Virus record (IMG/VR): IMGVR_UViG_3300027792_000010
Length of the DNA stretch: 64,000 nucleotides
Strand: one strand, 5' to 3'
Source: a virus
In this document: positions 1-64,000 of the stretch, piece by piece
Layout of the letters: each line of letters opens with the position of its first letter
Position numbering within the stretch: position 1 is the first letter of the stretch
The notes under the pieces: generated by a model
What the model was told of the DNA's origin: nothing
The model's input: only the letters and a program-made list of their open reading frames with translations
Databases searched by the model: none
Made by a program: the position numbers and the translations under genes

Positions 1-15
1 TTACCTATGAAAAAA

Positions 16-94
16 TGGTGGGCCTTGAGGGACTTGAACCCCGCTACTTACTGATTATGAGTCAGCTACTCTAAACCAACTGAGTTAAAGGCCC
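16..94 (-). tRNA. tRNA with CAU anticodon, probably Ile2 (lysidine type, reads AUA); elongator Met not excluded
   Basis: Cloverleaf GGGCCTT..AAGGCCC-A-CCA, anticodon arm GCTGA-CTCATAA-TCAGT, T-loop TTCAAGT. G1-C72 is paired, so not an initiator. The GGGCC acceptor resembles Ile2 tRNAs. Confidence 0.85.
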
Positions 95-103
95 GTTATC
101 TAA

Positions 104-616
104 TTAATAAGCTTCACTTTGTGGCACTAATTTTGGTTCACCGTTCTTCATACTTAGATATATAATTCTATATTCCTTGTGTAAAGTAAAAGCCCACCAT
201 TTATATTGCCTCTTCAACCTTGTAGACTTATAGTAAACAATACGTGTGTCATTCATATCTTTATCTAAATAAGTCTGATAATTCTCAAAAATTAAGGACT
301 TAAGATACTTACCTGTGGGATCATTAACATAAAACCTATAATAAGTATCATTTACTTTTATTCCTTGGTAAACAGTAATACTGTCATCTTGTAGTTGAAA
401 AGGAATAACTTTTATCATAGCTACAGGTTCCATCTCGTAGCGATGTGAAGAAACACCTAATGTCGAAGCTAAGAGGGCACCAATAATACTCCCTGCAATA
501 CTCCCAAAAATGGCACCAACCCAAATGTCATACCTCTGATGGCTATTATTAAACACCAAAACAATATTAGCCCCAAAAATAGCACCAGCAATAAGTCCTA
601 GTAGTAAGGTGAGCAT
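104..616 (-). CDS. Hypothetical membrane-anchored protein (glycine-zipper-like N-terminus)
   Basis: 170-aa ORF with two Gly-rich hydrophobic N-terminal helices; AGGAGA SD upstream. Confidence 0.6.
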   Translation of the reverse strand: MLTLLLGLIAGAIFGANIVLVFNNSHQRYDIWVGAIFGSIAGSIIGALLASTLGVSSHRYEMEPVAMIKVIPFQLQDDSITVYQGIKVNDTYYRFYVNDPTGKYLKSLIFENYQTYLDKDMNDTRIVYYKSTRLKRQYKWWAFTLHKEYRIIYLSMKNGEPKLVPQSEAY

Positions 617-617
617 T

Positions 618-782
618 TCAACCTATCTCCTTAAAGTCATCAGGAAGAGGTGATGGTAGAGTAGCCTTATATTCTTCCATAGCTTCTGTCATAAGGTTTT
701 TCAGCTCAGTACCAAAAGTGACTCTATCGTATGACTTTGATTTCTCATCTAAGAAATCAATAAGTTCAAGAATCTTGCTCAT
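618..782 (-). CDS. Small hypothetical protein (54 aa, MSKILELIDFLDEK...)
   Basis: Read by hand (below the ORF-track cutoff); GAGGT SD; directly downstream of a sigma70-like promoter. Confidence 0.55.
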   Translation of the reverse strand: MSKILELIDFLDEKSKSYDRVTFGTELKNLMTEAMEEYKATLPSPLPDDFKEIG

Positions 783-804
783 ATCTACCTCATTGTGTTT
801 TTAC

Positions 805-833
805 AATATACTTTTTGTTAATAGGCTTTTCAA
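805..833 (-). promoter_or_regulatory. Sigma70-type promoter TTGAAA-N17-TATATT
   Basis: Near-consensus -35 and -10 boxes with 17-nt spacing upstream of ORF 782. Confidence 0.6.
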
Positions 834-888
834 ATTAACAAATTAAATACTTTACAATTTCGACTCTATAGTACCTCATTCTTTAATA

Positions 889-1377
889 TTACTTCTGTAT
901 TTTAACGAGTACTATGGGTTTGGTATTCTTTAGTCTTTTGCACCCTTTGAAGTCTTCTGTCTCTAAACATTTATCACACAAGGTTAGTAAATAGCCTGTA
1001 CCCTTATCTACTGCCCTACCCCCTGGATTACTGCAAGCCTCACAAACTGTGAGGGATCTGCTTTCATATTTTGAAACTAACTCAGTGATTTTATTTTTGT
1101 ATGATGGATTTTTTCCCTGCAGTGTTATATAGTACCTCAACCCAGCAAGCTTCTGCTTTATCTGCTCGACTCTTATTACCTTCTCTGTATCAATAGCCGA
1201 TAATTCTTCAGATAGCTTTTCTATTAGCCCCAACCAACCCTTCCAACATTCAATATGATAACTAGTAATAGGAGGGTCTTCGCTCCTACCAGGGGGAAGA
1301 AAAGTATACTCGAAGAGCGCAGGGTACTTGTTGAAGAGTTCTTTTTGTTTCTTTGCAGAAATACTATAGTTTTTCAT
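889..1377 (-). CDS. Conserved phage hypothetical protein (GW..LI / QIKQKLAGLRYY / CEAC motifs)
   Basis: 162-aa ORF resembling a common phage family with a KEKFGGLRFY-like motif and C-terminal Cys pairs. Confidence 0.6.
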   Translation of the reverse strand: MKNYSISAKKQKELFNKYPALFEYTFLPPGRSEDPPITSYHIECWKGWLGLIEKLSEELSAIDTEKVIRVEQIKQKLAGLRYYITLQGKNPSYKNKITELVSKYESRSLTVCEACSNPGGRAVDKGTGYLLTLCDKCLETEDFKGCKRLKNTKPIVLVKIQK

Positions 1378-1412
1378 CCAAAGCTCCTGTATTTAGATCT
1401 CAAGTCTTAAAT

Positions 1413-1441
1413 AATATACTATTTGGAGGGGAGAAATTAAA
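1413..1441 (-). promoter_or_regulatory. Promoter TTTAAT-N17-TATATT containing CCAAATAG-TATATT
   Basis: CCAAATAGTATATT recurs at 3822-3835 and 19975-19988. Confidence 0.5.
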
Positions 1442-1466
1442 AGAAAAGTAAAAATACACCGTTCCT

Positions 1467-2582
1467 TTAAACTTGGATAAATCCAACTTCATAAGGTTTG
1501 TAACGGGCACCGTACAGCCCCGTAAGAAATCGAGTCAATATGTTCACAGCTCCGATCACGTCGGCGTTGCCTATGTGACCACATTTCAGGCACCGGAACA
1601 CTTGTCCTACTCGATTCCCCCTATTGACATGACCACAGCTTGGGCATGTTTGGCTGGTATAATAAGGAGCTACAGTGCGAAAACTAACACGGTTAGTCTC
1701 GCAAGCTTGCTCAAGCCTTTTTAACCAATACCTATACGCCCAAGTGCCGATAGAACGCCGCATATTTTTACTCAAGCGGCGTTTGAGTTTACTTTTGAAA
1801 TTCATGTTCTTAAGAGCTTCAACCACGACTAAATCGATGTGTTTGAACTCTTTGACAATTTCTTGTACAACTTCATCTATTCTTTGTTTAAAAGCTCTAC
1901 GAGCCTGTTTTTGCCCATTAGAGCCATGAGTGCAGCGTTTGATACGTTCAATACAGGCTTCTGTATCTAAACCAAATTGCTGGCCATTATTAATAGAAGC
2001 AAGTGCTTTTATCCCTGTGTCAATACCGATAGCATTTACACCTTCTTTTTTCTTGCCAGCATCTATTTCGAAAGAGAACTGAACATAGTTATCTGTGAGG
2101 ATGTAGGAATTAAGGCGTTTTCCCTGAAGAGCCAATTTATTATAATGTTTATGAAACTTTATAGGTATATCAAGGATTGTATCTTCACCAATAGACTGGA
2201 GATGGAGCCAAGCATCAAATTCTTTAGAGTCCTCTTTTTCCTGAAGATCAGCTATAGTACAGGAAACATAAGCTCTTTTGCCTTTATGAATGGGCATAGA
2301 GATTTTCCAAGGCTTATCTTTCCATCGTTCTTTTACGGCAGTAATCATATCTATAGCTTCTCTGGCTGCGACCTTTCGGAGCCTAGCGGTGAGCCACGTA
2401 CCATGAGGGATGTCAACAATTTCTTTTAAGAGTTCTGATTTAGAAGGAGTTCCATTCTTCCAGAAGTAATTGATAAAAGTGTTACAGACCCGACCATACT
2501 CAGCGAGGACCTTACGAAGCTCGGAGAGTTTGGAGGCTGTAGCAAATTTAAGACTACATTTAGAAGAACGAATCAGTTTCAT
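1467..2582 (-). CDS. tnpB: TnpB RNA-guided endonuclease (IS200/605/607 family), no TnpA partner
   Basis: RuvC-I IGIDTG, RuvC-II VVVE, zinc finger TSQTCPSCGH..FRCLKCGH, RuvC-III NADVIGAVNI. All three acidic residues are present. Confidence 0.9.
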   Translation of the reverse strand: MKLIRSSKCSLKFATASKLSELRKVLAEYGRVCNTFINYFWKNGTPSKSELLKEIVDIPHGTWLTARLRKVAAREAIDMITAVKERWKDKPWKISMPIHKGKRAYVSCTIADLQEKEDSKEFDAWLHLQSIGEDTILDIPIKFHKHYNKLALQGKRLNSYILTDNYVQFSFEIDAGKKKEGVNAIGIDTGIKALASINNGQQFGLDTEACIERIKRCTHGSNGQKQARRAFKQRIDEVVQEIVKEFKHIDLVVVEALKNMNFKSKLKRRLSKNMRRSIGTWAYRYWLKRLEQACETNRVSFRTVAPYYTSQTCPSCGHVNRGNRVGQVFRCLKCGHIGNADVIGAVNILTRFLTGLYGARYKPYEVGFIQV

Positions 2583-2584
2583 AA

Positions 2585-2896
2585 TTAGTCTTTATCTTTA
2601 AACTCAAATTGAATACAGGATACCTCTTCATCTTCAATAACAGGAAGGCCGTATATTTTCATGGACTCTCCTGCTTTTATAGAAATCGCTACAATATCTG
2701 GACAAAATAAAGAAAGCATATTTTTATATGTAGGAGATACTCTAAACCCAGTTAGAATCTTTTTCTGCTCATGAAAACTCTTTTTTACCTCTATCATTTT
2801 ATGCCCAAAATCACACCGTACCAAATTGGCCAAAACTTTAAATTCCGCGGTGCCTGGTAAATCTCTACCGATATTAGAACTCATAAATTCCAGCAT
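2585..2896 (-). CDS. Hypothetical protein
   Basis: 103-aa ORF with AGGAGG SD. Confidence 0.6.
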   Translation of the reverse strand: MLEFMSSNIGRDLPGTAEFKVLANLVRCDFGHKMIEVKKSFHEQKKILTGFRVSPTYKNMLSLFCPDIVAISIKAGESMKIYGLPVIEDEEVSCIQFEFKDKD

Positions 2897-2983
2897 TGAC
2901 TACCTCCTGTTTTAATATTATTTGAGATTTCTTCTTTTTATTTTTGGCACTTCTACGCCAGTAAATTTTTGAAGAAAACGAAG

Positions 2984-3033
<50 letters not shown>

Positions 3034-3082
3034 ATATCCCCGACCAACTCATTCTCATAACTTTTAGGTAAAGTCTCTTCTA

Positions 3083-3283
3083 CTAATAAGTCAAAACAGT
3101 ACCATTTTCATTTAATGTATCATCTATCACTTTTTTATTATTCTCATATGTATTTTTTGGGCATATAACTAAATTTACTTTATTCTTAACTCTTATACCA
3201 GGTCTATCACCCTTTGGTATAACATATACTAGCATATTTCTATCTTCACTCAACGATAATAAAGCTTGGTGTTTTATGTTCAA
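3083..3283 (-). CDS. Hypothetical protein, possibly the 5' part of a frameshifted gene running to 2918
   Basis: 66-aa ORF with AGGAGG SD; a protein-like alternative frame continues past its stop. Confidence 0.5.
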   Translation of the reverse strand: MNIKHQALLSLSEDRNMLVYVIPKGDRPGIRVKNKVNLVICPKNTYENNKKVIDDTLNENGTVLTY

Positions 3284-3325
3284 TATCCGCCTCCTTTTTA
3301 GTGTGAGACGTATTAAAAGCTTATT

Positions 3326-3607
3326 CTATATTTCCACATCCTCTATCAAAGTAGCAAAACAAGGGGTACCATCTCCTACCCACGATCCTATTACGTTAAA
3401 TTCAAAATACTCCTCGGCTTCCTCAGAGGTCATCTTATCCCTCTCCATAAATATTTCTAAACATTTTTTTCTACTAAGGAGGATAAGAGGGGATTGTCCG
3501 AAACGTTCTACCATACCTATGATAGCATCATCTAAATCTGTAGGGTATAAAGCTTCATCATTAATATCACCCATATACTCTAAGAAATCTTTGATCTTAT
3601 TTTCCAT
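3326..3607 (-). CDS. Conserved phage hypothetical protein (DDAIIG..EEAEEYFEFNVIGSWVGDGTP family)
   Basis: Motif pattern widespread in phage small proteins. Confidence 0.7.
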   Translation of the reverse strand: MENKIKDFLEYMGDINDEALYPTDLDDAIIGMVERFGQSPLILLSRKKCLEIFMERDKMTSEEAEEYFEFNVIGSWVGDGTPCFATLIEDVEI

Positions 3608-3629
3608 AATGACCCCCTAATAAAAAAAA

Positions 3630-3732
3630 TACGCCCGGAGTGACTCGAACACTCGACCCATAGCTTCTCTGACAGTCCTACTAACGACTGCCCGAGAAGG
3701 CTATTGCTCTAATCCAACTGAGCTACGGACGC
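3630..3732 (-). tRNA. tRNA-Arg(UCU) with a 28-nt insertion in the anticodon loop; no encoded CCA
   Basis: GCGTCCG acceptor, GCTC/GAGC D-arm, ATAGC-CTTCT[28 nt]AA-GCTAT anticodon arm, GAGTG-TTCGAGT-CACTC T-arm. Confidence 0.8.
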
Positions 3733-3738
3733 ATAATT

Positions 3739-3813
3739 TGGAGCGAGGTGCGGGAGTCAAACCCGCCAGATTCACCTTGGAAGGGTGACGCATAATCGAT
3801 CTGCCTACCCCGC
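3739..3813 (-). tRNA. tRNA-Gly(UCC) with atypical D- and T-loops
   Basis: GCGGGGT/ACCTCGC-T-CCA acceptor; TCACC-CTTCCAA-GGTGA anticodon arm. Confidence 0.85.
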
Positions 3814-3821
3814 ATAATTAT

Positions 3822-3850
3822 AATATACTATTTGGTATTCTAACTTTAAA
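3822..3850 (-). promoter_or_regulatory. Internal promoter TTTAAA-N17-TATATT upstream of tRNA-Gly(UCC) and tRNA-Arg(UCU)
   Basis: 17-nt spacing; contains the recurring CCAAATAG-TATATT motif. Confidence 0.5.
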
Positions 3851-3853
3851 GTA

Positions 3854-3936
3854 TGGAGCCTGGAGAGGGAGTTTCACCCTCTGGTCGCTTTATCCCCGAG
3901 CGAGTGGGGACCCTTAGCTTCAAGAGCTATCCCGGC
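3854..3936 (-). ncRNA. tRNA-like element of undetermined identity ending in T-CCA
   Basis: GCCGGGA/TCCAGGC acceptor (one mismatch), TCCCC/GGGGA stem with 8-nt loop, GAGGG-TGAAACT-CCCTC T-arm, 3' CCA. Confidence 0.5.
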
Positions 3937-4209
3937 ATAACTTTCCATCAAAAACTCATTAAACTTTCTCTCCTGCATAGTAAGCTTATCTTTTTTACTC
4001 CAGTTTGCTCTGCGGGGATTTTTACACATAATACAGGAGCAAAGTTTGGTGGTATCCCTTCTTATTTGAGCTTCCTTCTCTATGAAGTCTGCTCTTTCTT
4101 TTTCTGAGGTTAGCCACTTAGCAGTACTGCCGTAATAACCTAATGCACGTTTTTTCCCCAACTTCTTACCGATGAGGAAGCGTTCACGCTTATCTTTTGG
4201 ATGTGACAT
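3874..4209 (-). CDS. Basic hypothetical protein with CSCxMCxNPR motif
   Basis: 111-aa ORF with AAGGA SD; its last ~21 codons overlap the tRNA-like element. Confidence 0.65.
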   Translation of the reverse strand: MSHPKDKRERFLIGKKLGKKRALGYYGSTAKWLTSEKERADFIEKEAQIRRDTTKLCSCIMCKNPRRANWSKKDKLTMQERKFNEFLMESYAGIALEAKGPHSLGDKATRG

Positions 4210-4236
4210 AATGTATCCTTTCCTGTATTGCGCCCC

Positions 4237-4263
4237 TCACGAGCGCATGCTTATGGATTTCAT
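4237..4263 (-). CDS. Putative 8-aa leader peptide MKSISMRS
   Basis: Strong AAGGAGG SD; the TGA stop lies at the loop of a GC-rich hairpin; in frame with ORF 4209. Confidence 0.35.
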   Translation of the reverse strand: MKSISMRS

Positions 4264-4357
4264 TATGCCCTCCTTTAAAATAAGTTTAATTCGAACCTGG
4301 TAAAGAAGTTCGAAAGCATACCTCTAAAGTACAATTTTAAGTATAAATAAATTACTA

Positions 4358-4430
4358 TGCGGGTGAGGAGAATCGAACTCCTGTCACTACATTGGCAATG
4401 TAGCATACTAAACCGCTGTACTACACCCGC
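4358..4430 (-). tRNA. tRNA-Gly(GCC); no encoded CCA
   Basis: GCGGGTG/CACCCGC acceptor, CTACA-TTGCCAA-TGTAG anticodon arm, AGGAG-TTCGATT-CTCCT T-arm. Confidence 0.9.
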
Positions 4431-4444
4431 TTAAAATTACTTTA

Positions 4445-4521
4445 TGGTGGGCTGTGAGGGACTTGAACCCCCGATCTTCTCGTTATGAGCGAGCTTCTTT
4501 AACCAACTAAGATAACAGCCC
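4445..4521 (-). tRNA. tRNA with CAU anticodon, probably Ile2 (reads AUA)
   Basis: GGGCTGT/ACAGCCC-A-CCA acceptor, CTCG-CTCATAA-CGAG anticodon arm; not initiator-like; AUA codons in the upstream leader support Ile2. Confidence 0.85.
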
Positions 4522-4534
4522 TTAATAAAAGATA

Positions 4535-4606
4535 TACCCCTGCCCGGAGTCGAACCGGGACGCTGACAATGAAAGTGTCAGGACCTAACCGTTAGTCTAC
4601 AGGGGC
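4535..4606 (-). tRNA. tRNA-Glu(UUC); no encoded CCA
   Basis: GCCCCTG/CAGGGGT acceptor, TGACA-CTTTCAT-TGTCA anticodon arm, CCCGG-TTCGACT-CCGGG T-arm. Confidence 0.9.
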
Positions 4607-4643
4607 GTAATTCAATATTCATAATAGATGTCAAAGATCATAT

Positions 4644-4686
4644 AAAACAAAAAACCCCTGCCTGGATTTTATCCTGACAGGGGTTT
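4644..4686 (-). terminator. Intrinsic terminator (attenuator terminator hairpin) upstream of the tRNA cluster
   Basis: AAACCCCTGTC-A-GGAT-AAA-ATCC-A-GGCAGGGGTTT followed by TTTGTTTT. Confidence 0.85.
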
Positions 4687-4721
4687 GAAGTCTTTGTAAT
4701 GATATTATCATCCCCGTCAGG
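4673..4721 (-). promoter_or_regulatory. Antiterminator hairpin CCTGAC-GGGG : CCCC-T-GTCAGG, mutually exclusive with the terminator
   Basis: 10-bp pairing whose 3' strand is the terminator 5' strand and whose 5' strand contains the leader TGA; encloses an ATGAT-AAT-ATCAT hairpin. Confidence 0.75.
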
Positions 4722-4785
4722 TTGGCTTTAGCCTTCCTTCTCCTTCTCTACCCTCTATACCTATGGTAGCTGGGATGTAAAACAT
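4717..4785 (-). CDS. Putative attenuator leader peptide MFYIPATIGIEGREGEGRLKPT (22 aa)
   Basis: AAGGAAAG SD upstream of ATG; codons 8-18 are ATA GGT ATA GAG GGT AGA GAA GGA GAA GGA AGG. Confidence 0.75.
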   Translation of the reverse strand: MFYIPATIGIEGREGEGRLKPT

Positions 4786-4870
4786 GATACTTTCCTTTTT
4801 TATTTGGATAGGTTGCCCGATGGTACCATCCATTTACAATTTATTAACAAATATTATAACTTTCAATATT

Positions 4871-4899
4871 AATATACCATTTTGAGATATAAAGATCAA
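4871..4899 (-). promoter_or_regulatory. Sigma70-type promoter TTGATC-N17-TATATT with extended -10 TG, driving the leader and tRNA operon
   Basis: Exact 17-nt spacer; TGG precedes the -10 box. Confidence 0.7.
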
Positions 4900-4908
4900 T
4901 AAAAAGTT

Positions 4909-5310
4909 TTATGCTAAAGCACTTAGTCCTTTAGGTAACTTTTTCAGAGTATCTTTACGTACTTCTTCCGCTTGATCTATTAGTTTATTTCTATTTTGAC
5001 CAGCATTGAGTTTACTCAAGTAACGTACTAGGTCATGATATTCTGCATCTAACACGTCTTTAGTCTTTGCGGATTGTATATCTATTAATTTAGCTTCTAC
5101 ATCATTCTTTATTCTATTTTGATTAGTTCCTTCGGCTTGTAAGCTACCTATCATAGATAGAAGTGCTAAAGCCGCCCCGCCTATTACTTTCCCGAACATC
5201 CCTGCTTCAATACTATTTGCAGCAGCATCTAACATTTCAGCTTCTTTAATTAATCCCTTACTTTCAAGTGAGTTTGCGACTACATCTAAAATAGCAATTA
5301 CTTCTTTCAT
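4909..5310 (-). CDS. Hypothetical protein with LESKGLIKEA motif
   Basis: The N-terminal ~35-aa motif is shared with ORFs at 5873, 7140, 17279 and 21856. Confidence 0.65.
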   Translation of the reverse strand: MKEVIAILDVVANSLESKGLIKEAEMLDAAANSIEAGMFGKVIGGAALALLSMIGSLQAEGTNQNRIKNDVEAKLIDIQSAKTKDVLDAEYHDLVRYLSKLNAGQNRNKLIDQAEEVRKDTLKKLPKGLSALA

Positions 5311-5873
5311 GGCATATCTCCTGTTTTTAACTTTTCAAGGGTATATCTATAAAATAATTTTTCTATTGGTCCTGGTAATTTTTTATCTACTAATAAAAAA
5401 TTTACCATCATAGCAAAAGCCTCATGCGGTGTATTTTTCAAAGGTTTTTCTGCTTCTTCTACGATTTTTGGGGTTATTACATGACTAAAATAAGATCCGT
5501 TACCTAAATACCTATCAAGCCAGTGTCCAAGTTCGTGAGCTACAAAATCTTCTATAGTAGCTCCTATTTTTTTTAGACCTTCAAAGTCTATGTACAGGAC
5601 TCTGTTTTTTAAATCTATATACCCAGGTTCCCCTTTTGATTTAGTTTCATCATACTGTGGGTGTTGATTTGTTCTAAATTCATTTATACCTGGGAATATA
5701 TTAAATACTTTTTTAAAATCATTTATAACTTTTTTAGCTATGCTTTGATAATTAAGATACTCCATAGCATTAGCTGTAATATCTATACTATAGGCTTCTT
5801 TTATAAAACCTTTTTCTTCTATAGATGATGCTATACCATCTAATAGTATTGCTATTTTTTTATAATTTATCAT
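5307..5873 (-). CDS. Protein with KEA motif and zincin-like metallopeptidase motif
   Basis: HELGH (HExxH) plus downstream PHEAFA; N-terminal IEEKGFIKEA. Confidence 0.55.
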   Translation of the reverse strand: MINYKKIAILLDGIASSIEEKGFIKEAYSIDITANAMEYLNYQSIAKKVINDFKKVFNIFPGINEFRTNQHPQYDETKSKGEPGYIDLKNRVLYIDFEGLKKIGATIEDFVAHELGHWLDRYLGNGSYFSHVITPKIVEEAEKPLKNTPHEAFAMMVNFLLVDKKLPGPIEKLFYRYTLEKLKTGDMP

Positions 5874-5877
5874 CTAA

Positions 5878-7140
5878 TTACTTTTTTATCTCATCAAGTA
5901 TCTTTATAACTGTAGTAGGGTGTACATCAGGTATTTCGCCCACAAGAAAATCTTCTAAATCTTGATATTTGCTCATAATATTAGCGGGGAATGCTTCTTC
6001 CATATATGCAAAAGACTTTTCTTGCAATCCTGCTCCATCCTCTGTTTCCATCAATTTAGTATAATTATCCCACCACTTTTTATTAGATAATTTTAATAGA
6101 TTAAGCTCATTACTATCTAATCTATTAAGAAATTCTTTAAATTTAGCCACCTGTACAGGCGTTAGTTTTTTACCCATCCCTGCTGTTTTAGGGACAGATT
6201 TCCAACCTATAGGTTGCTGCTCAGGCATGAGTTTATTCAGATATTTATAAATTTCTGGAAATCTTTTGAAGAACTTATCCTCTGTAATAGATATTCCATC
6301 CCATCTTCTTTCAGAGCTGTTCCATTTCTTCATAAACCTGATACCATCAGGGCCCTCAAACCATTTTTTAAGCATATCTTGCTCTGCTGGACCAAGATTA
6401 GCCCAAAGCTTTATAGGCATCTTATACTGATTCAAAGGATTACCTAAAGAATCCTGATTACTCTTATTTACAACTACTTCTAAAGTATTAGATATAATAT
6501 CAAGTTTTTCGGCTTCTTTTATTAATCCTTTACCCTCAGCATAACTAGCTACTTTATCTAATATTTCTAATTTAACTGCTGTATCTATACTATTATTTGA
6601 TTCTTCTTTTTCTAAGGTATTAGAGATTATATCTAATACCTCGGCTTCTTTTATTAACCCTTTACCCTCTAATGAATCAGATACCTCATCTATCATTGAG
6701 GACATCTTTTTAAATACTATTCCAAATTCTTTTTCCATTTCTTTCCTACCTTTTTGTTCTGACCTTTCAGCCTCTTGTTCTAATTGTTTTCTTTTAGTTT
6801 CTATATCTTCAGGATTTATTTTCTCTAACTGTTTTACATGAGTAGCCTCATGCTCCATAACTATCTTCTGTATATTCCTTTTTATGAGTTCTTTAAGCTT
6901 TTGATTCTCTTCTGGATTTGTAGGATGTATCTTTCCAAAAGACTTTTTTATGTTTTCTGAGCAAAGGTGTATGGTATGTGCATCTGCTCCCGGTATTACG
7001 TACCCTGCTATATCACCCTTACAAGAACGTTCTATTTTTACTTTATAAACGTGCTTGGAGGCTAACTGCCCTATTATCTCATTAAGGGCTTCATTGGCTA
7101 TTTGATCATAACCTTCTATACGAACTGATTTTTTATTCAT
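5878..7140 (-). CDS. Protein with HExxH motif and two internal KEA-motif repeats
   Basis: MEHEATH; EGKGLIKEAE(V/K)LDIISNTLE occurs twice. Confidence 0.55.
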   Translation of the reverse strand: MNKKSVRIEGYDQIANEALNEIIGQLASKHVYKVKIERSCKGDIAGYVIPGADAHTIHLCSENIKKSFGKIHPTNPEENQKLKELIKRNIQKIVMEHEATHVKQLEKINPEDIETKRKQLEQEAERSEQKGRKEMEKEFGIVFKKMSSMIDEVSDSLEGKGLIKEAEVLDIISNTLEKEESNNSIDTAVKLEILDKVASYAEGKGLIKEAEKLDIISNTLEVVVNKSNQDSLGNPLNQYKMPIKLWANLGPAEQDMLKKWFEGPDGIRFMKKWNSSERRWDGISITEDKFFKRFPEIYKYLNKLMPEQQPIGWKSVPKTAGMGKKLTPVQVAKFKEFLNRLDSNELNLLKLSNKKWWDNYTKLMETEDGAGLQEKSFAYMEEAFPANIMSKYQDLEDFLVGEIPDVHPTTVIKILDEIKK

Positions 7141-7166
7141 ATAATACCCTAAAGATTAAGAGATTA

Positions 7167-8105
7167 TTACTCTTTTAGAAGAGTGTAATCTATATCATTT
7201 GAGAGTTCTTCTCCTATCCTCATATACTCTTTTGTGAACTCTATGGCATCCATTTTATCCATCTTCTTGTCTAATCCCATCTTTGTCACTCTTTGAAAAG
7301 TAACATTAGTAAGGGCTTCATCTATAGTATCCATCCATGTAGCCTGCAATAAAGAACTTTGTACCCTAGAAAGGCCGCCATCTACAGGATTCATGTAATA
7401 CTTAACCTGCCTTATATTCTTGTAGTTTTTGGCTTTATTGAATGGTATACTACAGTTACTACTCCCGCAACCAAGAGAAAGGATATGAACTCTTTCTTTA
7501 ATCCATCCCTGCCTACAAACTTCTATAAGGGACTCCATGATAGGACTATTCTCACCACCACAGCCCCCATCCATCCAAACGGATTGGGTTTCCTTGTCTA
7601 CAACAGTCCCAAAATAAAGAGGGGCGGCATATGAACGATCTATAGCCTCACACAACTTTAATGCCCCATCCTTGTTTTCCCAGGATTTGAAGTAGTGGGG
7701 TCTTCCATCGACCATATTTATGCTATTACATATGAATTTTGTTTTACACGCTTCTCTCATAGTCTTACCTGAAGGAATTACCTCAGCCATTATATTCTGT
7801 ACATCTTTTCTATCGTATTTAGGTTCTAATATAGGTATTCTTAGCCTTCGGTCGAAAATTATAGGTAGAGCACCAATAAACTTAGTGCTCAAGTATTCTG
7901 CGCTTATTAATCCGGTACTAAGCATCCCTCCTATAATAGCTCCTACTGATACTCCTATTATGATATCAAATTCCTCATGTATGGGTTTGCCGAGTTTCTC
8001 TTCCATATTTTTCAACATTGTCATAGGAATGGTACCCTTCGCTCCTCCACCATCTATAGCCAAAATTTTACGCATATGTCCTCCTTTTTTATATGAGAAC
8101 CGCAT
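7167..8105 (-). CDS. Patatin-like phospholipase
   Basis: DGGGAKG oxyanion loop, GVSVG nucleophile elbow, DGG catalytic Asp. Confidence 0.9.
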   Translation of the reverse strand: MRFSYKKGGHMRKILAIDGGGAKGTIPMTMLKNMEEKLGKPIHEEFDIIIGVSVGAIIGGMLSTGLISAEYLSTKFIGALPIIFDRRLRIPILEPKYDRKDVQNIMAEVIPSGKTMREACKTKFICNSINMVDGRPHYFKSWENKDGALKLCEAIDRSYAAPLYFGTVVDKETQSVWMDGGCGGENSPIMESLIEVCRQGWIKERVHILSLGCGSSNCSIPFNKAKNYKNIRQVKYYMNPVDGGLSRVQSSLLQATWMDTIDEALTNVTFQRVTKMGLDKKMDKMDAIEFTKEYMRIGEELSNDIDYTLLKE

Positions 8106-8125
8106 TAATACATTATTGTTGATAT

Positions 8126-8165
8126 AAAAAAGAAGAGGCCGGATTTCTCCGACCTCTTCTTTTTT
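8126..8165. terminator. Bidirectional intrinsic terminator
   Basis: AAAAAAGAAGAGG-CCGGA-TTTC-TCCGA-CCTCTTCTTTTTT. Confidence 0.75.
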
Positions 8166-8183
8166 AGTTAAAATATTCTTTTA

Positions 8184-8651
8184 TTAAGAGTGGCGCTCTA
8201 ACCAGTATTGTACATCATCTACCATGTTGTCTATCAAGCTATCTCTTTTCTGAGATTCCCACATAATATCCAATTCTGAAGCTGTTGGAATGCTTTCAGA
8301 AAACATGAAAGCCCAATCTTCAATACCTAAAAGTGTTTTTCCTGTTTTGAGGTAGTATTGATAACACAAACGAAGTAGGATCATGAGTACTCCGGGTGTA
8401 TCGCACATAGTCATAATAGAAATTGAAAAAAAGAAATCGGTAATAGTAAATGGAAGTTTATAGGCTTTAATTCGTTTGAGGAAAATCTGAACAGGGAAAC
8501 TATCTAGCATTTCTTTTTCTGTTTGATCGAGCGGAACTTCTTTATCTTTTAACATGAGAAGATTAATAACTAGTAATAAGTTCTCTTTACTTAACGGTTC
8601 ACCTTTAAATACGAACTTAGGGAATACTTTTGTATCTTCCATTTGTGTCAC
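8184..8651 (-). CDS. Hypothetical protein
   Basis: 155-aa ORF within the operon. Confidence 0.6.
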   Translation of the reverse strand: MTQMEDTKVFPKFVFKGEPLSKENLLLVINLLMLKDKEVPLDQTEKEMLDSFPVQIFLKRIKAYKLPFTITDFFFSISIMTMCDTPGVLMILLRLCYQYYLKTGKTLLGIEDWAFMFSESIPTASELDIMWESQKRDSLIDNMVDDVQYWLERHS

Positions 8652-9207
8652 TTTCTCTTATAGGTTTGACCTGTAGATAAGTCGTTTTGCAACCTATCTT
8701 TGTTATGTACCTTCCGTATACATTAGAATCATCTATCAACATATCTATCTTATGCTCTTTACACATCTGTGCTTTAGTCTCATCCCAAACCTCCTGGTCC
8801 ATCCAAGGATTACCTTTTTCATCAAAATGTACTCTTACATCTTTTTTATTTACATGGAAATCCGTTATAGAGAGGAGATGGTCCCACTCCATACCAATTT
8901 CACGTAGCTTCTCTATGAGCTTCGGGGTTATCTTTGCTCCTGTGATGATATAAACGGTATGCCCTCTGCTTCTCAATCTTATGCTGAACTTCGAGAAGAA
9001 CTTAGGTTTGGCATCGATTACTCCATGAATATCGAGTCCTATCTTGAGAGGTTCTACAGACTCTTCTATTATACCGGGTTCCATACCTATATCCCATATT
9101 CTTTTCTTTGTAACTGCAAATTCTTTTTCTAAACAATAGATTTCGAAAAGGGCATTTGCTGCGTTAGCGTCACTTAAAGCTTTTTTAATTATATCAAAGT
9201 TTGCCAT
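8617..9207 (-). CDS. HAD-superfamily hydrolase-like protein
   Basis: GLDIHGVID (DxD variant), ITG motif II, K..MCK and MLIDD motif IV. Confidence 0.6.
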   Translation of the reverse strand: MANFDIIKKALSDANAANALFEIYCLEKEFAVTKKRIWDIGMEPGIIEESVEPLKIGLDIHGVIDAKPKFFSKFSIRLRSRGHTVYIITGAKITPKLIEKLREIGMEWDHLLSITDFHVNKKDVRVHFDEKGNPWMDQEVWDETKAQMCKEHKIDMLIDDSNVYGRYITKIGCKTTYLQVKPIRESDTNGRYKSIP

Positions 9208-11116
9208 TCAGAGCCTGCTCTTTCAGATTGTAGTACCCACGAGTCAGATACCAACAATTTAAACTCTCACGTAAATCGAACCCAAAAGCTCTGCGAGTCA
9301 CAGCGAGTACTGGAGGGGCTTGGATACGCTTAGCTACTGCCATGCCTTTAAACAGCTTATACCAGTGTTCTATATCATCTGTGAAAGCTTTTGCTGTAGG
9401 GAATAGCTTGTATACATCCATCCCTTCAGGAACTTTCAACTTATTATTGATTGTACCATTCAGATACCAGTTCAAATTGTCTTCTGGAGTCTTCCGATAC
9501 CAGGACTCTACCCAAGTGTAGAATAGTCTGCTGTGATACCAGTATACGAGAGGATCTCCCTTACCATCATCTACGCTCTGGTTATTCGACAGTTCTGCTG
9601 AAGCAACTACAGTGAAAGCCTCTTCAGGGATAACTGGATAAGTCTTGTTCAAATATTCTCCCAGTTCGTATACCATAGGCTTTCTAAGGTCACCAAGAGC
9701 TGCGAGGAATCCCGCTACATCCCCGTAAAGGGTGGCATAACCTACGGTACCCTCATCCTTATTCCCGTTATTCGTAAAAACACCACCCCAAGCGCTTGAA
9801 AGTGCCGAAAGGATTCGGCTCGAACGATCTCGGGCCTGTACATTCTCCATATGTGTAGGAGTGAGGTTCAGGGTTTTTTTCTCCCACAAAGAGTCACAGT
9901 CAGAATGATAAGGTATAACATAATCAGTATGCATCATTGTTATCTTTTTGAAACGTTTTAGCTCTAAACCATCAATCTGTTTTTTAGTTAGATTTACAGA
10001 ATCTTCTATAGGAATGCTGGTATAGTAGCATTCTATATTCTTTGCTAATTTTCTTGCTATGCTTATCGTAGTCTTTGAATTGTACTTCGAAGGCATGTTA
10101 ACCAGAAGAAGATTCTCCGGTCCTACCACCTGAGCATATAGCGAGGCTGCTACACATGAGTCTATTCCACCCGAGGCACCGATAACAACTCTCTTAGTCC
10201 CGCAGGCTTCCAGATATTTGCCTATGCCATACTTGAGAGCTTCTGCTACTTCGGCTATATCAGATTCGGGAAGGTTACACACCTCTCCAGGAAACATTTG
10301 CTTTGAATAAGTACACCACTCAACATACATCATATGCTCTTTGAACATAGGTGCTTGAGCAATGATTTTACCAGTCTCATCATACACTACCGAAGAACCA
10401 TCAAAAGTATAAATAGTTTTTCCATTATTCTGTATGCCTACAGCATTCACATATATGATAGGCATACCCAAGTATTTGGCATGTCTTTCACCAAATACCC
10501 TGTTTCTGCTGTTGTTTTTACCTATGGTATAAGGCGAACAGCTGATGTTTATCATCAAATCTGCTTCATTCTCTCTGTAGCATTCCATAGGGTTGATGGG
10601 ATAATCGTCATCCCACCCATCTTCACAGATAGTAAGGCCAACTTTGGTGTCCTTGATATTTTGTGGGGTAAAGTATTTCCTTGTTTTAATATCCGACACT
10701 TTAACCTCATATCCTAAAGCAGGTCTGAAATGACGAGGTTCTTCAAACTCTCGATAGTTAGGGAGAAGGGTCTTTATGTAGTATCGAACTGTCCTGTTTG
10801 TTGCACATATTAAAACATTACGTATGATAGATCTTCCATCTGTGTGCTTGATACCCCAATCTACATCTATACTCCCAAAGATGATTGTAATATCATCCGA
10901 AAGAGCTATTACATCATTGTTGTAATCCATACAGTCTTTGAGGAAAGATTCTTCTTCCCACATATCTCCAAGGAGATATCCAGGTATCATTAGTTCTGGG
11001 AATACTACAATATCTGCGTGATTGGCTTTAGCCGTCGATACATACTCCATGACTTTTTTGAAGTTTTTGGAGGGATCTGCAGGGATAATTTCTACTTGTG
11101 CTAATGCTATTTTCAT
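9194..11116 (-). CDS. nadE: Glutamine-dependent NAD+ synthetase
   Basis: N-terminal nitrilase domain (VVFPEL, YIKTLLP, LTICED) plus synthetase domain (SGGIDS, ENVQAR, GYATLYGD, SAEL, KRIQAPP). Confidence 0.95.
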   Translation of the reverse strand: MKIALAQVEIIPADPSKNFKKVMEYVSTAKANHADIVVFPELMIPGYLLGDMWEEESFLKDCMDYNNDVIALSDDITIIFGSIDVDWGIKHTDGRSIIRNVLICATNRTVRYYIKTLLPNYREFEEPRHFRPALGYEVKVSDIKTRKYFTPQNIKDTKVGLTICEDGWDDDYPINPMECYRENEADLMINISCSPYTIGKNNSRNRVFGERHAKYLGMPIIYVNAVGIQNNGKTIYTFDGSSVVYDETGKIIAQAPMFKEHMMYVEWCTYSKQMFPGEVCNLPESDIAEVAEALKYGIGKYLEACGTKRVVIGASGGIDSCVAASLYAQVVGPENLLLVNMPSKYNSKTTISIARKLAKNIECYYTSIPIEDSVNLTKKQIDGLELKRFKKITMMHTDYVIPYHSDCDSLWEKKTLNLTPTHMENVQARDRSSRILSALSSAWGGVFTNNGNKDEGTVGYATLYGDVAGFLAALGDLRKPMVYELGEYLNKTYPVIPEEAFTVVASAELSNNQSVDDGKGDPLVYWYHSRLFYTWVESWYRKTPEDNLNWYLNGTINNKLKVPEGMDVYKLFPTAKAFTDDIEHWYKLFKGMAVAKRIQAPPVLAVTRRAFGFDLRESLNCWYLTRGYYNLKEQALNGKL

Positions 11117-11122
11117 AAATAC

Positions 11123-12325
11123 TTACTCCGCTATGTGCTTTGCGTAGTTAAGGAATATAAGGTCTTTACACTGTGCCTTCATAGGATCATCGCTGAGTTT
11201 GCAGACAGGACGACCATTGGCTCTGACTATTTTTATGATCTGATTTAAGGCTTTATGTTCTGGTATAGATGGTATATGATTCGAAAGAAAAGTTCCAATA
11301 CCATGCGACACATTTAGGATATGACCAAACTTAGAACTCAGGTCAAAAGCCTTGGTAAAAGTCAAGTTGTCCGAGAATAGCAGAGTTTTATCAGTAGGAT
11401 CAATACCCTCTCTGCTGTAGGCTCTGAGACGCTTCTCGGCCCACTGAAAAGGGTCTCCTGAGTCGTGTCTTTGACCTGTATACTGTATCATAAGCTCTTT
11501 TGTGAAATCTCGGTCCCATTTATTGCTGCCGAGGGTGTCTGTTAGGGCAATACCAAGCCACCCACGGTAGAATTCGATCCAGTCCTCAAGGGCTTTCTTC
11601 TGAGAATCTTCAAGATGGTATAGAGCTTGATAAAACATGGGAAATTCATGAGCCAAGGTACCCACAGCCTTCAATCCGTGAGTTTTAGCAAAAAGCATAT
11701 TAGATGTGCCAACGAGTTGAGTAGGAAAATATCCTTTCAGTTGTTTAACCATCCACCCCTGAAATTCTTGGCATAGTCTGCGTCGTGTCCCGAATTCTGA
11801 GAAAAGAAAGCGCACTTTAGGATTCTGCTCAAGAACCTTCAGGAAATCTTCTATCTTCTTGGATAAGTCTGCTTTTGCCGTATCTACAATTTTTTGAAAC
11901 CCCTGTTCATACTTCTTTCTGAAATAAAGCTCCGAGATGGTATACATCATAGGCATCTCCCAGAGCGAAACTTCTTCTATAGGCCCATCGAAGCATATTT
12001 CAATGCCTGGATTTGTATCGATCTTTTTGATTTGTACTTGTCGGGGATCAAAATGAAACTTTGCAAGAAAATTCACGAGGTAGTCTTGAGTTACCTTCGT
12101 ATTCTCGAATAGCCACTTCTGTTCATCCCTCTGCAGGGTGACATCCGACATAGCTTCAATTTGTTCACACAGGTCATTGTAGATAGGTCGAAGGTCTACC
12201 GAGGTGTCACGACACTTGTAGGCATAGGTAGCGGGGGTCCCACGGAACTTATCCCAGAAGATACATCCCATGTGAAATTTATACACATCATCATCGAGGT
12301 GACTTGTGAAGATCGCATTATTCAT
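11123..12325 (-). CDS. pncB: Nicotinate phosphoribosyltransferase
   Basis: LDDDVYKFHM, EFGTRRR, GTSN, GTLAHE, ALTDT, RHDSGDP, KLSDDPMKAQC motifs. Confidence 0.9.
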   Translation of the reverse strand: MNNAIFTSHLDDDVYKFHMGCIFWDKFRGTPATYAYKCRDTSVDLRPIYNDLCEQIEAMSDVTLQRDEQKWLFENTKVTQDYLVNFLAKFHFDPRQVQIKKIDTNPGIEICFDGPIEEVSLWEMPMMYTISELYFRKKYEQGFQKIVDTAKADLSKKIEDFLKVLEQNPKVRFLFSEFGTRRRLCQEFQGWMVKQLKGYFPTQLVGTSNMLFAKTHGLKAVGTLAHEFPMFYQALYHLEDSQKKALEDWIEFYRGWLGIALTDTLGSNKWDRDFTKELMIQYTGQRHDSGDPFQWAEKRLRAYSREGIDPTDKTLLFSDNLTFTKAFDLSSKFGHILNVSHGIGTFLSNHIPSIPEHKALNQIIKIVRANGRPVCKLSDDPMKAQCKDLIFLNYAKHIAE

Positions 12326-12330
12326 AAATA

Positions 12331-12503
12331 CTACCCTTTCTTGGGTAAACAGGTGTGTATGATTAATTTTGCTTCTGGGTAATCTTTTTGTATTTGTGAT
12401 AATAGGTCATTCTCTATATCAAAATTCTTTTCATTATAAGATTATGCCCTCTTAAATCTAAGCCAGAGCGAGGTAACACCCAACAGTCTATCAAGTATGT
12501 CAT
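12331..12503 (-). pseudogene. Small, apparently frameshifted hypothetical gene
   Basis: GAGGAG SD plus ATG frame (MTYLIDCW..) stops early; a protein-like second frame (NEKNFDIENDLL..) continues to TAG at 12331. Confidence 0.3.
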
Positions 12504-12537
12504 AAAATCTCCTCGCCTATAATATACTTTTTTATAT

Positions 12538-13452
12538 TTATGGTTGAAAATCTTTCTTTTCCAAAGCACTTAAAATTAACTGTATTTTAGCATCTATATC
12601 TTTTACAGAAATGTATTCATTTTGCTGATTTTTGGAAGAATCAGTTGAATAATGTTCTTCTAAAATTTCTGTAAGAAGCTTTTTTAAAGCTCCTTCTTGA
12701 GGTTGAGGAGGAAGAGAACATTTTCTTGATAGCTCCGTTACATAATCCATTCTTTTCTGAAATTCTTTATCGAATCTATCAAAATCACCCCACTCTCCAA
12801 CACGCATAACTTTACACTCCTCTTTACATCTCATTAGATCTATATCCCCTGTGGTTAGGATTTGATCTAATTGATCCAATAATCTAAGAGTATGATAAGC
12901 CATTTTTATATCATACCCATATTTCTCTATTATGGCTTTTCTATCTTCCGTCTCAGGATTTCTTTGTCTTATTCTATGCATTTGCCCATTAGCGTAACCT
13001 TTGAAGGAATGAAAAGTTTTCATAGATAAAAATAGTCTTCTGTTATCTCTAAGATACCACCCCATCTTAGTACCTACAGTAACTAGCTCTCTTCTTACAA
13101 ATAGACATTCAATTAGGTTGGGGGAGCCTTTTAGTCCAGCATGTACAAAAAATTCTATAAGAGAGATCCATTCTGCTTCAAAGGGTTTATCTCCTATTAT
13201 AGTCTTTTTTCCTTTTAACTCTTTTCTTTTGAATTCTGGGAGGTTGTCATACCCTAGTATAAATCCGTAATTCTGAGGATATAGGTGTTCGTGTTTTGGC
13301 AGAACTATAGCGGTAATATCATAATCACTCTTATCTGTTTGACATCCGTAGGCATGAGATCCTACTATGGTCTCTAACATGAGATTATCTACAAGCCACT
13401 GCTCATTTTTTTGAAACTTTCCGTTTTGAGCAAACCACTGTGTATAATTCAT
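12538..13452 (-). CDS. Pol-beta-superfamily nucleotidyltransferase (RlaP / T4 NrdC.11-like)
   Basis: GSHAYG..T.KSDYD signature, GSPNLIE, helical C-terminus KMAYHTLRLL. Confidence 0.75.
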   Translation of the reverse strand: MNYTQWFAQNGKFQKNEQWLVDNLMLETIVGSHAYGCQTDKSDYDITAIVLPKHEHLYPQNYGFILGYDNLPEFKRKELKGKKTIIGDKPFEAEWISLIEFFVHAGLKGSPNLIECLFVRRELVTVGTKMGWYLRDNRRLFLSMKTFHSFKGYANGQMHRIRQRNPETEDRKAIIEKYGYDIKMAYHTLRLLDQLDQILTTGDIDLMRCKEECKVMRVGEWGDFDRFDKEFQKRMDYVTELSRKCSLPPQPQEGALKKLLTEILEEHYSTDSSKNQQNEYISVKDIDAKIQLILSALEKKDFQP

Positions 13453-13682
13453 TTACTGCTCCTATTATAATAAATTAGAAAATGCCTTAACAATATACTT
13501 TTTAGATATTAAAAATAAAAAAATTATTTTTTACTATAGGTCAAAATCATCGAATTTTTCTTTAAAAAATTGAAAATATCTATTACATTAAAGGAGGTTT
13601 TGTGATGACGTACCCCTAATAATTTTCTAATATAGAGAGTTAGGTACAAAAATAATAAAAATATTAAAATGGAGGAACCAGT

Positions 13683-15671
13683 ATGGAGTATCGGTACATT
13701 CGAGACAGTGAATACATGTTTGAAACAAAATCTTTTTCTTTGTCTGATAACTTTTTAGAGACCTATAAAAACAAACAGCCTAATTGGGGTCCTCTTGGGT
13801 ATATAACTTATAAAAGAACTTATGCTAGAGCGCTTCCGACTGGGGGTACTGAAGAATACTGGCAAACATTGAATAGAGTGATAAATGGTGTTTTTACTAT
13901 CCAAAAACAATGGTGCAAGCAATTAGGACTTCCGTGGCTTGATTCAAAAGCTCAAAAAACAGCTCAGAAAATGTACCAAAAAATGTGGAACTTTAAAATG
14001 CTCGCTCCAGGCAGAGGACTCTGGATCATGGGTACAGAGTTTATAGAAAAGCATGGATCTGCGGCTCTAAATAATTGTGCTTTTACAAGCACTGAGGATA
14101 TTGATATAAAACATTCTAAATCTTTTGAATTTCTTATGGATATGTCAATGTTAGGTGTTGGTGTGGGCTTTGATACTCTTGGGGCAGGGAAAATAACGAT
14201 AAAAGACCCTAAAGACAACGGCACCTATGCGATCCCGGATAGTCGAGAAGGGTGGGTAGAAAGCTTAAAAAAGCTATTAGATTCTTATTTTATTGGGAAG
14301 CCAAAATATGTTTTTGATTATTCGCTTATAAGACCTGCTGGGGCTCCTATTAAAGGTTTTGGTGGGGTTTCTTCAGGTTTTGAACCCTTGAAAAAAATGC
14401 ACGAGAATATAGAATCCTTGCTTATATCTCGTATAGGTCAACCTATAAAATCTACAGACATAGTAGATATTATGAATATGATAGGTTGTTGTGTGGTTTC
14501 TGGTAATGTTAGACGTAGCGCTAGTATAGCTTTAGGTTACCCAGATGATACCGAATTTCTAACTATGAAGCAGGATATAAAAAAGTTAGAAAGTCATAGG
14601 TGGGCTTCTAATAATTCTATATTAGCAAAAATGGGTATGGATTACGGTCCGATAGTGGAGAGTGTGTGGAAGAATGGGGAACCTGGGGTAGTTTGGATGG
14701 AAAATGCCCAAAAATACGGAAGATTAAAAGATGGTATAACTTGGGCAGACAAACTAGCTAAAGGACTTAACCCTTGTGGCGAGCAAACATTAGAGTCCTT
14801 TGAATTATGTTGTCTTGTAGAGACGTTCCCTTCCAATCACGATTCCTATGAGGAATATGAGGATACTTTAAAATTGGCGTATCTTTATGGGAAAACAGTT
14901 ACTTTAGTAAATACTCATTGGGCAGAAACCAATGCAGTAATGCTAAAAAATCGTCGTATGGGGATTTCTCAAACAGGTATCATTAATGCTTTTGGGAAGC
15001 ATGGTTTTAACAATATGATAAGCTGGTGCGATAAAGGATACAAGTATCTAAAAAGTATAGATGAACTGTATTCATCTTGGCTATGCGTTCCTTTATCGAA
15101 GAAGTTAACAACAGTAAAACCTTCCGGTACTGTATCACTGCTGGCTGGGGTTTGTCCTGGTATACATTATCCACATTCAGAATATTATATACGCCGTATA
15201 AGATTTAATAGTAATAGCGAATATCTCCCATTTTTGAAAGATGCAGGATACAAAATCGAGGATGATGTCTATTCAAAAAACTCAGTATGTGTAGAGTTCC
15301 CTATTAAAGAGCCGTTTTTTACAATAGGTAAAAATGATATATCTGTATGGGAGCAACTCGAAAATGCAGCTATCTATCAAAATTTTTGGTCAGATAATCA
15401 AGTTAGTATTACTGTGACGTTTAAGGAGGAAGAAAAAGTTGACTTGAAAAGGGCGCTTAATTATTTTGAACACAGACTCAAAAGTGTTAGTTTACTACCT
15501 TATAAAGATCATGGGTATAAACAAGCTCCTTATGAACAGATTACAGAAGACGAGTACAATATACGGATCAAAAATATAAAACCCTTAATACTCTCGAACA
15601 ATAAGCTATCTTCTGGGTCTGGGGAAAAATTTTGTTCGAACGATTCTTGCGAGATAACATTTAAAAAATAG
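13683..15671 (+). CDS. nrdJ: Class II (adenosylcobalamin-dependent) ribonucleotide reductase, monomeric RTPR type
   Basis: YKRTYAR, PGRGLW, LNNCAF, GNVRRSA, NPCGEQ, CCLVE, TTVKPSGT, C-terminal CSNDSC. Confidence 0.92.
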   Translation: MEYRYIRDSEYMFETKSFSLSDNFLETYKNKQPNWGPLGYITYKRTYARALPTGGTEEYWQTLNRVINGVFTIQKQWCKQLGLPWLDSKAQKTAQKMYQKMWNFKMLAPGRGLWIMGTEFIEKHGSAALNNCAFTSTEDIDIKHSKSFEFLMDMSMLGVGVGFDTLGAGKITIKDPKDNGTYAIPDSREGWVESLKKLLDSYFIGKPKYVFDYSLIRPAGAPIKGFGGVSSGFEPLKKMHENIESLLISRIGQPIKSTDIVDIMNMIGCCVVSGNVRRSASIALGYPDDTEFLTMKQDIKKLESHRWASNNSILAKMGMDYGPIVESVWKNGEPGVVWMENAQKYGRLKDGITWADKLAKGLNPCGEQTLESFELCCLVETFPSNHDSYEEYEDTLKLAYLYGKTVTLVNTHWAETNAVMLKNRRMGISQTGIINAFGKHGFNNMISWCDKGYKYLKSIDELYSSWLCVPLSKKLTTVKPSGTVSLLAGVCPGIHYPHSEYYIRRIRFNSNSEYLPFLKDAGYKIEDDVYSKNSVCVEFPIKEPFFTIGKNDISVWEQLENAAIYQNFWSDNQVSITVTFKEEEKVDLKRALNYFEHRLKSVSLLPYKDHGYKQAPYEQITEDEYNIRIKNIKPLILSNNKLSSGSGEKFCSNDSCEITFKK

Positions 15672-15788
15672 TACAAATGATACCATTAACTTCTGATTCT
15701 TTTGAAAAAAGGCCGTTGAAATACACGGCTCTAAATACAGTTATTCTAAATCAGTATACAGTACCAACAATAAAATAGGAGATATGAT

Positions 15789-16331
15789 ATGTCATCGATT
15801 TATCCGCCGATTTTAGTAAAAAAAGTCTCTCATGAGGCTAAGTTACCAGAGAGAGCTACTCCTACAGAATCTGGTTTAGATGTCTTTGCTTATTCAATAA
15901 CCAAGCACTATACTATTGATGGTTTTGAACTTATGCCGTTTTACACTGAGTCGGAGTACCATAAATGGAAGGTAGGTGATTTAACTTTTACGCTCAAAAA
16001 CGGTGAAAGGATACTTATCAGTACAGGTCTTATGGCTACGGTAGGACCAGGATATGAGATCCAAGTAAGACCTAGGAGTGGTTTGGCTCTAAAGAAGGGA
16101 TTGACTGTACTTAATAGTCCAGGGACAATCGATGAGGGTTATCGAAATATAATTGGGGTGATACTTATAAATCACTCAGGGGTTGATCAGGTGATAAAAT
16201 ATAATGAAAAGATTGCTCAGTTAGTTGTAAGTTCTGTAATACTTTCTGATGTTAAAGAGGTTACGGATCTTTCTGAAACTAAGAGAGGATTAGGTGGGTT
16301 CGGGTCTACTGATGTTAAACAATCAACATAG
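15789..16331 (+). CDS. dut: Trimeric dUTPase
   Basis: Motifs SGLD, RPRSGLA, NSPGTIDEGYR, IAQLV, RGLGGFGST. Confidence 0.95.
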   Translation: MSSIYPPILVKKVSHEAKLPERATPTESGLDVFAYSITKHYTIDGFELMPFYTESEYHKWKVGDLTFTLKNGERILISTGLMATVGPGYEIQVRPRSGLALKKGLTVLNSPGTIDEGYRNIIGVILINHSGVDQVIKYNEKIAQLVVSSVILSDVKEVTDLSETKRGLGGFGSTDVKQST

Positions 16332-16534
16332 GGGTTGAAAGATATCTCATGGTTCTTTTTGAAGAAGTCGTAAAAAACATTCCAAAAATCATGTTGTAAC
16401 CAAGATTTCATGCAGGCTCAAACTTTCTATACGCTTTTCAGGTTTGACTCAGTTTACTTTTCCCCAACAAGTTAAACAGCAAAAAAGCCATCATATGTTT
16501 CATCCTGACTTAGTGTGTGAGTGCTTAGACAATC

Positions 16535-17179
16535 TTGATTTCAGCAGCTATGAATACCCCTACCTTTATTAATAAAGTTCTAATACAATCTCCATCTAAA
16601 AATAACAGTATAAAAAAGAAGGCCCAGGTAGGGCCTTCTCCTACTTCTTTATTGAGGGATGGTACTATGTCATTTGAAAAAGCTTTAGAATTTGTACTTC
16701 GCTGGGAAGGCGGCTATGTAAATCACCCCTCAGATCCTGGTGGTGAAACTAATAAAGGAATTATAAAAAAAGAGTATAATAAGTATAGGTCAGAGAAATC
16801 TTTACCTTTACGCTCTGTTAAAGGGATAGAGGATTCAGAAGTAAAAGATATTTATGAAAATAAATATTGGAAAGTTGGGCACTGTGATGTAATGGGCGAT
16901 AAACTATCTATAGTTCATTTTGACTCTGTTGTTAATACAGGAATCACCCAAGGGGCTAAATTCCTACAACGTTGTTTGAAGGTTAAGGATGATGGAGTTG
17001 TAGGCCCTGAAACGATTAAGGCTTTGACAGTCTCTAACCAGGATTCTTTGGTATCCGAATATATAGGACAAAGAAAAGCTTTCTATCATAAAATTATTAA
17101 GGTGAATCCTAAATTACAGGTATTTCTTAAGGGCTGGTTAAGGAGAATAGATGCTTTAGAAAAAATAGTATCAGAATGA
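16535..17179 (+). CDS. Glycoside hydrolase family 108 lysozyme with C-terminal peptidoglycan-binding domain (start may be ATG 16667)
   Basis: EGGYVNHPSDPGGETNKGI, DGVVGPET, FLKGWLRRI. Confidence 0.88.
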   Translation: MISAAMNTPTFINKVLIQSPSKNNSIKKKAQVGPSPTSLLRDGTMSFEKALEFVLRWEGGYVNHPSDPGGETNKGIIKKEYNKYRSEKSLPLRSVKGIEDSEVKDIYENKYWKVGHCDVMGDKLSIVHFDSVVNTGITQGAKFLQRCLKVKDDGVVGPETIKALTVSNQDSLVSEYIGQRKAFYHKIIKVNPKLQVFLKGWLRRIDALEKIVSE

Positions 17180-17278
17180 TATATTTTCGCTATTTTCTGT
17201 GGGCGCATCTTATTAATAATCTACAAATACTACTACTTATTAGTAGATAGTTAGGTCACTTATTAAGGAGTATTTCAT

Positions 17279-17830
17279 ATGCTGCCTAAAATTTCTTCTA
17301 TACTTGATGCCATTGCCGACTCTCTTGAGGCCAAAGGTTTTATTAAAGAAGCCTATGAGATTGATAAAATTGCTGATGCTATTGAAAAACTATCTTGGGA
17401 TATAGATGAAAAACCTTTAATAGTTAAGGTTAAACCTAACAGTACTATACAAGCAGACACATTACTACTCATAGGACAACTTAAAAAAGATATAGCAAAG
17501 GCTCTAAAGGATATAGCATGGGATGCTTCGAACGCTTATACAAATTATTATGATCAAGCAACTGATAAAACTAAAGAGTTAAAATCCAGACTTAGATCTG
17601 AATTAGAAAAAGCTAAAGTTAGGATATGGTCTAAAAATAATCTTTTTAGTGGCTTGGACGTTGATTCTTGGAAATCAGGTAATTATTATGATATCTCTAC
17701 AATATATGACATAGGTGAAGAGATTAGATCCAATATGAAGGGATTTGCAAAGCATAAAAAATCTGTAAAGGGGTTAAATTTACTGGATCTTATAGCAGAA
17801 ACCTATGATAAATCAAATCCATCATTGTAG
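17279..17830 (+). CDS. Hypothetical protein with N-terminal KEA motif
   Basis: LDAIADSLEAKGFIKEAYEIDKIADAIE; AAGGAG SD. Confidence 0.65.
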   Translation: MLPKISSILDAIADSLEAKGFIKEAYEIDKIADAIEKLSWDIDEKPLIVKVKPNSTIQADTLLLIGQLKKDIAKALKDIAWDASNAYTNYYDQATDKTKELKSRLRSELEKAKVRIWSKNNLFSGLDVDSWKSGNYYDISTIYDIGEEIRSNMKGFAKHKKSVKGLNLLDLIAETYDKSNPSL

Positions 17831-17901
17831 TACTAGTGTCAAAGAGCCTCTGTCTTAATTTCTTCGCGCTCGCCTAAATACTCTCAAGCGGGGCGAATTT
17901 C

Positions 17902-18039
17902 TTACAACGTTCACTGCACAGCCGATAGTTGCCGCAAATCCTGGATAAGAAACACAACTTGCCGACTATCCAAACCGTTACTTTTAGCAGCCTCAAGTTG
18001 CTTTGCAAGAGCGGCAATTTTGGCTTGCAATTGTTGTAG
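17902..18039 (-). repeat. attC-like site (CTACAAC ... GTTGTAA)
   Basis: Stem ATTGCA-AGCC..TTGCCGC / GCGGCAA..GGCT-G-TGCAGT. Confidence 0.6.
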
Positions 18040-18138
18040 GCTGTTTAAAACAGGCTCAACATCAGCCACGTAATAAAACAACCCCTCACTTGTTTGGTAA
18101 GGACATCCGTTATGAAAATCAATTTTTTTTAAAGACAT
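17911..18138 (-). CDS. Cassette-encoded hypothetical protein reading through its attC-like site
   Basis: GGAG SD just after the core site; stop codon 3 nt before the next GTT core. Confidence 0.55.
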   Translation of the reverse strand: MSLKKIDFHNGCPYQTSEGLFYYVADVEPVLNSLQQLQAKIAALAKQLEAAKSNGLDSRQVVFLIQDLRQLSAVQ

Positions 18139-18162
18139 ATAATAACTCCAATTCTAAGTTGA

Positions 18163-18302
18163 ATACAACGGTTGATGTCTGTATGCTGTGCGGGGCCGAC
18201 GGTAGGGCGCTATACCTACACCTCCGGGTGTCCACTGTTTACCAACGGCGACCACTTATACAGTCTTCGCAGGCCCCACATAGCATACTGCATTTGTTAG
18301 GC
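18163..18302 (-). repeat. attC-like site (GCCTAAC ... GTTGTAT)
   Basis: Long stem GTATGCT-A-TGTGGGGCC / GGCCCCGCAC-AGCATAC. Confidence 0.7.
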
Positions 18303-18461
18303 GATTTAAGAAGTTGCCTCCGCAGTGTAAAGCGCATTGCCGCTTACTCAAGGCGACTGGACGTTTCGTTGCAAGCTTGCGACCTGTAACACGGTGTCTT
18401 ACTTCCGGTATGTAGAGTAATGCGCCTATAACCATAAAAGCAACCTCTTATTTCGCCCAAC
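18296..18461 (-). ncRNA. Structured 166-bp cassette B (possible ncRNA)
   Basis: Nested stems AAGAGGTTGC/GCAACTTCTT and GCGCATT/AATGCGC; same layout as 19431-19596. Confidence 0.45.
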
Positions 18462-18542
18462 GTTTGCCGCACAGATGCAGTGCGGTACGCCCAGGTTATG
18501 ATTTAACCGCATTGCACTCTTGCGGCTGTTGTTTGTCTGTGC
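18455..18542 (-). repeat. attC-like site (degenerate GCACAGAC ... GTTGGGC)
   Basis: Stem GCCGCA..TGCA.TGCGGT / ACCGCA.TGCA..TGCGGC. Confidence 0.6.
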
Positions 18543-18753
18543 TGGCCGTTTCCGCATTCTCCTGCGGCGCGTCTTCGATTTCTTCGACTTTTGTTTTAAT
18601 TGGGAACCAAAGGCGCCCCCCACCAAGGCCATCTTTTTCAAGCATTCTGCACACTGCTTCTGCTTGCTTTTTTGTTTCGTGAGTATCAGTTGTTTGGTTA
18701 TCACAAAAGCCGTGCATCGACTCCCATAGTGCTATTGACATATATCTTTTCAT
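18496..18753 (-). CDS. Cassette-encoded hypothetical protein
   Basis: AGGAG SD; stop codon lies inside the attC-like hairpin. Confidence 0.55.
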   Translation of the reverse strand: MKRYMSIALWESMHGFCDNQTTDTHETKKQAEAVCRMLEKDGLGGGRLWFPIKTKVEEIEDAPQENAETASTDKQQPQECNAVKS

Positions 18754-18806
18754 TCTTTTCTCCTGTTTTCGCGCTGCCTTTCAAATCAAAGAAAATTTCT
18801 AATTGC

Positions 18807-18941
18807 ACACAACGTCCGACAAACGTGTGAAGTGCTCATATCGCACCAAGCATAGATTGAAACTCTTCCTCGCACTTGCTGCAACGCACATTTACAACAT
18901 CAACGCCACACTGTGAGCATTTTACACTTTGTTTGTTGGTT
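18807..18941 (-). repeat. attC-like site (AACCAAC ... GTTGTGT)
   Basis: Inverse core CAACCAAC is the exact complement of this cassette's opening GTTGGTTG; stems GTGT/ACAC and TGCTCA/TGAGCA. Confidence 0.7.
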
Positions 18942-19057
18942 GTCTGTTGAGCGAGTTCCACAATTTTTTTTATGCGCTGTAACGCTTCGCGATGATGTGA
19001 CCAAGTGCCGCTATCGTTTGCAATTTTATCTAAAACTTCCAAATCTGCACTTAGCAT
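18836..19057 (-). CDS. Cassette-encoded hypothetical protein with C-terminal CxxC pairs encoded by the attC-like site
   Basis: GGAGG SD; CSQC and CSKC are translated from the hairpin region. Confidence 0.55.
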   Translation of the reverse strand: MLSADLEVLDKIANDSGTWSHHREALQRIKKIVELAQQTTNKQSVKCSQCGVDVVNVRCSKCEEEFQSMLGAI

Positions 19058-19089
19058 AAAACCTCCAATAAAATTAAGAGCGAAATTGC

Positions 19090-19152
19090 AACCAACGTTC
19101 TCGCAAATGTACGGTCGTTTTAATGCCGTACTTTGCGTGTTGGCTGTTGTTT
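19090..19152 (-). repeat. attC-like site (AAACAAC ... GTTGGTT)
   Basis: Stem CGCAAA-GTACGG / CCGTAC-A-TTTGCG with a single bulge. Confidence 0.65.
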
Positions 19153-19330
19153 ACTTGCGCTCCTTAGCTATCTGAGGTTTTGCGGCCTCCGATAGCACGA
19201 TACACCTTGCAACTCGCAGACCTTCCAAAACACCATCAAGATATGCAGAAGCATGATCGTACATTTTTACCACGTCTGGGCACTCTCCACTAAGCTCCGC
19301 AAGAACAGCTTCCCTTTCGATTAACACCAT
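19151..19330 (-). CDS. Cassette-encoded hypothetical protein (59 aa, MVLIEREAVLAELSGECP...)
   Basis: Read by hand; AGGAGG SD; TAA stop abuts the inverse core. Confidence 0.55.
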   Translation of the reverse strand: MVLIEREAVLAELSGECPDVVKMYDHASAYLDGVLEGLRVARCIVLSEAAKPQIAKERK

Positions 19331-19367
19331 AGCAAAACCTCCTATAATATAGCCGCAAGTAAATTGA

Positions 19368-19437
19368 CTACAACGTTTGACACATTATGAAGTTGCGCTT
19401 CGCAATTTACGAAGTGAACATAATGCGTTTGTTGTGC
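19368..19437 (-). repeat. attC-like site (GCACAAC ... GTTGTAG)
   Basis: Inverse core is the exact complement of the opening GTTGTGC; stem CATTATG/CATAATG; the inner stem pairs better on the + (bottom) strand through a G-T pair. Confidence 0.7.
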
Positions 19438-19596
19438 GATTTAAAAGGTTGCCTCCATACTGTTACTGTGTGCGCCCTGCGGTTTTCGATGTCTAACGGT
19501 ATGATATACATCCGCCACAATTGCGCCCCAGCATTATCCTATTCACGGTAAACGCACACCTCAAATACAAGAAAGCAACCTTTTATTTTGCACAAC
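19431..19596 (-). ncRNA. Structured 166-bp cassette A, no ORF identified (possible ncRNA)
   Basis: Nested stems AAAAGGTTGC/GCAACCTTTT and GTGTGCG/CGCACAC. Confidence 0.45.
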
Positions 19597-19666
19597 GTCT
19601 ATTATACGACAGTACCTTGTGTAACTCATTGATTTTCTTTTAGATAAAATTTTTGAAATTTCACTA

Positions 19667-19906
19667 TTATTTTGCCTTTTTAATAATGTATACAGTGTCA
19701 TGAACAATTTTAGGAGTGTGACACGAACAGCTTTCGGAATGAATTATGCATATACCGGATTGAGACGTACCGTTAGTAACAATAATATATTCATGACCCT
19801 TAATTTTATACGTATGGATACTACCAACCCCAGTATGACCTAATGAAGGCATCTGTTTAGATGAGCAAATAAATACTAAAGATAAAATAGTTATTATGGC
19901 TTTCAT
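19667..19906 (-). CDS. Small hypothetical protein with N-terminal signal/membrane segment
   Basis: Hydrophobic N-terminus; GHEYII..IIHSESCSC motif seen in small phage proteins. Confidence 0.55.
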   Translation of the reverse strand: MKAIITILSLVFICSSKQMPSLGHTGVGSIHTYKIKGHEYIIVTNGTSQSGICIIHSESCSCHTPKIVHDTVYIIKKAK

Positions 19907-20006
19907 ATAAGGGCTCCTCTTATTTTTGTTTTTAGCAAAGGACTATAATTCTCAAACCCACCTAATTATAACATAATATACTATTTGGAATAAAAAAAAA
20001 TAAAAA

Positions 20007-20930
20007 TTAATCTCTTCCCTTTTCGAGATTTAATATTTTTTTGTAGAGGATCAGCATTTCAGGGGTTATGACCTCAGGTGGCTTCTCAATGAAAATTACT
20101 TGTACTTTTCTTGTGAAGATGAAATTAGGTCTTTTGTCGTAGATAATAAACTCTGTTGCCTGGGGCGTAATATCGTACTTTAGGTTTTTACCAAACACTT
20201 CTATGAATCCATAATCTCCTATGAGTCTTTGGACGGGGGTTATTGGAATAAATGTAGTAAAGTAATCGCTGTCTATTTTAAATCTTTCATCTGGTTGTAT
20301 ATTAACTCTTATATGTACGTCTCCTCTTTTACCATTTATATCTTCATTACCTACACCTCTTAGTATCTCACCATGATACCAGTAGTGCTTTAAGTCTAAT
20401 CTAATTTTAAGATTTATAGATTCATTACTTACCCTATTACCCTTACAGTCCTTACATTTTGTACCTTCTAAGATACCAGTACCTTTGCAATATTGGCATG
20501 TTGTACTACCATTTAACATGCTAAGAATCTTATTATTTATACTTCCCTCACCTAAGCAGTAAGGGCATATCCCTTTTTCTTTTAACTCAGAGCCTGTACC
20601 CTCACAACTTTTACATCTATTATTTCTTACAACTGTTAGAATACGTTCCTTTTGGCAGTATACATCATCGAGGGTAGCGTTTATAGATACGTGTATAAAT
20701 CCTGAGGAAGGTCTTATGCTTTGCGGTTTTAGATCTATAAGAAGATTCTTATTATTTTCAAGATATGAAAAGGCAGTATTGATATTCTTGAATCTATCTT
20801 CAGCTTCTTTATCGCCTGGGTTTTTGTCTGGGTGATATTTCTTAGCGAGTTTACGCCATTGATCTTTGACATCATCAAAGGTGATAGGAGGGGAGAGTTC
20901 TAATGATTCTAATAAGTCTGAAATATCCAT
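20007..20930 (-). CDS. dnaJ: DnaJ-family co-chaperone
   Basis: J-domain HPD motif, four CxxCxGxG zinc repeats, C-terminal GDVHI. Confidence 0.9.
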   Translation of the reverse strand: MDISDLLESLELSPPITFDDVKDQWRKLAKKYHPDKNPGDKEAEDRFKNINTAFSYLENNKNLLIDLKPQSIRPSSGFIHVSINATLDDVYCQKERILTVVRNNRCKSCEGTGSELKEKGICPYCLGEGSINNKILSMLNGSTTCQYCKGTGILEGTKCKDCKGNRVSNESINLKIRLDLKHYWYHGEILRGVGNEDINGKRGDVHIRVNIQPDERFKIDSDYFTTFIPITPVQRLIGDYGFIEVFGKNLKYDITPQATEFIIYDKRPNFIFTRKVQVIFIEKPPEVITPEMLILYKKILNLEKGRD

Positions 20931-20974
20931 GTTATCTAATATACGAAAAAGGGAGGTCTCCCTCCCTTTATTTG

Positions 20975-21469
20975 TTATCTTGTTATACTTTTAGGGGCAT
21001 ATCTCAATAAGTCTGAGCCGAAAGTTCCTTTATAATCAGAAGAGAACGGGGAGTTATTAGTCAAATTAGGCTGAGTAACAACTCTAGGCACCTCAAAAGA
21101 TTTAAGTGCAGGGAGAGTACTAAGACTTTGTGTTGCTGAGTACCCTATCAGACGGATAACAAGGGGGGTATTGTAGAATTGTACCCCAAGATCCGATCTT
21201 GCCGTCCATATAAGCGTGTGGGCGGTTCCAGAAGTACCGAAAGTAAGACCTGTAGTAACTGACCCGCTTAATGCCATAGTTGTGTAGGTGACACCACCAT
21301 CAAGAGAATATTCGTAGTCTGTAATCTCTACATCGGATAAGGATGGGTTAGCAGTGCCTACATATGGAATAGTTAAGTTCTGAAAGTCAGCGCTTACAAT
21401 GGGACTACCTATCACAATTTTCAAAGCTATGCAATCAAGTACTGCAAGAAGGTCTTTATTATCAGCCAT
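20975..21469 (-). CDS. Putative virion structural protein
   Basis: Ser/Thr/Gly-rich beta-type composition, YSLDGGVTY motif; weak evidence. Confidence 0.4.
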   Translation of the reverse strand: MADNKDLLAVLDCIALKIVIGSPIVSADFQNLTIPYVGTANPSLSDVEITDYEYSLDGGVTYTTMALSGSVTTGLTFGTSGTAHTLIWTARSDLGVQFYNTPLVIRLIGYSATQSLSTLPALKSFEVPRVVTQPNLTNNSPFSSDYKGTFGSDLLRYAPKSITR

Positions 21470-21472
21470 ATA

Positions 21473-21856
21473 TTACTCCTCTTTCTTTATAGCTATGCCA
21501 GTTTTAGCAAGCTGTTTCTTTAGGGCTTTATCAAGAGCCTCTATCGTTTTTTTATCCTCAAGATTACTATATACGTCACCATGTAATATTTTAGCCGCGT
21601 CTTCATCATTAGGGTCATCTACTGGACCTAACGATATATTCTCTCTCTTATACACTACGAATGCTAAAAGAGTTCTTTTATCCTCAGGTATTATATCTGC
21701 AAGTGCATCTTTTTTATCATTTATATTCTTTTTCACAATACCAATCAGCTTAGGGCCTTTGCTATGCATAGTCCTTATATCGATATCATCAAGACCTATA
21801 CCCTTTTCAAGGATATCCGCTAATTTTCTTATTTTGGAACTTATTATTGTTTTCAT
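21473..21856 (-). CDS. Hypothetical protein with a weak KEA-like N-terminal motif
   Basis: ISSKIRKLADILEKG. Confidence 0.55.
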   Translation of the reverse strand: MKTIISSKIRKLADILEKGIGLDDIDIRTMHSKGPKLIGIVKKNINDKKDALADIIPEDKRTLLAFVVYKRENISLGPVDDPNDEDAAKILHGDVYSNLEDKKTIEALDKALKKQLAKTGIAIKKEE

Positions 21857-21859
21857 ATA

Positions 21860-22300
21860 TTATTCGTAGTCAAATACAAAACGATAGTTAATTGTCCCGC
21901 TACCAACTGCCTGAATATACCCTACCTGGGCATCCAACCAAACATATTCTGGTGCTGATGGGTTAAGAACTAGACCATCCGTAGCCAAAGCCGCGTCTGG
22001 AGCATAGAAGTCACTGACTCCTGATCTCTGAATAAAGTTATCGGAAAGGGCAGAACTTCCTGCAGCAATCCCAGGGATAAATGTCGCATTTTTGTACTTA
22101 CCGAATAAACTATTTGTAAATGATCCTCTGCTCTCAAGGAACAGGGCAAGATGCGTGAAATTAGTCTCAGTCGTTACTACTGGCTTAATTACTATCGGGG
22201 TAGAAGTATGATTACCCTGAATAGTTTTACCAAAATCTACGCCAGTAGCATCATCCACTAAAGGACTGCCTGTGGTTGGATTGTATGTCGTTATTTTCAT
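21860..22300 (-). CDS. Putative virion protein, paralog of 22316..22762
   Basis: Shared MKI..Y.P.TG start, Y(V/I)WLD.QVG and INYRF.F.Y end. Confidence 0.55.
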   Translation of the reverse strand: MKITTYNPTTGSPLVDDATGVDFGKTIQGNHTSTPIVIKPVVTTETNFTHLALFLESRGSFTNSLFGKYKNATFIPGIAAGSSALSDNFIQRSGVSDFYAPDAALATDGLVLNPSAPEYVWLDAQVGYIQAVGSGTINYRFVFDYE

Positions 22301-22315
22301 TTTGGTCCTACCTTG

Positions 22316-22762
22316 TTAGTTATACTCGAAAGTGAATCTATAGTTAATATTAGTTGTGCTACCTGTCTCAAGCGCACCTACTTGAACATCTAACCATATA
22401 TAATCTCCGTTACCGTTTCCATCTACGCTTACAGATATACCATCTACTCCAGTAGCCAAAGGATTAAGAGTAAAATGATCTGTTATAAAAACACCATCAG
22501 AGATGGTAGTATCAGAGGTATATGATCGTACATTAGCTACAAATTGGTCGCTGAGAAAATATCCAAACTGAGATTGATTATATCCGCCATTATTCTGTAG
22601 AAACAACTTAATTTCATCAAACGTATCCTCTGTTGTTATTAGAGGTCTAACTACTACAGGTAATGCTCCATGCTTACCCTTCTGTATATTACCATAATTT
22701 ATACCAGTAATATCATCCTGCAAAAGGTTTCCAGTCCTAGGGCTATATGCTCTAATTTTCAT
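22316..22762 (-). CDS. Putative virion protein, paralog of 21860..22300
   Basis: Same shared motifs; downstream of an AATAAT-type motif. Confidence 0.55.
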   Translation of the reverse strand: MKIRAYSPRTGNLLQDDITGINYGNIQKGKHGALPVVVRPLITTEDTFDEIKLFLQNNGGYNQSQFGYFLSDQFVANVRSYTSDTTISDGVFITDHFTLNPLATGVDGISVSVDGNGNGDYIWLDVQVGALETGSTTNINYRFTFEYN

Positions 22763-22824
22763 AAATGTCAGTCCAACAGAGTTTAATAGATTCTATTCTA
22801 TAACAAGCACATATTAATAAATTA

Positions 22825-23868
22825 TTACAGGTCTCTTTGGATGACCTCAAGGATGGAATTTAATCTGTGGGTATAAGAGTGCTTTAAAGCCACTTTTTTG
22901 TAAGCTTTGAATGCTGCTTCCTCTCGTAGCTTATCATCACCTAAATAGCGCTCTATTTGCTTTTGAAGGGTTTTGGAGTCAGAAAAGAAACCTACCTCAT
23001 CTTCTGTGAACACGTCCCTAGCTTCCGAACGGGTATCCTCCAACAATTGAAAACCCTGACACATACCGATCTCATAGGCGCGAGGATTTAAACTTTCCCC
23101 GATAAATCTACTTTTATTATTTGGGTTCTTTTGACTTCTTGTCTTAGGATTCCACTTTATATCTCTCATGATATTAACTACTATTTTAGAACCATTATAA
23201 TAATCTATAGTATCATTGTGGTCTATAGTATCATTTTTAACTACGTACTCCCATAAGGGTGAGCTTTTAGGCATATAGTTCATATGCCCTCCAAGTTTTA
23301 GATTTATATTATTAGCTTTAATAAAGGGTAAGACATCCTCAAACAGCTTACGCCTATTTGGGTACATAGCTCCTATAAATACTATGTCGCTGTGGAATTT
23401 AGGGTCTAATTGGTTCTTAGGTATCTTCTTACATTCAAAGTCATCTGCTGCCGTTGGACAGTAATAAACATTTTTGAACCTACTACTGTTAGCGATACTT
23501 CGCTCATTTGTGAAATAGTAATCTATGTTAGGGAGCTTTTCCATCATAGGTGACCAACAATGAGGGTCTTCAGTAGAGACTACTATCGTCTTAATGTCAT
23601 AAAAACTCTCTAAGATGAAATTTGGGATATTTAATCCGCCTATAAACATGACATGGGTGAACTCATTACTCTTTATCAGAGCAGTAGAGTGAGCCATACT
23701 GTAACAGATGGGAGGTTGAAGAAGCTGGTGAAAACCGTGAAAGGGGTAACCGTCGTGGTCTATCTCTAACTTTTGCATCGCCCTTAAATAACCATGGTAG
23801 ACATCTGTAAGGGCGAAAGGGGTAGGGTCAGAAACAAGAAATATTTTGATCTTATTTTTTGTCGGCAC
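22825..23868 (-). CDS. CgeB/YkvP-like GT-B glycosyltransferase
   Basis: DIVFIGAMYPNR, YNGSKIVVNI, LNPRAYEIGMCQGFQL, HSYTHR. Confidence 0.75.
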   Translation of the reverse strand: MPTKNKIKIFLVSDPTPFALTDVYHGYLRAMQKLEIDHDGYPFHGFHQLLQPPICYSMAHSTALIKSNEFTHVMFIGGLNIPNFILESFYDIKTIVVSTEDPHCWSPMMEKLPNIDYYFTNERSIANSSRFKNVYYCPTAADDFECKKIPKNQLDPKFHSDIVFIGAMYPNRRKLFEDVLPFIKANNINLKLGGHMNYMPKSSPLWEYVVKNDTIDHNDTIDYYNGSKIVVNIMRDIKWNPKTRSQKNPNNKSRFIGESLNPRAYEIGMCQGFQLLEDTRSEARDVFTEDEVGFFSDSKTLQKQIERYLGDDKLREEAAFKAYKKVALKHSYTHRLNSILEVIQRDL

Positions 23869-24247
23869 GAGTAGAAATCCTTACCTCACCGGAATCTTCC
23901 ATTACAGAAAAAACGTTCAGTAGTCCTTTTTCCCTATAACCGATATTCCTGGATATTATATTAATTTGTCGGCTATTCATATCGTAACAGCCCCTATGTG
24001 AAAAATGCCAATCATCTGCTGTAATATTTGGGAACTCTTCTTTAGACACATCAATTTTCTTCTCACCATTCCAGTATAGTTCTATCTTTTTGATGAGTTC
24101 TTTATTTATCTCTGACCAATTAGTGGCGCAGGTTTTGTTGAGAGTCTGACTAAAGAAATTTTCTTTTTCTCTTATTTTTCTTCCGTCTTCATAATGGACT
24201 ATGAATCCAGTGAATGTGCTTCTATTCTGATTTTCTTTTTGGGACAT
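23852..24247 (-). CDS. Hypothetical protein
   Basis: 131-aa ORF in the operon. Confidence 0.55.
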   Translation of the reverse strand: MSQKENQNRSTFTGFIVHYEDGRKIREKENFFSQTLNKTCATNWSEINKELIKKIELYWNGEKKIDVSKEEFPNITADDWHFSHRGCYDMNSRQINIISRNIGYREKGLLNVFSVMEDSGEVRISTRADKK

Positions 24248-24566
24248 GGAATTTTAATCTCTTTATTTTTGGTTTTTTGAACACAGGCTTCTTAAGTTTA
24301 GGATGCGTTATTTTCTTTTTATGAGTTAACCACGAAGGTCTCGTTCTCTTAAATAGCTTCTTAGTCTTATGTAATAGCTTACTTGGGGACTTCTGCCTCT
24401 TCCTTAAGTATTTAATCTTAGTACGGTGCCTTTTATAGTATAGTCTGGCTTTCATCCTATCTATAGGATTTCTTTTTTTAAATGTCTTTACTAATTTCCT
24501 TTTCAAGACGGCGGTAATTATACGTTTTACTATTTCTAGCATTTCAATATCCTTTGATAAATCCAA
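24222..24566 (-). CDS. Highly basic hypothetical protein
   Basis: Lys/Arg-rich 114 aa. Confidence 0.5.
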   Translation of the reverse strand: MDLSKDIEMLEIVKRIITAVLKRKLVKTFKKRNPIDRMKARLYYKRHRTKIKYLRKRQKSPSKLLHKTKKLFKRTRPSWLTHKKKITHPKLKKPVFKKPKIKRLKFHVPKRKSE

Positions 24567-24598
24567 TAACTTTACAGGGGAATCATATCAAAAGATTA

Positions 24599-25144
24599 TT
24601 AATTTATTAAACCATGATCCTTCTGAAACTTATATAGGTTGTATACTGGAGAATTCACCAACTCCATTTCAATCCTTTTATACTCTTCCATAAGAGGCTG
24701 TGCTTTAGCTGTCGTTATTGTTTTCTTTATAAGCATACTCCTTAGCTTATGTAGCCTTTTTAAGGGCTTTATGACCTCTTGATACTTCTTGGAGCTTCCG
24801 AAGAGAGAGGATGCATTTTTGAGTTTATGACAGTACTTGCATAAGTACCTTTGCTCACATTCCTTATTTTTAGTAGGCATATAGAGCTTTAAACAATTTC
24901 TCCCACATTTAGGGCAGCGGATATACCACCTCACACCACCAAGATGATTAGGGCTTGAGTAATATTCAAATACCTGATTGTTTATAGTAAAGGATTTTAG
25001 GCTTTCCTCCATCCTCACTCTGAATTGCTCTTCATTATCTGTATTAAACTTTTTCCTGATCTCTTTTTTTAAACGATTTATTATCGGAGAGAAGTTAAGA
25101 CAGTCTACAGATTCAAGTGTTACATATTTTGAGTTTGTGCTCAT
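24599..25144 (-). CDS. Zinc-finger hypothetical protein
   Basis: GGVRWYIRCPKCG..LY..YLCKYCHKL. Confidence 0.6.
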   Translation of the reverse strand: MSTNSKYVTLESVDCLNFSPIINRLKKEIRKKFNTDNEEQFRVRMEESLKSFTINNQVFEYYSSPNHLGGVRWYIRCPKCGRNCLKLYMPTKNKECEQRYLCKYCHKLKNASSLFGSSKKYQEVIKPLKRLHKLRSMLIKKTITTAKAQPLMEEYKRIEMELVNSPVYNLYKFQKDHGLIN

Positions 25145-25198
25145 ATTATACCTCTATATGCTATATTATTTATGTAAAAGCACAAAAGTATTAATAGA

Positions 25199-25711
25199 TT
25201 ATTCAATAATATCATTTTCCATAAGATTCTTTCTAGGACCTGTAATAAGTTTTAGCACATTCTCTAGTAAATTTATAGTCCATATAAGTAATTTACCAAA
25301 AATACCAGTATTTTTCTGCGCCTCACTTAGAGACTTATCTAGTACCCACTCATATGCAGCCAATTCCTGGTATTTCTTATACTTTATATTAGGGTCTTGA
25401 AGTTCTGTCTTAAGCTCTAACTCTACAGTCTCTTTAGTCATTTTGCATGCAAAAGCATTACACTCTAAAGGGTTGGTGCATATATCTAATAGATCAAGGT
25501 TAAGATTACCATTCTCAATATCTTTTATATTAACACACCCATATGTGCATAGCTTTATTTTTTGCTGGGATTCAGATTTTGAGCTTATAATAAGACCTTT
25601 CCCATAGACACAGTTATCATGAGATTTCTTACTAGCATCCTGACATTTCTTGTATAGTATCTTTCTATACAACTTTCTATATTGTCTGTAAATCACTCCA
25701 GGACTTCTCAT
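25199..25711 (-). CDS. Cys-rich hypothetical protein
   Basis: 170-aa ORF. Confidence 0.5.
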   Translation of the reverse strand: MRSPGVIYRQYRKLYRKILYKKCQDASKKSHDNCVYGKGLIISSKSESQQKIKLCTYGCVNIKDIENGNLNLDLLDICTNPLECNAFACKMTKETVELELKTELQDPNIKYKKYQELAAYEWVLDKSLSEAQKNTGIFGKLLIWTINLLENVLKLITGPRKNLMENDIIE

Positions 25712-25815
25712 AAATTATTCCTTTTATATTTTAGTAGACCGTTCTTTTTTAACCTTATTTAGTCTCTTATCGACTTCTTTCCAAATTTCTATATCGCGGG
25801 TGTACGACTTCAGGA

Positions 25816-26343
25816 TTATTTATTTTCTTCATGTCTTGTATTACCAGACCTTAAATGGTCATAGAAGAAGTTATCGTTTAGGAATCGTATAGTATCTACA
25901 TAATCACAGAACCGTTTATTGAAACTTGAACCTTTCACAGACCACACCTCTACATTTTTACCCTGCCCTTTTAAGTGTTTGCACAAATCTATGAAATCAC
26001 CATCCCCGCTCATAAGTACCCACTTATCAAACTCATTTATACGTCTCATACAATCTACAGCTATAGCCATATCTTGGTCCGTGCCTGTATAACAGACGCT
26101 TCCGTCAGCTTTGGTTCCTTTTATGGCTTTCTTTATTATCAGATTGTAACCTAATGAGTGTAGAAAGTTTTCAAACTTTTTACTTTCTGCGTCAGGGGTC
26201 CTGATAATATAGGCGCACATATCTACGATCTGTGATTCGTTTGCTTTAAAATGCTGAGCCAACTTCAAAAAATCGATTCGTTTCTGTAAGTCTTTTGCTG
26301 AAAAAAATAAATTCTGAACATCTATCTGAATATAGGTTCTCAT
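25816..26343 (-). CDS. NYN-domain (LabA/DUF88, PIN-like) protein
   Basis: YIQIDVQN, TDQDMAIAVD, VLMSGDGDF, GKNVEV. Confidence 0.85.
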   Translation of the reverse strand: MRTYIQIDVQNLFFSAKDLQKRIDFLKLAQHFKANESQIVDMCAYIIRTPDAESKKFENFLHSLGYNLIIKKAIKGTKADGSVCYTGTDQDMAIAVDCMRRINEFDKWVLMSGDGDFIDLCKHLKGQGKNVEVWSVKGSSFNKRFCDYVDTIRFLNDNFFYDHLRSGNTRHEENK

Positions 26344-26963
26344 GATTTCTTTTCAATGGTTAAAGTACCCTTATTTAACTCTAGCTCAAAATTGTTTTTT
26401 GCATAAGTTGAGAGAGTGGGATTATGCGTAACTACTAGTATATCCATTTTTAACTTCTCAGATAACTGTTTTAAAAGCCTACTAACATTCTCCATATAGG
26501 TGTTATCAACAGCGGCAAAAGTTTCATCCATCATTATAAAGTGAGCCTTTTTAAGCTTTATAATACTCAACAGTCTGAGGAGTACGCTCTCTATGACCTG
26601 AACACTACTTTTAGAATTAGGATCGACGGTCATCCCGTTGTATAAGGTATTCAAATAGATATAAAGTTTTTTTCCTCGTTCCTCAATACTAGACTCGAAC
26701 TTTATATCTCTACCTGTATAAACAGTATTGAGACCATATGTAATAAGCTTATCCATCTTTGTAAGATCCTCTTGAATAAGCTTGTCAGTCAGATGTTTAA
26801 GGACCTTTTCTGTTTTGACTAAAATATCATCCTCAGTTTCTAGCTCTTTGACTACTTTACTGGTCTTCTCAAATTGATCTTTACGGGCTTGATATAATCC
26901 CTCAAGATATTTTATTCTATCTAATACTGAATCTACTTGAGTAGTATCCATTATTTCATCCAC
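26340..26963 (-). CDS. SbcC/Rad50-like ATPase, C-terminal half
   Basis: Coiled coil followed by Walker B FIMMDE and H-loop VVTHN; no Walker A. Confidence 0.75.
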   Translation of the reverse strand: MDEIMDTTQVDSVLDRIKYLEGLYQARKDQFEKTSKVVKELETEDDILVKTEKVLKHLTDKLIQEDLTKMDKLITYGLNTVYTGRDIKFESSIEERGKKLYIYLNTLYNGMTVDPNSKSSVQVIESVLLRLLSIIKLKKAHFIMMDETFAAVDNTYMENVSRLLKQLSEKLKMDILVVTHNPTLSTYAKNNFELELNKGTLTIEKKS

Positions 26964-28012
26964 TCCAAATATAGTTCTTCTAACTTTTTTACTAACATTT
27001 TTTGTTCATATTTTTCTATAGCTATTCTTTTTGCCTGCTCTCCTACTATCACCCTAAGTTCTGGACATAGAATCATCTTTCTTAGGTACTCATAGTACTC
27101 AGTTACATTATTAGCTATATATCCACCATTACTTATAACTTCTATATGGCCATTGCATATCTTACTTTTATGGCTTATAACTGGTACACCCTTTATCATA
27201 GCTTGCTGTATAGCACTCCCACACATCTCACCATCAAAACGGTAATGAAGGAATAGGTCTAATGAATTAAAAAATCTTTCTACATATCTTTCATCCATAT
27301 TCGCATCAAGAAAAATTATATTCTTTTCTCCTTGTGCTGCTACCTGTACTTCATAACAAGGATTCATAATCAAATAATAGAGCTTATCACACAACCCTTC
27401 ACTACTCACCTTCTTATAAGCATCAATAGCAATAGAGTCAAAGTTACCTGGTCTACCTATCCTACCGCAGACTATAGCATCCTCGGGGATGTTTAAGGAT
27501 ATTCTAAGATTATCTTTCTTATCGGGCACCATAGGTGCTCTGGTTGGATTATACATTATCCAATCACAACCCCCACGGATATCACTTGCATTATTAGATA
27601 TACATATAATCTTATCAACAAATCCACTAAGGTCTGTACAGCCGAATATGTTACTCTCTATATGTAGTTTTGCTAGTCTCTTATCAAAGGGCCACTCATA
27701 ATACCCAGATCGAGCTACATGCAATATATCTAAGGATAGGCCCTGTACTTTGTCGTGAAAGGTACTCCATAAAGGAGTATACCCTTTGTCCTGTCCTGTT
27801 TTACCTCTCGACCTCTTAAAAGGGATTGCATGGTTTGGCTCAAGAAAACTTATTAATTCATCAAGCTTGCTATTTTCCTGACACTCATCCCAATAGAGAG
27901 CGTAGGGCTCGAAGAGGTCTTTATTTAAGACCTCTATTATGTTTAGTAGAATCTGAGATGTCCCAGCATAGTCCCAACTATGTACATAGTATCCTATTTT
28001 TATTCTATTCAT
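26951..28012 (-). CDS. GT-B (family 4-like) glycosyltransferase
   Basis: AGT in the N-lobe, CGRIGR, DLFLH..GE.CG.AIQQAMIKGVPVIS. Confidence 0.75.
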   Translation of the reverse strand: MNRIKIGYYVHSWDYAGTSQILLNIIEVLNKDLFEPYALYWDECQENSKLDELISFLEPNHAIPFKRSRGKTGQDKGYTPLWSTFHDKVQGLSLDILHVARSGYYEWPFDKRLAKLHIESNIFGCTDLSGFVDKIICISNNASDIRGGCDWIMYNPTRAPMVPDKKDNLRISLNIPEDAIVCGRIGRPGNFDSIAIDAYKKVSSEGLCDKLYYLIMNPCYEVQVAAQGEKNIIFLDANMDERYVERFFNSLDLFLHYRFDGEMCGSAIQQAMIKGVPVISHKSKICNGHIEVISNGGYIANNVTEYYEYLRKMILCPELRVIVGEQAKRIAIEKYEQKMLVKKLEELYLEWMK

Positions 28013-28487
28013 TATATTTTAATCTTAATTCTTTAGGGATTCTAGGTATTGGTAACCAGTGTGTAACATTTACAACTTCAAGTGTACTATCCTGCCATGC
28101 TTCCATCAAATCATTAAAAAAACAAACTTCATAACGACTGCCGTATGTTTTCCCATTGCGTCTTATATTCCCAAGTACCATCTCTCTTTCTACTATACAA
28201 CAATATTTATCAGGATTTCGCGGTAGGAAGTTTTTTGTAGAAATCCATTTAGCAGTAGATCTCTTATCTAACTTAGGTATTATAATCCTATCATCTATAT
28301 CAACTTTTTTCATGTTACTGTTTAACCACTCTTGAATAACTACCAACACCAACAACCAAGTACTTCTGATCTTTGAATATTCCAGTCTTATAAACTTTAA
28401 AGAATGGGGCATCGTCATTGATAAACAGCTTAACTGTTCCCTCAGTATCAAGAGAGGACATAATGCTTTTGAAAAGTTTATACCCAA
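28005..28487 (-). CDS. DUF551-like phage hypothetical protein (true start probably MKKVD near 28313)
   Basis: KWIS....LP and VTHWLPIP motifs; the upstream extension overlaps the clamp gene. Confidence 0.55.
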   Translation of the reverse strand: MGINFSKALCPLLILREQLSCLSMTMPHSLKFIRLEYSKIRSTWLLVLVVIQEWLNSNMKKVDIDDRIIIPKLDKRSTAKWISTKNFLPRNPDKYCCIVEREMVLGNIRRNGKTYGSRYEVCFFNDLMEAWQDSTLEVVNVTHWLPIPRIPKELRLKYNE

Positions 28488-29475
28488 CGATATGACTCAC
28501 GGCTTCGTCGTTATCATCCGCCACTTTGGATACTATTAACTTTTCCATGCACTTGAGATTGCCAATAAGAGATAGCTCAAGCCTGGAGCTATCTCCTAAT
28601 CCAGAAAGAGTAACCTGAACACCAGTCCCAACCAAATCTTTAGATGTTGATACAAGGCGATCTAAGGCTTTTAACATCTTATTTTTCTCTATCTCTATAT
28701 GCTTCCCATCTGCTTTTATAAGATCTGTCTTTATCTTAGGGGTTTCAATAGAGGATTTTAGAAATCCAAAAAATATTCCTTTATTTTGACTTTCAACTGC
28801 ATAATACTTTTCTGTTTCAATAAATGAAATTATATCATCCTTCATTACATCTAAAATGCCGTGAAGTATTGGTATAACCATTTTTCTAATCTTCACATTT
28901 TTAAACTCTTTAAACATTTTACAAGCTAAATAACCCATCTTATTCATACCATTAGCACTATAAGCCATATTCTCATTAATCACTAAGAAATCGTACTTTT
29001 TAGACTCTTCTGTCATAGCCGATAAGTAATTGATAGACCATTTTAGAGTATAGGCTAAAAACTCTCGATCAATCGTATATACAGCTACAGGAGTGCTATT
29101 CTCAAAACGAAGCATCTTATCGGGAGGGAAAGACTGTAGCGACGTGAAGGATTCACTGTCCTCAGAAGTATAAACTTTTAGAACTAAATTATTATGATCC
29201 AATTCAAGTTCAATATCTTCATGCTCTATTTTTACAAGGAGTTTCTCCAGAGATTTAGGATCTGCTGTAAAAGAAAAATCTCCATTCTGCTGTTCTATAA
29301 TAGATATAGTACTTGAAGCTCTCAAGTCATTATTTGTCGCCGAGACTGTGAGAGTAGAATCTTTTGGAGTAAAAAGTAAATGTGCTCTTTCTTCTTGAAG
29401 GACTATTTTAGATAGTGCTCTTTTTGCTATCGATATAGCATCCTTAAGTTCTTCTTTTTTTACTTTGATCCTCAT
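28315..29475 (-). CDS. dnaN: DNA sliding clamp (Pol III beta-like)
   Basis: 386 aa; LTVSATNNDL and repeated three-domain pattern typical of beta clamps; a clamp loader is present in the window. Confidence 0.75.
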   Translation of the reverse strand: MRIKVKKEELKDAISIAKRALSKIVLQEERAHLLFTPKDSTLTVSATNNDLRASSTISIIEQQNGDFSFTADPKSLEKLLVKIEHEDIELELDHNNLVLKVYTSEDSESFTSLQSFPPDKMLRFENSTPVAVYTIDREFLAYTLKWSINYLSAMTEESKKYDFLVINENMAYSANGMNKMGYLACKMFKEFKNVKIRKMVIPILHGILDVMKDDIISFIETEKYYAVESQNKGIFFGFLKSSIETPKIKTDLIKADGKHIEIEKNKMLKALDRLVSTSKDLVGTGVQVTLSGLGDSSRLELSLIGNLKCMEKLIVSKVADDNDEAVSHIVGYKLFKSIMSSLDTEGTVKLFINDDAPFFKVYKTGIFKDQKYLVVGVGSYSRVVKQ

Positions 29476-29476
29476 C

Positions 29477-29743
29477 TTAACCCTCTATTTTGCTTAGCTT
29501 TGAAGATACCGCATTTAGTTCGGCCTCAAAAGCTTCTATCGCTTTTTTGATCTCTTCTTCTTTTTTAGAAATAATAGAGGCCAGTTCTTTTGGCTCAAAC
29601 CCCATGTCTCTAATTTCTTTCACAAGAGTTGTAAGTATCTCTTTTTTGCTCTTATACTGCTCTTCTATTCTAATCTTCTTAGTATCGTACTCTTTAAGTA
29701 ACTTCTGCAGCTTCATGAATTTCTCTGCGTCTTGAATAGCCAT
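29477..29743 (-). CDS. Coiled-coil hypothetical protein
   Basis: 88 aa, heptad-rich. Confidence 0.55.
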   Translation of the reverse strand: MAIQDAEKFMKLQKLLKEYDTKKIRIEEQYKSKKEILTTLVKEIRDMGFEPKELASIISKKEEEIKKAIEAFEAELNAVSSKLSKIEG

Positions 29744-29787
29744 GATTGCCTCCTTCTTTAGGTCTTTGGTAATATACTAAATTGTTA

Positions 29788-30633
29788 CTACTTTTTAAAG
29801 CCTACAGTCTGTAGTTCACCATTATAATCTGGGAGGGCAGATTTTTTCCCACGTTTTTCTTTGTTGGCTTCTTTTTTCTGAGTATATTCATCACACTGGT
29901 AACGAAAATCGCACCATTTGCACTGTTTAGATAACCCTATCTTAGCTTCAAACTTAGTATCAGCTTTGATAGCATTTTTGACCAAAGCCAATTTGTTTTT
30001 GAATTTAATGATGGTATCGTATGTGAAATCATAATAAACAATCTGGCGCATCCTCCAATAAAGGATACCTAATAGATCCGGCATCTTTTTATAGTGGATC
30101 AAGTATACTAAAGCATAAAAGTATAGTTGGTCAGCATCTATATTTTTACCTATCTCATCGGTTCCCTTACCGTCCAAAATAGTAACTTTCCCTTGGTTAT
30201 CTTTGTGAATAAAGTCTACCTTAGATACAAGGGAGTCCCCGCTGTTTTTAAGATTAATAATGATTTTCTTTTCAGACTCACTGTGGCGAAAAAAATCGTC
30301 AAATACCTTTAGATTCTCTATTACATCAGAATATGCTTGCTCAAAAAGATCCACAGATGAAAACTTACACCACGGTTCATTCCAGTCTACATAATTATCC
30401 TGGAGGACTTTGTTCCATATGCCCCTAAGATACCCTTTGACTTCTATTTCCGTGAGAACTTTCCCATTTTTGCTATAAAGATTAGAATAAAGTTCAAAAA
30501 ATTTTTGAACGGTTATCCCATACAAAGCAAAATACTTACTTGGAGTGACCGCAGGTTTTACCCTATCTTTTTGATATTTATATTTTTTTGGACAATCTAA
30601 ATAGCTTTTATACTCTGAATAAGATAGTTTCAC
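29788..30633 (-). CDS. PD-(D/E)XK RecB/Cas4-like exonuclease
   Basis: LSYS..YLDCP, KVDFI, ILDGK, CKWCDF..C. Confidence 0.8.
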   Translation of the reverse strand: MKLSYSEYKSYLDCPKKYKYQKDRVKPAVTPSKYFALYGITVQKFFELYSNLYSKNGKVLTEIEVKGYLRGIWNKVLQDNYVDWNEPWCKFSSVDLFEQAYSDVIENLKVFDDFFRHSESEKKIIINLKNSGDSLVSKVDFIHKDNQGKVTILDGKGTDEIGKNIDADQLYFYALVYLIHYKKMPDLLGILYWRMRQIVYYDFTYDTIIKFKNKLALVKNAIKADTKFEAKIGLSKQCKWCDFRYQCDEYTQKKEANKEKRGKKSALPDYNGELQTVGFKK

Positions 30634-31673
30634 TTTACTATTCCTTTTATATAACTGTCAGCTTCACTTATATAGTCTTTAACTCTTTGAACTACTGCTT
30701 TATCTACATTTGCTTTTTCAATCTCATCTTGTATATTATTTTTGTCTATACCTGTATCTGTAGCTACTTCCAATTTAAGAGTATCTACAAACTCCTCTGT
30801 AGCTTTAACTCTTTCTTTCTCAGTCTTTTTTTCTTCGATATTGAATACTTCAGTAGCTGGCTTTACATTAAGCTTAACAGTCTGAGTACTAACTTTCCTA
30901 TCAGGATCTATTGTCACTATACAGATCTTTGGATTACGTCCTATATCATCCTCAACCAGAGATCCACGACTTATAGCTCCAACATTGACAAAATGTTGTT
31001 CTTTACCATTTACACTCAGGACTTCTACACCCTGATCTACGTGATAATGACCAAGGATAAATATATCGTCTCCTAACTGTGCTACCTCTTTATAGGAGTA
31101 AAGTTTGGTTTTAAATAAAGATCCGCCATTTTTAGTAGTATATAAATGAAGCGCACAGACATTTACTGTTTCACTATCTTCTATTACTCGCGAATATGTA
31201 GAGGTAGACTCAAGATTAGGTTCTTCTGTAAAAGGGAATGAACGAAGTCTTACATTCTTAATTTTTCTCTCTGCACCGATTTGTATTAATGCCCCACTTT
31301 CATAAATAACATTTAGTGGTTGCTTATCAAAAGTGATATAGCTATCATTCTTTAGGTCATGGTTGCCCTCAATACAATAAATAGGTGCTGGGAATGACTT
31401 AAATAACTTTATGAGGATTCCTGTTAACTCATGTGAGTTTTTCATTGGGGCTTTGAGATTGAACAAATCTCCAGCACAAACAAAAAAATCTACCTTAAGT
31501 TTCTCCCCGACGAGCTTTATTTGATTGAGTTTATCTATAATATCCTGGCGATAGTCTCCTATTCTGGCTTGAGGGTTCACATCGCTAATATGGACATCTG
31601 TGAATGTAATAAATTTAATGGTGTCAGCCATTATTAGCCTCCAGACTAGCTCCGCATACAGGGCAAGCCTCAA
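30630..31673 (-). CDS. SbcD/Mre11-like metallophosphoesterase (likely start MADTIK at 31631)
   Basis: TDVH, AGDLFN, GNHD, LGHYH motifs. Confidence 0.85.
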   Translation of the reverse strand: MRLALYAELVWRLIMADTIKFITFTDVHISDVNPQARIGDYRQDIIDKLNQIKLVGEKLKVDFFVCAGDLFNLKAPMKNSHELTGILIKLFKSFPAPIYCIEGNHDLKNDSYITFDKQPLNVIYESGALIQIGAERKIKNVRLRSFPFTEEPNLESTSTYSRVIEDSETVNVCALHLYTTKNGGSLFKTKLYSYKEVAQLGDDIFILGHYHVDQGVEVLSVNGKEQHFVNVGAISRGSLVEDDIGRNPKICIVTIDPDRKVSTQTVKLNVKPATEVFNIEEKKTEKERVKATEEFVDTLKLEVATDTGIDKNNIQDEIEKANVDKAVVQRVKDYISEADSYIKGIVK

Positions 31674-32805
31674 ATTTATCTAACTCTTGTTGAGTGTCTT
31701 CTATCTCTTTTGTAACTGTCGCTAAAGAGGTTTTCAAGTCATTAGCTTCCTTAGATGTAACTTGAATATCTTGATAGACTCTTCTCAAATTACCCGCCGT
31801 GTCTAAGTCTACTGTTGGTACCTTTGGGAAAATTAAATCCTCTAGTACTCTTCTCATGCCCTCTACCTCAGAGCTTAAAGCTGTATATTTGCTGTATATA
31901 AATTTGAGTCTATCTATCTCATTAATCTTCTCACCCAACTCATGGGATATTTCGGAAGGAATTACAATATCCTTGTGTCCCTCTAATCGTTTCAAGTCTT
32001 GAGCAACAATCGTTATTTGAGAACGAAGATTACTAATCTTGCTCAAAGCTACTATAGAATCTTCAATCTCTTTCCCCGACGGTATCTTTATCATAGATAC
32101 CTCTGAGAGTCTATCTATTTCTTTTTCCACTGTAGAAATAGAATCGTTTATAGCTTTTAAACGTTCTAATGTACTCTCCTGAGCTTTTATTTCGTCTCTC
32201 TTTTTAACTATAGAGCCCTTCTCAGAGAGGATATCCTCAAAACCTATAAACCTATCAAAATCCCTCTTAGCTACTATAAGGTCTTCTTTTCTGGTTTTTA
32301 GTATATCTTTATTTTTTCTCTGGTCACGGTTACAGAACTCCAGAGCTTTATAAAGCTTATCCAAACCATACATAGAAATAAGTAAGTCCGCTGCTTTGGA
32401 GTCTCGCTTATCTACTAAAAATAAAGGACTATACTGCTCACAATAATGAAGATTTACTTCATCATCGGAATTAGTAGTAATTACCCCAAACCCCGAGTCT
32501 ACAACTTGTTGAGGCTGACTATCTTTACCTACCTTCTTCTGAGTTATACCGTTGATCTCATAGAAATTGTTGCCGCTCTCTTTATGCCACAACAAATCCA
32601 TATTATCAGTTTTTATGCGCACCTCACAAAAAGTCTCACCCCATTTGATGAACTGCTCACCTTTTTGATTGGTTAAGGCAGCGTTTATAGCTCTCAATAA
32701 AGCGCTCTTTCCGATGAAGTTCCGACCAGTAACGGTACAGAACCCATCGAAAGAAAACTTTATATGCCCAATAGACTCATAGTTTGTTATTTCTACTTCA
32801 ATCAT
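31624..32805 (-). CDS. SbcC/Rad50-like ATPase, N-terminal half ending at the zinc hook
   Basis: Walker A GRNFIGKS, Q-loop, long coiled coil, terminal CPVCG. Confidence 0.8.
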   Translation of the reverse strand: MIEVEITNYESIGHIKFSFDGFCTVTGRNFIGKSALLRAINAALTNQKGEQFIKWGETFCEVRIKTDNMDLLWHKESGNNFYEINGITQKKVGKDSQPQQVVDSGFGVITTNSDDEVNLHYCEQYSPLFLVDKRDSKAADLLISMYGLDKLYKALEFCNRDQRKNKDILKTRKEDLIVAKRDFDRFIGFEDILSEKGSIVKKRDEIKAQESTLERLKAINDSISTVEKEIDRLSEVSMIKIPSGKEIEDSIVALSKISNLRSQITIVAQDLKRLEGHKDIVIPSEISHELGEKINEIDRLKFIYSKYTALSSEVEGMRRVLEDLIFPKVPTVDLDTAGNLRRVYQDIQVTSKEANDLKTSLATVTKEIEDTQQELDKFEACPVCGASLEANNG

Positions 32806-32818
32806 TTAGTACACCATT

Positions 32819-34186
32819 CTATTTTATAGGCTTTTCAGTATCTATACCAGATCCCATCATTCCCTGGAGTTCTGCAAGTTCAGCTTTCGCTTCATCATCC
32901 AGCTCTACGATATCTACCTTCTTTTCTCCCAGTTGTTTATTAAGTTCTTCCAGAGTTTCCTTTTCATCTTCTGTTATGAGATCGCCTTTTTCAAGAAGCT
33001 CATCACGTAACTCTATCATGTCTTGGAAGCTTTGCTTAGGAATAAGGTAAGGTTTTAATGCCTCAAGTACATCAGGGTTCTTTTCCAGATGACTTAGTAC
33101 ACTCTGTCTTCCTTGAATCTTAAAGCTATGTACTTCATTTGGATCTTTCCACTCGTAGTACCCCGCCCCGCCCTTCTTAATAATATTTCGGTTGATACCA
33201 AGCTCTACTAGGGATAAGATATTATTGATACCCTGGCCAAATGTAATAAAGAGGGGTACTTTCTTGAAAGGAAGATCAAGCTTACTTTTTATGATACGAG
33301 CTTCTACCACCTGATTAACACACTTTTCTTCTTTAGCCCCGGTTATATTACTAACAACATCTACTTTTTCTTGCTGCTTACCTTTAAGTTCTATACGAAT
33401 AGTAGCAAAGAATTTGGGGGCCTTACCTCCAGAGGTAGTCTCATTAGGACCTGGATCATACTGACTGGATTTAATAACTGTACGTAGCTGATTCAGCATT
33501 AGTAGACAAGTATCATACTTCTCAAGACGTTTGTTCATCCAGTTTAGAAAGGTGCTCATCAAACGAGCGTGTTTACCAATAGCTGTTCCTGCGTCCGCTT
33601 CGGCCTCAGAGGTTTCTTTTGGAAGCATGGCGGTAACAGAGTCAATAACAATAAGAGCTGGCTTTAAAGTGAGTAGACCTGTCCCAAGAAGATTTGTTCC
33701 TTCTTCGAAACTTTTCGGAGTCATATGGTAGAAAAGAGGAGGATTTGTGTCTATACCAAGATTTTCGATATATTTGAACTGTGTTCTAAGCGAGTGCTCA
33801 AAATCAGCATAGATAACAGCTCCACCCATTTTCTGGGTTTCTCTAACAGCATGTAACGCTAGTGTAGTTTTTCCAGAACCTTCCCCACCAAACAATTCTA
33901 CCATGTACCCACGAGGATAACCGCCTGGGGCTTCCTGGTGTGTCCCATCACCAATAGCCCTATTTAATGACCAGGAGCCTGTTGATATGAAGTTAATCTT
34001 TTTTTTAATATCTCCGAGAGCATCATTTTTCTTAAGAAGCTCTAAAAAAGCTAAACTAGCTTCGCCCTTTGAGACCTTTTTCGTAGTAGTATTTGTCTCA
34101 GTCTCCTGAGGGCTCTTCGGTTTCTTTTTGAAGTTTGCCATCTTTAATTCTCCTTTTAATCTTTTCAAAATCATAAAATAACTCAT
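32819..34186 (-). CDS. recA: RecA recombinase (likely start MANFKKK at 34141)
   Basis: ISTGS..L..AIG, GGYPRG.MVELFG.EGSGKTT, IVIDSV, NQLR, GGKA.KFFATIRIE. Confidence 0.92.
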   Translation of the reverse strand: MSYFMILKRLKGELKMANFKKKPKSPQETETNTTTKKVSKGEASLAFLELLKKNDALGDIKKKINFISTGSWSLNRAIGDGTHQEAPGGYPRGYMVELFGGEGSGKTTLALHAVRETQKMGGAVIYADFEHSLRTQFKYIENLGIDTNPPLFYHMTPKSFEEGTNLLGTGLLTLKPALIVIDSVTAMLPKETSEAEADAGTAIGKHARLMSTFLNWMNKRLEKYDTCLLMLNQLRTVIKSSQYDPGPNETTSGGKAPKFFATIRIELKGKQQEKVDVVSNITGAKEEKCVNQVVEARIIKSKLDLPFKKVPLFITFGQGINNILSLVELGINRNIIKKGGAGYYEWKDPNEVHSFKIQGRQSVLSHLEKNPDVLEALKPYLIPKQSFQDMIELRDELLEKGDLITEDEKETLEELNKQLGEKKVDIVELDDEAKAELAELQGMMGSGIDTEKPIK

Positions 34187-34796
34187 TCTCTCTATATATG
34201 ATTCCAGAGTATTCTGTTACTCCTTTCTTCATACCCTTAGAGAACGTATGCTTTCCAGAAAAAACACCTCTCTCATACTCGCCTAAATCATCTTCAGAGA
34301 GTGTTTTATCTATAAACCAATGTTTAAACCTTCTACCAAAATACCCGGCCCAATAAGCATCAGCGGTATCCTCTGGTAATTTTTTACCTTGAAGATTTAA
34401 AGCAGTCTTAGCCTTATCTATCATTTGAGGTTTATGTATTTCATGTACCTTATTATCTGGGAAAACCAGCTTTTTAAGTTGCTGCGGAGGGAAATACACA
34501 ATATAAACCCCTTCTTCCAGATACATACGGTGAAGAAATTGATTCAAAGCAAATAGTATCTCAGTACTAAATGCTTCATAGAAGGGGGCTTCCGCGCCTA
34601 TAAACTTAATATTGTACTCTCTAATCTTACCCCTTACTTGCTCAGTTTGCTTAATAAGTCTCTCTACCAAGATACCGTCAGTAGGATCAGTTCTAAGTAG
34701 ACCCTTATCCTCTACGACATCTACTGGTTTACCCAGGTCCATTACCACAAAACCAGATTTCTTAAGAGATGGGTCAAGCCCTAAAATATAAGACAT
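34098..34796 (-). CDS. RuvC-like Holliday junction resolvase
   Basis: ILGLDPSL, GAEAP, DTADAY. Confidence 0.7.
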   Translation of the reverse strand: MSYILGLDPSLKKSGFVVMDLGKPVDVVEDKGLLRTDPTDGILVERLIKQTEQVRGKIREYNIKFIGAEAPFYEAFSTEILFALNQFLHRMYLEEGVYIVYFPPQQLKKLVFPDNKVHEIHKPQMIDKAKTALNLQGKKLPEDTADAYWAGYFGRRFKHWFIDKTLSEDDLGEYERGVFSGKHTFSKGMKKGVTEYSGIIYRENELFYDFEKIKRRIKDGKLQKETEEPSGD

Positions 34797-34850
34797 AAAA
34801 CCTCACAAAAGGTGTGGTGCTTTTGACACCACACCCACCTACATTAATGG

Positions 34851-35510
34851 TTATACACCTTGAAGAACATCATCAAGTTGGACGTTTGTAGCAGCATCCT
34901 CAGACCCTGGAGCATCTATCCCAAGACGCTCACGGATTTCTTCCAGCGATAAGTCTGAAGCGAGGCTCTTCTCCATACGGGAGAAGATTTCATCAGATTC
35001 CTTTAAGATCTTTTCCTCAAGCTCCTTTTTTGAACGCCAGTAACTTGCATTGCAGCCGTTAACGATGAGATTCTGATACTCCTCATTGTCACAAGTCACG
35101 TTAATATCATGATCTTTAAGTGAAAATTCCTGGTCAATAGTCATCATCTGTTGGAAAACTTTCTCTCCAAAAACCCAAGGAACGATTTCATAACCAGCCA
35201 ACTTATCCTTGAGTTTCCCAGTAGCTTCATCTTTCACCTTATTGATTTCATAAATCACAAGGACTCCACCAAGTCTCCAACGGGGAACATTACCCTGATA
35301 GCTCTGCGTACAGCAGATAGCTTTATCATTCTTTGTGCTCTTACAAATGAAGTAGCGATCTTTGTAATGAACTTTTGCGCCTTTGAAAGGGTCAGTACCT
35401 TCCCTAAATACGACACCACAACGGATGGTCTTACCTTGTTTGAACTTATGTCCCTTAAAGGTCTGGGGCTTAATGTCATCTCTGTTTAGTCCAATACTCT
35501 CTAAAGCCAT
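34851..35510 (-). CDS. Putative single-stranded DNA-binding protein (gp32-like)
   Basis: Aromatic-rich OB-like core, Cys cluster, acidic tail, next to recA; inference only. Confidence 0.5.
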   Translation of the reverse strand: MALESIGLNRDDIKPQTFKGHKFKQGKTIRCGVVFREGTDPFKGAKVHYKDRYFICKSTKNDKAICCTQSYQGNVPRWRLGGVLVIYEINKVKDEATGKLKDKLAGYEIVPWVFGEKVFQQMMTIDQEFSLKDHDINVTCDNEEYQNLIVNGCNASYWRSKKELEEKILKESDEIFSRMEKSLASDLSLEEIRERLGIDAPGSEDAATNVQLDDVLQGV

Positions 35511-35559
35511 GATCTGTCTCCTTGAATAGAAGTTAGGCGTATCTCTTTAAGAGAAACGA

Positions 35560-35874
35560 TTAAAGAAACTGTTCGATAAAATCTCCCGGTCTGTATACTA
35601 TCCTATGTGTATTGATGTCTTTGGTAGTCATAGTTTCTGATTTTTTATCGTAAACTTTTTTCTTTCCTAGGACTTCTTTGACTCGAATAGTACCAAACCC
35701 TGCTAGCAAATTGACTTTTTTCTCTCTAAGTATTTTGTAGAAAAGCTCATGTACCAATTTTTTGTATAGCTTTTTCTTTAGCTCTTTAGTACCAGCCTTT
35801 TTCAGTAACTCAGGATCTACTTTTTCTGACAGCACTGAAATTACTGTTTCCATGATTGTGTCTTCAACATCCAT
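35560..35874 (-). CDS. HU/IHF-like DNA-binding protein
   Basis: V.L.AGFGTIRVKE ... IVYRPG pattern. Confidence 0.65.
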   Translation of the reverse strand: MDVEDTIMETVISVLSEKVDPELLKKAGTKELKKKLYKKLVHELFYKILREKKVNLLAGFGTIRVKEVLGKKKVYDKKSETMTTKDINTHRIVYRPGDFIEQFL

Positions 35875-35876
35875 GT

Positions 35877-37055
35877 TTACAGATTTTCCAATAAATCATC
35901 CAAGTCTATCCCGGTGTCCGATACAGAGGCCGAATCTTCCTTAACGGGCTCTTTCTTACCCTTCGCCTTTGCTTGCTCAGTTTTCTCTGAGGGTTTATCT
36001 TCCTTAGGTTCTACTACAACTCCAACCTCCGTCTCCGAAGCATTCGAAGGAGCTTTCACATCTTCCTGAAGAAGACTACCATCCTCATCGAGGACACTCA
36101 ATATGTCCGATATTGAATCCCCCTCCTCATCGGAATTATCTTCATCCTCCGTTGCTATTGAAGTAGCAACTGTCGAGGACTCTTCCTCCTCAGCTTCTAC
36201 TGCCGTAGAAGCCTTTAGAGTAGAAACTCCAGGCAGGTCATCTAAACCGTCCATGAGTGATAACATATCAATATCATCTGATGGCTCAGGCTTACCTGAT
36301 GTATTATCATCTGAGAAGCCCTCTATCTCAATAGTTTCCGCAGTACTTTGTACTTGTCCCAATTTGTTTGTCTCGGGAGCATTTTCCTCTGCACTACCTC
36401 CGATGACATCTATGATGTCAGCGTCTATATTATCTGATATAATCTCTTCTGGTATCTTATCTTCAACCAAACTCTCTATATTAGTTAGGTCTATTTCATC
36501 ATCAAGTTTTTCTTCTAATTTACTAAGGTCTCCAAGAGTTTTTGCATACTCCCTGATAGCCGGATCATCAGTAGGTAGAATATTAAGCTTTAGAATCTGA
36601 AGCTCAGTTAATCGGGCTTGGGTCTTAATATCGGAGTTACGAGCACGAAGAAGCTGTATATGGGTGCGTATGGTAGCCAAAACGTTCTGAAAATCAGCAA
36701 CATCGTTCTCAAGTTCCGAAATCCTCTTATTATTTTCCTCATACATCTCATCTACCGCAGCTTCTCTTTCTTTAGCTGTTGTATACTTTTTTCTAATAGC
36801 TTCATTATTTACCAGAGCTTTTCTTTTTAAAATCTCAAGTTCTGCACTCTCTATACTCAGATTCCTTTTTGATACAGTAAGCGCCCTAGACTGATTGATA
36901 TAGATCATCTGAACTTCGCTCATCTTTTTGGCACATTCCGTAAGTTTTCTATTGATGTAAGATGGAGATGGGTTATCCAAATCTTCCAGTTGCACATCTA
37001 ATTTCAACAATTTATCGTATATGTCTGAGAAGTTTATTTTTGTAATCTCTGCCAT
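35877..37055 (-). CDS. Hypothetical protein with coiled-coil N-terminus and long acidic tail
   Basis: Composition of the 392-aa ORF. Confidence 0.6.
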   Translation of the reverse strand: MAEITKINFSDIYDKLLKLDVQLEDLDNPSPSYINRKLTECAKKMSEVQMIYINQSRALTVSKRNLSIESAELEILKRKALVNNEAIRKKYTTAKEREAAVDEMYEENNKRISELENDVADFQNVLATIRTHIQLLRARNSDIKTQARLTELQILKLNILPTDDPAIREYAKTLGDLSKLEEKLDDEIDLTNIESLVEDKIPEEIISDNIDADIIDVIGGSAEENAPETNKLGQVQSTAETIEIEGFSDDNTSGKPEPSDDIDMLSLMDGLDDLPGVSTLKASTAVEAEEEESSTVATSIATEDEDNSDEEGDSISDILSVLDEDGSLLQEDVKAPSNASETEVGVVVEPKEDKPSEKTEQAKAKGKKEPVKEDSASVSDTGIDLDDLLENL

Positions 37056-37150
37056 AGTCTTCCATCCTTGCTCTCAAGTAAAAAGAGTTTTAGGTATTTG
37101 TATTCGTTTTTAATGTAATAATTTGTTCTGAGTTTTTAAAGTAATTGATA

Positions 37151-37528
37151 TTATTTTTTTAATTGTGTTATTTCAAAGGGGGACTCCGCTCTTTCGTTGA
37201 AGCTATTAAGGAAACGCACGGTCTCATCGTCATCTATATACCCCCAAAAAAAGATAGTTCGTATTTTAGTGGGTATAAGAAGCCTAATTTCATATATATG
37301 AGGGAAATATGATAGAAATATACAGCTATGACTACTACTACTAAGACATTGAAGTGCCATTATTACAGGATCTTCATAGTACCCTTTAATTATGAGGCGA
37401 CTATAACCTATAGATATTAACTGTTCGCTATCTCCAACGACAATAGCTGCTTTAGGTTCTCCACATTCTGATAAGCCTCTGCATTGAAGTACAAAGTCTG
37501 CAAAGATGTTCCTTCTTTTTTCATCCAT
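37151..37528 (-). CDS. dCMP-deaminase-fold protein lacking zinc ligands
   Basis: AAIVV..LISIGY and IFLSYFP scaffold, but HAE and PCxxC are absent. Confidence 0.5.
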   Translation of the reverse strand: MDEKRRNIFADFVLQCRGLSECGEPKAAIVVGDSEQLISIGYSRLIIKGYYEDPVIMALQCLSSSSHSCIFLSYFPHIYEIRLLIPTKIRTIFFWGYIDDDETVRFLNSFNERAESPFEITQLKK

Positions 37529-39705
37529 TGATTGATCCTTTGCCCAAAAAGGGTGTTTCTTTTCTGTATCCGGTCATTTTCTATAGCATCTATTATAGCA
37601 GACCCTTGGCCTATCACAATTACTTTTTTCTTCGCTCTTGTTAGAGCTGTATAGAGTAGGTTGCGCTGTAGTATCTTACTACCGTGTGCTTTTACAATAG
37701 GGATAATAACTAAAGGATATTCCTGGCCCTGTGATTTGTGACAACTTACACTGTACGCTAATCTAAGCATATCATCAGCTATCTTAATTGGTATGTCTAT
37801 TCTTCTATAAACCCCATTAAAATCATCTATCTCTATTACTGCATCTGTACTAGTAATATTAACTACTTTACCTATATCTCCATTATAAATATCAAGGTCA
37901 TAATTATTCTTTTTTATAAGTACTCGATCACCTCTCCTAATAGTGCCGCTTATTAGGTGAATCTCTCTTTCTGAACCAGGAGGATTTAAAGCAGCCTGTA
38001 GTGCTATATTAAGAGAGTCAACACTAAGAGGACCTGAGTTCCTTGGGGTAATAATCTGAAAGATAGTAGGTTGTTTTTTAGTTTTATTCAGCTCTTTAAT
38101 ACTGCTAGCGAAGCCTACTATAGCTTTTTCAATCCTATCCAAATTGGAGTCTCTAATAAACCAAATATCTGCATTTTTTTCGTTCTTAAATAAGCTAAGG
38201 TCTGTATCTCCATCTCGTATTTTTCTAGCAGCTTTAATGATGTCCGATTGTTCTTCCTGCCTAAAAATCTGGTTTAATTTGATAGTGTGGATAACCCCAC
38301 ACTCTATAAGCTCGCGTAGCACACTCCCAGGCCCCACAGAAGGCAGTTGGTCGTTATCGCCTACGAAGACAAGCTTGGTCTGCGAGTAAAGCGAAGAAAC
38401 CATCCTGTAGAAGACTTCCTGGTCAACCATAGATACTTCATCAACTATAATAACCTGTGTAGAGTACTTATTAAGGGCGTTATATGCCCAGGTATCCCCT
38501 TTATACCCGAATCTGCGATGTATTGTATAAGCTTCGTTATTAGCAGTGCTTGCCAACTTTTTTGCTGATATCCCCGTAGGAGTAAGTAGCTCAAAAGAAA
38601 TATTGTTTTGTTTCATTATCTCAACAAAAGCTTTTACAATTGTGGTTTTACCACACCCTGGGCCTCCTGTTACTATTACTATCTTATTATTTACGAAAGA
38701 ATAGATAGCATCCTTCTGCTCAGCACTTAAAGTAATCTTATTACTTAACTCGTATTTTGTTATAAACTCTTCTGTATTAAAGTTTTTAAAGTTGCAGGTA
38801 TCTTTACCCTCTAAAATTTTGTTTATTAACCTAGCGCTTTCATTTTCATAAAAAAAGGAACTAAGCTCATAGTACCTATCTCCCTCCTTATAGATGAAAC
38901 CATCTTTAATAAGCTTTTTCAGATGGACTTCTATATCCTCGAAATTTACACCAGTAGGACTAAAAGGTTGTTGAGTTAGCTTATTATACTCATTAAAAAT
39001 AGAGACTAACTCCTCTCCGTTCAAAAAGAGGTGCCCTGATTGTAGACAGCCTTTTAGAGTATAGAGTATAAAATAACGATATCTTAGAGGATCTTGAGGA
39101 GACATACCAAGTTTGTTAGCAAGGAAGTCACAGGTACTGAAGCCAAATCCTTCAAAGCTTAGTAAGAAAGGGTTTTGCTTTATAACCATTTCAGCATTAT
39201 AGCCATACATAGATACTATCTTATTAATCTTGTAAGGAGATAGACCCAAAGAGTGTAGAAAAATCTTAACATCTTTGAGTTCTTTATTTTCTTTCCAAGC
39301 CTCAACAAGACTTTTTACGATAGACTCCCCAATACCCTCTAACTCCAGGAGTCTTTCAGGCTCGTGATAGATAATATGGTCGAGGTCCTTACCCTCAAAA
39401 TGCTCTGCTATTAAATAAGAGCGTTCTGGCCCTATCCACTTTGCAATAGATTGCAGGAATAGAACTAAACCATTTTTTGAGCTATCATGGGAAAAAGCAA
39501 AAGACTGAGCACGAAAACTTACACCATATTTTGGATGACTTTTATAATCACCGTGAGCCTCAACAACGGCTCCTATAAGAAGATTAGGAACTTCTGCCTG
39601 AACAGTAATACAAGACTTGTCCTTTTGTCGGATCGTAAAAATCTTGAAGTTACTATCAGGGTCATTAAATTTAACTCGTTCTACTTTACCTATAATGGTT
39701 TCCAT
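37417..39705 (-). CDS. recD2: RecD2-like SF1B helicase
   Basis: N-terminal OB and HhH regions, TGGPGCGKT, VDEVSMVD, VGDNDQL, HKSQGQE, YTALTRAK. Confidence 0.9.
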   Translation of the reverse strand: METIIGKVERVKFNDPDSNFKIFTIRQKDKSCITVQAEVPNLLIGAVVEAHGDYKSHPKYGVSFRAQSFAFSHDSSKNGLVLFLQSIAKWIGPERSYLIAEHFEGKDLDHIIYHEPERLLELEGIGESIVKSLVEAWKENKELKDVKIFLHSLGLSPYKINKIVSMYGYNAEMVIKQNPFLLSFEGFGFSTCDFLANKLGMSPQDPLRYRYFILYTLKGCLQSGHLFLNGEELVSIFNEYNKLTQQPFSPTGVNFEDIEVHLKKLIKDGFIYKEGDRYYELSSFFYENESARLINKILEGKDTCNFKNFNTEEFITKYELSNKITLSAEQKDAIYSFVNNKIVIVTGGPGCGKTTIVKAFVEIMKQNNISFELLTPTGISAKKLASTANNEAYTIHRRFGYKGDTWAYNALNKYSTQVIIVDEVSMVDQEVFYRMVSSLYSQTKLVFVGDNDQLPSVGPGSVLRELIECGVIHTIKLNQIFRQEEQSDIIKAARKIRDGDTDLSLFKNEKNADIWFIRDSNLDRIEKAIVGFASSIKELNKTKKQPTIFQIITPRNSGPLSVDSLNIALQAALNPPGSEREIHLISGTIRRGDRVLIKKNNYDLDIYNGDIGKVVNITSTDAVIEIDDFNGVYRRIDIPIKIADDMLRLAYSVSCHKSQGQEYPLVIIPIVKAHGSKILQRNLLYTALTRAKKKVIVIGQGSAIIDAIENDRIQKRNTLFGQRINQWMKKEGTSLQTLYFNAEAYQNVENLKQLLSLEIANS

Positions 39706-39932
39706 TAAATACTCTTCTTATTGAATAATATGTCTAATCCAGATTTAGCCATAAGTACCAAAATAGCTACTAAGAACAAGCAGGCAAAACCTACTACAAT
39801 ACCAGCTGCGGAACTAACTACCTTATAAATGATAGATTGTACTAAACTCCCTGTAGGGGAGTATATAAGCAAAAGTATTGATACTATAAAAATAGGTAGC
39901 AATAGTGATAGTGCTGGGATAATCTTTTTCAT
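39705..39932 (-). CDS. Small membrane protein
   Basis: Two hydrophobic helices. Confidence 0.55.
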   Translation of the reverse strand: MKKIIPALSLLLPIFIVSILLLIYSPTGSLVQSIIYKVVSSAAGIVVGFACLFLVAILVLMAKSGLDILFNKKSI

Positions 39933-39954
39933 TTTGATCCTTGATTACTAAAAA

Positions 39955-40566
39955 TTAAAAGATATACTTTCGATCTACTTTGACGATTATGTACTCTCCC
40001 TCTTTGTAGGTAGAAAACTTCATACCATCTGAGAAAGCCCGCCCAGCATTAACTTCAAGTACTACAACTTCATCACCTTCAAGAGTTGCAAACTTTTTAG
40101 CAAAGTCCTCCGCCATTTCCGCGGTCTCATAGAGCTTTATATATTTCTTCGTATGGCTCTTCAAACCGCTTTCTTTCATACGTTCTACAAGATTCTTCAA
40201 TGTTCCGAAATAAAGGGTTTGAGGCGGTTGTACGTACTTTACGATTTTATATTTGATAAGGTCTTCTCCATTTATGAGAATTTTTTGATCCCTATCTTTG
40301 AAGTATAGCTCTATAATATGATTTCGATTTATATAGTATAGCTCTGGAAAGCGCCACTTCAAGAAAGCAACAATAGCATCTATTTTAACAAATCCATTAG
40401 CGTCTGTACTTATTTGATAGTCACCTACCTTAATAGTCTCTGCTTCCATATCAGATGCATCACGTAGTATATCAATAACAGATAAGAGAGCAACTTTAAG
40501 ATCATTAACATTTTTGTAGAGTGTTGCAGGTGACTTATTAAAAGTTTTTTTTGCAGGCATAAACAT
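39955..40566 (-). CDS. Tpt1/KptA (RNA 2'-phosphotransferase)-like protein with degenerate active site
   Basis: DANGFVKID, PPQTLYFGT, GLK..YIKL, VVLEVNA, G.KF pattern. Confidence 0.65.
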   Translation of the reverse strand: MFMPAKKTFNKSPATLYKNVNDLKVALLSVIDILRDASDMEAETIKVGDYQISTDANGFVKIDAIVAFLKWRFPELYYINRNHIIELYFKDRDQKILINGEDLIKYKIVKYVQPPQTLYFGTLKNLVERMKESGLKSHTKKYIKLYETAEMAEDFAKKFATLEGDEVVVLEVNAGRAFSDGMKFSTYKEGEYIIVKVDRKYIF

Positions 40567-40592
40567 ACTAAACTCCTTAGATGTGTTACTGG

Positions 40593-40988
40593 TTAAACTT
40601 CTTGTTTATGTACATCGACTACTTGTTTAGTTTTATCATACTCCATATCTTTTTTCAAAGAATCCTCTCTTTCAAGTAAGCCATCAATTATATAGTTAAG
40701 TACCTCATTAACTGTTTTAATTTCCCCAACCAAATGTTCTAAGAGCTTGAATAATGGGTTGTCTTTATTTTTTGATATCTCTTTAACAACATCTTTATCT
40801 GAACCTACTACTGAATATAATAAGTTCATAATCTGCTCAGTAATTTTTGTATTAAAATTGACTTTTTTATTTATAAATACTTTTAGGTCATTAGAGATTC
40901 CCTCTAAGGAGAAAGTTACAGCTGTATTCTTAAATCTCTCCTCATTGAACTTTTCAAATTTTCTTTTAATATTTTCTGGATTAGTCAT
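40593..40988 (-). CDS. Hypothetical protein
   Basis: 131-aa ORF. Confidence 0.55.
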   Translation of the reverse strand: MTNPENIKRKFEKFNEERFKNTAVTFSLEGISNDLKVFINKKVNFNTKITEQIMNLLYSVVGSDKDVVKEISKNKDNPLFKLLEHLVGEIKTVNEVLNYIIDGLLEREDSLKKDMEYDKTKQVVDVHKQEV

Positions 40989-41169
40989 AGTTGTCCTTAT
41001 ACCGTTAAAAGCTGATTAAGTTCTCTGAGATTTAATATACTAATTGGTTTGAACTTTTTAAAATCTAATATTAAGAAAAAGGTATAAGAATTTGATATAT
41101 ACTTTTTTATAATGAATCGTTTTCATATATTATATAAATAAAGATCTAATAGTTTACTTCCATAGGAAG

Positions 41170-41217
41170 GAAACAGTAATAACCAAAAAGAACCCTATCA
41201 ATCCTGTTACTTGGATT
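41170..41217 (+). repeat. 48-bp direct repeat, copy 1
   Basis: 47/48 identical to 42013-42060. Confidence 0.9.
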
Positions 41218-41355
41218 CGGCTTTAAAGGCATAGTTTATTTAAAGAGTTCTAAATATGATTAATAATATAGTACCTATAAATTTTATGCCAAGAACTTTA
41301 AAAAATATAAACCAAAAGGTATATTCATTAAAGAACAGATTAGGAGAGATCGATT

Positions 41356-41742
41356 ATGAACAGAATTATTACTATAGTCTCATCTGATAAGATTACTCTA
41401 TCTATGTTCATAGACTTCTATGAGAAACTCTATGGAGATAATAAACTAGTCTTAGTTAGAGATATTAACTTTCTTTACTCTAAGCCTGTCCAGGAAAATA
41501 TATTTGTAGATTCTCTTAGAGAGGCTAAACAAAAAGGTCTGAGTCTTATTATAAAATACACTATTAAATCAAATACAGACCTAGCTAAGTATATGATTCC
41601 TATGTGTTTTCTCGATAATTCCGATTTGGTTATTAAGTTTGACATGTTCTCTTCAAAACCAGAAATTATTAAAGATAAACAAGGATCTACCCACCTTCTT
41701 GAAAGGTGGGAGGCAAATATTTCTGCATTGGATAGAACATAG
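41356..41742 (+). CDS. Hypothetical protein
   Basis: 128 aa with AGGAGAG SD. Confidence 0.6.
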   Translation: MNRIITIVSSDKITLSMFIDFYEKLYGDNKLVLVRDINFLYSKPVQENIFVDSLREAKQKGLSLIIKYTIKSNTDLAKYMIPMCFLDNSDLVIKFDMFSSKPEIIKDKQGSTHLLERWEANISALDRT

Positions 41743-42012
41743 ATATTATACTTATGATAACCCTCATATTAAAAGCTACAAAAGCTAAACGTCTATGAGG
41801 AATTTTGACAGGGATTTAGGAAACCTGTTTCGTACATCAGTCTACTGCTTTAAATATCAGGAAGATGTAGTACGACCAGAAGCCTTAAAAAGGCCGATGG
41901 AGAACAGCTGATAGCAACTCTCGCTGAAATCGTAGCGTCAGAGGCTAAAGCCTTTCAGTATATAAGTCATTGATTTGGCTGTGTATTGACCGACTAAATC
42001 TTAACAAAAAAA

Positions 42013-42060
42013 GAAACAGTAATAACCAAAAAGAAGCCTATCAATCCTGTTACTTGGATT
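42013..42060 (+). repeat. 48-bp direct repeat, copy 2
   Basis: GAAACAGTAATAACCAAAAAGAAGCCTATCAATCCTGTTACTTGGATT. Confidence 0.9.
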
Positions 42061-42126
42061 AAATTATTTAATGCCCCGCCTATTAGCGGGGGACAAGTTA
42101 TTAAAACGTAGTCGAAGGGGAATCCT

Positions 42127-43134
42127 TTGTTCTTCACAAAGATTAAAGGACATTCAGATATATTGTCCCAACTAAAAGAATGGCTACTTAATGAGTCTTT
42201 CTCTGGGGTATATCTTTTATGTGGGCCTAAGGGTGTAGGGAAGTATAGTACAGCAAAAATACTTTCAAAATATATACTATGCAATGGGTTAAAGGATGAT
42301 AGTTGTCGCTGTGCTCAGTGTAAGCAGTTCCCAGACCACCCTGATTTTCTGGAGATAGGTACCAATGAAGATGAGGAATTAAAAGTAGCTGATATAGATA
42401 GAGTCGATGAGTTTGTGACCTTACTACCCTTCAAAAGCAAGTATAGGGTTGTTTTGATAGATAATGCGGATAACTTAAACAATCAGGCAGGTAATAAGCT
42501 ACTTAAGATTTTAGAAGACTCAAAGCCTCATACCTTATTTTTTCTTGTTTCATCATTTCATGAGAAGCTCCTACCTACGGTTCATTCCAGAGCTTATTCA
42601 GTAGAGTTTAAAGCTCTGCAGTCGGAAGATATACTTGAAATACTTAAGACTCAAAGGATAGAACCTAATAAAATAGAAGCCTTAAAGGGTGTTGTTCCTT
42701 TTCTCACTCAGAGTATCCTAAAAGATGCCCTTAAGTATTATGAGTATGTAAGGGAACTTCCAGAATTCCTATTAGGGTTTTCTACAAAGACAGAAGATGA
42801 AGTCTTATCCTATTTAAGTTCAGTAAATGATAAAGAAGAACTTCTTTATTTCATAGAAGTTTTATTAGTGTATACCAACGATATTTTGAAGATAAAATAT
42901 GATGGTTCCGATTCAGTTATTTTTAAGAGTAGCCATGAGACCACAGTAAAAATATCTTTGGATTGGACCGATGATATTTGTGTAGCTCTGACTGAGAAGA
43001 TAAGAAAAATAATCACGGACAATAATAAGAATCTGTATATAAAATTGTACCCAAGAGTAAAAGTCGCAGTTAGTTGGATATATATGATATTAAAGACAGA
43101 GATTGAGAAAAGGAAGAAGAAAAATGGATTCTAA
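42127..43134 (+). CDS. holB: Clamp-loader subunit, Pol III delta-prime-like
   Basis: GPKGVGK, C..C.CAQC, HPDF, RVVLIDNAD, NKLLKILE, PTVHSR. Confidence 0.8.
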   Translation: MFFTKIKGHSDILSQLKEWLLNESFSGVYLLCGPKGVGKYSTAKILSKYILCNGLKDDSCRCAQCKQFPDHPDFLEIGTNEDEELKVADIDRVDEFVTLLPFKSKYRVVLIDNADNLNNQAGNKLLKILEDSKPHTLFFLVSSFHEKLLPTVHSRAYSVEFKALQSEDILEILKTQRIEPNKIEALKGVVPFLTQSILKDALKYYEYVRELPEFLLGFSTKTEDEVLSYLSSVNDKEELLYFIEVLLVYTNDILKIKYDGSDSVIFKSSHETTVKISLDWTDDICVALTEKIRKIITDNNKNLYIKLYPRVKVAVSWIYMILKTEIEKRKKKNGF

Positions 43135-44032
43135 GTTCCTTTTACAGAATAAAGAACCTTTTTTGGTTAAGAGCTACATTGAGCAAATTAGGAATCAATT
43201 TCAGAATTTTGAAGTAGTATATACCGTAGAACCTGCGGACTTCATAGATAACATACATAGAGGTACTCTTTTTGGAGAAGGAAGTAGGATATTAGTTTTG
43301 AACCCTCTTACCGAGGAAGCATTAGAACCGATACACTCTGTAGTGTGTATGGAATCCCCAGATGTTTTTGTACTAGTAGATAATGGCGGACTTTCCAAAA
43401 ATAAGTTTTATACCAAGGTAAAGGCTCTCTGCAAAATTATAAAGGTAGAAAAATTAGAGGATAGGGAAGTAGAACCGTGGACTGACAAATATCTCAGAAA
43501 CAAAGGCTTTACCTGCGATCCAGAGGTATCTACTATAATAGCTTCAAGAAAAGGGAACAACCTTTACGCCATAGCCTATGAGATTAGGAAACTAGAGTTT
43601 GCATGTCCTGATAAGAAAGTTTCTAAACAAAAGTGTCTTGAGTTAGTTTCTTTTTCCGGGGAGACCAAGTTTTTTGATTTTTGTGACTACTTCTTTAGGA
43701 GACGGGTAAAAGAGACACTTTCGGAATTAGATAGGGTTTCTGAAGAATCATATATAGGTTTGGTGCATTTTTTGCTATCTTATATAGATAAGTTGTATAA
43801 GATATCTATCTACAAAGAGCAGAAAATGTCTGACGAAGATATCTGTAATATTTTAGATTTTAACAGATACATGTACAAGAGCAAATACCTTGTAGCTTTA
43901 TCAGCACTTGGGAAAGTAAGGCTTTTAAAAATTACGGATCTTTTAAATGACCTTGATCTGAAGTTAAGATTATGTAGATTTGATAAGAAATATTTGATGG
44001 TGAGTCTTATTGCAAGATGTATGAGGGTTTGA
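43103..44032 (+). CDS. holA: Clamp-loader subunit, Pol III delta-like
   Basis: LFGEGSRILV, GNNL..IAYEIRKL, FDFCD pattern; adjacent to the holB-like gene. Confidence 0.65.
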   Translation: MRKGRRKMDSKFLLQNKEPFLVKSYIEQIRNQFQNFEVVYTVEPADFIDNIHRGTLFGEGSRILVLNPLTEEALEPIHSVVCMESPDVFVLVDNGGLSKNKFYTKVKALCKIIKVEKLEDREVEPWTDKYLRNKGFTCDPEVSTIIASRKGNNLYAIAYEIRKLEFACPDKKVSKQKCLELVSFSGETKFFDFCDYFFRRRVKETLSELDRVSEESYIGLVHFLLSYIDKLYKISIYKEQKMSDEDICNILDFNRYMYKSKYLVALSALGKVRLLKITDLLNDLDLKLRLCRFDKKYLMVSLIARCMRV

Positions 44033-44209
44033 TATGTGCAAATGGAATCCTATAGAATGTAGCGAGAGCAAGACCCGTATAGAGATAAGAAAAGCTGTTG
44101 AAACTGTAGCAGGGATATATGATATGAGAGATACAATTTGCATCGGCTGTGGATCTAAGTCCAGTACTTGTATTGTCCCAGAACCTAAAATGAAAAAAGT
44201 TATAAAAAG

Positions 44210-44512
44210 ATGAATAGAAATAACACAGAAGTATCTTTATCTATTTTAGGATTTGCAGCAGCTTTCTTTTTCTTTTTAATTTTTATAAACAAGAAGAAAA
44301 AGAAAAGGAAATCATCGCTTAACCTCCCTTTACTTTTTGATGGTAGGTATTATTCTATTAACTGTAATACTAATAAGCACTACAATTGGACTAATTCACT
44401 TACCTTCTCTGGTAAGGTCATTAAGGAGCTATTAGGAACCCGAAAAGAAAACCTTACTTGTACTACTTGCAAAAATCCATTAATAATAAGAAAAATTGAA
44501 GATGTTGAGTAA
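44210..44512 (+). CDS. Membrane-anchored protein with Cys pairs, paralog 1
   Basis: TM helix LGFAAAFFFFLIFI, basic patch, CTTC; shares a 45-bp identical repeat with the next gene. Confidence 0.55.
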   Translation: MNRNNTEVSLSILGFAAAFFFFLIFINKKKKKRKSSLNLPLLFDGRYYSINCNTNKHYNWTNSLTFSGKVIKELLGTRKENLTCTTCKNPLIIRKIEDVE

Positions 44513-44786
44513 TGACGATGATACCATAGCATCCTTATATGTTTTAGGATTTGCAGCAGCTTTCTTTTTCTTTTTAATTTTTATAACAAAAAAGAAAAAG
44601 AAAAAGTACCAAGGCCCTATTCATTTTGCTGATAACGGATTCTATGATTTAGGGTGTAATTGTTGTAATTGGAAAAATATAGCAGTGGAGGGATCAGTGC
44701 TGAATTATCTTCTGAAAAGGGATGGATATTTTTGTCGTACCTGTGGTAATCCTTTGTTTATAAGAAGAGCTGAAATATATGATTGA
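44496..44786 (+). CDS. Membrane-anchored protein with Cys pairs, paralog 2
   Basis: Same TM helix; CNCC and CRTC. Confidence 0.55.
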   Translation: MKMLSNDDDTIASLYVLGFAAAFFFFLIFITKKKKKKYQGPIHFADNGFYDLGCNCCNWKNIAVEGSVLNYLLKRDGYFCRTCGNPLFIRRAEIYD

Positions 44787-45090
44787 TCGTGGCGTTGTAA
44801 TAGAGATAGATATTGATAAGGATAGGCTTCGTGAGATCGTCTCAGAAGCTCTTAGGATGATCTATGAGTACCTTGGTGGGGAATATACCAAGACGCAAGG
44901 TGATGTCCTTACTGAGTTGGAAAGCTATATAAGCATAGATCGAATCTCTACTGAGTTCTTTCTTCATATAGGTAGTCGTTCTATCCCAGACATGAAAATG
45001 CGTGTGGACCCTAGGAGAAGAAAAGTTTTTTTGAAGTCTAGCTTCAGGAAAAAAGTTGCGAAACTTAATCATTTTATGAAGTTACTATGA
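44779..45090 (+). CDS. Hypothetical protein
   Basis: 103 aa. Confidence 0.55.
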   Translation: MIDRGVVIEIDIDKDRLREIVSEALRMIYEYLGGEYTKTQGDVLTELESYISIDRISTEFFLHIGSRSIPDMKMRVDPRRRKVFLKSSFRKKVAKLNHFMKLL

Positions 45091-45124
45091 ATATAGAGAT
45101 AATAACTTTGAAAGATATATTATT

Positions 45125-45607
45125 ATGAGAGTAGAACCATTATTTATACGGTATGCCAATGGATCAGCTAGTACCGAGAGTATTATTAAGAGCTATTTAT
45201 CCATAGTTGAGGATGGTAATTCTAAGGAAATAGCAGAAGCCGCTCTTATCAGCATTCCTGACCTTACGATGTTTAGAAGAGACTTTAGGAATTGTATAGA
45301 TGATTTAATAGATAATGGAATTAATAATCAGTTCATAAATTATGTAGATAGCTATATGAAGCCATCGTTAGAGGAGTATATAGAAGGAAGTAATGCATCA
45401 AGAACGGGAGAAAAGAGAAGGGTAATAATAAAGGCAGAGGATACTCCTTGGATAGAGGCTATGGTATGTTACAATATGTCCTTATATATAAGGGTTTATG
45501 GGATTTCTGAGATAAAACATTGTCCTAATTGTGGTAACTTTTTTAGCCATAAGGGAAAATACGCTAAATATTGTAGTGATATTTGTAAGGGAAATGCAAG
45601 TAAATGA
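45125..45607 (+). CDS. Protein with C-terminal CGNR-like zinc finger
   Basis: CPNCGNFF...AKYCSDIC. Confidence 0.6.
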   Translation: MRVEPLFIRYANGSASTESIIKSYLSIVEDGNSKEIAEAALISIPDLTMFRRDFRNCIDDLIDNGINNQFINYVDSYMKPSLEEYIEGSNASRTGEKRRVIIKAEDTPWIEAMVCYNMSLYIRVYGISEIKHCPNCGNFFSHKGKYAKYCSDICKGNASK

Positions 45608-46125
45608 GTATAGCATTGTTAGCTTTTGGGTTACAAAAGGCATACTTACACCCCCAGGGAAGCAGGTATCTTGGAGCTAAAGCTGAGATATACAAGGTTA
45701 GGATACTTGATTACTTCCGAACTTTAAATCGTAATGATATTAAAGTATACTTAATAAGGGAGGTTCATCAAGTTGATGATAAATTTTACAGTAGAACAAA
45801 AACACATTCTATTGCTGGTACTAAAGATGTAGAAATACCAGAGGAGTATAAGCCTTATATTCATTTTATAGTAAATACAAGCAGATACAATGCTTTTTAC
45901 AAAACAGCTCTGGATTCAGAGCTATATAAGATTAAACCTGAAAAGGTGTTCCTATTAGGATTTGAGACCCATACTAATGTTCTTTTTACAGCGGAAGAGC
46001 TAAGAAATAGAGACTATGACGTTACCGTTATAGAGCCATTAGTTATGGCGGAAGATGAATACCTACACTCAATAGCACTTACTATGATGGTTGATTTTTT
46101 ATCTACAGACATTAAACAGGAGTAA
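45604..46125 (+). CDS. Isochorismatase/nicotinamidase-fold protein lacking the catalytic triad
   Basis: ALLAFGLQ, HS..GT, SRYNAFY.T.L, LLGFETHTNV, GYD-like RDYDVTVI. Confidence 0.7.
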   Translation: MSIALLAFGLQKAYLHPQGSRYLGAKAEIYKVRILDYFRTLNRNDIKVYLIREVHQVDDKFYSRTKTHSIAGTKDVEIPEEYKPYIHFIVNTSRYNAFYKTALDSELYKIKPEKVFLLGFETHTNVLFTAEELRNRDYDVTVIEPLVMAEDEYLHSIALTMMVDFLSTDIKQE

Positions 46126-46128
46126 ATT

Positions 46129-46449
46129 ATGGTCGATTTATACGAGATAAGGTTAAAGTGCCCCTACTGTAAGACAGAGACCGCCTTATTAGTTCACGAA
46201 AGTAACCCAGTTATGTTTGAATGCCCTGGGTGTGATAAAAATGTTGTGATACAGAATAATATTGTGTATACTATTACAAGGAAGTACTTCAATAAGATAG
46301 CTAAGAAGTATAAGACAGAGCATTGCGGGGAAATTGTTGGTTATAAAATCAATAGCAATGATGTTATCAGCCAAAAAGAGATAGACAACCTCCATAAGGA
46401 ACTATCTGGAATCTCCACAGTAGATGACTTTATTAAGAAGTTAGAATAG
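46129..46449 (+). CDS. Zinc-ribbon hypothetical protein
   Basis: CPYC and CPGC. Confidence 0.6.
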   Translation: MVDLYEIRLKCPYCKTETALLVHESNPVMFECPGCDKNVVIQNNIVYTITRKYFNKIAKKYKTEHCGEIVGYKINSNDVISQKEIDNLHKELSGISTVDDFIKKLE

Positions 46450-46489
46450 TTTACTTTAAAAAACCTTAACCATTAAGTACATTATTTAT

Positions 46490-46918
46490 ATGGAAAATAA
46501 AGACCTGGATGGAAAAATAGTTTATTTGACCCTTTTCTATGAAAAGTGGATACGAGAAGTTCACCCGGAATTCAACATACCTATGGTCAATCGTTTGGCT
46601 AAGGTTGTTAAGATATTAGATTGGGAAACTGATGAAGGCAAGCTCGTTCTAAGCGAGAGGAAGAGAAACGGCAAATGGGACAAACTAAAGCCAGAGGATT
46701 ACAGGTTTGTTCTTGATATCTACTACCCAGAATTGGCACTCACCAGAAAAACTATAGCTATATCGGAGATGGTACCGAGGTATTATCCAGATAGTAAGGA
46801 TGAATTATTTAAGATCCTACCAGATATTATGATAACTGGGTTACTAAAAAAAGAACAGAATATGTTTAGGGTAGTAAAAAAGAATGTATCTAAACAACCT
46901 AATACAAAGATCAAATAA
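46490..46918 (+). CDS. Hypothetical protein
   Basis: 142 aa. Confidence 0.55.
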   Translation: MENKDLDGKIVYLTLFYEKWIREVHPEFNIPMVNRLAKVVKILDWETDEGKLVLSERKRNGKWDKLKPEDYRFVLDIYYPELALTRKTIAISEMVPRYYPDSKDELFKILPDIMITGLLKKEQNMFRVVKKNVSKQPNTKIK

Positions 46919-47576
46919 GTATATATTTCAGTATCCTGAAGCAGTGACATACTTAGAAGGCAGAGGAATAACTCAGGAAGATATACTTAAATACTCTTTA
47001 GGATTTACGAAATATGTTAGTTTGTCGGATGATGGTTCAGAGGACTATCAATTTCTGGCTAAGAAAACAGCAGGTTTTCAGATGCTTCAGGGTAAACTTA
47101 TTATACCCTGTAAGAATTTATTAGGTCACGTTAATGGGCTTGTAGTTAGAGATATCTACAAGAAAGAATATAGGCAGTACTTTTTAGATGAGGCTAAGAA
47201 GCTAGGGACTTTTTTTGGGCTCTACGAAGCTTTTCCTGAGATACTTCGTACCGGAAAAGTTTTTATCCACGAGGCAGCACTGGATAGTATTTCTTTCGCT
47301 AAGGCGTTTCCTAATAGTGTCTCGGTATTGACTTCCTTCATAAACGAAGTTCAATACGAGACTTTATCTATGTTAGCTGATAAGATTATCATGGTCTTTG
47401 ATGAGGATAGTGCAGGTAGTAAGGGGAGAGATCAAGTCTATAACCTTTATGGGCGTAAACATTTATCTGACATCTCCATTGGGTACAATGATTCTAATGC
47501 TATTCTAAAACGCTTAGGGCAGGAATCTTTTAAGAAATATATATGGAACAGAGTTCCTATTTTACTAAGAGAATAA
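46884..47576 (+). CDS. DnaG-like primase catalytic (TOPRIM) domain without a zinc-binding domain
   Basis: YLEGRGI, KYSLGF, LIIP, FGL, IHEA..D, MVFDEDSAG. Confidence 0.7.
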   Translation: MYLNNLIQRSNKYIFQYPEAVTYLEGRGITQEDILKYSLGFTKYVSLSDDGSEDYQFLAKKTAGFQMLQGKLIIPCKNLLGHVNGLVVRDIYKKEYRQYFLDEAKKLGTFFGLYEAFPEILRTGKVFIHEAALDSISFAKAFPNSVSVLTSFINEVQYETLSMLADKIIMVFDEDSAGSKGRDQVYNLYGRKHLSDISIGYNDSNAILKRLGQESFKKYIWNRVPILLRE

Positions 47577-47601
47577 ATATTAAAACATTATTAGGAGCTA
47601 T

Positions 47602-48951
47602 ATGTTTTCAACAAAGTATCGACCATTGGATTTCAAAAGTGTCATAGGTTTGGAAGTACAGAAGGAAATACTTCAGAATATTCTAAGGAGGCAGGAGTAC
47701 GATCCTGCTTATCTTTTCTCAGGGGATTGGTCAACAGGAAAAACTACTCTTGCTAGAATATTTGCCAGAAGTATTTTTTGTGAAAATCGCAAGGAAGATA
47801 TGTCCCCCTGTAATGAGTGCTTCTCCTGCCGTGAGTTCCTCTCAGAACGCCACCCTGGATACATCGAGATAGATGCTGCAAACAATGGAACAAAGGATAA
47901 GATAAAAGAAATACGAGATAGTTTATCCTATGATTCTGTATCCAGAAGATTAGTAATTCTTTATGATGAGGCACACAATATAAGTAAAGAGGGGAAAGAC
48001 GCTTGGCTTAAGGAGCTTGAGAAGGAATATAAAAATGTACATCTGATATTCTGTACTACAGAAATAGATAAAATGCCTGACTCCCTAAAATCTCGTTGTA
48101 TGCATTTTACGATAAATCATCCCACTGAAGCACACATTAAAGATAAACTCAGATATATTAGTCTACAAAATAATTTAACTGTTGAGGACGATGCCCTTAG
48201 TACTATAGTACAAGGCGTAGGGTGCCATTATAGAGATGCTGAAAATAAGCTGCGTCAGATATCTTTTATAGGTGACATAACTATAGAGAATGCAAAGAAA
48301 GTCGTCAATATCTATAATGAAGAAGTCTCAAAGATGCTTATAGCACTATCCTTTAATATAAATGAGGCTATGGTTATAGCAGACTTCTTAGTACAAAGGA
48401 TGACCATAAAAGAGATATATAACAATATTATTAAGATACTTATTGATAGTCTTAGGTTAATTAATGGGATATCTAATGATAGTCAGACTTATAATGCTAT
48501 TCTAAGTAGTGTAGCTAAACAGTATGGGGAGTCCTTATACGAGGTTATAGATTTTATCCTATCTAAAAATAGATTAAATGATTTATCTTTATTTCAATCG
48601 GACCTTCTTCTGATACATTACAAGTACTTAAGATCTCATTTTGACCCTAAGAATACTACTGCTATCCCTGAACAGCCTACTACATCAAGTACTGAACCTA
48701 TAGAGAGAAAAAAAGTTAATAAGATGGATGAGCTTAAAACAGTAAGTTCCCCGTGGGAAAGAGCAGAGCTAATACGTAATATGAAAAAAGAAAAAAAGGA
48801 AGCTGGGGATACTCGTGTTCCAGAAGTGGTATCCTCAGAATGGGGGTCTCCTGTAGATAGTTTTGGAGTAGGCTCTATCTTGAAGAAGGAGATTACCCCA
48901 GAGCAGTTTGGGAAAAAAGTAAGGAGACTGTTGGATGAAAACAAAATATAA
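47602..48951 (+). CDS. dnaX: Clamp-loader ATPase, Pol III gamma/tau-like
   Basis: KYRP..F..VIG, TGKTTLARIFA, PCNECFSC, EIDAA, DEAH, SRC. Confidence 0.88.
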   Translation: MFSTKYRPLDFKSVIGLEVQKEILQNILRRQEYDPAYLFSGDWSTGKTTLARIFARSIFCENRKEDMSPCNECFSCREFLSERHPGYIEIDAANNGTKDKIKEIRDSLSYDSVSRRLVILYDEAHNISKEGKDAWLKELEKEYKNVHLIFCTTEIDKMPDSLKSRCMHFTINHPTEAHIKDKLRYISLQNNLTVEDDALSTIVQGVGCHYRDAENKLRQISFIGDITIENAKKVVNIYNEEVSKMLIALSFNINEAMVIADFLVQRMTIKEIYNNIIKILIDSLRLINGISNDSQTYNAILSSVAKQYGESLYEVIDFILSKNRLNDLSLFQSDLLLIHYKYLRSHFDPKNTTAIPEQPTTSSTEPIERKKVNKMDELKTVSSPWERAELIRNMKKEKKEAGDTRVPEVVSSEWGSPVDSFGVGSILKKEITPEQFGKKVRRLLDENKI

Positions 48952-49600
48952 AGATGAGGGTAAAGAACCTACCAAAAAGAGAGTTCAGGAACCATTACCT
49001 AGCATAGAAAATAAGCCTAATAAGGTAAGTAGGGTTAAAAAGATAAATACTTCTATACAGAATACAAATTTGACCTTTAAATATAAAGGGTGTGGTAGGT
49101 GGGCTATATTTGAAATAAAAGAAGATTGTGATATATCAGAAAATTATGAAGCTATTGAACAAGAGATAAAGAGCGCTTTTGGGGAAGATACAGAGTATTT
49201 TATTCCTGTATATAGGGAAAAATTTGATAGTAAAGCAGTAGGTATAACTCTTTTCGAGGGTTATATTTTCCTACGTTTTGAAAAAAATAAAGAATGTTTA
49301 TGCGACCTTGCTGACTATAATTATCTTGAAGGTCCTTTAATGAAAGGCGGAAAAATCAGTTATGTCAGTGATAAGGAAATAAACGATCTTCGGAGCAATC
49401 TTTTTAAAAAGCTACAAAAACGTTTTCCTCGTAAAGGACAAATAATAGTTCCTAAATTGGGAACTTTTAAGAACTTGGAAGGAAAAGTTGTAGGAGTAGA
49501 CCGAAAAAATAGAGTAGTTAGAGCAGTATTTAAGTTAAGTTCTAGAGAAGTTGTAGCTGATATTAATGTAATAAATTTAGATTTTGAGGAAAACTTATGA
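48935..49600 (+). CDS. NusG-family transcription factor
   Basis: NGN-like FIPV..LFEGYIFL and KOW-like GTFKNLEGKVVGVD. Confidence 0.7.
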   Translation: MKTKYKDEGKEPTKKRVQEPLPSIENKPNKVSRVKKINTSIQNTNLTFKYKGCGRWAIFEIKEDCDISENYEAIEQEIKSAFGEDTEYFIPVYREKFDSKAVGITLFEGYIFLRFEKNKECLCDLADYNYLEGPLMKGGKISYVSDKEINDLRSNLFKKLQKRFPRKGQIIVPKLGTFKNLEGKVVGVDRKNRVVRAVFKLSSREVVADINVINLDFEENL

Positions 49601-49610
49601 GAGGTAATGT

Positions 49611-50546
49611 ATGAATTATTTTCTTATTGATGGTCACAATTTAGCGTATAGAGCACATAATGCTAACTTTGAACTTAGAAAAGCTAATGGTGATCCGTCT
49701 GGGATGTTTTATGGATTCATACGTACCCTTATATCCTTAAAGAAGAAATATAGAGGGTATAAATTCATAGTCACATGGGATAACAGGTCAAACAGGAAGT
49801 TCGAGATCCAACCCGATTATAAAGCTGGGAGAGCATCTTTACCACCAATCGTGTATAAAGAAATGGACGATTTGAAAGAGTTTTTGAAATACTGCGGGGT
49901 AGAGCAATACGAAAAGAAAGGGGAAGAAGCTGACGATATACTCTCAACGCTCGCTGAGACGTTCAAAACTAAGGGAGAGACACATATCATAATATACTCT
50001 AACGATAAGGATATGCTACAGGTAGTTGAAGACGGTGTTATTACTGTATTTAAACCAAAAGTAGGTCAAACACCAGAAAAGTTTTTTGACGAAGAAGCTG
50101 TGAAAGAAGAATTTGGTGTTCTACCTAAAAGATTAGCTGAGTTTAGATCCTATGATGGGGATACCAGTGATAATATACCTGGGATACCTAGAGTTAGAAG
50201 AAAAATTATAGCTAATCTATTGAATAAAGTAGATTCTATACAGTTTTTGGCTAAACAGGCTTCTGAGAGTTCTGAACTATCAGATAAAGAGAGGGAGGCT
50301 ATACAGGCGTTCCATCCGATAGCTATGCGAAACTATAGCATCGTTAAGTTAAAAACAGATATATCTGACATACAGGTATCTGAAGCATCTTATTCTAAGG
50401 AAAAGTTAGAGACATTCTTCCAAGATTACGAAATAAAGTCTATGAAGCCAGATGAAATAATCGAACTTTTTCAGTCAAGTCTAAATATTCGGTACACCGA
50501 AGCGAGGTCTTCATATAAACTTGAGACATACTCTCTCTTCGACTAA
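49611..50546 (+). CDS. 5'-3' exonuclease (Pol I N-terminal/FEN family)
   Basis: LIDGHNLAYRA, YKAGR, EADD, NDKDMLQ, GDTSDNIPGIP. Confidence 0.9.
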   Translation: MNYFLIDGHNLAYRAHNANFELRKANGDPSGMFYGFIRTLISLKKKYRGYKFIVTWDNRSNRKFEIQPDYKAGRASLPPIVYKEMDDLKEFLKYCGVEQYEKKGEEADDILSTLAETFKTKGETHIIIYSNDKDMLQVVEDGVITVFKPKVGQTPEKFFDEEAVKEEFGVLPKRLAEFRSYDGDTSDNIPGIPRVRRKIIANLLNKVDSIQFLAKQASESSELSDKEREAIQAFHPIAMRNYSIVKLKTDISDIQVSEASYSKEKLETFFQDYEIKSMKPDEIIELFQSSLNIRYTEARSSYKLETYSLFD

Positions 50547-50568
50547 CAGCGGTGCAGGAGGTTTTTAG

Positions 50569-51192
50569 ATGAATCATTTGGTAAAAAATATGGACCCGTT
50601 TGAGATACAAAGTCGTTTCTCTACAGAGGACTTCTCTTTTTATTCATTAAAAGAAAGTTCTTTTTGTTTAGATGACTTTGAACCATTTATCCAAAAGCTT
50701 CCAAAACGTGAGATTGACCTGATCGATATGTATTATAAAAGACAGAAGAAACAGAAAGAGATCGCAGAGTTTTTTAACGTTACCCAGGGAGCGATTTCTC
50801 ATCGTTTGTCTCGCGCTAGAAAAAGATTAGCTTTTCTAAGAGATATGCCTAAAGTGTCCGGGGACCTACGTGATAACTTATCTCAGCATTTCACGGATTT
50901 TGAATGTGATATTATAGTTATTATGATAGAGACCACATGTCAGTCCAGAACTGCAGAACTACTTAATGACAAGTATGAGCTTAAATATAGGGAAAAGATG
51001 ACCCAAGTTAAAGTTAGGCATAAATTTGACCGCTCTATAGATAAGATGAAGAAGTTGAAGAGAAAGTACCCTGAATTGAAGGTAATGTACGAACTTTCTA
51101 GATATATAAAAAAGAACCTATACATGCTTCATGAAGTTGTACTACCTCATTTTGATAAGGGTTATAAGGTAGAGTATGATGGAGTGTATTGA
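50569..51192 (+). CDS. Sigma70 region-4-like HTH transcription regulator
   Basis: LPKRE..LI.MYY..KKQKEIAEFFNVTQGAISHRL.RARK.L. Confidence 0.7.
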   Translation: MNHLVKNMDPFEIQSRFSTEDFSFYSLKESSFCLDDFEPFIQKLPKREIDLIDMYYKRQKKQKEIAEFFNVTQGAISHRLSRARKRLAFLRDMPKVSGDLRDNLSQHFTDFECDIIVIMIETTCQSRTAELLNDKYELKYREKMTQVKVRHKFDRSIDKMKKLKRKYPELKVMYELSRYIKKNLYMLHEVVLPHFDKGYKVEYDGVY

Positions 51193-51230
51193 TTTAACCT
51201 TTAAGTTATAACCTAAGAAAAGTTTAGAAC

Positions 51231-51245
51231 TAATAATCTTTTAAT
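51231..51245 (+). promoter_or_regulatory. Putative late-promoter motif TAATAATCTTTTAAT
   Basis: Recurs with 0-3 mismatches ahead of five other genes or gene runs. Confidence 0.45.
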
Positions 51246-51264
51246 ATAAGTCCTCCATTAGAAT

Positions 51265-51759
51265 TTGAATAAGCCCAGTAAAATTTGGAGCTTAAAGATT
51301 CTGATGGAGGATTTTTTTATGCCTATAAGTTGTATTCAGCTAAGACTTAGGAAGATAGCAAATAAGCTATTAAAGGCTGAGTATGACTATGTTAATATCC
51401 CTATATATCAGCAGTTTATAGACCAATCCGATGTGGAAAACAAGGATACCACACGCGGAGGTCCTCCTTCTATGACCGATGAGCCTATACAGGAGAACGA
51501 AGAAGGAAGGATCAAGAGGAAGCAGGATATTAGAAGACAAGGACCTCGCCCAGGGGTAAGGGACCCTTTATTACTAAATCGAGAAGATATGGGAGACTTA
51601 AATAATCCCGATTCTGTATCTCCATTGGAGAATTTGCAGGGAGAGAAAACAAGGCAACCTGATAGAAGTCCTTTCAAAAATTATTATGAAGAAGATTTGC
51701 AGAAGGACACAATAGGTTTTAACCCAGATGAGGACCATGTTACAAAGGATAACTTATGA
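51265..51759 (+). CDS. Hypothetical protein (first gene of the morphogenesis block)
   Basis: 164 aa with a low-complexity C-terminus; the real start may be internal (MPIS). Confidence 0.5.
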   Translation: MNKPSKIWSLKILMEDFFMPISCIQLRLRKIANKLLKAEYDYVNIPIYQQFIDQSDVENKDTTRGGPPSMTDEPIQENEEGRIKRKQDIRRQGPRPGVRDPLLLNREDMGDLNNPDSVSPLENLQGEKTRQPDRSPFKNYYEEDLQKDTIGFNPDEDHVTKDNL

Positions 51760-52097
51760 GAGGGTCATTTGAAGAAATAGTAAAAAAGGTAAATGAAAAA
51801 TTTTCTGCTGTTCAACAGTACGATAAGACAATCAGTGATAAGCTCTACGCTGATTTGAAAGAAAATATTAAATCAGCCTCTGTAGCTGAAAAGGCTATAG
51901 AAGAAGGAATTGATTCTTTCTTTGATCCTAATAGGATAAAAGTAGCTAGCTTAGCTGACCTTTTTGCTTTTGACAGAATTGGAAATAATACTCTTGTGCA
52001 TAAGGCCCAGAAGGATTTGTGGTCTATTGAGTCTGATGAAGGGGGAGTACATATCTCCCGTTTGTTTGATAATAGCGGTGAACCTTTGAAGGTATAA
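51756..52097 (+). CDS. Hypothetical protein (head-assembly region)
   Basis: 113 aa; RIKVASL and HKAQKDLW motifs. Confidence 0.55.
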   Translation: MRGSFEEIVKKVNEKFSAVQQYDKTISDKLYADLKENIKSASVAEKAIEEGIDSFFDPNRIKVASLADLFAFDRIGNNTLVHKAQKDLWSIESDEGGVHISRLFDNSGEPLKV

Positions 52098-52098
52098 G

Positions 52099-52341
52099 AT
52101 GGCAGAGCACGGAGAGTTTCTAAAATCCCTTTTTACTGATAGAAGTAGTGCTGTTAAAGAGTTCCTTAACGAACCACCTACACCTTTGGATGATGGCGGA
52201 AAGGAAGAGGATCAGAAGATTATGGATAGCATAACAGTAAATTCTATAATGAAAAGTTATGCTATGAAAGAGGCCCCTAAGGGAGAAGCTTACTGGTACT
52301 ATAAAAATAAGGGATATCTTAAAAAATTAGGATTAGAATAA
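52099..52341 (+). CDS. Hypothetical protein
   Basis: 80 aa. Confidence 0.5.
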   Translation: MAEHGEFLKSLFTDRSSAVKEFLNEPPTPLDDGGKEEDQKIMDSITVNSIMKSYAMKEAPKGEAYWYYKNKGYLKKLGLE

Positions 52342-52356
52342 TATCGGAGGTTAGCT

Positions 52357-52980
52357 ATGGGAGATAGAGTTCGTTTGACACAAAAAGTAGCTGCAGCAGC
52401 TAAAAAAGAAAAAGATAAAAATATGAGTGATAATGGTCGTATAACAGATGGATTTGAATATGACAAATCAAAAGCTAAGGTGCTGCAAAAAGTACTTCAT
52501 AATTTAAACGTATCCCTTGGAACATTGATAGGAGCTATGAAAGAGTTGGCTATGTTAAGAGGTTCTGATATTACACCTGATGGAAAGTTAGGTGGTAGGG
52601 GATTTGTGATGGAATTTAGGGAAATCAAAGCACTTATGAGTGATTCTATTAAGAATCTCTCAGATATTACTGACTCAATTGGGGATGAGCTTACTAATCC
52701 AAAATGGGACCTCAAAGATAAAGAAATTAAAGAGATAAAAAAAGAGAAAGAGGAAGTAAAGGAAGAGGTAGAAGAAGCCATTGAACCTACTACTGATACA
52801 GATAAAGAAGAAACTACTGAAGAACCTGAAGGAAAAGAAGCAGATATAGATCCAAAAGATGTAAAAGATTCAAATTACGTTCAATCAATGAAAAGATACC
52901 AGAGGATACTTGAGGCAGGAAAAATAGATGATGTCGCCAGTGTCCTTCGCAAAAGAATTCAAGCCAACCTTTTAAGATAG
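52357..52980 (+). CDS. Hypothetical protein with an acidic segment (head-assembly region)
   Basis: 207 aa with GGAGG SD. Confidence 0.55.
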   Translation: MGDRVRLTQKVAAAAKKEKDKNMSDNGRITDGFEYDKSKAKVLQKVLHNLNVSLGTLIGAMKELAMLRGSDITPDGKLGGRGFVMEFREIKALMSDSIKNLSDITDSIGDELTNPKWDLKDKEIKEIKKEKEEVKEEVEEAIEPTTDTDKEETTEEPEGKEADIDPKDVKDSNYVQSMKRYQRILEAGKIDDVASVLRKRIQANLLR

Positions 52981-52990
52981 GAGAGATAAC

Positions 52991-54910
52991 ATGAGTCTCG
53001 GAGATATTTCAAACTTCATGTCAGAAGAAAAAGAGGCAGCTAAGCTTCCTGATTTGGATTGGTTAGCTCTTGACATAAAAGATAAGGATAACTATCCTAC
53101 GCAAAATAATGTCGAGAGTATTCCGCAACTTGTACAGCAGTGGTCTCATAATGATGTGCATACTGCTGAACTTATTCCTAATCAGATATCGGTAGCCCCG
53201 ATAACTGAGAAGAAAGCCTCTTCTGGAGAAATTCAGAGTGTTGTAGACACTGCTAAGAAGGAAATGATGAAGGGTCTTGTAGGTAAAGGTTTAGTTGAAA
53301 GACTATCTAGCCTCTATCAGAAGGACCTTTTAGTAGCAGCTAAGGATGAATTGTCCAAGGTAGCTCAAGAGCAGGGACTCCTAGGTAACGTCTACATCGA
53401 TTTAACACCTTTTGAATCTTGTGCTGAGGCTTCTAAGGCTCTTGGTCATAATAGGATTAGAATGGCTAAGTATGTTGTAGGTCAGCCTAAGAGACACGTC
53501 TGTGCCTCTCATAATGCAGGGACATGTAAAGAGCTGCGTAAAAAAGTAGTAGCTTCTATGGAGTACAATCAGGATTTGATGGCTGAGTATACTACTCATC
53601 TTAGAATCGCTGGGATTATATCTCAAGAGACAAAGCTTGCATCTAAAGAAGACCTTAGAATGGCTATTATTGCCAGTAAGAAAAGCAAGACTAAAGAAGT
53701 AGAAGAGAAAGAACCCAACGACCAACCTACCCTTCTTGACGAAACAATCAAGGAAGCTTTTGAGAAAGAGCTAAGTAGGTCGATTACAGATATTAAATCC
53801 AGTCAGCAACCTTCTGGTTTTGAGAGGATTCGCCCGGTTCTTGCATTCATCCAGGATGAAATGCTTAAGGGGAGGATGGGCGATGCTCTTAAGGATAGTA
53901 TAAAGAAAAAAGTAGCAACAGAACTTATTAATGAGTATCAGGAACAGATTAAGAAAATAGCATCACTTCAGGGTTTACTTGGTAATGTTTATGTTGATGT
54001 TTCTTTCTATAAGTCTCCTGAAGAAGCTGTACATGCCATTAAGAATGCTACAACAAATCCTACATATATCATGCAGTCTCGTGGTAAGGGAGAGTTTGAT
54101 AATACGTTAGAAAAAGTAGCAAAGGCTACTGGTTGCCAAATTCTTCCTAGAGATGGAAAGATTAGCAAAAAGATAGCTCTTAGTTACATAGATGACCTAA
54201 ACTTTTCAGGAAGAATATCATCAGATATTGCTGGTGGTTTAAGAGGAAAAGTTGAAGGTAGCGCTAATACCCTAGGAGTAATTAAGGAAGCTTTTATCCA
54301 GACATTAAGTTATGTCAAACCTCAGAAAGAGGGTGGAGTAAAAGCTTACTTTTCATCACTCAACACTACAAAATATGGTACCAAGGACAAGCTTAAGACA
54401 GCAGCTTACAAAGCATTAGAAGCAGGGTACTGCTTTGATAAGGTAAGGGATAAGCTCACAGAAAAAATGAGTACCATTGAGGCTGAGGGGATGATTAGGG
54501 ACGTTCTTGCATCTCTGAAAGAAGTAAGCGCAGACGCTCTTCCAGAATGTAAGAATGAGAAATATAAGTTAGCAAAAGATGCTACTATAAAGAAAGCTGA
54601 AAAGTGTAACGGATGTGTATATGCAGCAGATCATACATGTACTAAACAAGGTGTGAAATTTTCTGGAGCACCAGAGATAGATAAACTTTCTGTGCAAATA
54701 GACCCAAATACACATAAGGTTTTACTTACAGATAATCCTGATACTACTCGTATAGATATGAATCAGGAATATGATATGACTGATTCTTTTGGATCAGGGA
54801 TGAATATCTCCTTAGAAAAGATGGGAAAAGAAGCTAAAAATGAATCAAGTATAGAGATGGATATTAGCTTCAATAGCGATGGATTAGACGATAATCTTGG
54901 AAAAGTCTAA
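52991..54910 (+). CDS. Large hypothetical protein with internal domain duplication (possible head/scaffold component)
   Basis: QGLLGNVY(I/V)D occurs twice; Cys-rich segments. Confidence 0.55.
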   Translation: MSLGDISNFMSEEKEAAKLPDLDWLALDIKDKDNYPTQNNVESIPQLVQQWSHNDVHTAELIPNQISVAPITEKKASSGEIQSVVDTAKKEMMKGLVGKGLVERLSSLYQKDLLVAAKDELSKVAQEQGLLGNVYIDLTPFESCAEASKALGHNRIRMAKYVVGQPKRHVCASHNAGTCKELRKKVVASMEYNQDLMAEYTTHLRIAGIISQETKLASKEDLRMAIIASKKSKTKEVEEKEPNDQPTLLDETIKEAFEKELSRSITDIKSSQQPSGFERIRPVLAFIQDEMLKGRMGDALKDSIKKKVATELINEYQEQIKKIASLQGLLGNVYVDVSFYKSPEEAVHAIKNATTNPTYIMQSRGKGEFDNTLEKVAKATGCQILPRDGKISKKIALSYIDDLNFSGRISSDIAGGLRGKVEGSANTLGVIKEAFIQTLSYVKPQKEGGVKAYFSSLNTTKYGTKDKLKTAAYKALEAGYCFDKVRDKLTEKMSTIEAEGMIRDVLASLKEVSADALPECKNEKYKLAKDATIKKAEKCNGCVYAADHTCTKQGVKFSGAPEIDKLSVQIDPNTHKVLLTDNPDTTRIDMNQEYDMTDSFGSGMNISLEKMGKEAKNESSIEMDISFNSDGLDDNLGKV

Positions 54911-54942
54911 TAATATAAATTATATATAATATAGGAGATGCT

Positions 54943-55590
54943 ATGCCCAAGAATTCTATAGAGTTAGATGTTAATGAAATCTTACAGGTACCTATAGACT
55001 CTATTGGGCCTTCTTTTAGTGATAATAAATTAGAATCACAAACAGAGGCTCTTAAGATCTTTGAAAATGTGGAACCGCCAATAGTAGAGGTTAATAACCC
55101 TGCTAATCTTATAAGTGTGAATTTAGTAAATACCTCGATTCAAAAGATTATAGAAGATCCTACTAAAAATGATATATTGGTAGAATCTATAAAAAATGAT
55201 GATCCTGGTATTACGATACTTAATAATATAATGGTTGAGTTAGCTGAAGAGATAGCCTATATGAAAGCTTGGAGGAATAATAACTTCCAGATTGATAAGG
55301 ATGTAACTTCGGAGATTGCTGAGAAAAGAATAAAAGCACTTAATAACCTTACTATGACGGTAATACAAAAAGCAAAGATAATGAATTCTGGTAATAAAGG
55401 AAAAATAGATTTCTATAGTGAAAACTTTTCAAAGATATTTGAATATTTTTTGAAAGTTGTTCAAGATACTTTTCAAAAAGTAGGTATACCGGAGCAATAC
55501 AGGAATATCTACTTATCAGAATTAGCTAAACAGTTAGATGGATTCGAAAAAACAGCAGAAAAAATATACAGTGGTAAGAAGAAAATATGA
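54943..55590 (+). CDS. Possible terminase small subunit
   Basis: Helical 215-aa protein overlapping the large terminase start; positional inference only. Confidence 0.4.
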   Translation: MPKNSIELDVNEILQVPIDSIGPSFSDNKLESQTEALKIFENVEPPIVEVNNPANLISVNLVNTSIQKIIEDPTKNDILVESIKNDDPGITILNNIMVELAEEIAYMKAWRNNNFQIDKDVTSEIAEKRIKALNNLTMTVIQKAKIMNSGNKGKIDFYSENFSKIFEYFLKVVQDTFQKVGIPEQYRNIYLSELAKQLDGFEKTAEKIYSGKKKI

Positions 55591-58500
55591 GCATAGCTGA
55601 ATTATGTGCTAATCTAATCTCTAAGGATGGTCTGGACATCGATAAGATTCTACATAAGAATATTATCGAGTTTGTAACTGCTCCTTGGGGATTGGGGCTC
55701 GGGACTCTTCCTGGTGTTCCTTCGTTATACCCATCTCAACGTTTTATACTAAAGGTATACTACGGGTTATCATTAGATAGGGGTAGTAATAGGGATATAA
55801 TAATAAAAGACCAATTCAATGAGCTGGAACTTTACAGATTTAATGAATACGAATATTTTAAGTTTTTGTATGAACAGGGTAGAATAAATGGAGCAGAAGA
55901 AGGAGTGCCCTATACAGATTTAACTTTAGTATGTGGTAGAAGATCTGGCAAATGTGTATGCGCTGGGACAATAGTTAATACTGATAAGGGTTTAATAGAG
56001 ATACAAAATTTAGGAGATCCTAAGGGTCCTGAGTATCAACCGTTAAAAATAGGTGTAGCTCAAGAGGGTGATAAAAAATCTGAATCTTCTTATTTTTATA
56101 ACGGAGGTGAGAGAGATACTATAAAAATAAGAAGCTTCTATGGTTTTGAAAATGAGGGGACACCTAACCATAGAATTAAAATATTGGATACAGACGGAGT
56201 AATAAAATGGAAGTATTTAGAAGATATAGAAGTAGGTGATATAGTATGTATTCATAGAAAATCAGATATGTGGTCTAAAGAATACGTAAATACTGAATAT
56301 TTAAGCAAAAAGTCACAAGGTCGTAAAGACAACATAAACTTACCTAAAGTTTTTGACAGTACTTGGGCAAAACTATTAGGTGTTCTATCTGGTGATGGTA
56401 CCTGGGCACTTAAAGGAGGAATACAAGTAACTGTAGGACCTTATAAAGAATGGTTAGACAAAGTTATAGATATTTTTAAAGAAACAGTAGGTGAGCCTAT
56501 CATAAAGGTAGATAAAAGAAGAGAGGTGTATAGCGTAAATTATTATTCTGTTGTAGTAAGAGAGTTTTTTAATAATATAGGTTATAATGTGGATATAAAA
56601 AGTGATACAAAAAGAATTCCATGGGTTATTATGCAATCACCAAAGCCAGTAGTAGCTTCTTTTCTAAGCGGTCTTTTTGAAACAGACGGTTGTATAGAAG
56701 CTAAAAAAAGTACTGTGTCTTTTTCGACAGCTAGCTTAAAATTAGCACAGGAAGTCCAGATATTACTGTTAAACTTCGGGATAGTCAGCAGATTAGTAGG
56801 TAAAATAAATAAAAGGTTTAATAAAACATACTATCATATATATACTTTAGGCTATAGGTCACTAAAAATATTTCATGATGAAATAGGTTTTATAAGTGAT
56901 AGGAAAAGAAAATTATTAGAATCCCGTATCAGTAAAGGATATAAGGGTAATAAAAGTAATATAGAGTCGATTCCTTATCAAAAGCAATGGTGTATAAATT
57001 TAAGAGAGTCTATTTATAAGGGCAAATCTAATGGTATAATTCCTAAAGATAAACCAGAACAAAGAAGAATGCTTTTAAGAGGTGCTATAGGTAATGTAAT
57101 AAAGACTAACAGTATAGAAGACCTCACATATCCTAGATTAGAAAAAATTATTTTAGTATCAAAAGAATTAGACGCTGACTCAGAGATAATTAAACATTTT
57201 GAAGAATTACAATATGCTAATTATTTTTTTGATAAAATTACAACAGTCGGTAAAAGCAGAAGTATGGTATACGATTTAAACGTACCTGATGGAGAATCTT
57301 TTGTAGCTAACGGCATGACTAATCATAATACTATGATCACTTCATGTATCATAGCCTATGAGACTTATAAACTTCTGAACATATATTGCCCACAAGAATA
57401 CTATGGTATAATGCCTGAGTCTGAGATCAGGATAACATGTGTTGCTACAAGTAAAGAGACAGCTTCTGAACTGTTTAATGCCGTTACAGGTCATATAGAA
57501 AGGTCTGAGTTTTTCAGAAGGTATAGGAATAAACCTACACAACAGAGAATGTTTCTTAGAACCCAAAGAGATATTGATAAATACGGAGCCTCGAAGAGAG
57601 CCTCTCTTCAGATACACGTTGCTCCTTGTAGTGCTAAAGGTCTTCGTGGGCACAATAATATTATAGTAGCTTTGGATGAGATGGCCTTTTTCTTTGAGGA
57701 TGAGATGAAAAAGGGAAAGATAGTTGCAAAGAGTAGCGATAGAAATGATAGGGCTATTTATACAGCTGTGACACCATCTATTGCTAAATTTAAGGGTAAA
57801 GATGGTAAGCCTCATGGAAAAGTTATAGCTATATCATCACCAAATACAAAATCTGGTAAGTTTTATGAACTATATGAATTCGCTTTTAACGAAGAAAATA
57901 CTAAATCTTTGATGATACAGGCTCCTACCTGGGAGATAGACAGTAATCTATCTTCAGAGTTTTTAAAGAAAGAACATGTGTCAAATAGAACAACGTTTTA
58001 TACTGAGTATGGAGCACAATTTAGTGACCAAGTAAAAGCCTGGATAGAAGATGCTGTTATTTTAAGACAGAATATTATCTCAGGGTTAAAGTATAGAGAT
58101 AGGTCATCACTTAGAGTACCTCATTATGCTGGAGTAGACGTAGGATTAAAAGGTGATGGAACTGCAGTCTGTATATGTCATTATGTTTCAGAATTAGTAG
58201 GTGGTGCCAGAGAAGATTTTTTGGAGGTAGACTGCTGCGATATAAGATATGCAGAGTTAGAAAAAAAAGCTAATTTTACCCCACAAGATATAGCAGATTG
58301 GCTGATAGATTATACAAAGAGATTTAATATAATAAAGGGTTTATTGGACCAATACTATGGAATGGGTATTATACCACTATTAGAAGATAAGGGTATAAAA
58401 CAGTATGAATACCGGGTATTCACTGAGGGTTTAAATTCTATAATATATCAAAACCTTCTTACTCATTTTATATCCTCAGCATTAAGACTGCCTGAGGATG

Positions 58501-58844
58501 AGAGAATAATAGATGGTAGAGTAGATAAAGATTCAGACTTAGTAAAAGAGCTATTAACGTTACAGGCGACACAAAGAAGTAAATATATAGTTAGCGTAGA
58601 AGCTCCAGATAGGTCAGGGGCACATGACGACATGAGCGATGCCTTAGCTCGTGCGGTATTTGTTGCTACCGAATTCAAGAGAAAAGGATACGGTGTAAAA
58701 TTGATTTCTGGAGGTAATTCTGGAGCCAAAGCATTTAAAGTATTAAGAGGCATCGAGATGAGAAAAGCAGAGTTATTGAGACCTACTCGTGGAAGAGTTT
58801 CCACAGGTAGGAGAAACTTCTCATCTGTGATGAGATCTTACTAA
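55587..58844 (+). CDS. terL: Terminase large subunit containing an intein
   Basis: Walker A CGRRSGK|T, Walker B ALDE, AISSP, EYGAQF, nuclease GVDVG, HDD.SDA. Confidence 0.92.
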   Translation: MSIAELCANLISKDGLDIDKILHKNIIEFVTAPWGLGLGTLPGVPSLYPSQRFILKVYYGLSLDRGSNRDIIIKDQFNELELYRFNEYEYFKFLYEQGRINGAEEGVPYTDLTLVCGRRSGKCVCAGTIVNTDKGLIEIQNLGDPKGPEYQPLKIGVAQEGDKKSESSYFYNGGERDTIKIRSFYGFENEGTPNHRIKILDTDGVIKWKYLEDIEVGDIVCIHRKSDMWSKEYVNTEYLSKKSQGRKDNINLPKVFDSTWAKLLGVLSGDGTWALKGGIQVTVGPYKEWLDKVIDIFKETVGEPIIKVDKRREVYSVNYYSVVVREFFNNIGYNVDIKSDTKRIPWVIMQSPKPVVASFLSGLFETDGCIEAKKSTVSFSTASLKLAQEVQILLLNFGIVSRLVGKINKRFNKTYYHIYTLGYRSLKIFHDEIGFISDRKRKLLESRISKGYKGNKSNIESIPYQKQWCINLRESIYKGKSNGIIPKDKPEQRRMLLRGAIGNVIKTNSIEDLTYPRLEKIILVSKELDADSEIIKHFEELQYANYFFDKITTVGKSRSMVYDLNVPDGESFVANGMTNHNTMITSCIIAYETYKLLNIYCPQEYYGIMPESEIRITCVATSKETASELFNAVTGHIERSEFFRRYRNKPTQQRMFLRTQRDIDKYGASKRASLQIHVAPCSAKGLRGHNNIIVALDEMAFFFEDEMKKGKIVAKSSDRNDRAIYTAVTPSIAKFKGKDGKPHGKVIAISSPNTKSGKFYELYEFAFNEENTKSLMIQAPTWEIDSNLSSEFLKKEHVSNRTTFYTEYGAQFSDQVKAWIEDAVILRQNIISGLKYRDRSSLRVPHYAGVDVGLKGDGTAVCICHYVSELVGGAREDFLEVDCCDIRYAELEKKANFTPQDIADWLIDYTKRFNIIKGLLDQYYGMGIIPLLEDKGIKQYEYRVFTEGLNSIIYQNLLTHFISSALRLPEDERIIDGRVDKDSDLVKELLTLQATQRSKYIVSVEAPDRSGAHDDMSDALARAVFVATEFKRKGYGVKLISGGNSGAKAFKVLRGIEMRKAELLRPTRGRVSTGRRNFSSVMRSY
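55953..57329 (+). mobile_element. Intein (459 aa) with LAGLIDADG homing endonuclease
   Basis: Starts at Cys (CVCAGT), block B NEGTPNHRI, LLGVLSGDG and FLSGLFETDG motifs, ends VYDL.V..F.ANG..HN followed by Thr. Confidence 0.92.
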
Positions 58845-58858
58845 GACAGGAAAAAACT

Positions 58859-61800
58859 ATGGGAAGCAAGCCTTTTAAGGACCAGTTTTATTCAAATATA
58901 ATCGTCTATGACGAACGTAAGAGGTACTACTATCTCTGGCAGCGCATAAACAAACCTCTATTAGATGATGAGGTAAGAAACATGCAGCTAAGCCTTGTAG
59001 ATCAAATGAGAAGATCTATACAAGGTATAGCAGGTGATGTTGCAGTTCCTATCGCCCCTTATGCAAGAAGTCAGGACCCTGTAAACCCAGATGCTACTAT
59101 TCTCAACTATTTTAAAGTGGTCGAGAATGGGATGGCTAATAGTTTCAAGGTAATAGGGGGATCTGGAATAGACAATCCTGCTATTATGTTTGTAAAAGGT
59201 TTTTATGTATTTCTAACAGGAGACATCAATTATACAGACCAGAATGATTCTGGGGCTTTGATTGACCCTTCTTTTACTGAAACTCCTATTCCCGATCTAA
59301 GCACTCCCACTTCAGACAGGGTAGATGTTGTATATATTGATTTTAGTTTTGGCGAAGTGTCACCAACCCTTGGAGCTAATGCAAGTGAGTATACAGACAC
59401 TAATCTTAGGAATCCGATAGTAGGAACAGAGACTGGTAACAGACTAAGAGCTATTTTTGATATTAGGGTTTGGGAAGATTATGTAAATAAAAAAATAGAC
59501 GGAACTAATAGGATATCCACAGTTCAACCACTAAGTCAAAATATATTTACAAGTAGTGATTTTTTAGGATCTATAGATTTAACTGATCCAGAAGCAAACC
59601 CTATTTATAAGCAACATTTCTTAGTACCTATAGCAATTCTTAATCGTAACTCTGCCACTATTACACAGGACCAGATAGTTGATTTGTTAGGTTTGTATGA
59701 TAAAAGAATACTATCTACCGATGAAATATCTTATAGGTCACGTCACGGAGGCTATGGAGAGACCGCAGTATATGAATTAGCATTAAGTAGTGAGTTATAC
59801 GGTCTTACTGGGATACCAAGATATCCTAATGCTGTGGTAGATGAATCAGCCTTTGCCACAGGACTTAATCAGGGTTTTGCTTCTGAAGCATTCAACACCA
59901 ATTCTGTTACACCTCGTATTCTTCAGAATGAGGGAAAGTTCAATATGGGTTCTCTTCTTATTGGGGGAGAAACAGGACCTATTACCTACCCTATTTCAGC
60001 GTTAACAGGTGCTGAGCAGCTTCATCGCGGCGAGCTGCTGGCTAATGAACTCTCAACTAAATCGTTAGCTGTAGGGTTTGATAGGGGCGTAACCGGGGCT
60101 AGAGAGTATGTAGACAGATTAAGTATTGAGATGCAGGGAGTAACAGCTACCGCAGTAGGTATCAGGATACAGAATTCTACAGGCGAAACAGGAACTTTGG
60201 CTGCTTTTTTGAGAGGGCAGTCTTTAGGAGATACTGGTAATTATGTTTCTGTAGACTATCTCGGAAGAATGGGTATAAATACTAAAGAACCTGGATGGTC
60301 AGGCCCTGACACGGTTTGGAATGATACTGATTCTTCTAACATTGTTTTTGACGTAGATGATTCAGGTAAAGTAAGAGCAAATCTCTTTGTAGATGGAAAG
60401 CTATTTGTTCTTGGTTATGTATATGGACCCTCTTGGCAAATACCCTCATATGTTTCTCCAGAGACTCCTGCTATCTTCGGATTTACAGGACTAGTAAATA
60501 ACTATAATGGAGCAATACCGACATATCATAAAGGAATAACAGGAAGAGCCTCTTTTTATATTCGTCCTGGTATGGCAGTTGTAGGAGACACCGGGATACC
60601 TGGGTATACAGGAACTTTCGGTTTTTATGAATGTTTTGATGGTAATGGAGACAGAGTATTTACCATTGGAAGCTTGGGAGAAGACTTCGACAGAGTAGTA
60701 AAGTCATTATACGGAAACGGTCAGAGAGTCTTATTTTATACAAGTAATAGCTTTAAGTATTTGCCAAGTGGGTATAATGAGTTAAGTAATGGTGATGAGG
60801 TAAATATACAAGGTTTTGACTTTGAGGGAAATCTAATCAATGCCTCATACTTAGTAACAGGAATAAACGGTGGGACAGGAACAGTAGGGTTAACTGGTAT
60901 TTATGATGTAGCTCAATTTATACAGTCGGAATTTGCTCAAACAAAAGTTATAGTTCAATTAGATCCTTATGATGAAGCGCGTACTATATCAACAAGGTAT
61001 GGAAATGAAGGGAAGCTTATCATATCGGATTTAGAAGATAATTCTCTACTTGAGATAACATCTCTAACAGTCGGTAGACCTCTTCTTGACCCAATAACTA
61101 TCTCCCTTATCAAATCTAAATGGTATGGGTCAGGGTTGTACGGTGGGGACATTTTGAATCTGAAGTTTGCCAAGCTAGATTTGGGAGAAGCAGCTGATGC
61201 TTGGCTATTCAATGGTGACGTTTTCTTTAACGGTAATGGGTATCTAAACAGAGTTACATTCAGTCCTAACGTTATTTTTAGAGACGATGTATTTGTATAC
61301 GGTAACTTTGTTGCAGATACAACAACTTTTAATGGGGCTAAGATTAATGCTCTTACTGTAAATGTAAGTTTAAAAGTAGATGGAATAGCAGCTATACATG
61401 ATAGTCTGGTAGTTGGGTATCCATTAGACCAAGCATTTAATGCCTTCAATGGTGAAGTGCTTAGCTATAACAAGTTGGCTGTTTTGGTTGACGGGGATGT
61501 GCGTGCTAATGGGTTTTATGCATTACCGGAGGCTGATATAGACCCAAATCAATTTGGTACTTTTGCTGTTAGGACAAGATATTACAAAGAAAAGCTTTCA
61601 TTAGAAATAAATGGTACTTATGGCTCCGCTTCGAACCCCCTTGGTTGGCATTTGATTGATAATAGGCCAGGAGTTACTATCGATGGTACTAGTAGTCTAA
61701 ATACTATTGTTGTTGACTACAGTAATGGTAGAGGTACCTACGGAAATGTCCTACTAAATGTCAAAGGTGATATAGTAGCAGATAACTCAATTCTTACTAA

Positions 61801-62965
61801 GCACCTTTCAGTAGGTACTACTTTATCAGAAGCTGATACAGATTATTCTATTTATGTTGAAGGTGATAGTATATTCAAGGGAACAATTACAGTAGATAAT
61901 TTGAAATTTTCTGGTGCTCAGTCAGCATCCGGTAGTGAGATAACTACACCTGCAGATATAATTGTGTATCAAACTGGTCTAGAATATATAATACCGCCAG
62001 TAGGGAATATTCTTAGAACTAAGAAATTATCCCATACTAATAAGACCATTTTGAACAATAAAGGAGCACTTGGTGGAGTACTCCTTGATCCTACAGGGAC
62101 ACCAAGCACACCACCCCAAATATGGGCCCCATCAGAGAACTCAGCCTTATTTGCACATGATACCCTTTCATACGCAAACAATCAATTTATCGGGACTTCT
62201 AACCAAATCGTAACAACTACAGATATATCTAAAAAAAATGATCCAAAATTATGGAGAAGGTATACAGATTGTATACTTTTAGCTAACCTTGGAACGCTGA
62301 GGGTACAGTGGGTAGGGTACGTTGTTCAAGATATTTCGGGGACTGATTTTAGTATATCTAATGATGTAGCGTATCGTACAGCCCCTAATAGTGTAATTCA
62401 GTCTTATGAGTTTGAATCACCTTACTTCAGAAATAGATCCGGCGGCTCAATTATTAACTGGATGCCTGGAAGAAGATTTGGGGATGAAAATCTTATAGCT
62501 CATATACAATTAGATCTTGTAGGTACATACCCAGGTCAGTTCTGTGGATCTATTGGTCAAATATTTGTACCTGATATATACAGTACTAATGCTCCAGTAT
62601 CCATTTATGTGCCTATGGATAGTTGGGAAAGGTTTTGTATTAATGAGCAAACTATATCATCAACAACTGCAGCATATAGTTACCTATTGTACTATAAGCA
62701 TGAAAAGGCTATAAATAATTTTACAAGAGTAACTTTGGAAAGAAAAACAGATGGTACTAATAGCCCCTATAATCCAGTATTTGAAACTTGGTATGTAGGT
62801 ATTATGCCAAGGATTAATAATCAGAAGAGAGTGAACTACGAAAATAGTAATACTGATAAGTTGTTCATTGGGGAGTGGGACCTTGATTTAGTTATGTATC
62901 CAGAAGCAATTGGAAGATGTTCTAATATGATAGGCCAGATGTACGTGTCTTATATGCAGGGGTAA
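58859..62965 (+). CDS. Large virion structural protein (baseplate/tail-associated)
   Basis: 1368 aa, Gly/Thr-rich beta repeats, PLLDDE.RN and R.DVVYID motifs; follows terL. Confidence 0.55.
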   Translation: MGSKPFKDQFYSNIIVYDERKRYYYLWQRINKPLLDDEVRNMQLSLVDQMRRSIQGIAGDVAVPIAPYARSQDPVNPDATILNYFKVVENGMANSFKVIGGSGIDNPAIMFVKGFYVFLTGDINYTDQNDSGALIDPSFTETPIPDLSTPTSDRVDVVYIDFSFGEVSPTLGANASEYTDTNLRNPIVGTETGNRLRAIFDIRVWEDYVNKKIDGTNRISTVQPLSQNIFTSSDFLGSIDLTDPEANPIYKQHFLVPIAILNRNSATITQDQIVDLLGLYDKRILSTDEISYRSRHGGYGETAVYELALSSELYGLTGIPRYPNAVVDESAFATGLNQGFASEAFNTNSVTPRILQNEGKFNMGSLLIGGETGPITYPISALTGAEQLHRGELLANELSTKSLAVGFDRGVTGAREYVDRLSIEMQGVTATAVGIRIQNSTGETGTLAAFLRGQSLGDTGNYVSVDYLGRMGINTKEPGWSGPDTVWNDTDSSNIVFDVDDSGKVRANLFVDGKLFVLGYVYGPSWQIPSYVSPETPAIFGFTGLVNNYNGAIPTYHKGITGRASFYIRPGMAVVGDTGIPGYTGTFGFYECFDGNGDRVFTIGSLGEDFDRVVKSLYGNGQRVLFYTSNSFKYLPSGYNELSNGDEVNIQGFDFEGNLINASYLVTGINGGTGTVGLTGIYDVAQFIQSEFAQTKVIVQLDPYDEARTISTRYGNEGKLIISDLEDNSLLEITSLTVGRPLLDPITISLIKSKWYGSGLYGGDILNLKFAKLDLGEAADAWLFNGDVFFNGNGYLNRVTFSPNVIFRDDVFVYGNFVADTTTFNGAKINALTVNVSLKVDGIAAIHDSLVVGYPLDQAFNAFNGEVLSYNKLAVLVDGDVRANGFYALPEADIDPNQFGTFAVRTRYYKEKLSLEINGTYGSASNPLGWHLIDNRPGVTIDGTSSLNTIVVDYSNGRGTYGNVLLNVKGDIVADNSILTKHLSVGTTLSEADTDYSIYVEGDSIFKGTITVDNLKFSGAQSASGSEITTPADIIVYQTGLEYIIPPVGNILRTKKLSHTNKTILNNKGALGGVLLDPTGTPSTPPQIWAPSENSALFAHDTLSYANNQFIGTSNQIVTTTDISKKNDPKLWRRYTDCILLANLGTLRVQWVGYVVQDISGTDFSISNDVAYRTAPNSVIQSYEFESPYFRNRSGGSIINWMPGRRFGDENLIAHIQLDLVGTYPGQFCGSIGQIFVPDIYSTNAPVSIYVPMDSWERFCINEQTISSTTAAYSYLLYYKHEKAINNFTRVTLERKTDGTNSPYNPVFETWYVGIMPRINNQKRVNYENSNTDKLFIGEWDLDLVMYPEAIGRCSNMIGQMYVSYMQG

Positions 62966-62968
62966 AAT

Positions 62969-63157
62969 ATGCCTGGAGAATTAGGTGGTGAAGACGATCT
63001 TTCAATGAATGTAGGTCATTATGATAGGCTCTATGATAATTCAGGAGAGTGGATGAATGATGTAAATAGACCGTATGATGATTCTGAGAAAAAACAGAAA
63101 GAAAGAATATTAAATAAGATGAGATCCAGATTATATCGTAGAAAGGACAAAGAATGA
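62969..63157 (+). CDS. Small hypothetical protein
   Basis: 62 aa between co-oriented genes. Confidence 0.45.
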   Translation: MPGELGGEDDLSMNVGHYDRLYDNSGEWMNDVNRPYDDSEKKQKERILNKMRSRLYRRKDKE

Positions 63158-63576
63158 GTGAAGTAAATAAGATGATATCAGATGTTTCTTCACTATCTAA
63201 AAAGATAGCGAAAGACCTTGATACTCTTTCTAGCGTCTACCATAGGCTTTTTGATGACATCAATCGCAGATTCAAAGAAGAGCTTTTAAGGCAGGATGGA
63301 AAGATTAAGGGTCTTGAAGATTTTTACTCTTTGGTTATCCTGCTAAAAGGGGATAAGACAAAAGTGAGAAACGTATTATCAATTTTAGGTGGTTTAAAAG
63401 ATATCTCTCATTTTAATGTTTCTGAAGAGGCTTTAGAAGAAGAACGAGATAGAAAATCTGAGGCAGAAGAAATGATTAATATTTTGGAACAAGTTTCTAA
63501 TCGGGATTATGGGGAAGCTATAGAATTTCCAGAAGCAGATATAGATGAGATATTAGAAGAAACAGACGATAAATAG
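63154..63576 (+). CDS. Hypothetical protein
   Basis: 140 aa with an acidic C-terminus. Confidence 0.55.
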   Translation: MSEVNKMISDVSSLSKKIAKDLDTLSSVYHRLFDDINRRFKEELLRQDGKIKGLEDFYSLVILLKGDKTKVRNVLSILGGLKDISHFNVSEEALEEERDRKSEAEEMINILEQVSNRDYGEAIEFPEADIDEILEETDDK

Positions 63577-63587
63577 GGGATAAGAAT

Positions 63588-64000
63588 ATGGCAATGAATA
63601 AGCAGGGAACAGTAAAAACTAGAGTTGTTAAAGGTTCAAGGGACGATATAACTGTGCAAGATACTCACACTATTAAGCCATCTACTCGTTTGACGGAAAA
63701 AGAGGTTAAAGCTCGTCAGCTTAAGAAGTATGCTACTACTACTTTTGGTTTTGGGGCTAGAAACGCTTTTTCTGGTGGCGATATTAGTATGAGTTCCCAG
63801 GGAAACTTTTACTCACCACAGCTATCTACAGATTTCTTAGAGAAACCTCAAAACCTTAGAGAACGTAGAGCATGGTATCGTCAGTTCTACAATGGTAATG
63901 AGTTTGTAGGTGCTGCAATCGATCTTCATTCATCATTACCTCTTTCTAAGATAAGACTTGAAAAACCTAAATGTGAAAATGAGAAACTAGGAGAATATGT
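63588..64000 (+). CDS. Probable portal protein, 3' truncated by the window edge
   Basis: Open frame from ATG 63588 to the end; FYSP.LSTDFLE.P..YR.FY..VG.AIDLH..LPLS resembles jumbo-phage portal N-termini; near terL. Confidence 0.6.
   Translation, partial: MAMNKQGTVKTRVVKGSRDDITVQDTHTIKPSTRLTEKEVKARQLKKYATTTFGFGARNAFSGGDISMSSQGNFYSPQLSTDFLEKPQNLRERRAWYRQFYNGNEFVGAAIDLHSSLPLSKIRLEKPKCENEKLGEY

Follow-up and report, generated by a model that had tools for sequence, protein, structure and literature searches.

What controls the transcription of a phage tRNA block that lies behind a short reading frame spelling out the same tRNAs and behind an intrinsic terminator? This question is raised by segment 4899-4644 on the minus strand of the window, by which is meant the whole 64-kb stretch of phage DNA that was analysed. 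We consider it likely that the segment is a ribosome-mediated attenuator of the trp/his type, through which the tRNAs produced would regulate the transcription of their own genes by feedback. The 11-codon cognate run in the leader, together with a transcription stop signal that appears switchable, suggests that the phage probably restricts synthesis of the block's tRNAs to times when they are in short supply at the ribosome. In transcription order, the unit consists of a promoter, a Shine-Dalgarno site, a 22-codon ORF, a terminator and the tRNA block, and the parts of the leader unit are listed below.

4871..4899, minus strand: sigma-70-type promoter TTGATC-N17-TATATT with an extended -10 (TGG)
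4806..4831, minus strand: predicted 5'-UTR hairpin, directly upstream of the ribosome binding site (-9.1 kcal/mol)
4790..4797, minus strand: Shine-Dalgarno region, core AGGA at 4796-4793, 7 nt 5' of the ATG at 4785
4717..4785, minus strand: leader ORF, 22 codons plus TGA (stop codon at 4719-4717)
4732..4764, minus strand: control run, leader codons 8-18 (I G I E G R E G E G R)
4712..4721, minus strand: region 2, the putative 5' strand of the antiterminator, which includes the leader stop codon (folding and duplex prediction)
4683-4673, minus strand: region 3, the 5' arm of the terminator, predicted to pair with region 2
4644..4686, minus strand: intrinsic terminator, hairpin 4683-4655 plus U-tract 4654-4644 (RNA folding, -22.2 kcal/mol)

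The promoter, the Shine-Dalgarno site, the 22-codon ORF, the antiterminator, the terminator and the five tRNAs named in the original prediction were all recovered where it had placed them. The promoter sequence with its TGG extension occurs only once in the 64-kb window and is placed between the upstream gene and the leader ORF. Unit 2 of the same phage and the units found in close relatives are headed by a near-identical promoter sequence. Within the window, neither the promoter type nor the terminator type occurs outside the 4899-4644 unit, and this kind of terminator was seen only at units of such design. The U-tract of the terminator ends 37 nt upstream of tRNA-Glu. Hairpin 4683-4655 was detected by RNA folding and was not listed by a simple terminator scan, presumably because of an internal mismatch.

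Several other features of the leader region were noted. A 38-aa gene is annotated at the leader by the JGI gene caller. A 38-codon frame starting from 4833 was rejected as the leader, since L036 does not have that ATG and the stretch is a covarying hairpin: in the 5'-UTR hairpin at 4831-4806, comparison of the window with its relatives L036 and L003 shows two stem pairs in which both bases differ. On the 3' side of the terminator, a conserved motif at 4639-4628 contains TTGACAT. A role as a second promoter was rejected because in L003 and L036 tRNA-Glu starts immediately after the motif.

The genes behind the terminator are five tRNAs and one small ORF, and a promoter-like site also lies within the block.

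4535..4606, minus strand: tRNA-Glu(UUC) (ARAGORN, Rfam)
4445..4521, minus strand: tRNA(CAU) (ARAGORN, Rfam)
4358..4430, minus strand: tRNA-Gly(GCC) (ARAGORN, Rfam)
3874..4209, minus strand: 111-aa Cys-containing ORF inside the tRNA block
3822..3850, minus strand: promoter-like site TTTAAA-N17-TATATT, conserved in L036
3739..3813, minus strand: tRNA-Gly(UCC) (ARAGORN, Rfam)
3630..3732, minus strand: tRNA-Arg(UCU) with a 28-nt hairpin insert right after the anticodon (Rfam only, 51 bits)

Since the 28-nt insert follows its anticodon, tRNA-Arg(UCU) was seen by Rfam and not by ARAGORN, and this tRNA needs processing to work. The CAU tRNA at 4445..4521 is probably Ile2, and L003 and L036 carry tRNA-Ile(UAU) at its position. 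It could also be Met: when the acceptor and D stems were compared by eye, both CAU tRNAs of the window had some Ile-like features, which is ambiguous. Homologues of the 111-aa ORF are located inside the tRNA regions of many phages. The original prediction had warned of a possible internal promoter at 3822-3850, and this caveat stands, the site being conserved in L036; it may allow separate expression of tRNA-Gly(UCC) and tRNA-Arg(UCU).

The relation between leader and block can be read from the codons of the control run. All 11 of leader codons 8-18 fall inside the nine-codon set read by the tRNAs of the block, which bears out the claim that each of them is read by one of the five downstream tRNAs. 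In the 49 long ORFs of the window, 20.7% of codons belong to this set, and under this usage a run of at least 11 in 21 codons has a probability of 2.7e-7. The earlier hand estimate of about 1e-9 was thus too extreme as a figure, while the significance that it claimed holds. Among 1333 short ORFs in six frames, drawn from the window and three loci (113 kb in total), the leader ranks first, and the next-longest cognate run is 6. The choice among synonymous codons carries little weight for the window unit by itself, where its probability is only about 0.14, because the phage is AT-rich, with ATA and AGA/AGG as its most frequent codons for Ile and Arg. Combined across units, the corresponding probability is about 1e-9. 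Ile is spelled ATA in the window leader, whose block has CAU or UAU, and ATT or ATC where the block has Ile(GAU). Arg is spelled AGA or AGG in the window leader, whose block has UCU, and CGC or CGT where the block has ACG, and the Ser codons AGC and AGT are restricted to the leader whose block has Ser(GCU).

The competition expected of an attenuator was examined by RNA folding. The two mutually exclusive structures of the original prediction are reproduced in the folding models as a 2:3 helix and a 3:4 helix, with predicted energies in the window unit of -18.8 and -22.2 kcal/mol, respectively. Segment 4721-4712 is predicted to pair with 4683-4673 in a duplex of -18.8 to -20.7 kcal/mol, and none of 9067 other 39-nt windows pairs with the terminator arm as well as region 2 does. 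At every locus the antiterminator duplex ranks in the best 1% of windows. Folding of the leader RNA as far as region 3 gives -21.7 kcal/mol and includes a 1:2-like pairing between codons 1-6 and the 3' part of region 2, which is predicted by folding alone. The thermodynamic optimum of the full leader always forms the terminator; in the model, read-through depends on co-transcriptional kinetics. The sequences of regions 2 and 3 are both invariant in L003 and L036 and hence carry no covariation signal.

The same geometry is predicted across units. In each of the eight units described below, a canonical GC hairpin with a U-tract is accompanied by a competing helix at the stop codon, a segment at or adjoining the leader stop pairing with the 5' arm of the terminator. 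The distance from leader stop to terminator arm is 25-33 nt in 8/8 units, and the antiterminator strand starts between 18 nt before and 2 nt after the stop, again in all eight. When the transcript was cut before the 3' arm of the terminator, the 5' arm paired with the stop-codon segment in 5/5 units folded. In a footprint model of five units, masking a ribosome at the stop removed the 2:3 pairing, while a footprint within the run did not. In this model, stalling at the final two control codons would place the ribosome partly over region 2.

A mechanism can be proposed from these parts, under the assumption that transcription and translation are coupled in the phage host. Host RNA polymerase would start at 4899-4871, and a ribosome would load on the 22-codon leader. 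If ATA, GGT/GGA, GAG/GAA and AGA/AGG were decoded fast, the ribosome would get to the TGA and cover 4721-4712. With region 2 covered, region 3 would pair with region 4, the terminator would form, and the transcript would end at about 4650, before tRNA-Glu, as an RNA of roughly 220 nt. If the cognate tRNAs were scarce, the ribosome would stall in the run, and free region 2 could pair with the emerging region 3, so that no terminator forms. Read-through would then yield tRNA-Glu(UUC), the CAU tRNA, tRNA-Gly(GCC) and probably tRNA-Gly(UCC) and tRNA-Arg(UCU). Because these products are the tRNAs that would relieve the stall, the circuit would exert direct negative feedback on isoacceptor supply. 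Leader translation, the polarity of the switch and the feedback loop are what we infer from sequence and models. Two wetland metatranscriptome runs contain contigs over 4684-4820, 4852-5002 and 4576-4824, which are of read length and may include DNA; one of them crosses the terminator into tRNA-Glu, giving neither transcript ends nor levels.

The design recurs: eight units, which fall into four types, were verified (in the window, L001, L003/L036, L071, L082, L080 and L079). They come from the phage of the window and four related metagenomic phage lineages, L080 and L079 being homologues in other phages. Other tRNA blocks, both in the same phage and in more distant phages, have leaders of their own, with codons for their own tRNAs and the same terminator/antiterminator geometry. 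In a leader-by-block matrix, 11/21, 10-13/25, 14-19/25 and 22-23/40 codons were matched against the leader's own block, and just 0-7 against foreign blocks. The original prediction had named homologous hairpins lacking any codon-tRNA match as evidence against it; the opposite was found, each leader matching its own block, and leader codons tracked tRNA content among the relatives. In the relatives, the first tRNA begins 0-16 nt after the U-tract, which leaves no room for a promoter, so these tRNAs are reachable only by terminator read-through. The sequence comparisons show the parts, the codon match, the conservation and the recurrence at other tRNA blocks. These results support the reading of the original prediction, with its attenuator logic backed by the folding models only.

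The leaders of L003 and L036, the closest relatives, are about 93-94% identical to that of the window (64-65/69 nt), with the ORF and frame kept, the Shine-Dalgarno site invariant and the 11-codon run still matched. This leader identity (unit 3) compares with 71% for the neighbouring protein and a scrambled 5' UTR. Relative to L003 and L036 there are 4-5 leader changes, three of them synonymous. Both relatives have tRNA-Ile(UAU) instead of the CAU tRNA, and UAU likewise reads ATA. In unit 2, three changes turn non-cognate codons into cognate ones. Distant homologues retain the codon set without the peptide, and the leaders of L071 and L082 have a common codon set and different peptide sequences. 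When metagenome contigs were scanned with the promoter pattern, five of the 67 loci returned were true relatives and the remainder chance matches. Against 50,697 phage records, nothing useful came from megablast with the locus, from blastn with the leader or from tblastn with the 420-aa and 111-aa neighbours, and in IMG/VR the neighbour protein, the leader pattern and the promoter pattern matched by chance only.

Four other explanations of the locus have to be weighed. The same switch might respond to another signal, namely amino-acid starvation, tRNA charging or the general translation capacity of the infected cell, and so time or throttle tRNA synthesis. The geometry fits this reading, the leaders resemble those of ilv and thr in being multivalent, and stalling cannot distinguish missing from uncharged tRNA, as in classical attenuators. 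Against it, extra tRNA is no cure for amino-acid starvation, so that no closed feedback loop would exist under an amino-acid signal; across units, moreover, synonymous choice tracks the anticodon of the block and not just the amino acid, and block content and leader content shift together. We therefore regard it as unlikely. It is quite improbable that the ORF is translated and codon-matched and acts by another route, such as protection from Rho or RNase, pre-tRNA processing or the opposite polarity, in which fast translation leads to read-through. Such a route could give roles to the conserved 5' hairpin at 4831-4806 and the motif at 4639-4628, to which none is assigned, and would agree with the metatranscriptome contig that spans the terminator into tRNA-Glu. 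It does not account for the GC hairpin with U-tract and the competing helix at the stop codon, found in 8/8 units, and the opposite polarity is without a structural basis, as a ribosome at the stop codon is unable to melt a terminator arm 25-33 nt away.

That the leader encodes a functional micropeptide, the hairpin being merely its terminator, is very improbable, even though the peptide of unit 3 hardly varies among close relatives, synonymous changes account for three of the 4-5 seen and a 38-aa gene was called here by JGI. Six amino-acid changes separate the homologous unit-2 leaders, and the leaders of L071 and L082 are alike in composition and not in sequence. A micropeptide can explain neither four different peptides that each spell the tRNAs behind them nor tRNA genes 0-16 nt past the terminator without a promoter of their own. 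Chance, in the form of a purine-rich spacer with one fortuitously open frame beside the terminator of the upstream gene, has a negligible probability. The run is indeed purine-rich, with 6/8 all-purine codons in the cognate set, and the nine codons account for one fifth of phage codons. Yet P is 2.7e-7 with real codon usage and the leader is first among the 1333 short ORFs, a promoter separates the upstream gene from the ORF, and the pattern repeats at three other unit types with wholly different, non-purine codon sets. Feedback attenuation by the product tRNAs remains the preferred reading.

A wider proposal, which we favour with some reserve, is that in unrelated large tRNA-rich phages the tRNA genes form demand-driven regulons. 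A leader serving as a codon 'checklist' would stand before each block and gauge, via ribosome speed, the pool of the isoacceptors that the block encodes. A host pool that is poor, or that has been depleted (by anticodon nucleases or phage-induced host shut-off, for example), would switch the block on, and filling of the gap by phage tRNAs would switch it off. The link to anticodon-nuclease defence is speculation. tRNA genes are known to be regulated at their promoters, by growth rate and the stringent response, and by processing. In full-text literature searches, no account of tRNA genes controlled by a leader peptide was found, in line with the earlier statement that no described phage tRNA operon controlled in this way was known. 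If the proposal is true, this would be the first natural circuit of tRNAs controlling their own transcription through decoding speed and a natural sensor for single tRNA isoacceptors. It would explain how phages with dozens of tRNAs avoid needless synthesis, and the role of phage tRNAs (codon-usage matching, host-range buffering or counter-defence) would become testable via the inducers of each block. The leaders would also annotate, in codons, which tRNAs share a transcription unit, including the CAU tRNA (Ile2 or Met) and tRNAs that bear inserts.

Among known systems, the window unit most resembles the attenuators of amino-acid operons. As in trpL, hisL, pheL, leuL, thrL and ilvL of E. coli and Salmonella, regulatory codons are clustered in a run within a short ORF close to the promoter. 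The first regulated gene is preceded by an intrinsic terminator, the predicted 2:3 and 3:4 helices are exclusive, a 1:2-like pairing is predicted, and region 2 would be covered by a ribosome at the stop codon. Several amino acids are used, as in the ilv and thr leaders. Unlike these attenuators, the window unit would regulate tRNA genes and not biosynthetic enzymes, and the product itself would relieve the stall, giving direct feedback at the isoacceptor level. It is also phage-borne, with one element per tRNA block and up to 14 different tRNAs listed. Neither amino-acid biosynthesis genes nor synthetase genes are found among the five tRNAs and the small ORF downstream, and because the regulated genes are of this kind the unit was not assigned to a known operon family. 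Sequence homology to known leaders was not found, and Rfam gave no match in 4640-4900.

Two other systems resemble the unit in part. The pheM leader of E. coli pheST causes attenuation of phenylalanyl-tRNA synthetase upon decoding of its cognate codons, and so it is likewise a leader-peptide attenuator on a component of the translation machinery; in contrast to the window unit, its target is a synthetase, a single amino acid is read and the gene belongs to the host. T-box riboswitches share the codon-anticodon reading of a specific tRNA, the choice between terminator and antiterminator and the attenuation of transcription. They bind uncharged tRNA directly, without a ribosome, through a single specifier codon and have a conserved T-box motif, whereas the window unit has an SD-led ORF with many codons. 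No T-box model matched in 3600-4900, where only tRNA families were returned (Rfam, E <=1).

Outside the related lineages, the same layout is found in the Caulobacter phage phiCbK (JX100813). In this genome, a 32-codon ORF is followed by an annotated terminator and then by a Phe/Val/Ile/Val/Gln/Gly tRNA block, and the 45-codon gp083 is followed by a terminator and then by a Pro/Lys/Leu/Ser block. The annotated terminators are at 49745-49769 and 51465-51502. The phage is unrelated to that of the window and has no sequence similarity to it, and the leader match is less clean: in gp083, for example, Ala and Thr codons abound, and its annotated block has no such tRNA. Because phiCbK, which grows on Caulobacter, has the same layout as the window unit, a cultured system exists for experiments.

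The leader unit of the window, here called unit 3, is read on the minus strand and consists of the following parts; those named in the original prediction were all found where it had placed them.

4899-4871, minus strand: promoter TTGATC-N17-TATATT
7 nt ahead of the ATG at 4785, minus strand: ribosome binding site AGGA
ATG at 4785 to TGA at 4719-4717, minus strand: leader ORF of 22 codons
4721-4712, minus strand: antiterminator 5' strand (region 2)
4683-4673, minus strand: terminator 5' arm (region 3; the 3' arm is region 4)
4683-4655, then U-tract 4654-4644, minus strand: terminator with GC-rich hairpin (predicted -22.2 kcal/mol)
3' of the terminator, in order: tRNA-Glu(UUC), tRNA(CAU), tRNA-Gly(GCC), a 111-aa ORF, tRNA-Gly(UCC), tRNA-Arg(UCU)
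3874-4209, minus strand: the 111-aa protein (phrog_4499, no Pfam match)
3630-3732, minus strand: tRNA-Arg(UCU) with an insert (insert-bearing tRNAs in the related phage L036: 5337-5442 and 12957-13061)

With its TGG extension the promoter occurs only once in the 64-kb window. The 38-codon frame from 4833, annotated by the JGI gene caller, was rejected as the leader; it is not conserved, and L036 has no ATG there. Within this frame, 4831-4806 is a hairpin with two pairs altered on both sides between the window and its relatives.

Leader codons 8-18 encode I G I E G R E G E G R, and by ordinary wobble rules the five tRNAs of the block together read every codon of this run. The nine cognate codons make up 20.7% of the 16,311 codons in 49 long ORFs. 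With the phage's own codon frequencies, a 21-codon ORF would contain 11 or more of them in a row with a probability of 2.7e-7. The match was thus correctly predicted to exceed chance, but the hand estimate of 1e-9 was too small, since this AT-rich phage uses the nine codons often. A survey of all six frames in 113 kb of the phage and its relatives covered 1333 short ORFs of 15-45 codons; runs longer than six were found in the unit-3 leader and its homologues only.

The recurrence of the design with other codon sets is counted as the decisive evidence. Unit 2, located 2.4 kb past the window start (locus L001, 17656-17850), consists of a near-identical promoter, an ORF of 26 codons that includes a V/K/R run, and a terminator; its tRNAs are Lys(CUU), Lys(UUU), Val(UAC), Val(GAC) and Arg(ACG). 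A promoter scan of metagenome contigs found relatives from other samples, among them L036, with homologues of both unit 3 and unit 2, and L071, whose leader is of a further type: 19 of its 24 codons specify Ile(ATY), Phe, Ser(AGY), Asp or Met, and its block holds Phe(GAA), Asp(GUC), Met(CAU), Ile(GAU) and Ser(GCU). More distant phages were reached via homologues of the 111-aa protein. The leader of one of these, L082 (a 259-kb contig), shares the codon set of L071 in an unrelated residue order, with a block of Asp, Met, Ile(GAU), Phe and Ser(GCU) tRNAs. In L080 and L079, leaders of 40 codons that are enriched for Leu, Ser(TCN), Thr, Ala, Cys, Trp, Tyr and His head blocks of up to 14 tRNAs for these enriched codons.

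When leaders were compared with blocks across the four unit types, the resulting matrix was sharply diagonal. Each type matches its own block (11/21, 10-13/25, 14-19/25 and 22-23/40 codons), with 0-7 codons matched to the blocks of other types. Synonymous codon choice also tracks the anticodon of the block: ATA goes with CAU or UAU blocks and ATT/ATC with GAU blocks, AGA/AGG with UCU and CGC/CGT with ACG, AGC/AGT with GCU only and TCN with UGA or CGA. The combined probability of this choice, from the phage's synonymous usage and with two L071 counts (six Ile, five Ser) corrected by hand, is ~1e-9; for unit 3 alone the test is weak (~0.14).

The closest relatives for unit 3 are L003 and L036, with a neighbouring protein 71% identical. 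The promoter, Shine-Dalgarno sequence, leader, region 2 and terminator are near-invariant in them, while the promoter-to-Shine-Dalgarno stretch is rearranged. Only 4-5 of 69 leader positions differ, three of them synonymously, and the sole change within the run, GGA to GGC, is still cognate. The homologous unit-2 leaders are six amino-acid changes apart, and three of these changes (Phe to Val, Ala to Val, His to Arg) each replace a non-cognate codon by a cognate one, taking the run from 7 to 13; codon identity and not the peptide is therefore under selection.

The relatives differ from the window in their unit-3 tRNAs, which are Glu(UUC), Glu(CUC), Ile(UAU) and Gly(GCC), followed by Gly(UCC) and Arg(UCU). 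Where they have an unambiguous ATA reader, the window block therefore has its CAU tRNA, and this is the strongest argument at hand for calling that tRNA Ile2. A second CAU tRNA (16-94, minus strand) stands alone directly after an ORF, lacks a leader/terminator unit, and has an acceptor stem (C4-G69, C5-G68) resembling E. coli tRNA-Ile2. Either of the two could therefore be Ile2.

Five units were folded with the transcript truncated ahead of the terminator 3' arm and a 30-nt ribosome footprint masked. In the truncated transcripts of all five, the terminator 5' arm is predicted to pair with a segment at or beside the leader stop. In the models, this 2:3 helix is abolished by a footprint centred on the stop, which lets the terminator form; it survives unchanged when the footprint is centred on any of codons 8-16 and loses two pairs at codon 18. 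For unit 3 the predicted energies are -18.8 (2:3), -22.2 (3:4) and -21.7 kcal/mol (leader alone), the last a 1:2-like fold in which codons 1-6 pair with the 3' part of region 2. Folding thus predicts the two competing structures, antiterminator and terminator, originally proposed. None of the 9067 other 39-nt segments of the 64-kb window pairs as well as the antiterminator duplex of unit 3, and in each of the other loci the duplex ranks within the top 1%; the stop codon lies 25-33 nt from the terminator arm in 8/8 units. In full-length minimum-energy folds the terminator always prevails, as likewise in the trp leader, and read-through must therefore be a kinetic outcome.

The U-tract is followed after 16 nt by tRNA-Glu in L003 and L036, after 3 nt by tRNA-Phe in L071, and immediately by tRNA-Asp in L082. 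These first tRNAs lack promoters of their own and depend entirely on read-through of a strong terminator, which is sensible only if termination is conditional. A conserved motif with TCTTTGACAT at its end lies 3' of the terminator in several units (window 4628-4639, minus strand; L003 ~900-911; L080 ~240-251; L079 ~1196-1207). It was ruled out as first-tRNA promoter because it directly abuts that tRNA in L003 and L036, and may be a processing or protein-binding site.

Comparative evidence and folding models support the attenuator interpretation of the original prediction, and unit 3 probably works as a trp/his-type leader-peptide attenuator with tRNA feedback. The switch would follow trp/his-type logic. 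An untranslated leader would form 1:2 and 3:4 and terminate; fast translation to the stop would cover region 2, again giving 3:4 and termination; a ribosome stalled in the run would permit 2:3, and polymerase would continue into the tRNA genes. The block's own tRNAs would be the products relieving the stall, making the loop a homeostat for its isoacceptors. Candidate triggers of shortage are a host poor in ATA, AGA/AGG or GGA readers, infection-time decay of host tRNAs, and tRNA-cleaving defences, which phage tRNAs can counter according to one report (PMC11555353).

A chance origin of the codon run is contradicted by the probability of 2.7e-7, the short-ORF survey and the diagonal matrix, and a functional micropeptide is contradicted by the same run statistics and matrix. 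Also weighed against tRNA feedback were an identical switch with charging or starvation as its signal, and another route of action or reversed polarity.

Several further observations concern the tRNA genes. Arg(UCU) scores 51 bits with Rfam and was missed by the default mode of ARAGORN because a 28-nt hairpin comes after the anticodon; in intron mode the program assigns the L036 homologue to Arg(UCU), with an intron of 28 nt. The insert directly follows the anticodon, its stem takes in the anticodon and covaries (TCTC/GAGA in the window, TCTA/TAGA in L036), and it is too small to be a group I intron. The tRNA-Val(UAC) of L036 has a 27-nt insert at the same position; the Val(UAC) gene of the window phage itself has none. 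An element that resembles a tRNA and ends in CCA (3854-3936, minus strand) shares sequence with the 3' end of the 111-aa ORF and is conserved in L003 and L036; neither ARAGORN nor Rfam at E <=1 calls it. The 111-aa protein has 31 homologues, all examined ones inside tRNA-rich regions of large phage contigs, and may be a tRNA-related factor. L071 carries a tRNA with anticodon CUA (100-174), reading the amber codon, which may point to stop-codon suppression or recoding.

The window is part of a 190.9-kb contig of a freshwater-sediment metagenome (JGI 3300009082, Ga0105099_10000004), a large phage encoding a class II ribonucleotide reductase, a RecD2-type helicase, NAD synthetase, a patatin-like protein and TnpB. 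A similarity search found no close relatives among 50,697 phage records. Near-identical matches to 3000-6200 were seen in soil and wetland metagenomes and in two wetland metatranscriptome runs (2024-2025, another study); the lineage therefore occurs outside the source sediment too. The TnpB gene, with a Cas12f1-like TNB domain (1467-2582, minus strand), lies between two tRNA-bearing regions with no adjoining TnpA, and the tRNA region of L082 also holds a TnpB. A gene for a CCA-adding enzyme (PolyA_pol and HD domains) lies just outside the window (locus L076, 12213-13553; contig 100.6-102.0 kb), and CCA is not encoded in several window tRNA genes (Glu, Gly-GCC, Arg).

In the unit-3 region, Rfam found tRNAs only and no T-box, and full-text search of 8.1 million papers and 0.36 million preprints turned up no description of tRNA genes under the control of a leader peptide. 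The unit is classed as a case of ribosome-mediated attenuation in which the controlled genes encode tRNAs and the products feed back on the switch. The Caulobacter phage phiCbK (JX100813) has annotated rho-independent terminators directly ahead of two tRNA blocks. There the 45-codon gp083 heads Pro, Lys, Leu and Ser tRNAs with a looser leader-tRNA match, and a 32-codon ORF with a Q/F/V/I-rich run heads Phe, Val, Ile, Val, Gln and Gly tRNAs.

Follow-up and report, generated by a model that had tools for sequence, protein, structure and literature searches.

A 28-nt hairpin insert in a phage tRNA-Arg(UCU) gene as a candidate mini-intron with RNase III-type cut-site geometry

The phage DNA analysed here, a 64-kb stretch referred to as the window, contains a 103-nt tRNA gene (positions 3630-3732, minus strand) in which a 28-nt hairpin interrupts the anticodon loop. 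Textbooks assign tRNA splicing by proteins to archaea and eukaryotes and describe the tRNA introns of bacteria and phages as self-splicing group I ribozymes. Does such a gene yield a working tRNA, and if so, how would the insert be removed? A preliminary description of the locus had read the gene as a tRNA-Arg(UCU) with a 28-nt insertion, and this is borne out by the Rfam tRNA model, by ARAGORN and by an intact ortholog at the equivalent site in relatives. RF00005 spans the gene end to end with 51.3 bits (gathering score 29; model positions 1-71) and places a 31-nt insertion state in the anticodon loop. ARAGORN misses the gene by default; run with introns allowed, a check proposed in that description, it finds the gene with a 28-nt intron, though labelled Leu(UAG), which indicates that the splice register alone is ambiguous, with UCU, UCG, UAG and GAG all possible. 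Removal of the insert between U36 and A37 restores the 7-nt loop CUUCUAA (CU-UCU-AA), as had been claimed, and ARAGORN calls the joined exons tRNA-Arg(tct). The tRNA body is of class I, with a 5-nt variable loop, A20, C35, U36, discriminator A73 and the D loop AGUUGGAUUA; A20, C35, U36 and A73 are identity elements for ArgRS. The class I body, A20 and A73 do not agree with a bacterial Leu tRNA, in which a long variable arm would be expected. Judged by these sequence features, the gene is tRNA-Arg(UCU), not Leu. Its 5' exon (3695-3732, minus; tRNA positions 1-36, 38 nt) ends in C32 U33 U34 C35 U36, with the anticodon UCU at 3695-3697, and its 3' exon (3630-3666, minus; positions 37-73, 37 nt) runs from A37 A38 to A73, with no encoded CCA.

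Two related phages (L005 and L006) carry an uninterrupted tRNA-Arg(TCT) at the equivalent site, between Gly(UCC) and a 93-aa gene. Demand for this tRNA is high, AGA and AGG making up 70% of the Arg codons in 26 long window ORFs, and the interrupted copy is the one Arg(UCU) gene in the window and L135 combined. The gene is the last of a tRNA operon on the minus strand, in the order promoter-like site, 22-codon leader ORF, Glu(UUC), CAU tRNA, Gly(GCC), 111-aa ORF, Gly(UCC) and tRNA-Arg(UCU). By consensus match only, a TG-extended promoter-like site (TTGATC-17-TATATT, 4871-4899) precedes the leader and the operon, and a second one (TTTAAA-17-TATATT, 3822-3850) lies just upstream of the uninterrupted tRNA-Gly(UCC) (3739-3813) and tRNA-Arg. 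The leader ORF (4717-4785) holds AGA, AGG, ATA, GGT, GGA, GAA and GAG codons, so that both Arg codons mentioned for it in the preliminary description are present. At the other end of the operon, a U8 tract (3622-3629) directly follows A73 and is terminator-like together with the acceptor and T arm; a terminator-like site at 3652-3631 plus the T run is predicted at the tRNA-Arg 3' end. Other window tRNAs likewise lack an encoded CCA, which fits the phage's CCA-adding enzyme (L135 16010-17350, with PolyA_pol, RNA-binding and HD domains), whose gene lies about 5.4-6.7 kb beyond the window's start. Within the same operon, the CAU tRNA (4445-4521, minus) occupies the site of tRNA-Ile(UAU) in L005, L006 and L134, and the leader contains two ATA codons; on both grounds it is probably an Ile2-type (lysidine) tRNA rather than Met.

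The insert itself (3667-3694, minus) comprises nine stem positions, an 8-nt loop (GUUAGUAG) and a terminal AG that pairs with C35 and U36. In the predicted precursor fold (-44.1 kcal/mol, z = -4.6, 0 of 200 shuffles equally stable) the acceptor and D stems are kept, and the anticodon arm becomes one long helix. From the base, this helix consists of the 5-bp anticodon stem, a bulged C32, U33:A38, U34:A37, C35 paired with insert G28, U36 paired with insert A27, and then the nine insert-insert positions, which include one G.A mismatch and one G.U pair and are capped by the loop. The total is about 18 bp (5 + 4 + 9), and the UCU anticodon is fully buried. The stem had been described as 14 bp, one more than the 13 stacked positions counted inward from U33:A38 (12 pairs and the G.A mismatch), while the mismatch, the 8-nt loop and the pairing with the anticodon stand. 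In a bulge-helix-bulge, two 3-nt bulges flank a 4-bp helix, with a splice site in each bulge. The fold contains no such motif, its helix being continuous apart from the 1-nt C32 bulge and the one mismatch, and the earlier remark that the insert does not fit a strict bulge-helix-bulge holds. So does the remark that it is far too small for a group I intron, with 28 nt and no Rfam intron or ribozyme match even at E values up to 10. Two other identities were rejected. A mobile DNA repeat or MITE disagrees with the single occurrence of the insert sequence in the window, with the lack of a target duplication and with a 3' end tailored to each anticodon, and a transcription terminator within the tRNA gene disagrees with a hairpin that has no U tract behind it.

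Homologues of the 111-aa ORF of the cluster occur in other metagenomes, on contigs that keep the gene order. An interrupted Arg(UCU) gene is found in three independent metagenomes, namely in the window, in a Logan assembly (L008) and in a JGI metagenome contig recovered by pattern scan (L134). An alignment of the three copies has variable columns at 4 of 75 exon positions and 6 of 28 insert positions; pairing is complete (100%) in the acceptor, D and T stems, and 98% of all helix cells remain paired. Two compensatory double changes occur, one in anticodon-stem pair 28:42 (U-A to C-G) and one in the first insert pair (C-G to A-U), and the G.A mismatch of the window's insert is G-C in both other copies. 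The comparison of orthologs proposed in the preliminary description thus gives a conserved insert position, a preserved stem and one compensatory insert pair, in three sequences; with so few sequences the covariation control is weak, the observed score being equalled in 49 of 500 shuffles. After splicing, the anticodon arm of the L008 and L134 copies would be identical to that of 22 of the 120 intronless IMG/VR phage Arg(UCU) genes among the matches listed, and the window gene differs from this shared arm solely by the compensated 28:42 pair. Both L008 and L134 encode the CCA that is absent from the window copy. Conserved exons combined with a faster-evolving but structure-constrained insert would be expected of a functional tRNA and not of a decaying gene.

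The interrupted state is rare. Megablast with a 6-kb query returned no close relative among GenBank phages, and distant blastn hits were to unrelated tRNAs only. In IMG/VR we found no relative with the neighbouring 420-aa protein and none with the insert pattern; a pattern scan for Arg(UCU) genes there gave over 120 matches without an interruption and no match that holds an insert of 12-42 nt, and ARAGORN -i on 120 listed loci gave mostly artefacts (long variable arms, fused neighbours) and no hairpin mini-intron. About 130 tRNA genes of more distant relatives (L138-L148) contain no inserts. At one IMG/VR locus (L118 10452-10554, minus), the anticodon loop of a tRNA-like gene of 103 nt is enlarged by 28 nt; the hairpin there is not stacked on the anticodon stem, an architecture unlike that of the window's insert.

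The same design recurs in other tRNAs. A hairpin mini-intron was taken as 26-29 nt long, directly 3' of the anticodon, coaxial with the anticodon stem, and ending in two bases that pair with the last two exon bases upstream of the 5' cut; such inserts are present in genes of the window, L008, L134, L215 and L229. The tRNA-Gly(UCC) of L008 has a 27-nt hairpin at 36/37, and shares about 92% exon identity with the uninterrupted Gly(UCC) of the window, a clean presence/absence of the insert at this site. The tRNA-Val(UAC) of L134 has another 27-nt hairpin, and the Val(UAC) of the window's phage is uninterrupted. Although the stem sequences of the Arg, Gly and Val inserts are unrelated, each 3' end consists of two bases complementary to the tRNA's own positions 35 and 36. 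As a separate observation, L008, with its two interrupted tRNAs, also carries an HNH_3 endonuclease gene (375-920) within the tRNA cluster, about where other relatives have tRNA-Ile.

Bacterial examples were sought by pattern scans of one genome per prokaryotic species. A first, stricter GTDB scan gave no matches, and a looser one gave two further Arg(UCU) genes with such a hairpin, of 27 nt in L215 and of 28 nt in L229; many other bacterial matches were rejected as normal tRNAs with a second T-loop-like sequence, and archaeal matches, which do carry inserts, were set aside. L215 lies in a 7.4-Mb Chitinophagaceae MAG (G001) among ordinary chromosomal genes (SDR, topoisomerase IB, cNMP-binding regulators, ADH). 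It is the sole Arg(UCU) gene among the 54 distinct tRNA genes recovered from this MAG, a set that is incomplete in that no Val(UAC) was found, and on this tally the genome appears to depend on an interrupted Arg(UCU) gene. The MAG encodes RNase III, RtcB and an Rnl-type ligase adjoining a tRNA array, and it gave no match to EndA (PF01974). Its island at G001:C7:76079-81249 groups the Rnl-type RNA ligase, seven tRNA genes and RtcB, and a further tRNA of the same genome (L270, G001:C2:298314-298433) is 121 nt long because its anticodon arm contains about 46 inserted nt. A different type of insert follows A38, where the anticodon loop meets the 3' strand of the anticodon stem; it is a palindromic, GC-rich hairpin of 19-20 nt (CCTGCCTGCCGGCAGGCAGG) and occurs in tRNA-Arg(UCU)-like genes of eight species of Chitinophagales, Sphingobacteriales and other Bacteroidota (L157, L164-L167, L170, L195, L228); in L157 a normal Arg(UCU) gene is located about 300 bp from it.

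The geometry of the two insert ends is a feature absent from the preliminary description. In all seven interrupted genes the pairing register is identical: measured across a plain helix, 2 bp separate the bond after position 36 from the bond before position 37, with about 9 bp of helix on either side of the cut region. G.U pairs are present in every one of the insert helices, as would fit an RNA structure of the tRNA strand better than a palindrome in the DNA. RNase III leaves products with 2-nt 3' overhangs and 5'-phosphate/3'-OH ends. Cuts 2 bp apart would leave 2-nt 3' overhangs on both the tRNA body and the released hairpin and would thus match the geometry of RNase III products, an offset that arises in part because U33 and U34 can pair with A38 and A37 in these particular loops. 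Among RNase III substrates, an 18-bp helix that contains one bulge and one mismatch would rank as short.

A plausible mechanism starts from the precursor helix seen in the sequence, in which the insert prolongs the anticodon stem to about 18 continuous bp and C32 is a bulge. A dsRNA-specific endonuclease, with host RNase III as the prime candidate, would cut this helix after U36 and before A37, giving 5'-phosphate and 3'-OH ends and 2-nt 3' overhangs. Resealing of the anticodon loop would then fall to an ATP-dependent RNA ligase such as Rnl1 or Rnl2; this type is proposed because 5'-phosphate/3'-OH ends are what Rnl-type ligases join. Finally, the phage's own CCA-adding enzyme would complete the 3' end, a step invoked because the gene ends at A73 followed by U8, with CCA not encoded. 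We put the odds at about even (roughly 0.5) that the insert is a genuine mini-intron of a functional tRNA-Arg(UCU), cut by a dsRNA endonuclease and resealed by an RNA ligase. That the insert is removed in some way to give a working tRNA-Arg(UCU) seems probable from the comparisons above, and the chance that the excising nuclease is RNase III we would place a little short of even. The 27-28-nt hairpin mini-introns form a class unable to splice themselves. The earlier suggestion of a protein-spliced micro-intron fares well against a pseudogene when read from the sequence comparisons, because the exons are conserved, the fast-evolving insert keeps its helix, relatives differ in its presence, and no intact Arg(UCU) was found in the bacterial genome; the suggested alternative of a decoy or protected precursor seems the less likely one.

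No gene for RNase III, Rnl, RtcB or Pnkp lies within the 64-kb window, which belongs to a 190-kb contig. Two window proteins had been pointed to as linked to RNA repair. The RlaP-like nucleotidyltransferase is indeed present (12538-13452, minus; PF10127 2.8e-11, phrog_388 5.9e-44). The Tpt1-like protein exists as an ORF (39955-40566, minus) with a threshold-passing Pfam match (PF01885, 34.9 bits) but is a weak pointer to a yeast-type pathway because conserved Tpt1 motifs are lacking. The Tpt1/KptA family has a conserved catalytic Arg-His-Arg-Arg tetrad. Compared with Clostridium thermocellum Tpt1 (6E3A), the ORF has LRD for LRH, FGT for HGT and K for the last Arg, and nothing in it aligned to the R-x-x-x-GHS segment; the protein may be an inactive or repurposed NAD-binding fold. 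With these motifs substituted or absent, the ORF was discarded as support for a yeast-type ligation. Tpt1 would also be unnecessary in the proposed mechanism, since RNase III-type cuts with their 5'-phosphate/3'-OH ends create no 2'-phosphate. The window additionally contains an NAD synthase (NadE with a CN-hydrolase domain), a nicotinate phosphoribosyltransferase and an isochorismatase-family ORF (9194-12325, minus, and 45604-46125, plus); the last may be a nicotinamidase, a guess from its family only, and together the three may form a phage NAD salvage set.

A first alternative keeps splicing and changes the enzymes: another dedicated endonuclease of phage or host would cut the intron to 2',3'-cyclic phosphate and 5'-OH ends, and Pnkp with Rnl, or RtcB, would rejoin them. 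A possible nuclease is the NYN (PIN-like RNase) domain protein at 25816-26343 (minus; PF01936 6.8e-24, PDB 2QIP 1.4e-12), which has the only predicted ribonuclease domain found in the window, and the window also contains many ORFs without a family match. However, neither genomic context nor co-occurrence ties any nuclease to the inserts. The loops of the Gly and Val inserts are nearly alike (ACGAGUA and ACGAGUG) and that of L229 has ACGAG, so that the shared ACGAGU could be a protein recognition motif, yet the loop of the Arg insert is unlike those of Gly and Val. The constant size of 27-28 nt hints at a ruler that starts at the loop. The 2-bp offset that all seven genes share in a plain helix, in contrast, is a specific RNase III signature, and the chromosomal bacterial example argues for a housekeeping enzyme. 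On balance, we regard a dedicated endonuclease of this kind as unlikely.

We hold it equally unlikely that the insert is simply retained, the gene being disabled or its RNA serving a non-decoding role as a decoy for an anticodon nuclease or ArgRS, or as a stored inactive precursor. The fully buried anticodon would be expected in that case, as would the rarity of the state (no interrupted Arg(UCU) in the IMG/VR pattern scan). No splicing enzyme was identified in the window, and L005 and L006 manage with an uninterrupted gene. Retention is opposed by exons more conserved than the insert and by the compensatory change in the anticodon stem. It would also leave the phage, as far as the window and L135 are concerned, with no other Arg(UCU) gene for the 70% of its Arg codons that are AGA or AGG, and the bacterial genome would lose the gene on which it appears to depend. 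The missing CCA, which L008 and L134 encode, would suit a disabled gene, but CCA is equally missing from other window tRNAs and the phage has a CCA-adding enzyme.

Excision by RNase III without rejoining, such that the nicked tRNA or its halves act as such or the tRNA is switched off, is quite improbable. It has a precedent in rRNA intervening sequences, which RNase III excises without ligation while the rRNA still works (PMC4990558), and the acceptor, D and T arms could hold the halves together. A nick at U36/A37, however, should impair both decoding and the recognition of C35 and U36 by ArgRS, and a self-destroying gene would not keep conserved exons. Least probable is a known intron type, either a bulge-helix-bulge cut by EndA or a self-splicing ribozyme. 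The anticodon-loop site is near the canonical 37/38, and pairing between insert and anticodon is a trait of archaeal and eukaryal precursors too. Against this reading, the fold lacks both the 3-nt bulges and the central helix of 4 bp, EndA (PF01974) has no match among the roughly 70 window ORFs or in G001, the phage has a replisome, sigma factor and muramidase of bacterial type, and 28 nt without an Rfam family match is far below any known ribozyme.

The mini-intron with RNase III-type geometry can be set against several known systems. The only published precedent that we found is the 'enigmatic' introns in tRNA genes of Lak megaphages (Devoto et al. 2019, PMC6784885), which differ in size and shape; full-text literature searches returned no description of hairpin-type tRNA introns from either phages or bacteria. 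Like the window's insert, the Lak introns are located in the anticodon loop of phage tRNAs, are not group I, are conserved between samples, are present or absent between relatives and have no mechanism assigned to them (PMC6784885). The one Lak size taken from Table S6, for the tRNA-Tyr of A1, is about 93 nt (intron 37-129), and a Lak tRNA-Thr intron was predicted possibly to encode a tRNA itself (PMC6784885). With the Lak size known from this one example, the inserts described here differ as 27-28-nt plain hairpins, coaxial with the anticodon stem and with cuts offset by 2 bp. The intervening sequences of bacterial 23S and 16S rRNA are likewise extra helices in a stable RNA, patchy among relatives and removed by cutting within the stem (PMC4990558), but they are about 100-400 nt long with longer stems and their pieces are not rejoined, whereas a break next to the anticodon of a tRNA would call for a ligase. 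For the sealing step, a parallel exists in T4, where Rnl1 reseals broken anticodon loops: in the Pnkp/Rnl1 repair of PrrC-cleaved tRNA-Lys a phage ligase closes the anticodon loop (PMC3400036). That reaction repairs host-defence damage and does not remove an encoded insert, and a ligase for the window's phage is only proposed. The introns of archaea and eukaryotes resemble the insert in being short, non-catalytic, placed beside the anticodon, paired with it, and dependent on an endonuclease and a ligase. They differ in their bulge-helix-bulge, the 37/38 site, EndA/TSEN cleavage to cyclic phosphate/5'-OH ends, and joining by RtcB or Trl1 plus Tpt1; the window's insert has no bulge-helix-bulge, is placed at 36/37 in a bacterial setting in which EndA was not found, and has predicted 5'-phosphate/3'-OH ends. 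Group I introns in bacterial, plastid and phage tRNAs share the anticodon-loop location and, in bacteria and phages, the patchy distribution, but are self-splicing ribozymes of roughly 200 nt or more with a P3-P9 core and a G-binding site, as compared with 28 nt.

A hairpin that cannot splice itself, in the main Arg decoder of a phage and in the apparent only AGA decoder of a bacterial genome, would imply an undescribed cut-and-rejoin pathway assembled from common enzymes. We tentatively propose, as possible but still short of likely, a third tRNA splicing route in bacteria and phages, in which RNase III excises a hairpin whose single helix presents the two splice sites together, the loop is rejoined by an Rnl-type ligase, and the inserts are gained and lost as discrete units. 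If this is true, phage and bacterial RNA ligases, so far assigned to repair only, would gain a possible routine substrate, and the inserts may tie the supply of a decoder that serves 70% of the phage's Arg codons to RNA-repair enzymes, or may keep the anticodon loop out of reach of anticodon nucleases for as long as the tRNA is not required. For annotation, such tRNA genes are missed or misnamed, as seen in the default ARAGORN skip and the Leu call with introns allowed. The locus offers natural controls in close relatives with and without the insert for two tRNAs (Arg and Gly). New here are these with/without pairs, the compensatory insert pair, the codon-demand argument, and the chromosomal bacterial example with its enzyme inventory.

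Other genetic elements in the window are recorded as minor observations. A 1085-aa ORF (55587-58844, plus) contains an intein bearing a LAGLIDADG domain. About 1 kb downstream of the tRNA operon there is a TnpB-like ORF (1467-2582, minus; Cas12f1-like TNB domain, 2.3e-17), and the Logan assembly of the same sample ends just before this ORF, as a repeated element would predict.

Follow-up and report, generated by a model that had tools for sequence, protein, structure and literature searches.

A probable mobile gene cassette array of an integron-like, phage-carried system, found without its recombinase

The window analyzed here is a 64-kb stretch (64,000 nucleotides) of a 191-kb phage contig (IMG/VR record IMGVR_UViG_3300027792_000010). 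On the minus strand of the window lies a GC-rich island (positions 17831-19660) that comprises an entry site, six cassettes and the truncated leader of a seventh, with all units arranged head-to-tail in a single orientation and starting from the defined entry site. The features, listed from the entry site onwards, are as follows.

19597..19660, minus strand: entry (attI-like) site, AT-rich, ending in TATAATA (19600-19606), GAC and the first crossover G|TT (19596|19595)
19374..19595, minus strand: cassette 1, ORF-less hairpin, 222 nt; site 19368-19437, with inverse core GCACAAC at 19431-19437
19096..19373, minus strand: cassette 2; ORF A 19151-19330, 59 aa, SD AGGAGG; site 19090-19152
18813..19095, minus strand: cassette 3; ORF B 18836-19057, 73 aa; site 18807-18941, within the ORF
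18461..18812, minus strand: cassette 4; ORF C 18496-18753, 85 aa; site 18455-18534
18169..18460, minus strand: cassette 5, ORF-less hairpin, 292 nt; site 18163-18302, with inverse core GCCTAAC
17908..18168, minus strand: cassette 6; ORF D 17911-18138, 75 aa; site 17902-18039, covering the C-terminal 43 codons
17831..17907, minus strand: truncated seventh cassette, leader TTGTAAGAAATTCGCCCC..., ending where the convergent phage gene 17279-17830 has its stop codon

The G residues of the seven minus-strand cores map to positions 19596, 19374, 19096, 18813, 18461, 18169 and 17908 (plus-strand coordinates), and the units, from the first to the sixth, are 222, 278, 283, 352, 292 and 261 nt long. The original prediction, made from the sequence of the window, described seven GTT cores about 220-350 bp apart; all seven are indeed found, on the minus strand, and delimit units of 222-352 nt. 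The pattern (AAC|ACC|GAC)GTTG occurs 10 times on the minus strand of the 64 kb, and seven of these occurrences are the array cores. The same prediction held that each unit contains one short SD-led ORF or a structured element, which agrees with the presence of SD-led ORFs in four of the six cassettes and of ORF-less hairpins in the other two. The GC content of the island (39-51%) is higher than that of the adjoining intervals (0.31 and 0.29) and of the phage backbone (roughly 33%), with the values of 0.41-0.51 inside the array bearing out the predicted excess over the flanks. Because the cassettes exceed the backbone in GC content, their composition indicates that they were imported from a cassette pool that is shared. 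Past the truncated seventh cassette, whose leader is similar to the leaders of ORF-less cassettes (GTTGTAAGAAATAAA...) in L003 and L013, GC content drops to the backbone level, and at the other end of the island the entry site is preceded by a backbone gene, an ORF of 79 aa (19667-19906).

The sites of the window array are 56-140 nt long (in related arrays, as long as 163 nt) and conform to the local consensus NNNCAAC / GTTGNNN. Compared with the classical pair RYYYAAC / GTTRRRY, they keep AAC and GTT, but the last three positions disobey the RRY rule (e.g., GTTGTGC). The four core/inverse-core pairs quoted in the prediction are all correct: GTTGTGC/GCACAAC (unit 1) and GTTGGTT/AACCAAC (unit 3) are exact, GTTGGGC/GCCTAAC (unit 5) includes one G-T pair, and GTTGTAT/CTACAAC (unit 6) matches at 6 of 7 positions. 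The inverse core of unit 2 is ambiguous: AAACAAC is the complement of the own start with a 7-nt deletion, such that GCGCAAGTAAA-CAAC complements the start GTTGTAGTCAATTTACTTGCGGC minus 7 nt, whereas the covariance model described below prefers AGCCAAC. Altogether, two of the six inverse cores in the window are exact, three deviate by a single base or a wobble pair, and one has the 7-nt deletion; because four of the six are degraded in this manner, the window array may be an orphan or decaying, and possibly inactive, copy. In units 1, 2 and 5, complementarity with the own start extends over 13-22 nt, and the single-strand fold with the own start is more stable than that with the next start (-24.1 vs -12.0, -21.5 vs -17.2 and -44.1 vs -34.3 kcal/mol, respectively). 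In units 3, 4 and 6, the inverse core is located within the ORF, 70-130 nt ahead of the next core. The claim that the units end in a hairpin opened by the inverse core needs correction for the position of the inverse core in units 3, 4 and 6 and for the ambiguous case of unit 2.

The central claim of the prediction, that the inverse core complements the core of its own cassette and not the following one, was assessed across 27 cassettes of seven arrays with a regex-defined test. The exact reverse complement of the GTTGNNN start was found for the own start in 19 of the 27 cassettes, for the start of the next cassette in none of the 27, and for the starts of other cassettes in 7 of 297 comparisons (Fisher p = 5e-19). 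A looser chain-finder that allowed one mismatch was dropped, as it produced many false chains as well as mirrored chains on the opposite strand.

The secondary structure of the sites is conserved in detail. The AAC/GTT core is 98.8% paired and invariant in all 20 aligned sites, and the L helix is 81.7% paired, with compensatory changes at 10 of 12 pairs, whereas the variable triplet pairs with the triplet of the neighboring cassette at chance level only (36.7%). In the phage sites, the 3′ (GTT) arm bears the extra base along with a 5-nt spacer, and the spacer of the 5′ arm measures 1 nt; in cassette 3, the extrahelical base is a G in the 3′ arm (ACAAAGTGT / ACAC(G)TTTGT). Cassette 1, in which a 44-nt inverted repeat (I1) joins the start to the region ahead of the inverse core, is homologous to cassette 5 (D1, D2) and to the cassette that comes first behind the recombinase gene of the related phage contig L015; in cassette 5, a 22-bp stem connects the start with the pre-core region and shows compensatory changes relative to cassette 1.

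A covariance model of the phage sites, R1, was built from 20 training sites, 17 of which come from other contigs. In the 64 kb, this model matches exactly the six array sites, all co-oriented and contained within 1.7 kb, with scores of 25-93 bits, the next-best match having E = 0.17. Three of the six were not used in training, namely the sites of cassette 1 (24.9 bits, E = 1.8e-4), cassette 2 (41.2 bits, E = 1.3e-8) and cassette 4 (40.3 bits, E = 2.2e-8); the sites of cassettes 3, 5 and 6 score 60.5, 55.4 and 93.3 bits, respectively. Beyond the window, R1 detects 4-17 clustered sites per record in 10 IMG/VR records that range from 44 to 467 kb, with two arrays frequently present in one genome, and also matches L015, L030 and L031. 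No matches were obtained in DNA searches of a phage collection with the island and its flanks, or in exact-pattern scans of IMG/VR for the hairpin-cassette motif and for the entry site.

These structures could, in principle, belong to another single-strand-DNA mobile element (for example, an IS200/IS605-like element with a Y1 transposase) or represent structured RNA genes mistaken for cassettes. We consider this extremely improbable: the head-to-tail units share one orientation and a defined entry site, in four of them an SD-led ORF continues through the hairpin, and no Rfam family matches, the interval 15-23 kb yielding, at E <= 1, only a chance snoRNA match. The two units that are pure hairpins without an ORF would fit such an origin, and so would a TnpB-like gene in the window (1467-2582); however, the latter is 15 kb distant, and no Y1 transposase was seen among the ORFs tested.

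None of the four cassette ORFs produced a match above the cut-off in Pfam and PHROGs searches. ORF B of cassette 3 shows a weak match to a zinc ribbon and has a homologue elsewhere (P0126, 65% identical). The first ~60 residues of ORF C are a widespread small domain with 285 representatives; the homology ends ahead of the site-encoded tail. In the ESM Atlas, ORF C matches unnamed phage clusters only. A 62%-identical homologue of ORF D (P0002) occurs as a cassette within arrays on other phage contigs, and its start, GTTGTAG, matches CTACAAC exactly. The site and leader of cassette 6 were found with an unrelated payload in L037. Most cassette ORFs are translated through the recombination site. 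By analogy with other phage accessory loci, it may be speculated that the cassette products are small host-interaction or anti-defense proteins.

Comparison of related phages reveals the kind of variation expected of mobile cassettes. Among related phage contigs, one whole-cassette difference is located exactly at G|TT beside the entry site: L003, L005 and L010 read gaagtaG|TTGGTT[99-aa cassette]gtaaccG|TTGGGT, and L006 and L007 read gaagtaG|TTGGGT. In L008, the neighbors of the homologue of ORF D differ. The fixed cassette order without cassette-sized differences at the G|TT junctions that would have spoken against the original prediction is accordingly not what these phages display. For the array of the window itself, the two available assemblies are identical, and the DnaJ-like flanking gene, used as a synteny probe, retrieved no relatives.

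The entry site of the window reads TATAATAgacG|TTG, with TATAATA (19600-19606) located three bases ahead of the first core; together with the first cassette start, the sequence is cgTATAATAgacG|TTGTGC. An independent Logan contig ends inside this stretch, at about window position 19642, and such a break is expected because the entry stretch would be repeated. The original prediction likened the TATAAT box to the attI/Pc position of integrons. The box is present and belongs to a conserved motif, TATAATA-N3-4-G|TTG, that heads this array just as it heads the phage cassette systems with Xer-type recombinases in L015, L031 and L032, but no promoter is predicted there; judged by this sequence conservation, it is a component of the entry site and not a demonstrated promoter.

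In related phage contigs of roughly 42-50 kb, the entry motif directly follows a gene for a Xer-type recombinase of 266-289 aa; the recombinases associated with this system as a whole measure 258-305 aa. In L015, the stop codon of the recombinase gene (4143-4949, 268 aa) is directly followed by TATAATAagaaG|TTG and an array of ~9 cassettes, and this array sits within the phage replication module; L030 and L031 show the same layout, whereas L032 stops ~80 nt past the entry motif, so that the entry alone is visible. In L015, L031 and L032, TATAATA-N3-4-G|TTG comes right after the recombinase stop codon. The linked recombinase gene is co-oriented with the cassettes. The enzyme scores 125 bits against TIGR02249, under the 265-bit cut-off, and lacks ~50 residues at the position of the IntI4 insertion. 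In a comparison limited to one genome per species, the best 80 matches of the L015-type recombinase share no more than 36% identity with it over a partial segment and no more than 33% over nearly the full length, and we found no description of this recombinase/site family in the literature. A 373-aa integrase encoded 1.4 kb beyond the array in G011 belongs to a different family and was not counted as linked.

In the window, no recombinase was detected either by Pfam searches of 20 mid-size ORFs or by tblastn with the L015 enzyme against the whole 64 kb, and no member of the recombinase clade (P0005-P0037) is encoded directly upstream of the array. Since three array-bearing phage genomes rated at least 92% complete contain no PF00589 matches, an adjacent recombinase is the exception. 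The prediction had placed the recombinase elsewhere in the genome or in the host, which fits both its absence from the window and its presence upstream of the entry motif in related phages; the expectation of an IntI-type enzyme, in contrast, is not borne out, the linked enzyme being a small Xer-type recombinase without the IntI insertion. In the phage studied here, the enzyme would act in trans, encoded beyond the window, by the host or by another phage infecting the same cell, unless the array is a decaying relic. By analogy with IntI, the Xer-type clade would catalyze exchange on folded single strands.

The lack of a detectable tyrosine recombinase in most array-bearing phage genomes would be easily accommodated if the repeats were regulatory modules, i.e., promoter or terminator stem-loops located between small early genes and shuffled by homologous recombination without a site-specific enzyme. 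PeSL promoter/stem-loop modules of T4-type phages, which carry promoters and recombine in this way, are similar to the array described here in that repeats separate small phage accessory genes and are tied to modular shuffling; furthermore, the present array also has a conserved junction and leader, and the phage encodes RecA and RuvC. Nevertheless, such an origin is highly improbable. Exchange at a shared 8-nt junction leaves unexplained the match of the triplet to the own, and never the adjacent, cassette start, as well as the tight association of the entry motif with the recombinase stop codon in four contigs. Moreover, no sigma-70-like promoters are predicted at the minus-strand junctions, the hairpins lack T-runs, and none of the three predicted terminator-like sites is at a cassette junction. 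PeSLs, for their part, have neither the circular-permutation signature nor a dedicated recombinase.

The observations are best explained by a mobile gene cassette array of an integron-like, phage-carried system, here without its recombinase and in that sense CALIN-like, a reading in which we have considerable confidence. Under this scheme, a cassette would consist of TTGNNN, a leader and an SD sequence, a payload ORF (in two cassettes, a long hairpin only) and a 56-140-nt imperfect hairpin site ending in ...AAC-G, and would be inserted and excised as a circle through strand exchange within AAC-G|TTG. Such exchange would account for the match of the NNNCAAC triplet to the own start. Crossover at the inverse core (CAA|C), which was considered because the site asymmetry is mirrored, is rejected as the main pathway, given that G|TTG is where the cassette differences documented in relatives end, but may explain two chimeric cassette pairs.

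The array family and classical integrons, especially sedentary chromosomal ones, have several features in common: head-to-tail promoterless cassettes extending from one entry site; imperfect hairpin sites in which AAC/GTT is invariant and which contain a spacer, an extrahelical base and a variable loop; crossover at G|TT, so that each inverse core matches the start of its own cassette; and relatives that differ by whole cassettes beside the entry site. There are also differences. The phage-linked enzyme is of the Xer type, ~50 residues shorter at the position of the IntI insertion, and its gene is co-oriented with the cassettes and abuts the entry site, whereas that of IntI is divergent. The spacers are 1 nt and 5 nt in the phage sites versus 5-6 and 5-6 in the classical ones, the extra base is on the opposite arm from that of attC, most ORFs of the phage arrays are translated through the site, and the hosts of this family are phage genomes. 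The array hence is not a classical integron, as indicated by the Xer-type enzyme, the mirrored site asymmetry and the ORFs that run through the sites.

It is quite improbable that the island is a fragment of a classical bacterial integron, i.e., a true CALIN with IntI-dependent attC sites that came from a host chromosome and for which a host IntI would be the only enzyme, if any. The same site family is present in at least 10 phage records and is also found beside non-IntI recombinases in phage replication modules, and the linked recombinase has no close relative among the best 80 matches (one genome per species). On the coding strand, the extra base and the 5-nt spacer belong to the 3′ arm, whereas in class 1 attC the extrahelical base is on the 5′ arm (PMC5027507), as is the extra C in the class 1 sites of L039. 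R1 does not match the class 1 attC sites of dfrA12, orfF and aadA2, and the extension of ORFs through the sites is another discrepancy. What such a fragment would explain is the foreign, higher GC content and the combination of AAC/GTT cores and the own-start rule with hairpins that contain a spacer and an extrahelical base; besides, phage CALINs recombined by IntI1 have been published (Qi et al. 2023; PMC9892861). Those CALINs were detected with classical attC models, consist of 2-4 sites and were tested with IntI1 (PMC9892861). The present array resembles them as a co-oriented site cluster that has no integrase close by and belongs to a virulent-type phage genome, although it would qualify as a CALIN only if its sites are counted as attC-like, and DNA methyltransferase cassettes are found in some relatives (L015). 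It differs in that the family reaches 17 sites in a single record, possesses an entry motif and a recombinase clade of its own, and is described by a model without a cross-match to class 1 attC.

Two further systems bear on the proposed integron-like scheme. The chromosome of Winogradskyella ursingii (L041; Bacteroidota, Xer-type 'insert-less') contains a co-oriented Xer-like recombinase gene followed by xxCC-G|TTGNNN cores, with own-start complements downstream of the cores and one R1 match; however, this recombinase is just 31% identical, and the cassettes are 800-1500 nt long, chromosomal and backbone-like in GC content (33%). In the case of CTX-phi, the whole phage genome is integrated at the host dif site by host XerCD, with the attP(+) hairpin as the substrate of a Xer-family recombinase that acts on one folded strand through a single strand exchange. 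The phage cassette system would share with CTX-phi the use of a single-strand hairpin by a Xer-family tyrosine recombinase, but CTX-phi has no cassettes, arrays or phage entry site.

Integrons are regarded as bacterial, and the IntI-specific insertion as necessary for handling folded single-stranded sites. The present finding points to a phage-borne counterpart in which the cassette logic is the same, the enzyme is of the plain Xer type and the asymmetry of the sites is mirrored. The occurrence of the same sites beside a Xer-type recombinase in related phages suggests a gene-exchange system common to phages. In its broadest form, which we regard as an evenly balanced proposition, this would be a phage integron analogue: a GC-richer cassette pool shared by unrelated phages of 44-467 kb and moved by a small Xer-type recombinase without the IntI insertion, which would act on mirror-asymmetric hairpins, in trans on recombinase-less arrays, with the sites translated as C-terminal tails, letting payloads and tails re-assort. 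Because R1 misses class 1 attC and the phage sites are asymmetric in the opposite sense to classical attC, the analogy with IntI, drawn from sequence comparison, may break down in mechanistic detail. The presence of sites inside coding sequence is of interest for the engineering of structure-specific recombination sites. If confirmed, the system would represent a second route to cassette recombination at hairpin sites, would bear on the origin of integrons from Xer recombinases, and would imply that unrelated phages share small accessory genes, possibly counter-defense genes.

The window belongs to the JGI metagenome contig Ga0105099_10000004 (190,913 bp) of a large phage, with tRNA genes and genes for RNR, dUTPase, a GH108 endolysin, RecA, RuvC and the clamp loader in the window. 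Beside its replisome genes, the phage encodes a NusG/KOW-like protein (48935-49600, +) and a protein with sigma-70 region 4 (50569-51192, +). Near the tRNA genes, the backbone contains a TnpB-like ORF of 371 aa (1467-2582, -), the TNB domain of which is Cas12f1-like (E = 2.3e-17); no TnpA was seen. The 1.8-kb island is flanked by two convergent backbone genes, 17279-17830 (+) and 19667-19906 (-), and its GC content is raised, as originally predicted, to 0.41-0.51 compared to 0.29-0.31 in the adjoining windows; in both arrays profiled (the window array and that of the related locus L013), the GC content of the array exceeds that of the AT-rich backbone.

The minus strand of the island carries seven AAC-G/TTG junctions (the slash marks the crossover; G at 19596, 19374, 19096, 18813, 18461, 18169 and 17908) which enclose six units of 222-352 nt each, bearing out the prediction of seven GTT cores and six cassettes. 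AAC, ACC or GAC followed by GTTG occurs 10 times on the minus strand of the whole window, and 7 of these occurrences are array junctions. Units 2, 3, 4 and 6 contain SD-led ORFs (A-D) of 59, 73, 85 and 75 aa, respectively; the mutually homologous units 1 and 5 are without an ORF and each fold as a long hairpin. A 77-nt truncated cassette leader lies beyond the last junction.

ORF-less cassettes in the window and in related phage loci
Window 19374-19595, minus strand: unit 1
Window 18169-18460, minus strand: unit 5
L003:9513-9819: cassette of a related array
L003:10135-10328: cassette of the same array
L013:10507-10752: cassette of a related array
L015:4956-5301: cassette of a related array

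The ORF-less cassettes of different arrays form one long imperfect hairpin in which leader and pre-core region pair and show compensatory changes; the motifs common to them include TTTTATGGTTATAGGCG and TACACTATGGAG. Both in the window and in L015, the entry site (the attI-like head of the array) is followed first by an ORF-less cassette, and the hairpin of the L015 one resembles window units 1 and 5.

When the cassettes of seven arrays were delimited by the junction regular expression alone (n = 27), the exact reverse complement of the cassette's own GTTGNNN start was found in 19/27 and that of the start of the following cassette in 0/27, in agreement with the prediction that the inverse core (the NNNCAAC of the site) complements its own start rather than the next; the starts of other cassettes were matched in 7/297 comparisons (Fisher p = 5e-19). 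The L003 array alone comprises ten cassettes, and in eight of them the complement of the own start is perfect (7/7). Window units 1 and 3 match exactly, unit 5 departs by a G-T and units 4 and 6 by a single base each, and in unit 2 a complement of 23 nt is interrupted by a 7-nt deletion. The complementarity spans 13-22 nt in units 1, 2 and 5, and single-strand folds strongly favour the own start. This pattern is the circular-permutation signature of integrons. A plain palindromic repeat could not have given rise to it, nor could homologous exchange at the common junction.

All six units close with an imperfect hairpin of one architecture.

Architecture of the phage cassette site
5' arm: NNNCAAC, A and two stems, the first of 6 bp and the second of about 6 bp
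Top: a small internal loop, a third stem (about 7 bp) and a variable loop
3' arm: an extrahelical base (one G or A), a spacer of 5 nt (consensus xAAAC, xGAAC or xAACC) and G/TTGNNN

Of 20 sites aligned, 3 belong to the window array and 17 to five other contigs. Pairing reaches 98.8% in the AAC/GTT core and 81.7% in the two lower stems, where 10 of 12 pairs show compensatory double changes. For the whole tested structure, the covariation score is 0.428; shuffles give 0.170 and sliding the partners 0.08-0.14. The variable triplet pairs with that of the adjacent cassette only at chance level (36.7%). Run unfiltered on the 64-kb window in both orientations, the covariance model built from this alignment (R1) retrieved exactly the six array sites (93, 60, 55, 41, 40 and 25 bits); the three lowest-scoring ones were outside the training set, and the next best match had E = 0.17. 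In the class 1 reference, the real array intI1-dfrA12-orfF-aadA2, the sites have 5-6 nt spacers on both arms, and the extra base is on the coding-strand 5' arm, in agreement with Nivina et al. (PMC5027507). In the phage sites, by contrast, the spacer of the 5' arm is 1 nt long, and the 3' arm carries the 5-nt spacer, the extra base and the longer internal-loop side. The phage sites are a mirror arrangement of class 1 attC about the G/TT crossover, and R1 does not match the three class 1 sites.

Most ORFs run through the site, with the inverse core in frame (e.g., S-x-N-x-x-S/R-D), and the site loop codes for the C-terminal tail. The homology patterns fit a payload plus site-encoded tail. The conserved domain of ORF C (18496-18753, -) occupies residues 1-62 and ends before the tail; this N-terminal domain of about 60 aa, without a match in Pfam, is widespread but unnamed (285 cluster representatives at E <= 1e-3) and is located at the N-end, in the middle or at the C-end of proteins mostly of 50-275 aa, apart from two repeat-containing proteins of 402 and 2200 aa. 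The related locus L037 and window unit 6 have the site and leader in common (90.8% over 141 nt) and unrelated payloads. L003:9820-10134 and L003:10329-10625 have an identical leader and payload over about 165 nt, as far as the inverse core GCACAAC; sites and tails differ thereafter, which suggests occasional exchange at the inverse core too.

A scan of IMG/VR with a 25-nt pattern drawn from one site subtype hit 13 places in 10 contigs of 10-467 kb. R1 detected 4-17 clustered, co-oriented sites per record in 10/10 viral records (nine of these contigs and the record of locus L011), often with two arrays per genome. The 467-kb record IMGVR_UViG_3300037067_027616 (IMG/VR class 'provirus', 98% complete), in which a PF00589 search gave no match, has two separate arrays, at 74-78 kb and 142.7-143.9 kb, with 8 and 3 R1 matches. 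A homologue of ORF D (P0002, 62% identical) is found in small-ORF arrays of eight phage-like contigs, with neighbours varying by contig. The original prediction singled out a fixed order lacking cassette-sized indels at G/TT as part of the pattern that would speak against it; the related loci instead differ in content. In L003, L005 and L010, gaagtaG/TTGGTT opens a 99-aa cassette and gtaaccG/TTGGGT then opens a 97-aa cassette, whereas in L006 and L007 gaagtaG/TTGGGT opens the 97-aa cassette and the 99-aa one is missing, so that one whole cassette is present or missing precisely at G/TT by the entry site. L008 has the same cassettes with other partners at the same junction. A 54-nt mini-unit between two junction cores (L015:5590-5643, GTTGGAC...gaacc/GTTGGTG) may be a remnant cassette. 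The stop codon of a 73-aa gene (L003:8113-8334) overlaps the L003 entry site; its product (ITRSKYIRYAVIKKLIED) looks, by eye, like a putative ribbon-helix-helix DNA-binding protein.

A Pfam search of 20 mid-size ORFs found no tyrosine recombinase in the window. Among array-bearing viral records, PF00589 matched in only 2/11, and three of the records without a match are rated at least 92% complete. The link to a recombinase was reached through the site-pattern scan combined with this PF00589 search: the match in a 47.6-kb record is a 268-aa protein (L015:4143-4949), the stop codon of which is directly followed by TATAATAagaaG/TTGTGTGGAAATAAAGGTTGC and an array of about nine cassettes between a phage SSB/DUF2800 module and DNA polymerase A. 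This enzyme, which has no tblastn match in the 64-kb window, is Xer-like. It scores 130 bits as XerA (cut-off 220) and 125 bits as integron integrase (cut-off 265) in NCBIfam, its best solved relative is XerA 4a8e, and it aligns with IntI4 in two blocks, skipping about 50 IntI4 residues at the IntI insertion, described as essential for integron function (PMC8138268). It belongs to a sharply bounded clade (P0005-P0037; 258-305 aa, 43-100% identity, next matches 33%). Two other members, in phage contigs of 47-50 kb, are directly followed by co-oriented small-ORF arrays, and a third, in L032 (42.7 kb), by the entry motif only, the contig ending about 80 nt past it. The entry sites after clade recombinases read gaTATAATAactaG/TTG, TATAATAactaG/TTG and gcgtatagtggagaG/TTG, and that of the window cgTATAATAgacG/TTG. 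Because this motif is shared, the 'TATAAT box' of the original prediction is retained as part of a conserved entry motif; a two-hexamer scan gave no promoter there.

Among the best 80 prokaryote matches of the L015 enzyme (one genome per species), identity is at most 36% over a partial segment and 33% near full length. A chromosomal Xer-like recombinase of Winogradskyella ursingii (NZ_JABFDH010000006.1; L041:5001-10786), which shares 31% identity with the phage clade, precedes ccaattG/TTGTAG and units of 800-1500 nt with exact complements of GTTGNNN starts downstream; R1 matches this locus once (26 bits). Given this recombinase with a similar array of longer cassettes, a host-encoded helper is conceivable for the 33%-GC phage.

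Publications already cover CALINs in phages and a few IntI-carrying phage integrons (Qi et al., 2023, PMC9892861); a full-text literature search turned up no account of phage arrays that are Xer-type and mirror-asymmetric with translated sites. Four of the six window sites have degraded inverse cores and no array variants were seen, and therefore the window array may be decaying. Within the 64-kb window, the island is a recombinase-less array of a phage cassette system, the cassettes of which, because their GC content is foreign, were probably drawn from a shared pool.

Follow-up and report, generated by a model that had tools for sequence, protein, structure and literature searches.

Elements A and B of a phage-borne integron-like array are diverged copies of one gene-less cassette family

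Two elements of 166 nt, here called A and B, are carried by a 64,000-nt stretch of viral DNA (IMG/VR record IMGVR_UViG_3300027792_000010, hereafter the window), and they are two diverged copies of one gene-less cassette family in a phage-borne integron-like array. On the basis of sequence comparisons and modelled folds, we propose that A and B are cargo-less cassettes, and that their nested stems may represent the split outer half of an extended recombination hairpin that would act on single-stranded DNA, a reading to which we assign a probability of roughly one half.

The cassette array and its contig

The window is phage-like and seemingly part of a large phage, with genes for a ribonucleotide reductase, a GH108 lysozyme and a DnaJ-like protein, as well as tRNAs. 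Comparison of the region with 50,697 phage records by megablast and blastn revealed no close relative among deposited phages, and tblastn with the neighbouring ribonucleotide reductase gave a best match of only 46% identity, to actinophages, so that a host is not indicated.

Within this contig, the six cassettes of the array (Table 1) form an island with a GC content of 45%, compared with about 35% in the flanks, and six CAAC/GTY junctions (+ strand, the slash marking the junction) are clustered in it. Folding revealed YAAC...GTTR hairpins of 56-142 nt between the small ORFs, and the site near 18807-18945 folded poorly. The orientation of the array was deduced from the direction of the ORFs and from which hairpin travels with the A/B family, and the hairpins show asymmetric spacers and bulges. 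An adjacent IntI is needed for a complete integron and is not needed for a cluster of attC sites lacking an integrase (CALIN); the array contains, as a CALIN does, at least two imperfect palindromes with inverse cores RYYYAAC...GTTRRRY within a few kilobases. A phmmer search with four recombinase queries, which is a weak test, found no tyrosine-recombinase-like ORF in the window, and PF00589 had no match in two related viral records (L001 and L240); recombination of these cassettes is therefore something that we only infer.

An integron cassette usually consists of a gene plus an attC site ending at the R cores. Elements A and B each span from the R' core of the preceding site to their own R'' core, and thus constitute the cargo of two cassettes without an ORF. 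The start of cassette B is complementary to its own R'' core at 7/7 positions (GTTGTGC vs GCACAAC) and that of cassette A at 6/7 positions plus one G-T pair (GTTGGGC vs GCCTAAC), which is the complementarity that goes with a crossover at G/TT, and the sequences of the relatives described below part directly after AAC. Hairpins of the cassette B type also follow family members in four other loci (L026, L093, L159 and L240), and homologues of the attC hairpin of cassette A were observed at L001 9460-9603 and in L086. The array context (CAAC/GT junctions and hairpins), together with the relatives in other arrays, bore out the earlier suggestion that A and B are carried as mobile cassettes. A palindrome derived from a MITE or transposon was considered and rejected, as all copies lie inside arrays, exactly between R' and R'' cores and without a direct duplication; within the window, no copies of the A/B ends were found outside the array.

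Upstream of the first cassette, the entry region contains a perfect TATAAT (Table 1), which the consensus promoter scan did not list because of its weak -35. An exact scan of viral contigs with the array entry sequence gave no match.

Table 1. Positions of the array, its cassettes and the helices of elements A and B in the window
Feature	Position	Strand	Description and basis
Integron-like array, six cassettes	17860..19596	(-)	GC-richer island, junctions, small ORFs, hairpins
Small array ORFs	17911-18138, 18496-18753, 18836-19057, 19151-19330	(-)	ORF list
attC-type hairpins with YAAC/GTTR cores	17901-18039, 18163-18302, 18455-18534, 19090-19145, 19368-19437	(-)	Folding
Entry region upstream of array	19597..19660	(-)	Perfect TATAAT 19606-19601, 4 nt before first cassette core
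Cassette B	19595 down to 19374	(-)	222 nt
attC-like hairpin of cassette B	19368..19437	(-)	70 nt; sense R'' GCACAAC, R' GTTGTAG
Cassette A	18460 down to 18169	(-)	292 nt
attC-like hairpin of cassette A	18163..18302	(-)	140 nt; folding
attC-like hairpin of cassette preceding A	18455..18534	(-)	R' core (sense 18461-18455) is the first 7 nt of A
Element A	18296-18461	(-) sense	166 nt; cargo of fifth cassette; sequence read directly, folds
A outer helix	18296-18304 x 18453-18461	+ numbering	Followed by TT/TT bubble
A X helix	18307-18317 x 18440-18450		5' sense arm TAAGAGGTTGC at 18440..18450 (-); one A-C on +, G-T on -
A two-sided segment			14/14 nt; between X and C helices
A C helix	18332-18338 x 18419-18425	+ numbering	GCGCATT x AATGCGC (+); 5' sense arm 18419..18425 (-) is GCGCATT
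Element B	19431-19596	(-) sense	166 nt; cargo of first cassette, without ORF; sequence, folds
B outer helix	19431-19439 x 19588-19596	+ numbering	Followed by bubble
B X helix	19442-19452 x 19575-19585		5' sense arm TAAAAGGTTGC at 19575..19585 (-)
B two-sided segment			15/15 nt; between X and C helices
B C helix	19468-19474 x 19553-19559	+ numbering	GTGTGCG x CGCACAC (+); 5' sense arm 19553..19559 (-) is GTGTGCG

Shared fold and relatives of elements A and B

The initial annotation had described two 166-bp elements with the same nested stems and divergent sequence, and direct reading, ViennaRNA folds and counts of the shared-end motifs confirmed this description. On the + strand, both elements start with GTT(A/G)(G/T)GC and finish with GC(C/A)CAAC. 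About 35 nt at either end are common to A and B, and the centres could not be aligned by pairwise alignment; a repeat finder gave identities of 80% over 45 nt and 89% over 27 nt for the ends, and the shared-end motifs GCGATTTAARARGTTGCCTCC and AAAGCAACCTYTTATTTYGC each occur only in A and B within the 64 kb (0.00 and 0.05 occurrences expected). In the ViennaRNA folds, both follow one plan, namely an outer (R) helix of 9 bp, a 2-nt bubble, a helix of 11 bp (X), a two-sided segment of 14-15 nt, a helix of 7 bp (C) and an interior of about 78 nt. Compared with shuffles, the DNA folds had z-scores of -1.8 and -2.1 for A, which are weak, and of -3.7 on either strand for B, and the RNA folds of the two elements had z-scores of -3.5 to -5.5.

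Pattern scans and subsequent filtering yielded 16 distinct family members of 153-166 nt on 13 viral or metagenome contigs. As the gapped pattern was loose, most of the approximately 240 loci were chance matches; 11 metagenome loci and one MAG contig were kept, and the discarded loci were reused as negative controls. The members share a conserved sense 5' end, GAAATAAGAGGTTGCTTTTATGGTTATAGGCG, and a conserved sense 3' end, CGCTTTACACTATGGAGGCAACCTCTTAAATC, and their centres have no mutual similarity except within near-identical lineages. One of the members in L159 is located at the edge of its array.

An alignment of 13 of these sequences revealed that 91.7% of cells in the three helices are paired, compared with 32-47% when the partner is slid. 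Double-sided changes were observed in 10 pairs, a number that none of 500 shuffles reached, and in the inner C helix six of the seven pairs covary. For example, a C-G pair is replaced by T-A between L061 and L093, and in L026b, L159b and L247 the X helix has been swapped wholesale for an unrelated complementary sequence, with the flanking segments retained. Covariation is thus present in all three helices across 13-16 relatives, and the structure has been kept while the sequence changed, as the first reading of A and B had supposed. DNA hairpins covary just like RNA ones.

A generic frame around cassettes of this array class

The nested stems are not special to A and B: the same frame of core, bubble, X helix, about 14 nt and C helix brackets most cassettes of the array class, clearly coding ones included. 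We scanned for GTT plus 4 nt, a 4-nt spacer and a helix of at least 9 bp, followed by the mirror image ending in AAC, and found 41 matches in 131 kb of array-bearing loci, nearly all of them perfect with 4/4 spacers; the 1.47 Mb of unrelated loci contained 21, mostly imperfect. A C helix of at least 6 bp, positioned 12-17 nt (5') and 11-16 nt (3') inside X, was present in 27 of the 33 modules, and these include modules with SD-led ORFs of 41-90 aa, that is, coding cassettes, in which one C arm often lies over the ribosome-binding site or start codon and the other around the stop codon. The full frame was also observed in the window cassette 19373-19139. In a classical Vibrio integron fragment (phage Va_90-11-286_p16), which served as the one control integron, the frame was absent from 13.5 kb of cassettes.

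When cassettes A and B were circularly permuted, the frame and the attC hairpin folded into one continuous rod, C-X-R-L-loop, and as a linear single strand the array folded into a chain of adjoining hairpins. A rod in the circle is partly built in, given the inverted ends. The bottom strand is the strand recombined in integrons, and 14 of 17 cassettes outside the A/B family had their greater excess stability over shuffles on it. As the frame is collinear with the attC hairpin in the circle, it is mainly a feature of the cassette and its recombination system, and does not count as evidence of a dedicated RNA gene. The initial annotation had envisaged either a functional RNA or a fold of single-stranded DNA; the collinearity in the circle favours the latter, and the generic nature of the frame, the lack of an Rfam match for A and B and the equivalence of the centres to shuffles speak against a dedicated RNA gene. 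The element as a second attC site of opposite polarity was also considered; the core AAC lies far from the X helix, which makes the polarity of the R core wrong with respect to that helix, and this reading was dropped.

Element centres and known RNA families

The Rfam comparison proposed at the outset turned up no family for A or B. Rfam 15, run on the whole window at the gathering score and on the array at E values up to 10, returned only distant tRNAs and noise, and ARAGORN found no tRNA in either element. The end of a group II intron and an IS110 bridge RNA were rejected on account of wrong size and context, the lack of an adjacent enzyme, and loops that are conserved and not programmable.

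It may be asked whether the family carries small trans-acting RNAs, the conserved stem being a processing platform and the variable centre its product (a tRNA-like, decoy or antisense RNA). In one relative, L026 979-1140, a tRNA-like gene in sense orientation makes up the centre, with 36.4 bits for the Rfam tRNA model (cut-off 29), perfect T and D arms and an ARAGORN assignment as tRNA-Lys, and L095 contains the T-arm-like GATGGTTCGACTCCATC. In addition, the C helix of 7 bp usually begins with GCG and resembles an acceptor stem, and the centre inside it has a narrow length of 65-78 nt. However, L026 is the only one of the 16 centres that matches any RNA family, the folding of the centres does not surpass that of shuffles (mean z of about -0.1, with +1.8 for A), and the tRNA of L026 may be ordinary cargo, since any cargo with pairing ends fits the generic frame. 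We therefore regard a small-RNA carrier as quite unlikely.

Coding potential of the family

A conserved AAGAGG-N8-ATG could start a micro-protein of 41-59 aa, MV(I/V)G..., whose body would be hypervariable, and B and some relatives would then be decayed copies. All four variants of the X helix keep the purine-rich, SD-like motif, and 12 of 16 members keep the ATG; the ATG frame is stop-free in 9 of 15 members, about 4 being expected, and contains 8 stops, each of the five alternative frames having 13-28. These arrays also include mini-cassettes that do code and are just as small (41-44 aa). However, a codon model that identified the correct frame in 16 of 16 real cassette ORFs rated the ATG frame best in only 7 of 15 members (5 by chance), with scores of -0.05 for A and -0.15 for B. 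The family peptides are alike only in their first 4-5 residues, the reading frame at the conserved 3' end varies among the members, three frames being used, and a Trp codon of L093 is a stop in the closely related L061. In A, the 59-aa frame is open, with a codon score that is non-coding, and it has no homologue among 5.8 billion protein clusters. In addition, the SD-like motif and the ATG both lie inside helices of the predicted fold. A micro-protein is accordingly very improbable in our estimation, and both this reading and the small-RNA carrier are less likely than a recombination, cis-acting RNA or promoter role.

Element B lacks the ATG at the family start position and has stops in that frame. 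The ATG-led frame that had been noticed in B is a + strand ORF (19387-19551, 54 aa) that starts inside the neighbouring attC site and runs antisense to the array. According to both the codon model and the protein homologue search, A and B do not have the look of coding sequence. Elements A and B are gene-less, in that neither has a credible protein-coding gene, with the ATG frame open in 9 of 15 members as a residual signal to the contrary.

Sense-strand pairing within the family

The segments of 14-15 nt that had been described as internal loops are the best-conserved part of the family, and they can pair on the sense strand through U-G, U-A and G-U, with 92.6% of cells paired compared with 47-56% when slid. 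In nine sense-strand loop pairs, 96.5% of cells are paired, one-sided changes interconvert U-G and U-A, and two pairs change on both sides. The loop segments show more conservation than would be expected of a spacer with a structural role only. Together with the sense-strand bias in stability, this points to a further role, at the RNA level or dependent on the sequence itself, which an account based on DNA only leaves unexplained.

ViennaRNA gave the sense RNAs of A and B a stability 8-9 kcal/mol greater than that of the antisense RNAs. The raw stability is higher on the sense strand in 30 of 33 modules; RNA-level selection of the frame in general was nevertheless rejected, as this raw excess mostly disappears after correction for composition, except in the A/B family. 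After correction, the sense strand exceeds shuffles by more than the antisense strand does in 16 of 16 family members, but in only 3 of 17 other cassettes. By a rough estimate of about 1 in 1000 the sense-strand bias is unlikely to be due to chance, and it comes close to a single observation, since the 16 members share one ancestral end sequence. The G-U pairing of the family hints that its transcript folds too, perhaps as a leader or a processing hairpin, and, as pairing of the internal loops is confined to the sense strand, an RNA-level role for the A/B family is possible.

A stronger version of this idea is that A and B are dedicated cis-acting RNAs. The sense transcript would form a nearly continuous hairpin of about 45 bp (R, X, the G-U-rich helix and C) with a loop of about 75 nt, which could act in B as a 5' stabiliser, in A as an insulator within the array transcript, or else as a site for RNase III or other processing. 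Besides the sense-strand pairing and stability, this would agree with the TATAAT upstream of the array, which would put the likely transcription start at the first base of B, and with the occurrence of two family copies per array, which is common (the window, L026, L159 and L061) and would fit a punctuation element. On the other hand, neither element matches an Rfam family, the single ancestry of the ends limits the weight of the strand bias, R- and X-helix mismatches show no preference for sense G-U (9 vs 18), and the G-T pairs could equally serve top-strand DNA. On balance, a dedicated cis-acting RNA appears rather unlikely.

Comparison with known systems

A classical attC site stops at the R''/R' cores. 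In contrast, the pairing in the window array goes on beyond the cores into two additional helices at fixed distances, and inverted repeats thus bracket the cargo of each cassette. The hypervariable centre of A and B resembles the variable terminal structure of attC sites, as in both cases a hypervariable loop is closed by conserved or covarying helices, with free sequence and kept pairing. However, the A/B centre is positioned at the end of the rod opposite to the attC loop, where other cassettes carry their gene.

Integrase-less attC clusters (CALINs) have been reported in phages (Qi et al., 2023, PMC9892861), and like the window array they consist of small co-oriented genes and imperfect palindromes with cores of the RYYYAAC/GTTRRRY type, with no integrase beside them. 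Gene-less cassettes have also been described in integrons. Most of 29 gene-less cassettes from Vibrio superintegrons showed sense promoter activity, and their promoters could not be called in silico (Blanco et al., 2024, PMC11014356); promoter activity has likewise been shown for ORF-less cassettes (Tansirichaiya et al., 2019, PMC6557892). Like A and B, the cassettes of these two studies are short, have no identifiable gene, are bounded by attC sites and lie among coding cassettes, sometimes in first position. Their defining property is promoter activity, and no fold common to them has been described, whereas A and B are almost entirely hairpin, and the 16 members of their family share conserved ends around a hypervariable centre.

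By analogy with these precedents, A and B may be promoter cassettes that drive the cassettes downstream, with a candidate -35 (TTGTGC) in the R' core, an 18-nt spacer formed by the X arm and a candidate -10 (TATGGT) in the conserved 5' segment. Twelve of 16 members have the TATGGT, at a constant distance from TTG, and A and B are each upstream of coding cassettes. However, the two hexamers fit only 7 of 12 consensus positions, and a sigma-70 and terminator scan of the sense strand listed no site in A or B. In addition, B has CTTGTA in place of the -10, and a promoter would leave the equally conserved 3' segment and the C helix unexplained. We consider a promoter role unlikely as an explanation of the family.

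Gene-less cassettes and phage attC arrays were known already; within the searches made, the fixed multi-helix frame and the widespread family consisting of scaffold only are new.

A proposed extended recombination site

To account for cargo-less cassettes with nested stems, we suggest that the folded site in this array class may run beyond the R core and include the 2-nt bubble, the X helix of 10-11 bp, the two-sided segment of about 14 nt and the C helix of 6-10 bp. If the crossover takes place at the GTT of the R core, integration would split the rod, and the cargo would keep one arm of X and of C at each end. With a cargo of only about 80 nt of arbitrary sequence, these arms would close into a hairpin of 166 nt, and in the excised single-stranded circle the whole cassette would form one rod, C-X-R-L-loop. 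The frame would accordingly act on single-stranded DNA at excision and integration, and the family may persist as minimal cassettes that are either highly mobile or cis-acting. In this family, the sense-strand pairing may fold the transcript as well, as a cis-acting hairpin, and the array transcript would begin with the hairpin of element B.

More tentatively, the recombination site of phage arrays may be about twice as long as a classical attC site, a four-helix rod (C-X-R-L) with the crossover in mid-rod, and every cassette, whether it carries a gene or not, may sit in a hairpin frame, the A/B family being the minimal mobile unit (the rod plus two loops) that also carries a sense-strand RNA fold punctuating the array transcript. 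We consider this extended version possible, and somewhat doubtful in its entirety.

Should the scaffold belong to the recombination substrate, the recombinases of phage cassette arrays would use a distinct and longer site, which would also explain the persistence and multiplication of cassettes without a gene. In addition, if the sense-strand fold matters, the A/B family would provide shuffled operons with a portable, context-independent RNA punctuation element.

Cassette termini and putative recombination sites

Both in the window array and in the related loci, the sense strand of almost every cassette begins with GTTG-N4-(A/C)AAT and ends with AC(A/T/G)(T/G)-N4-AAC. Together these termini generate a conserved 2-nt mismatch bubble, positioned 10-11 nt from the crossover, and cassettes without an X helix have this bubble too.

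One type of attC-like hairpin, the putative recombination site, is common to the window and to two related array-bearing loci, L159 and L240. In the usual picture of attC, the boxes are conserved and the loop is variable, whereas the opposite was observed in this type: the loop, GAAGTTGCG...CAATTT, is retained, and the L-box stems are divergent and covarying. The L159 array is of the same type as that in the window, and its first cassette adjoins a masked stretch. This contig was binned as a Thermoplasmatales MAG, yet it is phage-like in appearance, and an adenylosuccinate-synthetase-like gene, possibly of the PurZ type, lies beside the array.

At the left edge of the window array, a fragment is similar to the section of the nearby GH108 lysozyme gene responsible for peptidoglycan binding, with 19 of 22 bases identical around TACAACGTT (SGANFLQRSL in translation, versus QGAKFLQRCL in the lysozyme). 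An AAC|GTT secondary site in a lysozyme paralogue may have been a recombination partner of the array end.

Coordinates of the features discussed
Feature	Locus	Position	Strand	Remarks
attC-like hairpin	window	17901-18039		overlaps 3' end of ORF 17911-18138
attC-like hairpin	window	18455-18534		overlaps 3' end of ORF 18496-18753
Constant-loop hairpin	window	19368-19437
Constant-loop hairpin	L159	3985-4050
Constant-loop hairpin	L240	about 9280-9345
Constant-loop hairpin	L240	about 8985-9045
Array-edge fragment	window	17875-17925
Similar lysozyme segment	window	16936-16973
Cassette 2	window	19139-19373
Regions of note	L159	4202-4302; 4711-5919
tRNA-like gene	L026	1012-1107	minus	Rfam 36.4 bits; ARAGORN Lys-CTT

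Cargo and small genes within the frame

In the related locus L026, one member of the family of elements A and B carries a tRNA-like gene as its cargo (96 nt, with a long insert in the anticodon arm), and the inner helix of the frame is the acceptor stem of this gene. Two attC-like hairpins of the window overlap ORF 3' ends, so that the putative recombination site is itself partly translated there. One arm of the inner helix lies on the RBS or start codon of a small gene, and the other on the final codons of the same gene, in cassette 2 of the window and in several coding cassettes of L064, L159, L001 and L005 (e.g., GAGGTTTTGC pairs with GCAAAACCTC). Such predicted pairing of gene start with gene end possibly represents fold-back control of translation.
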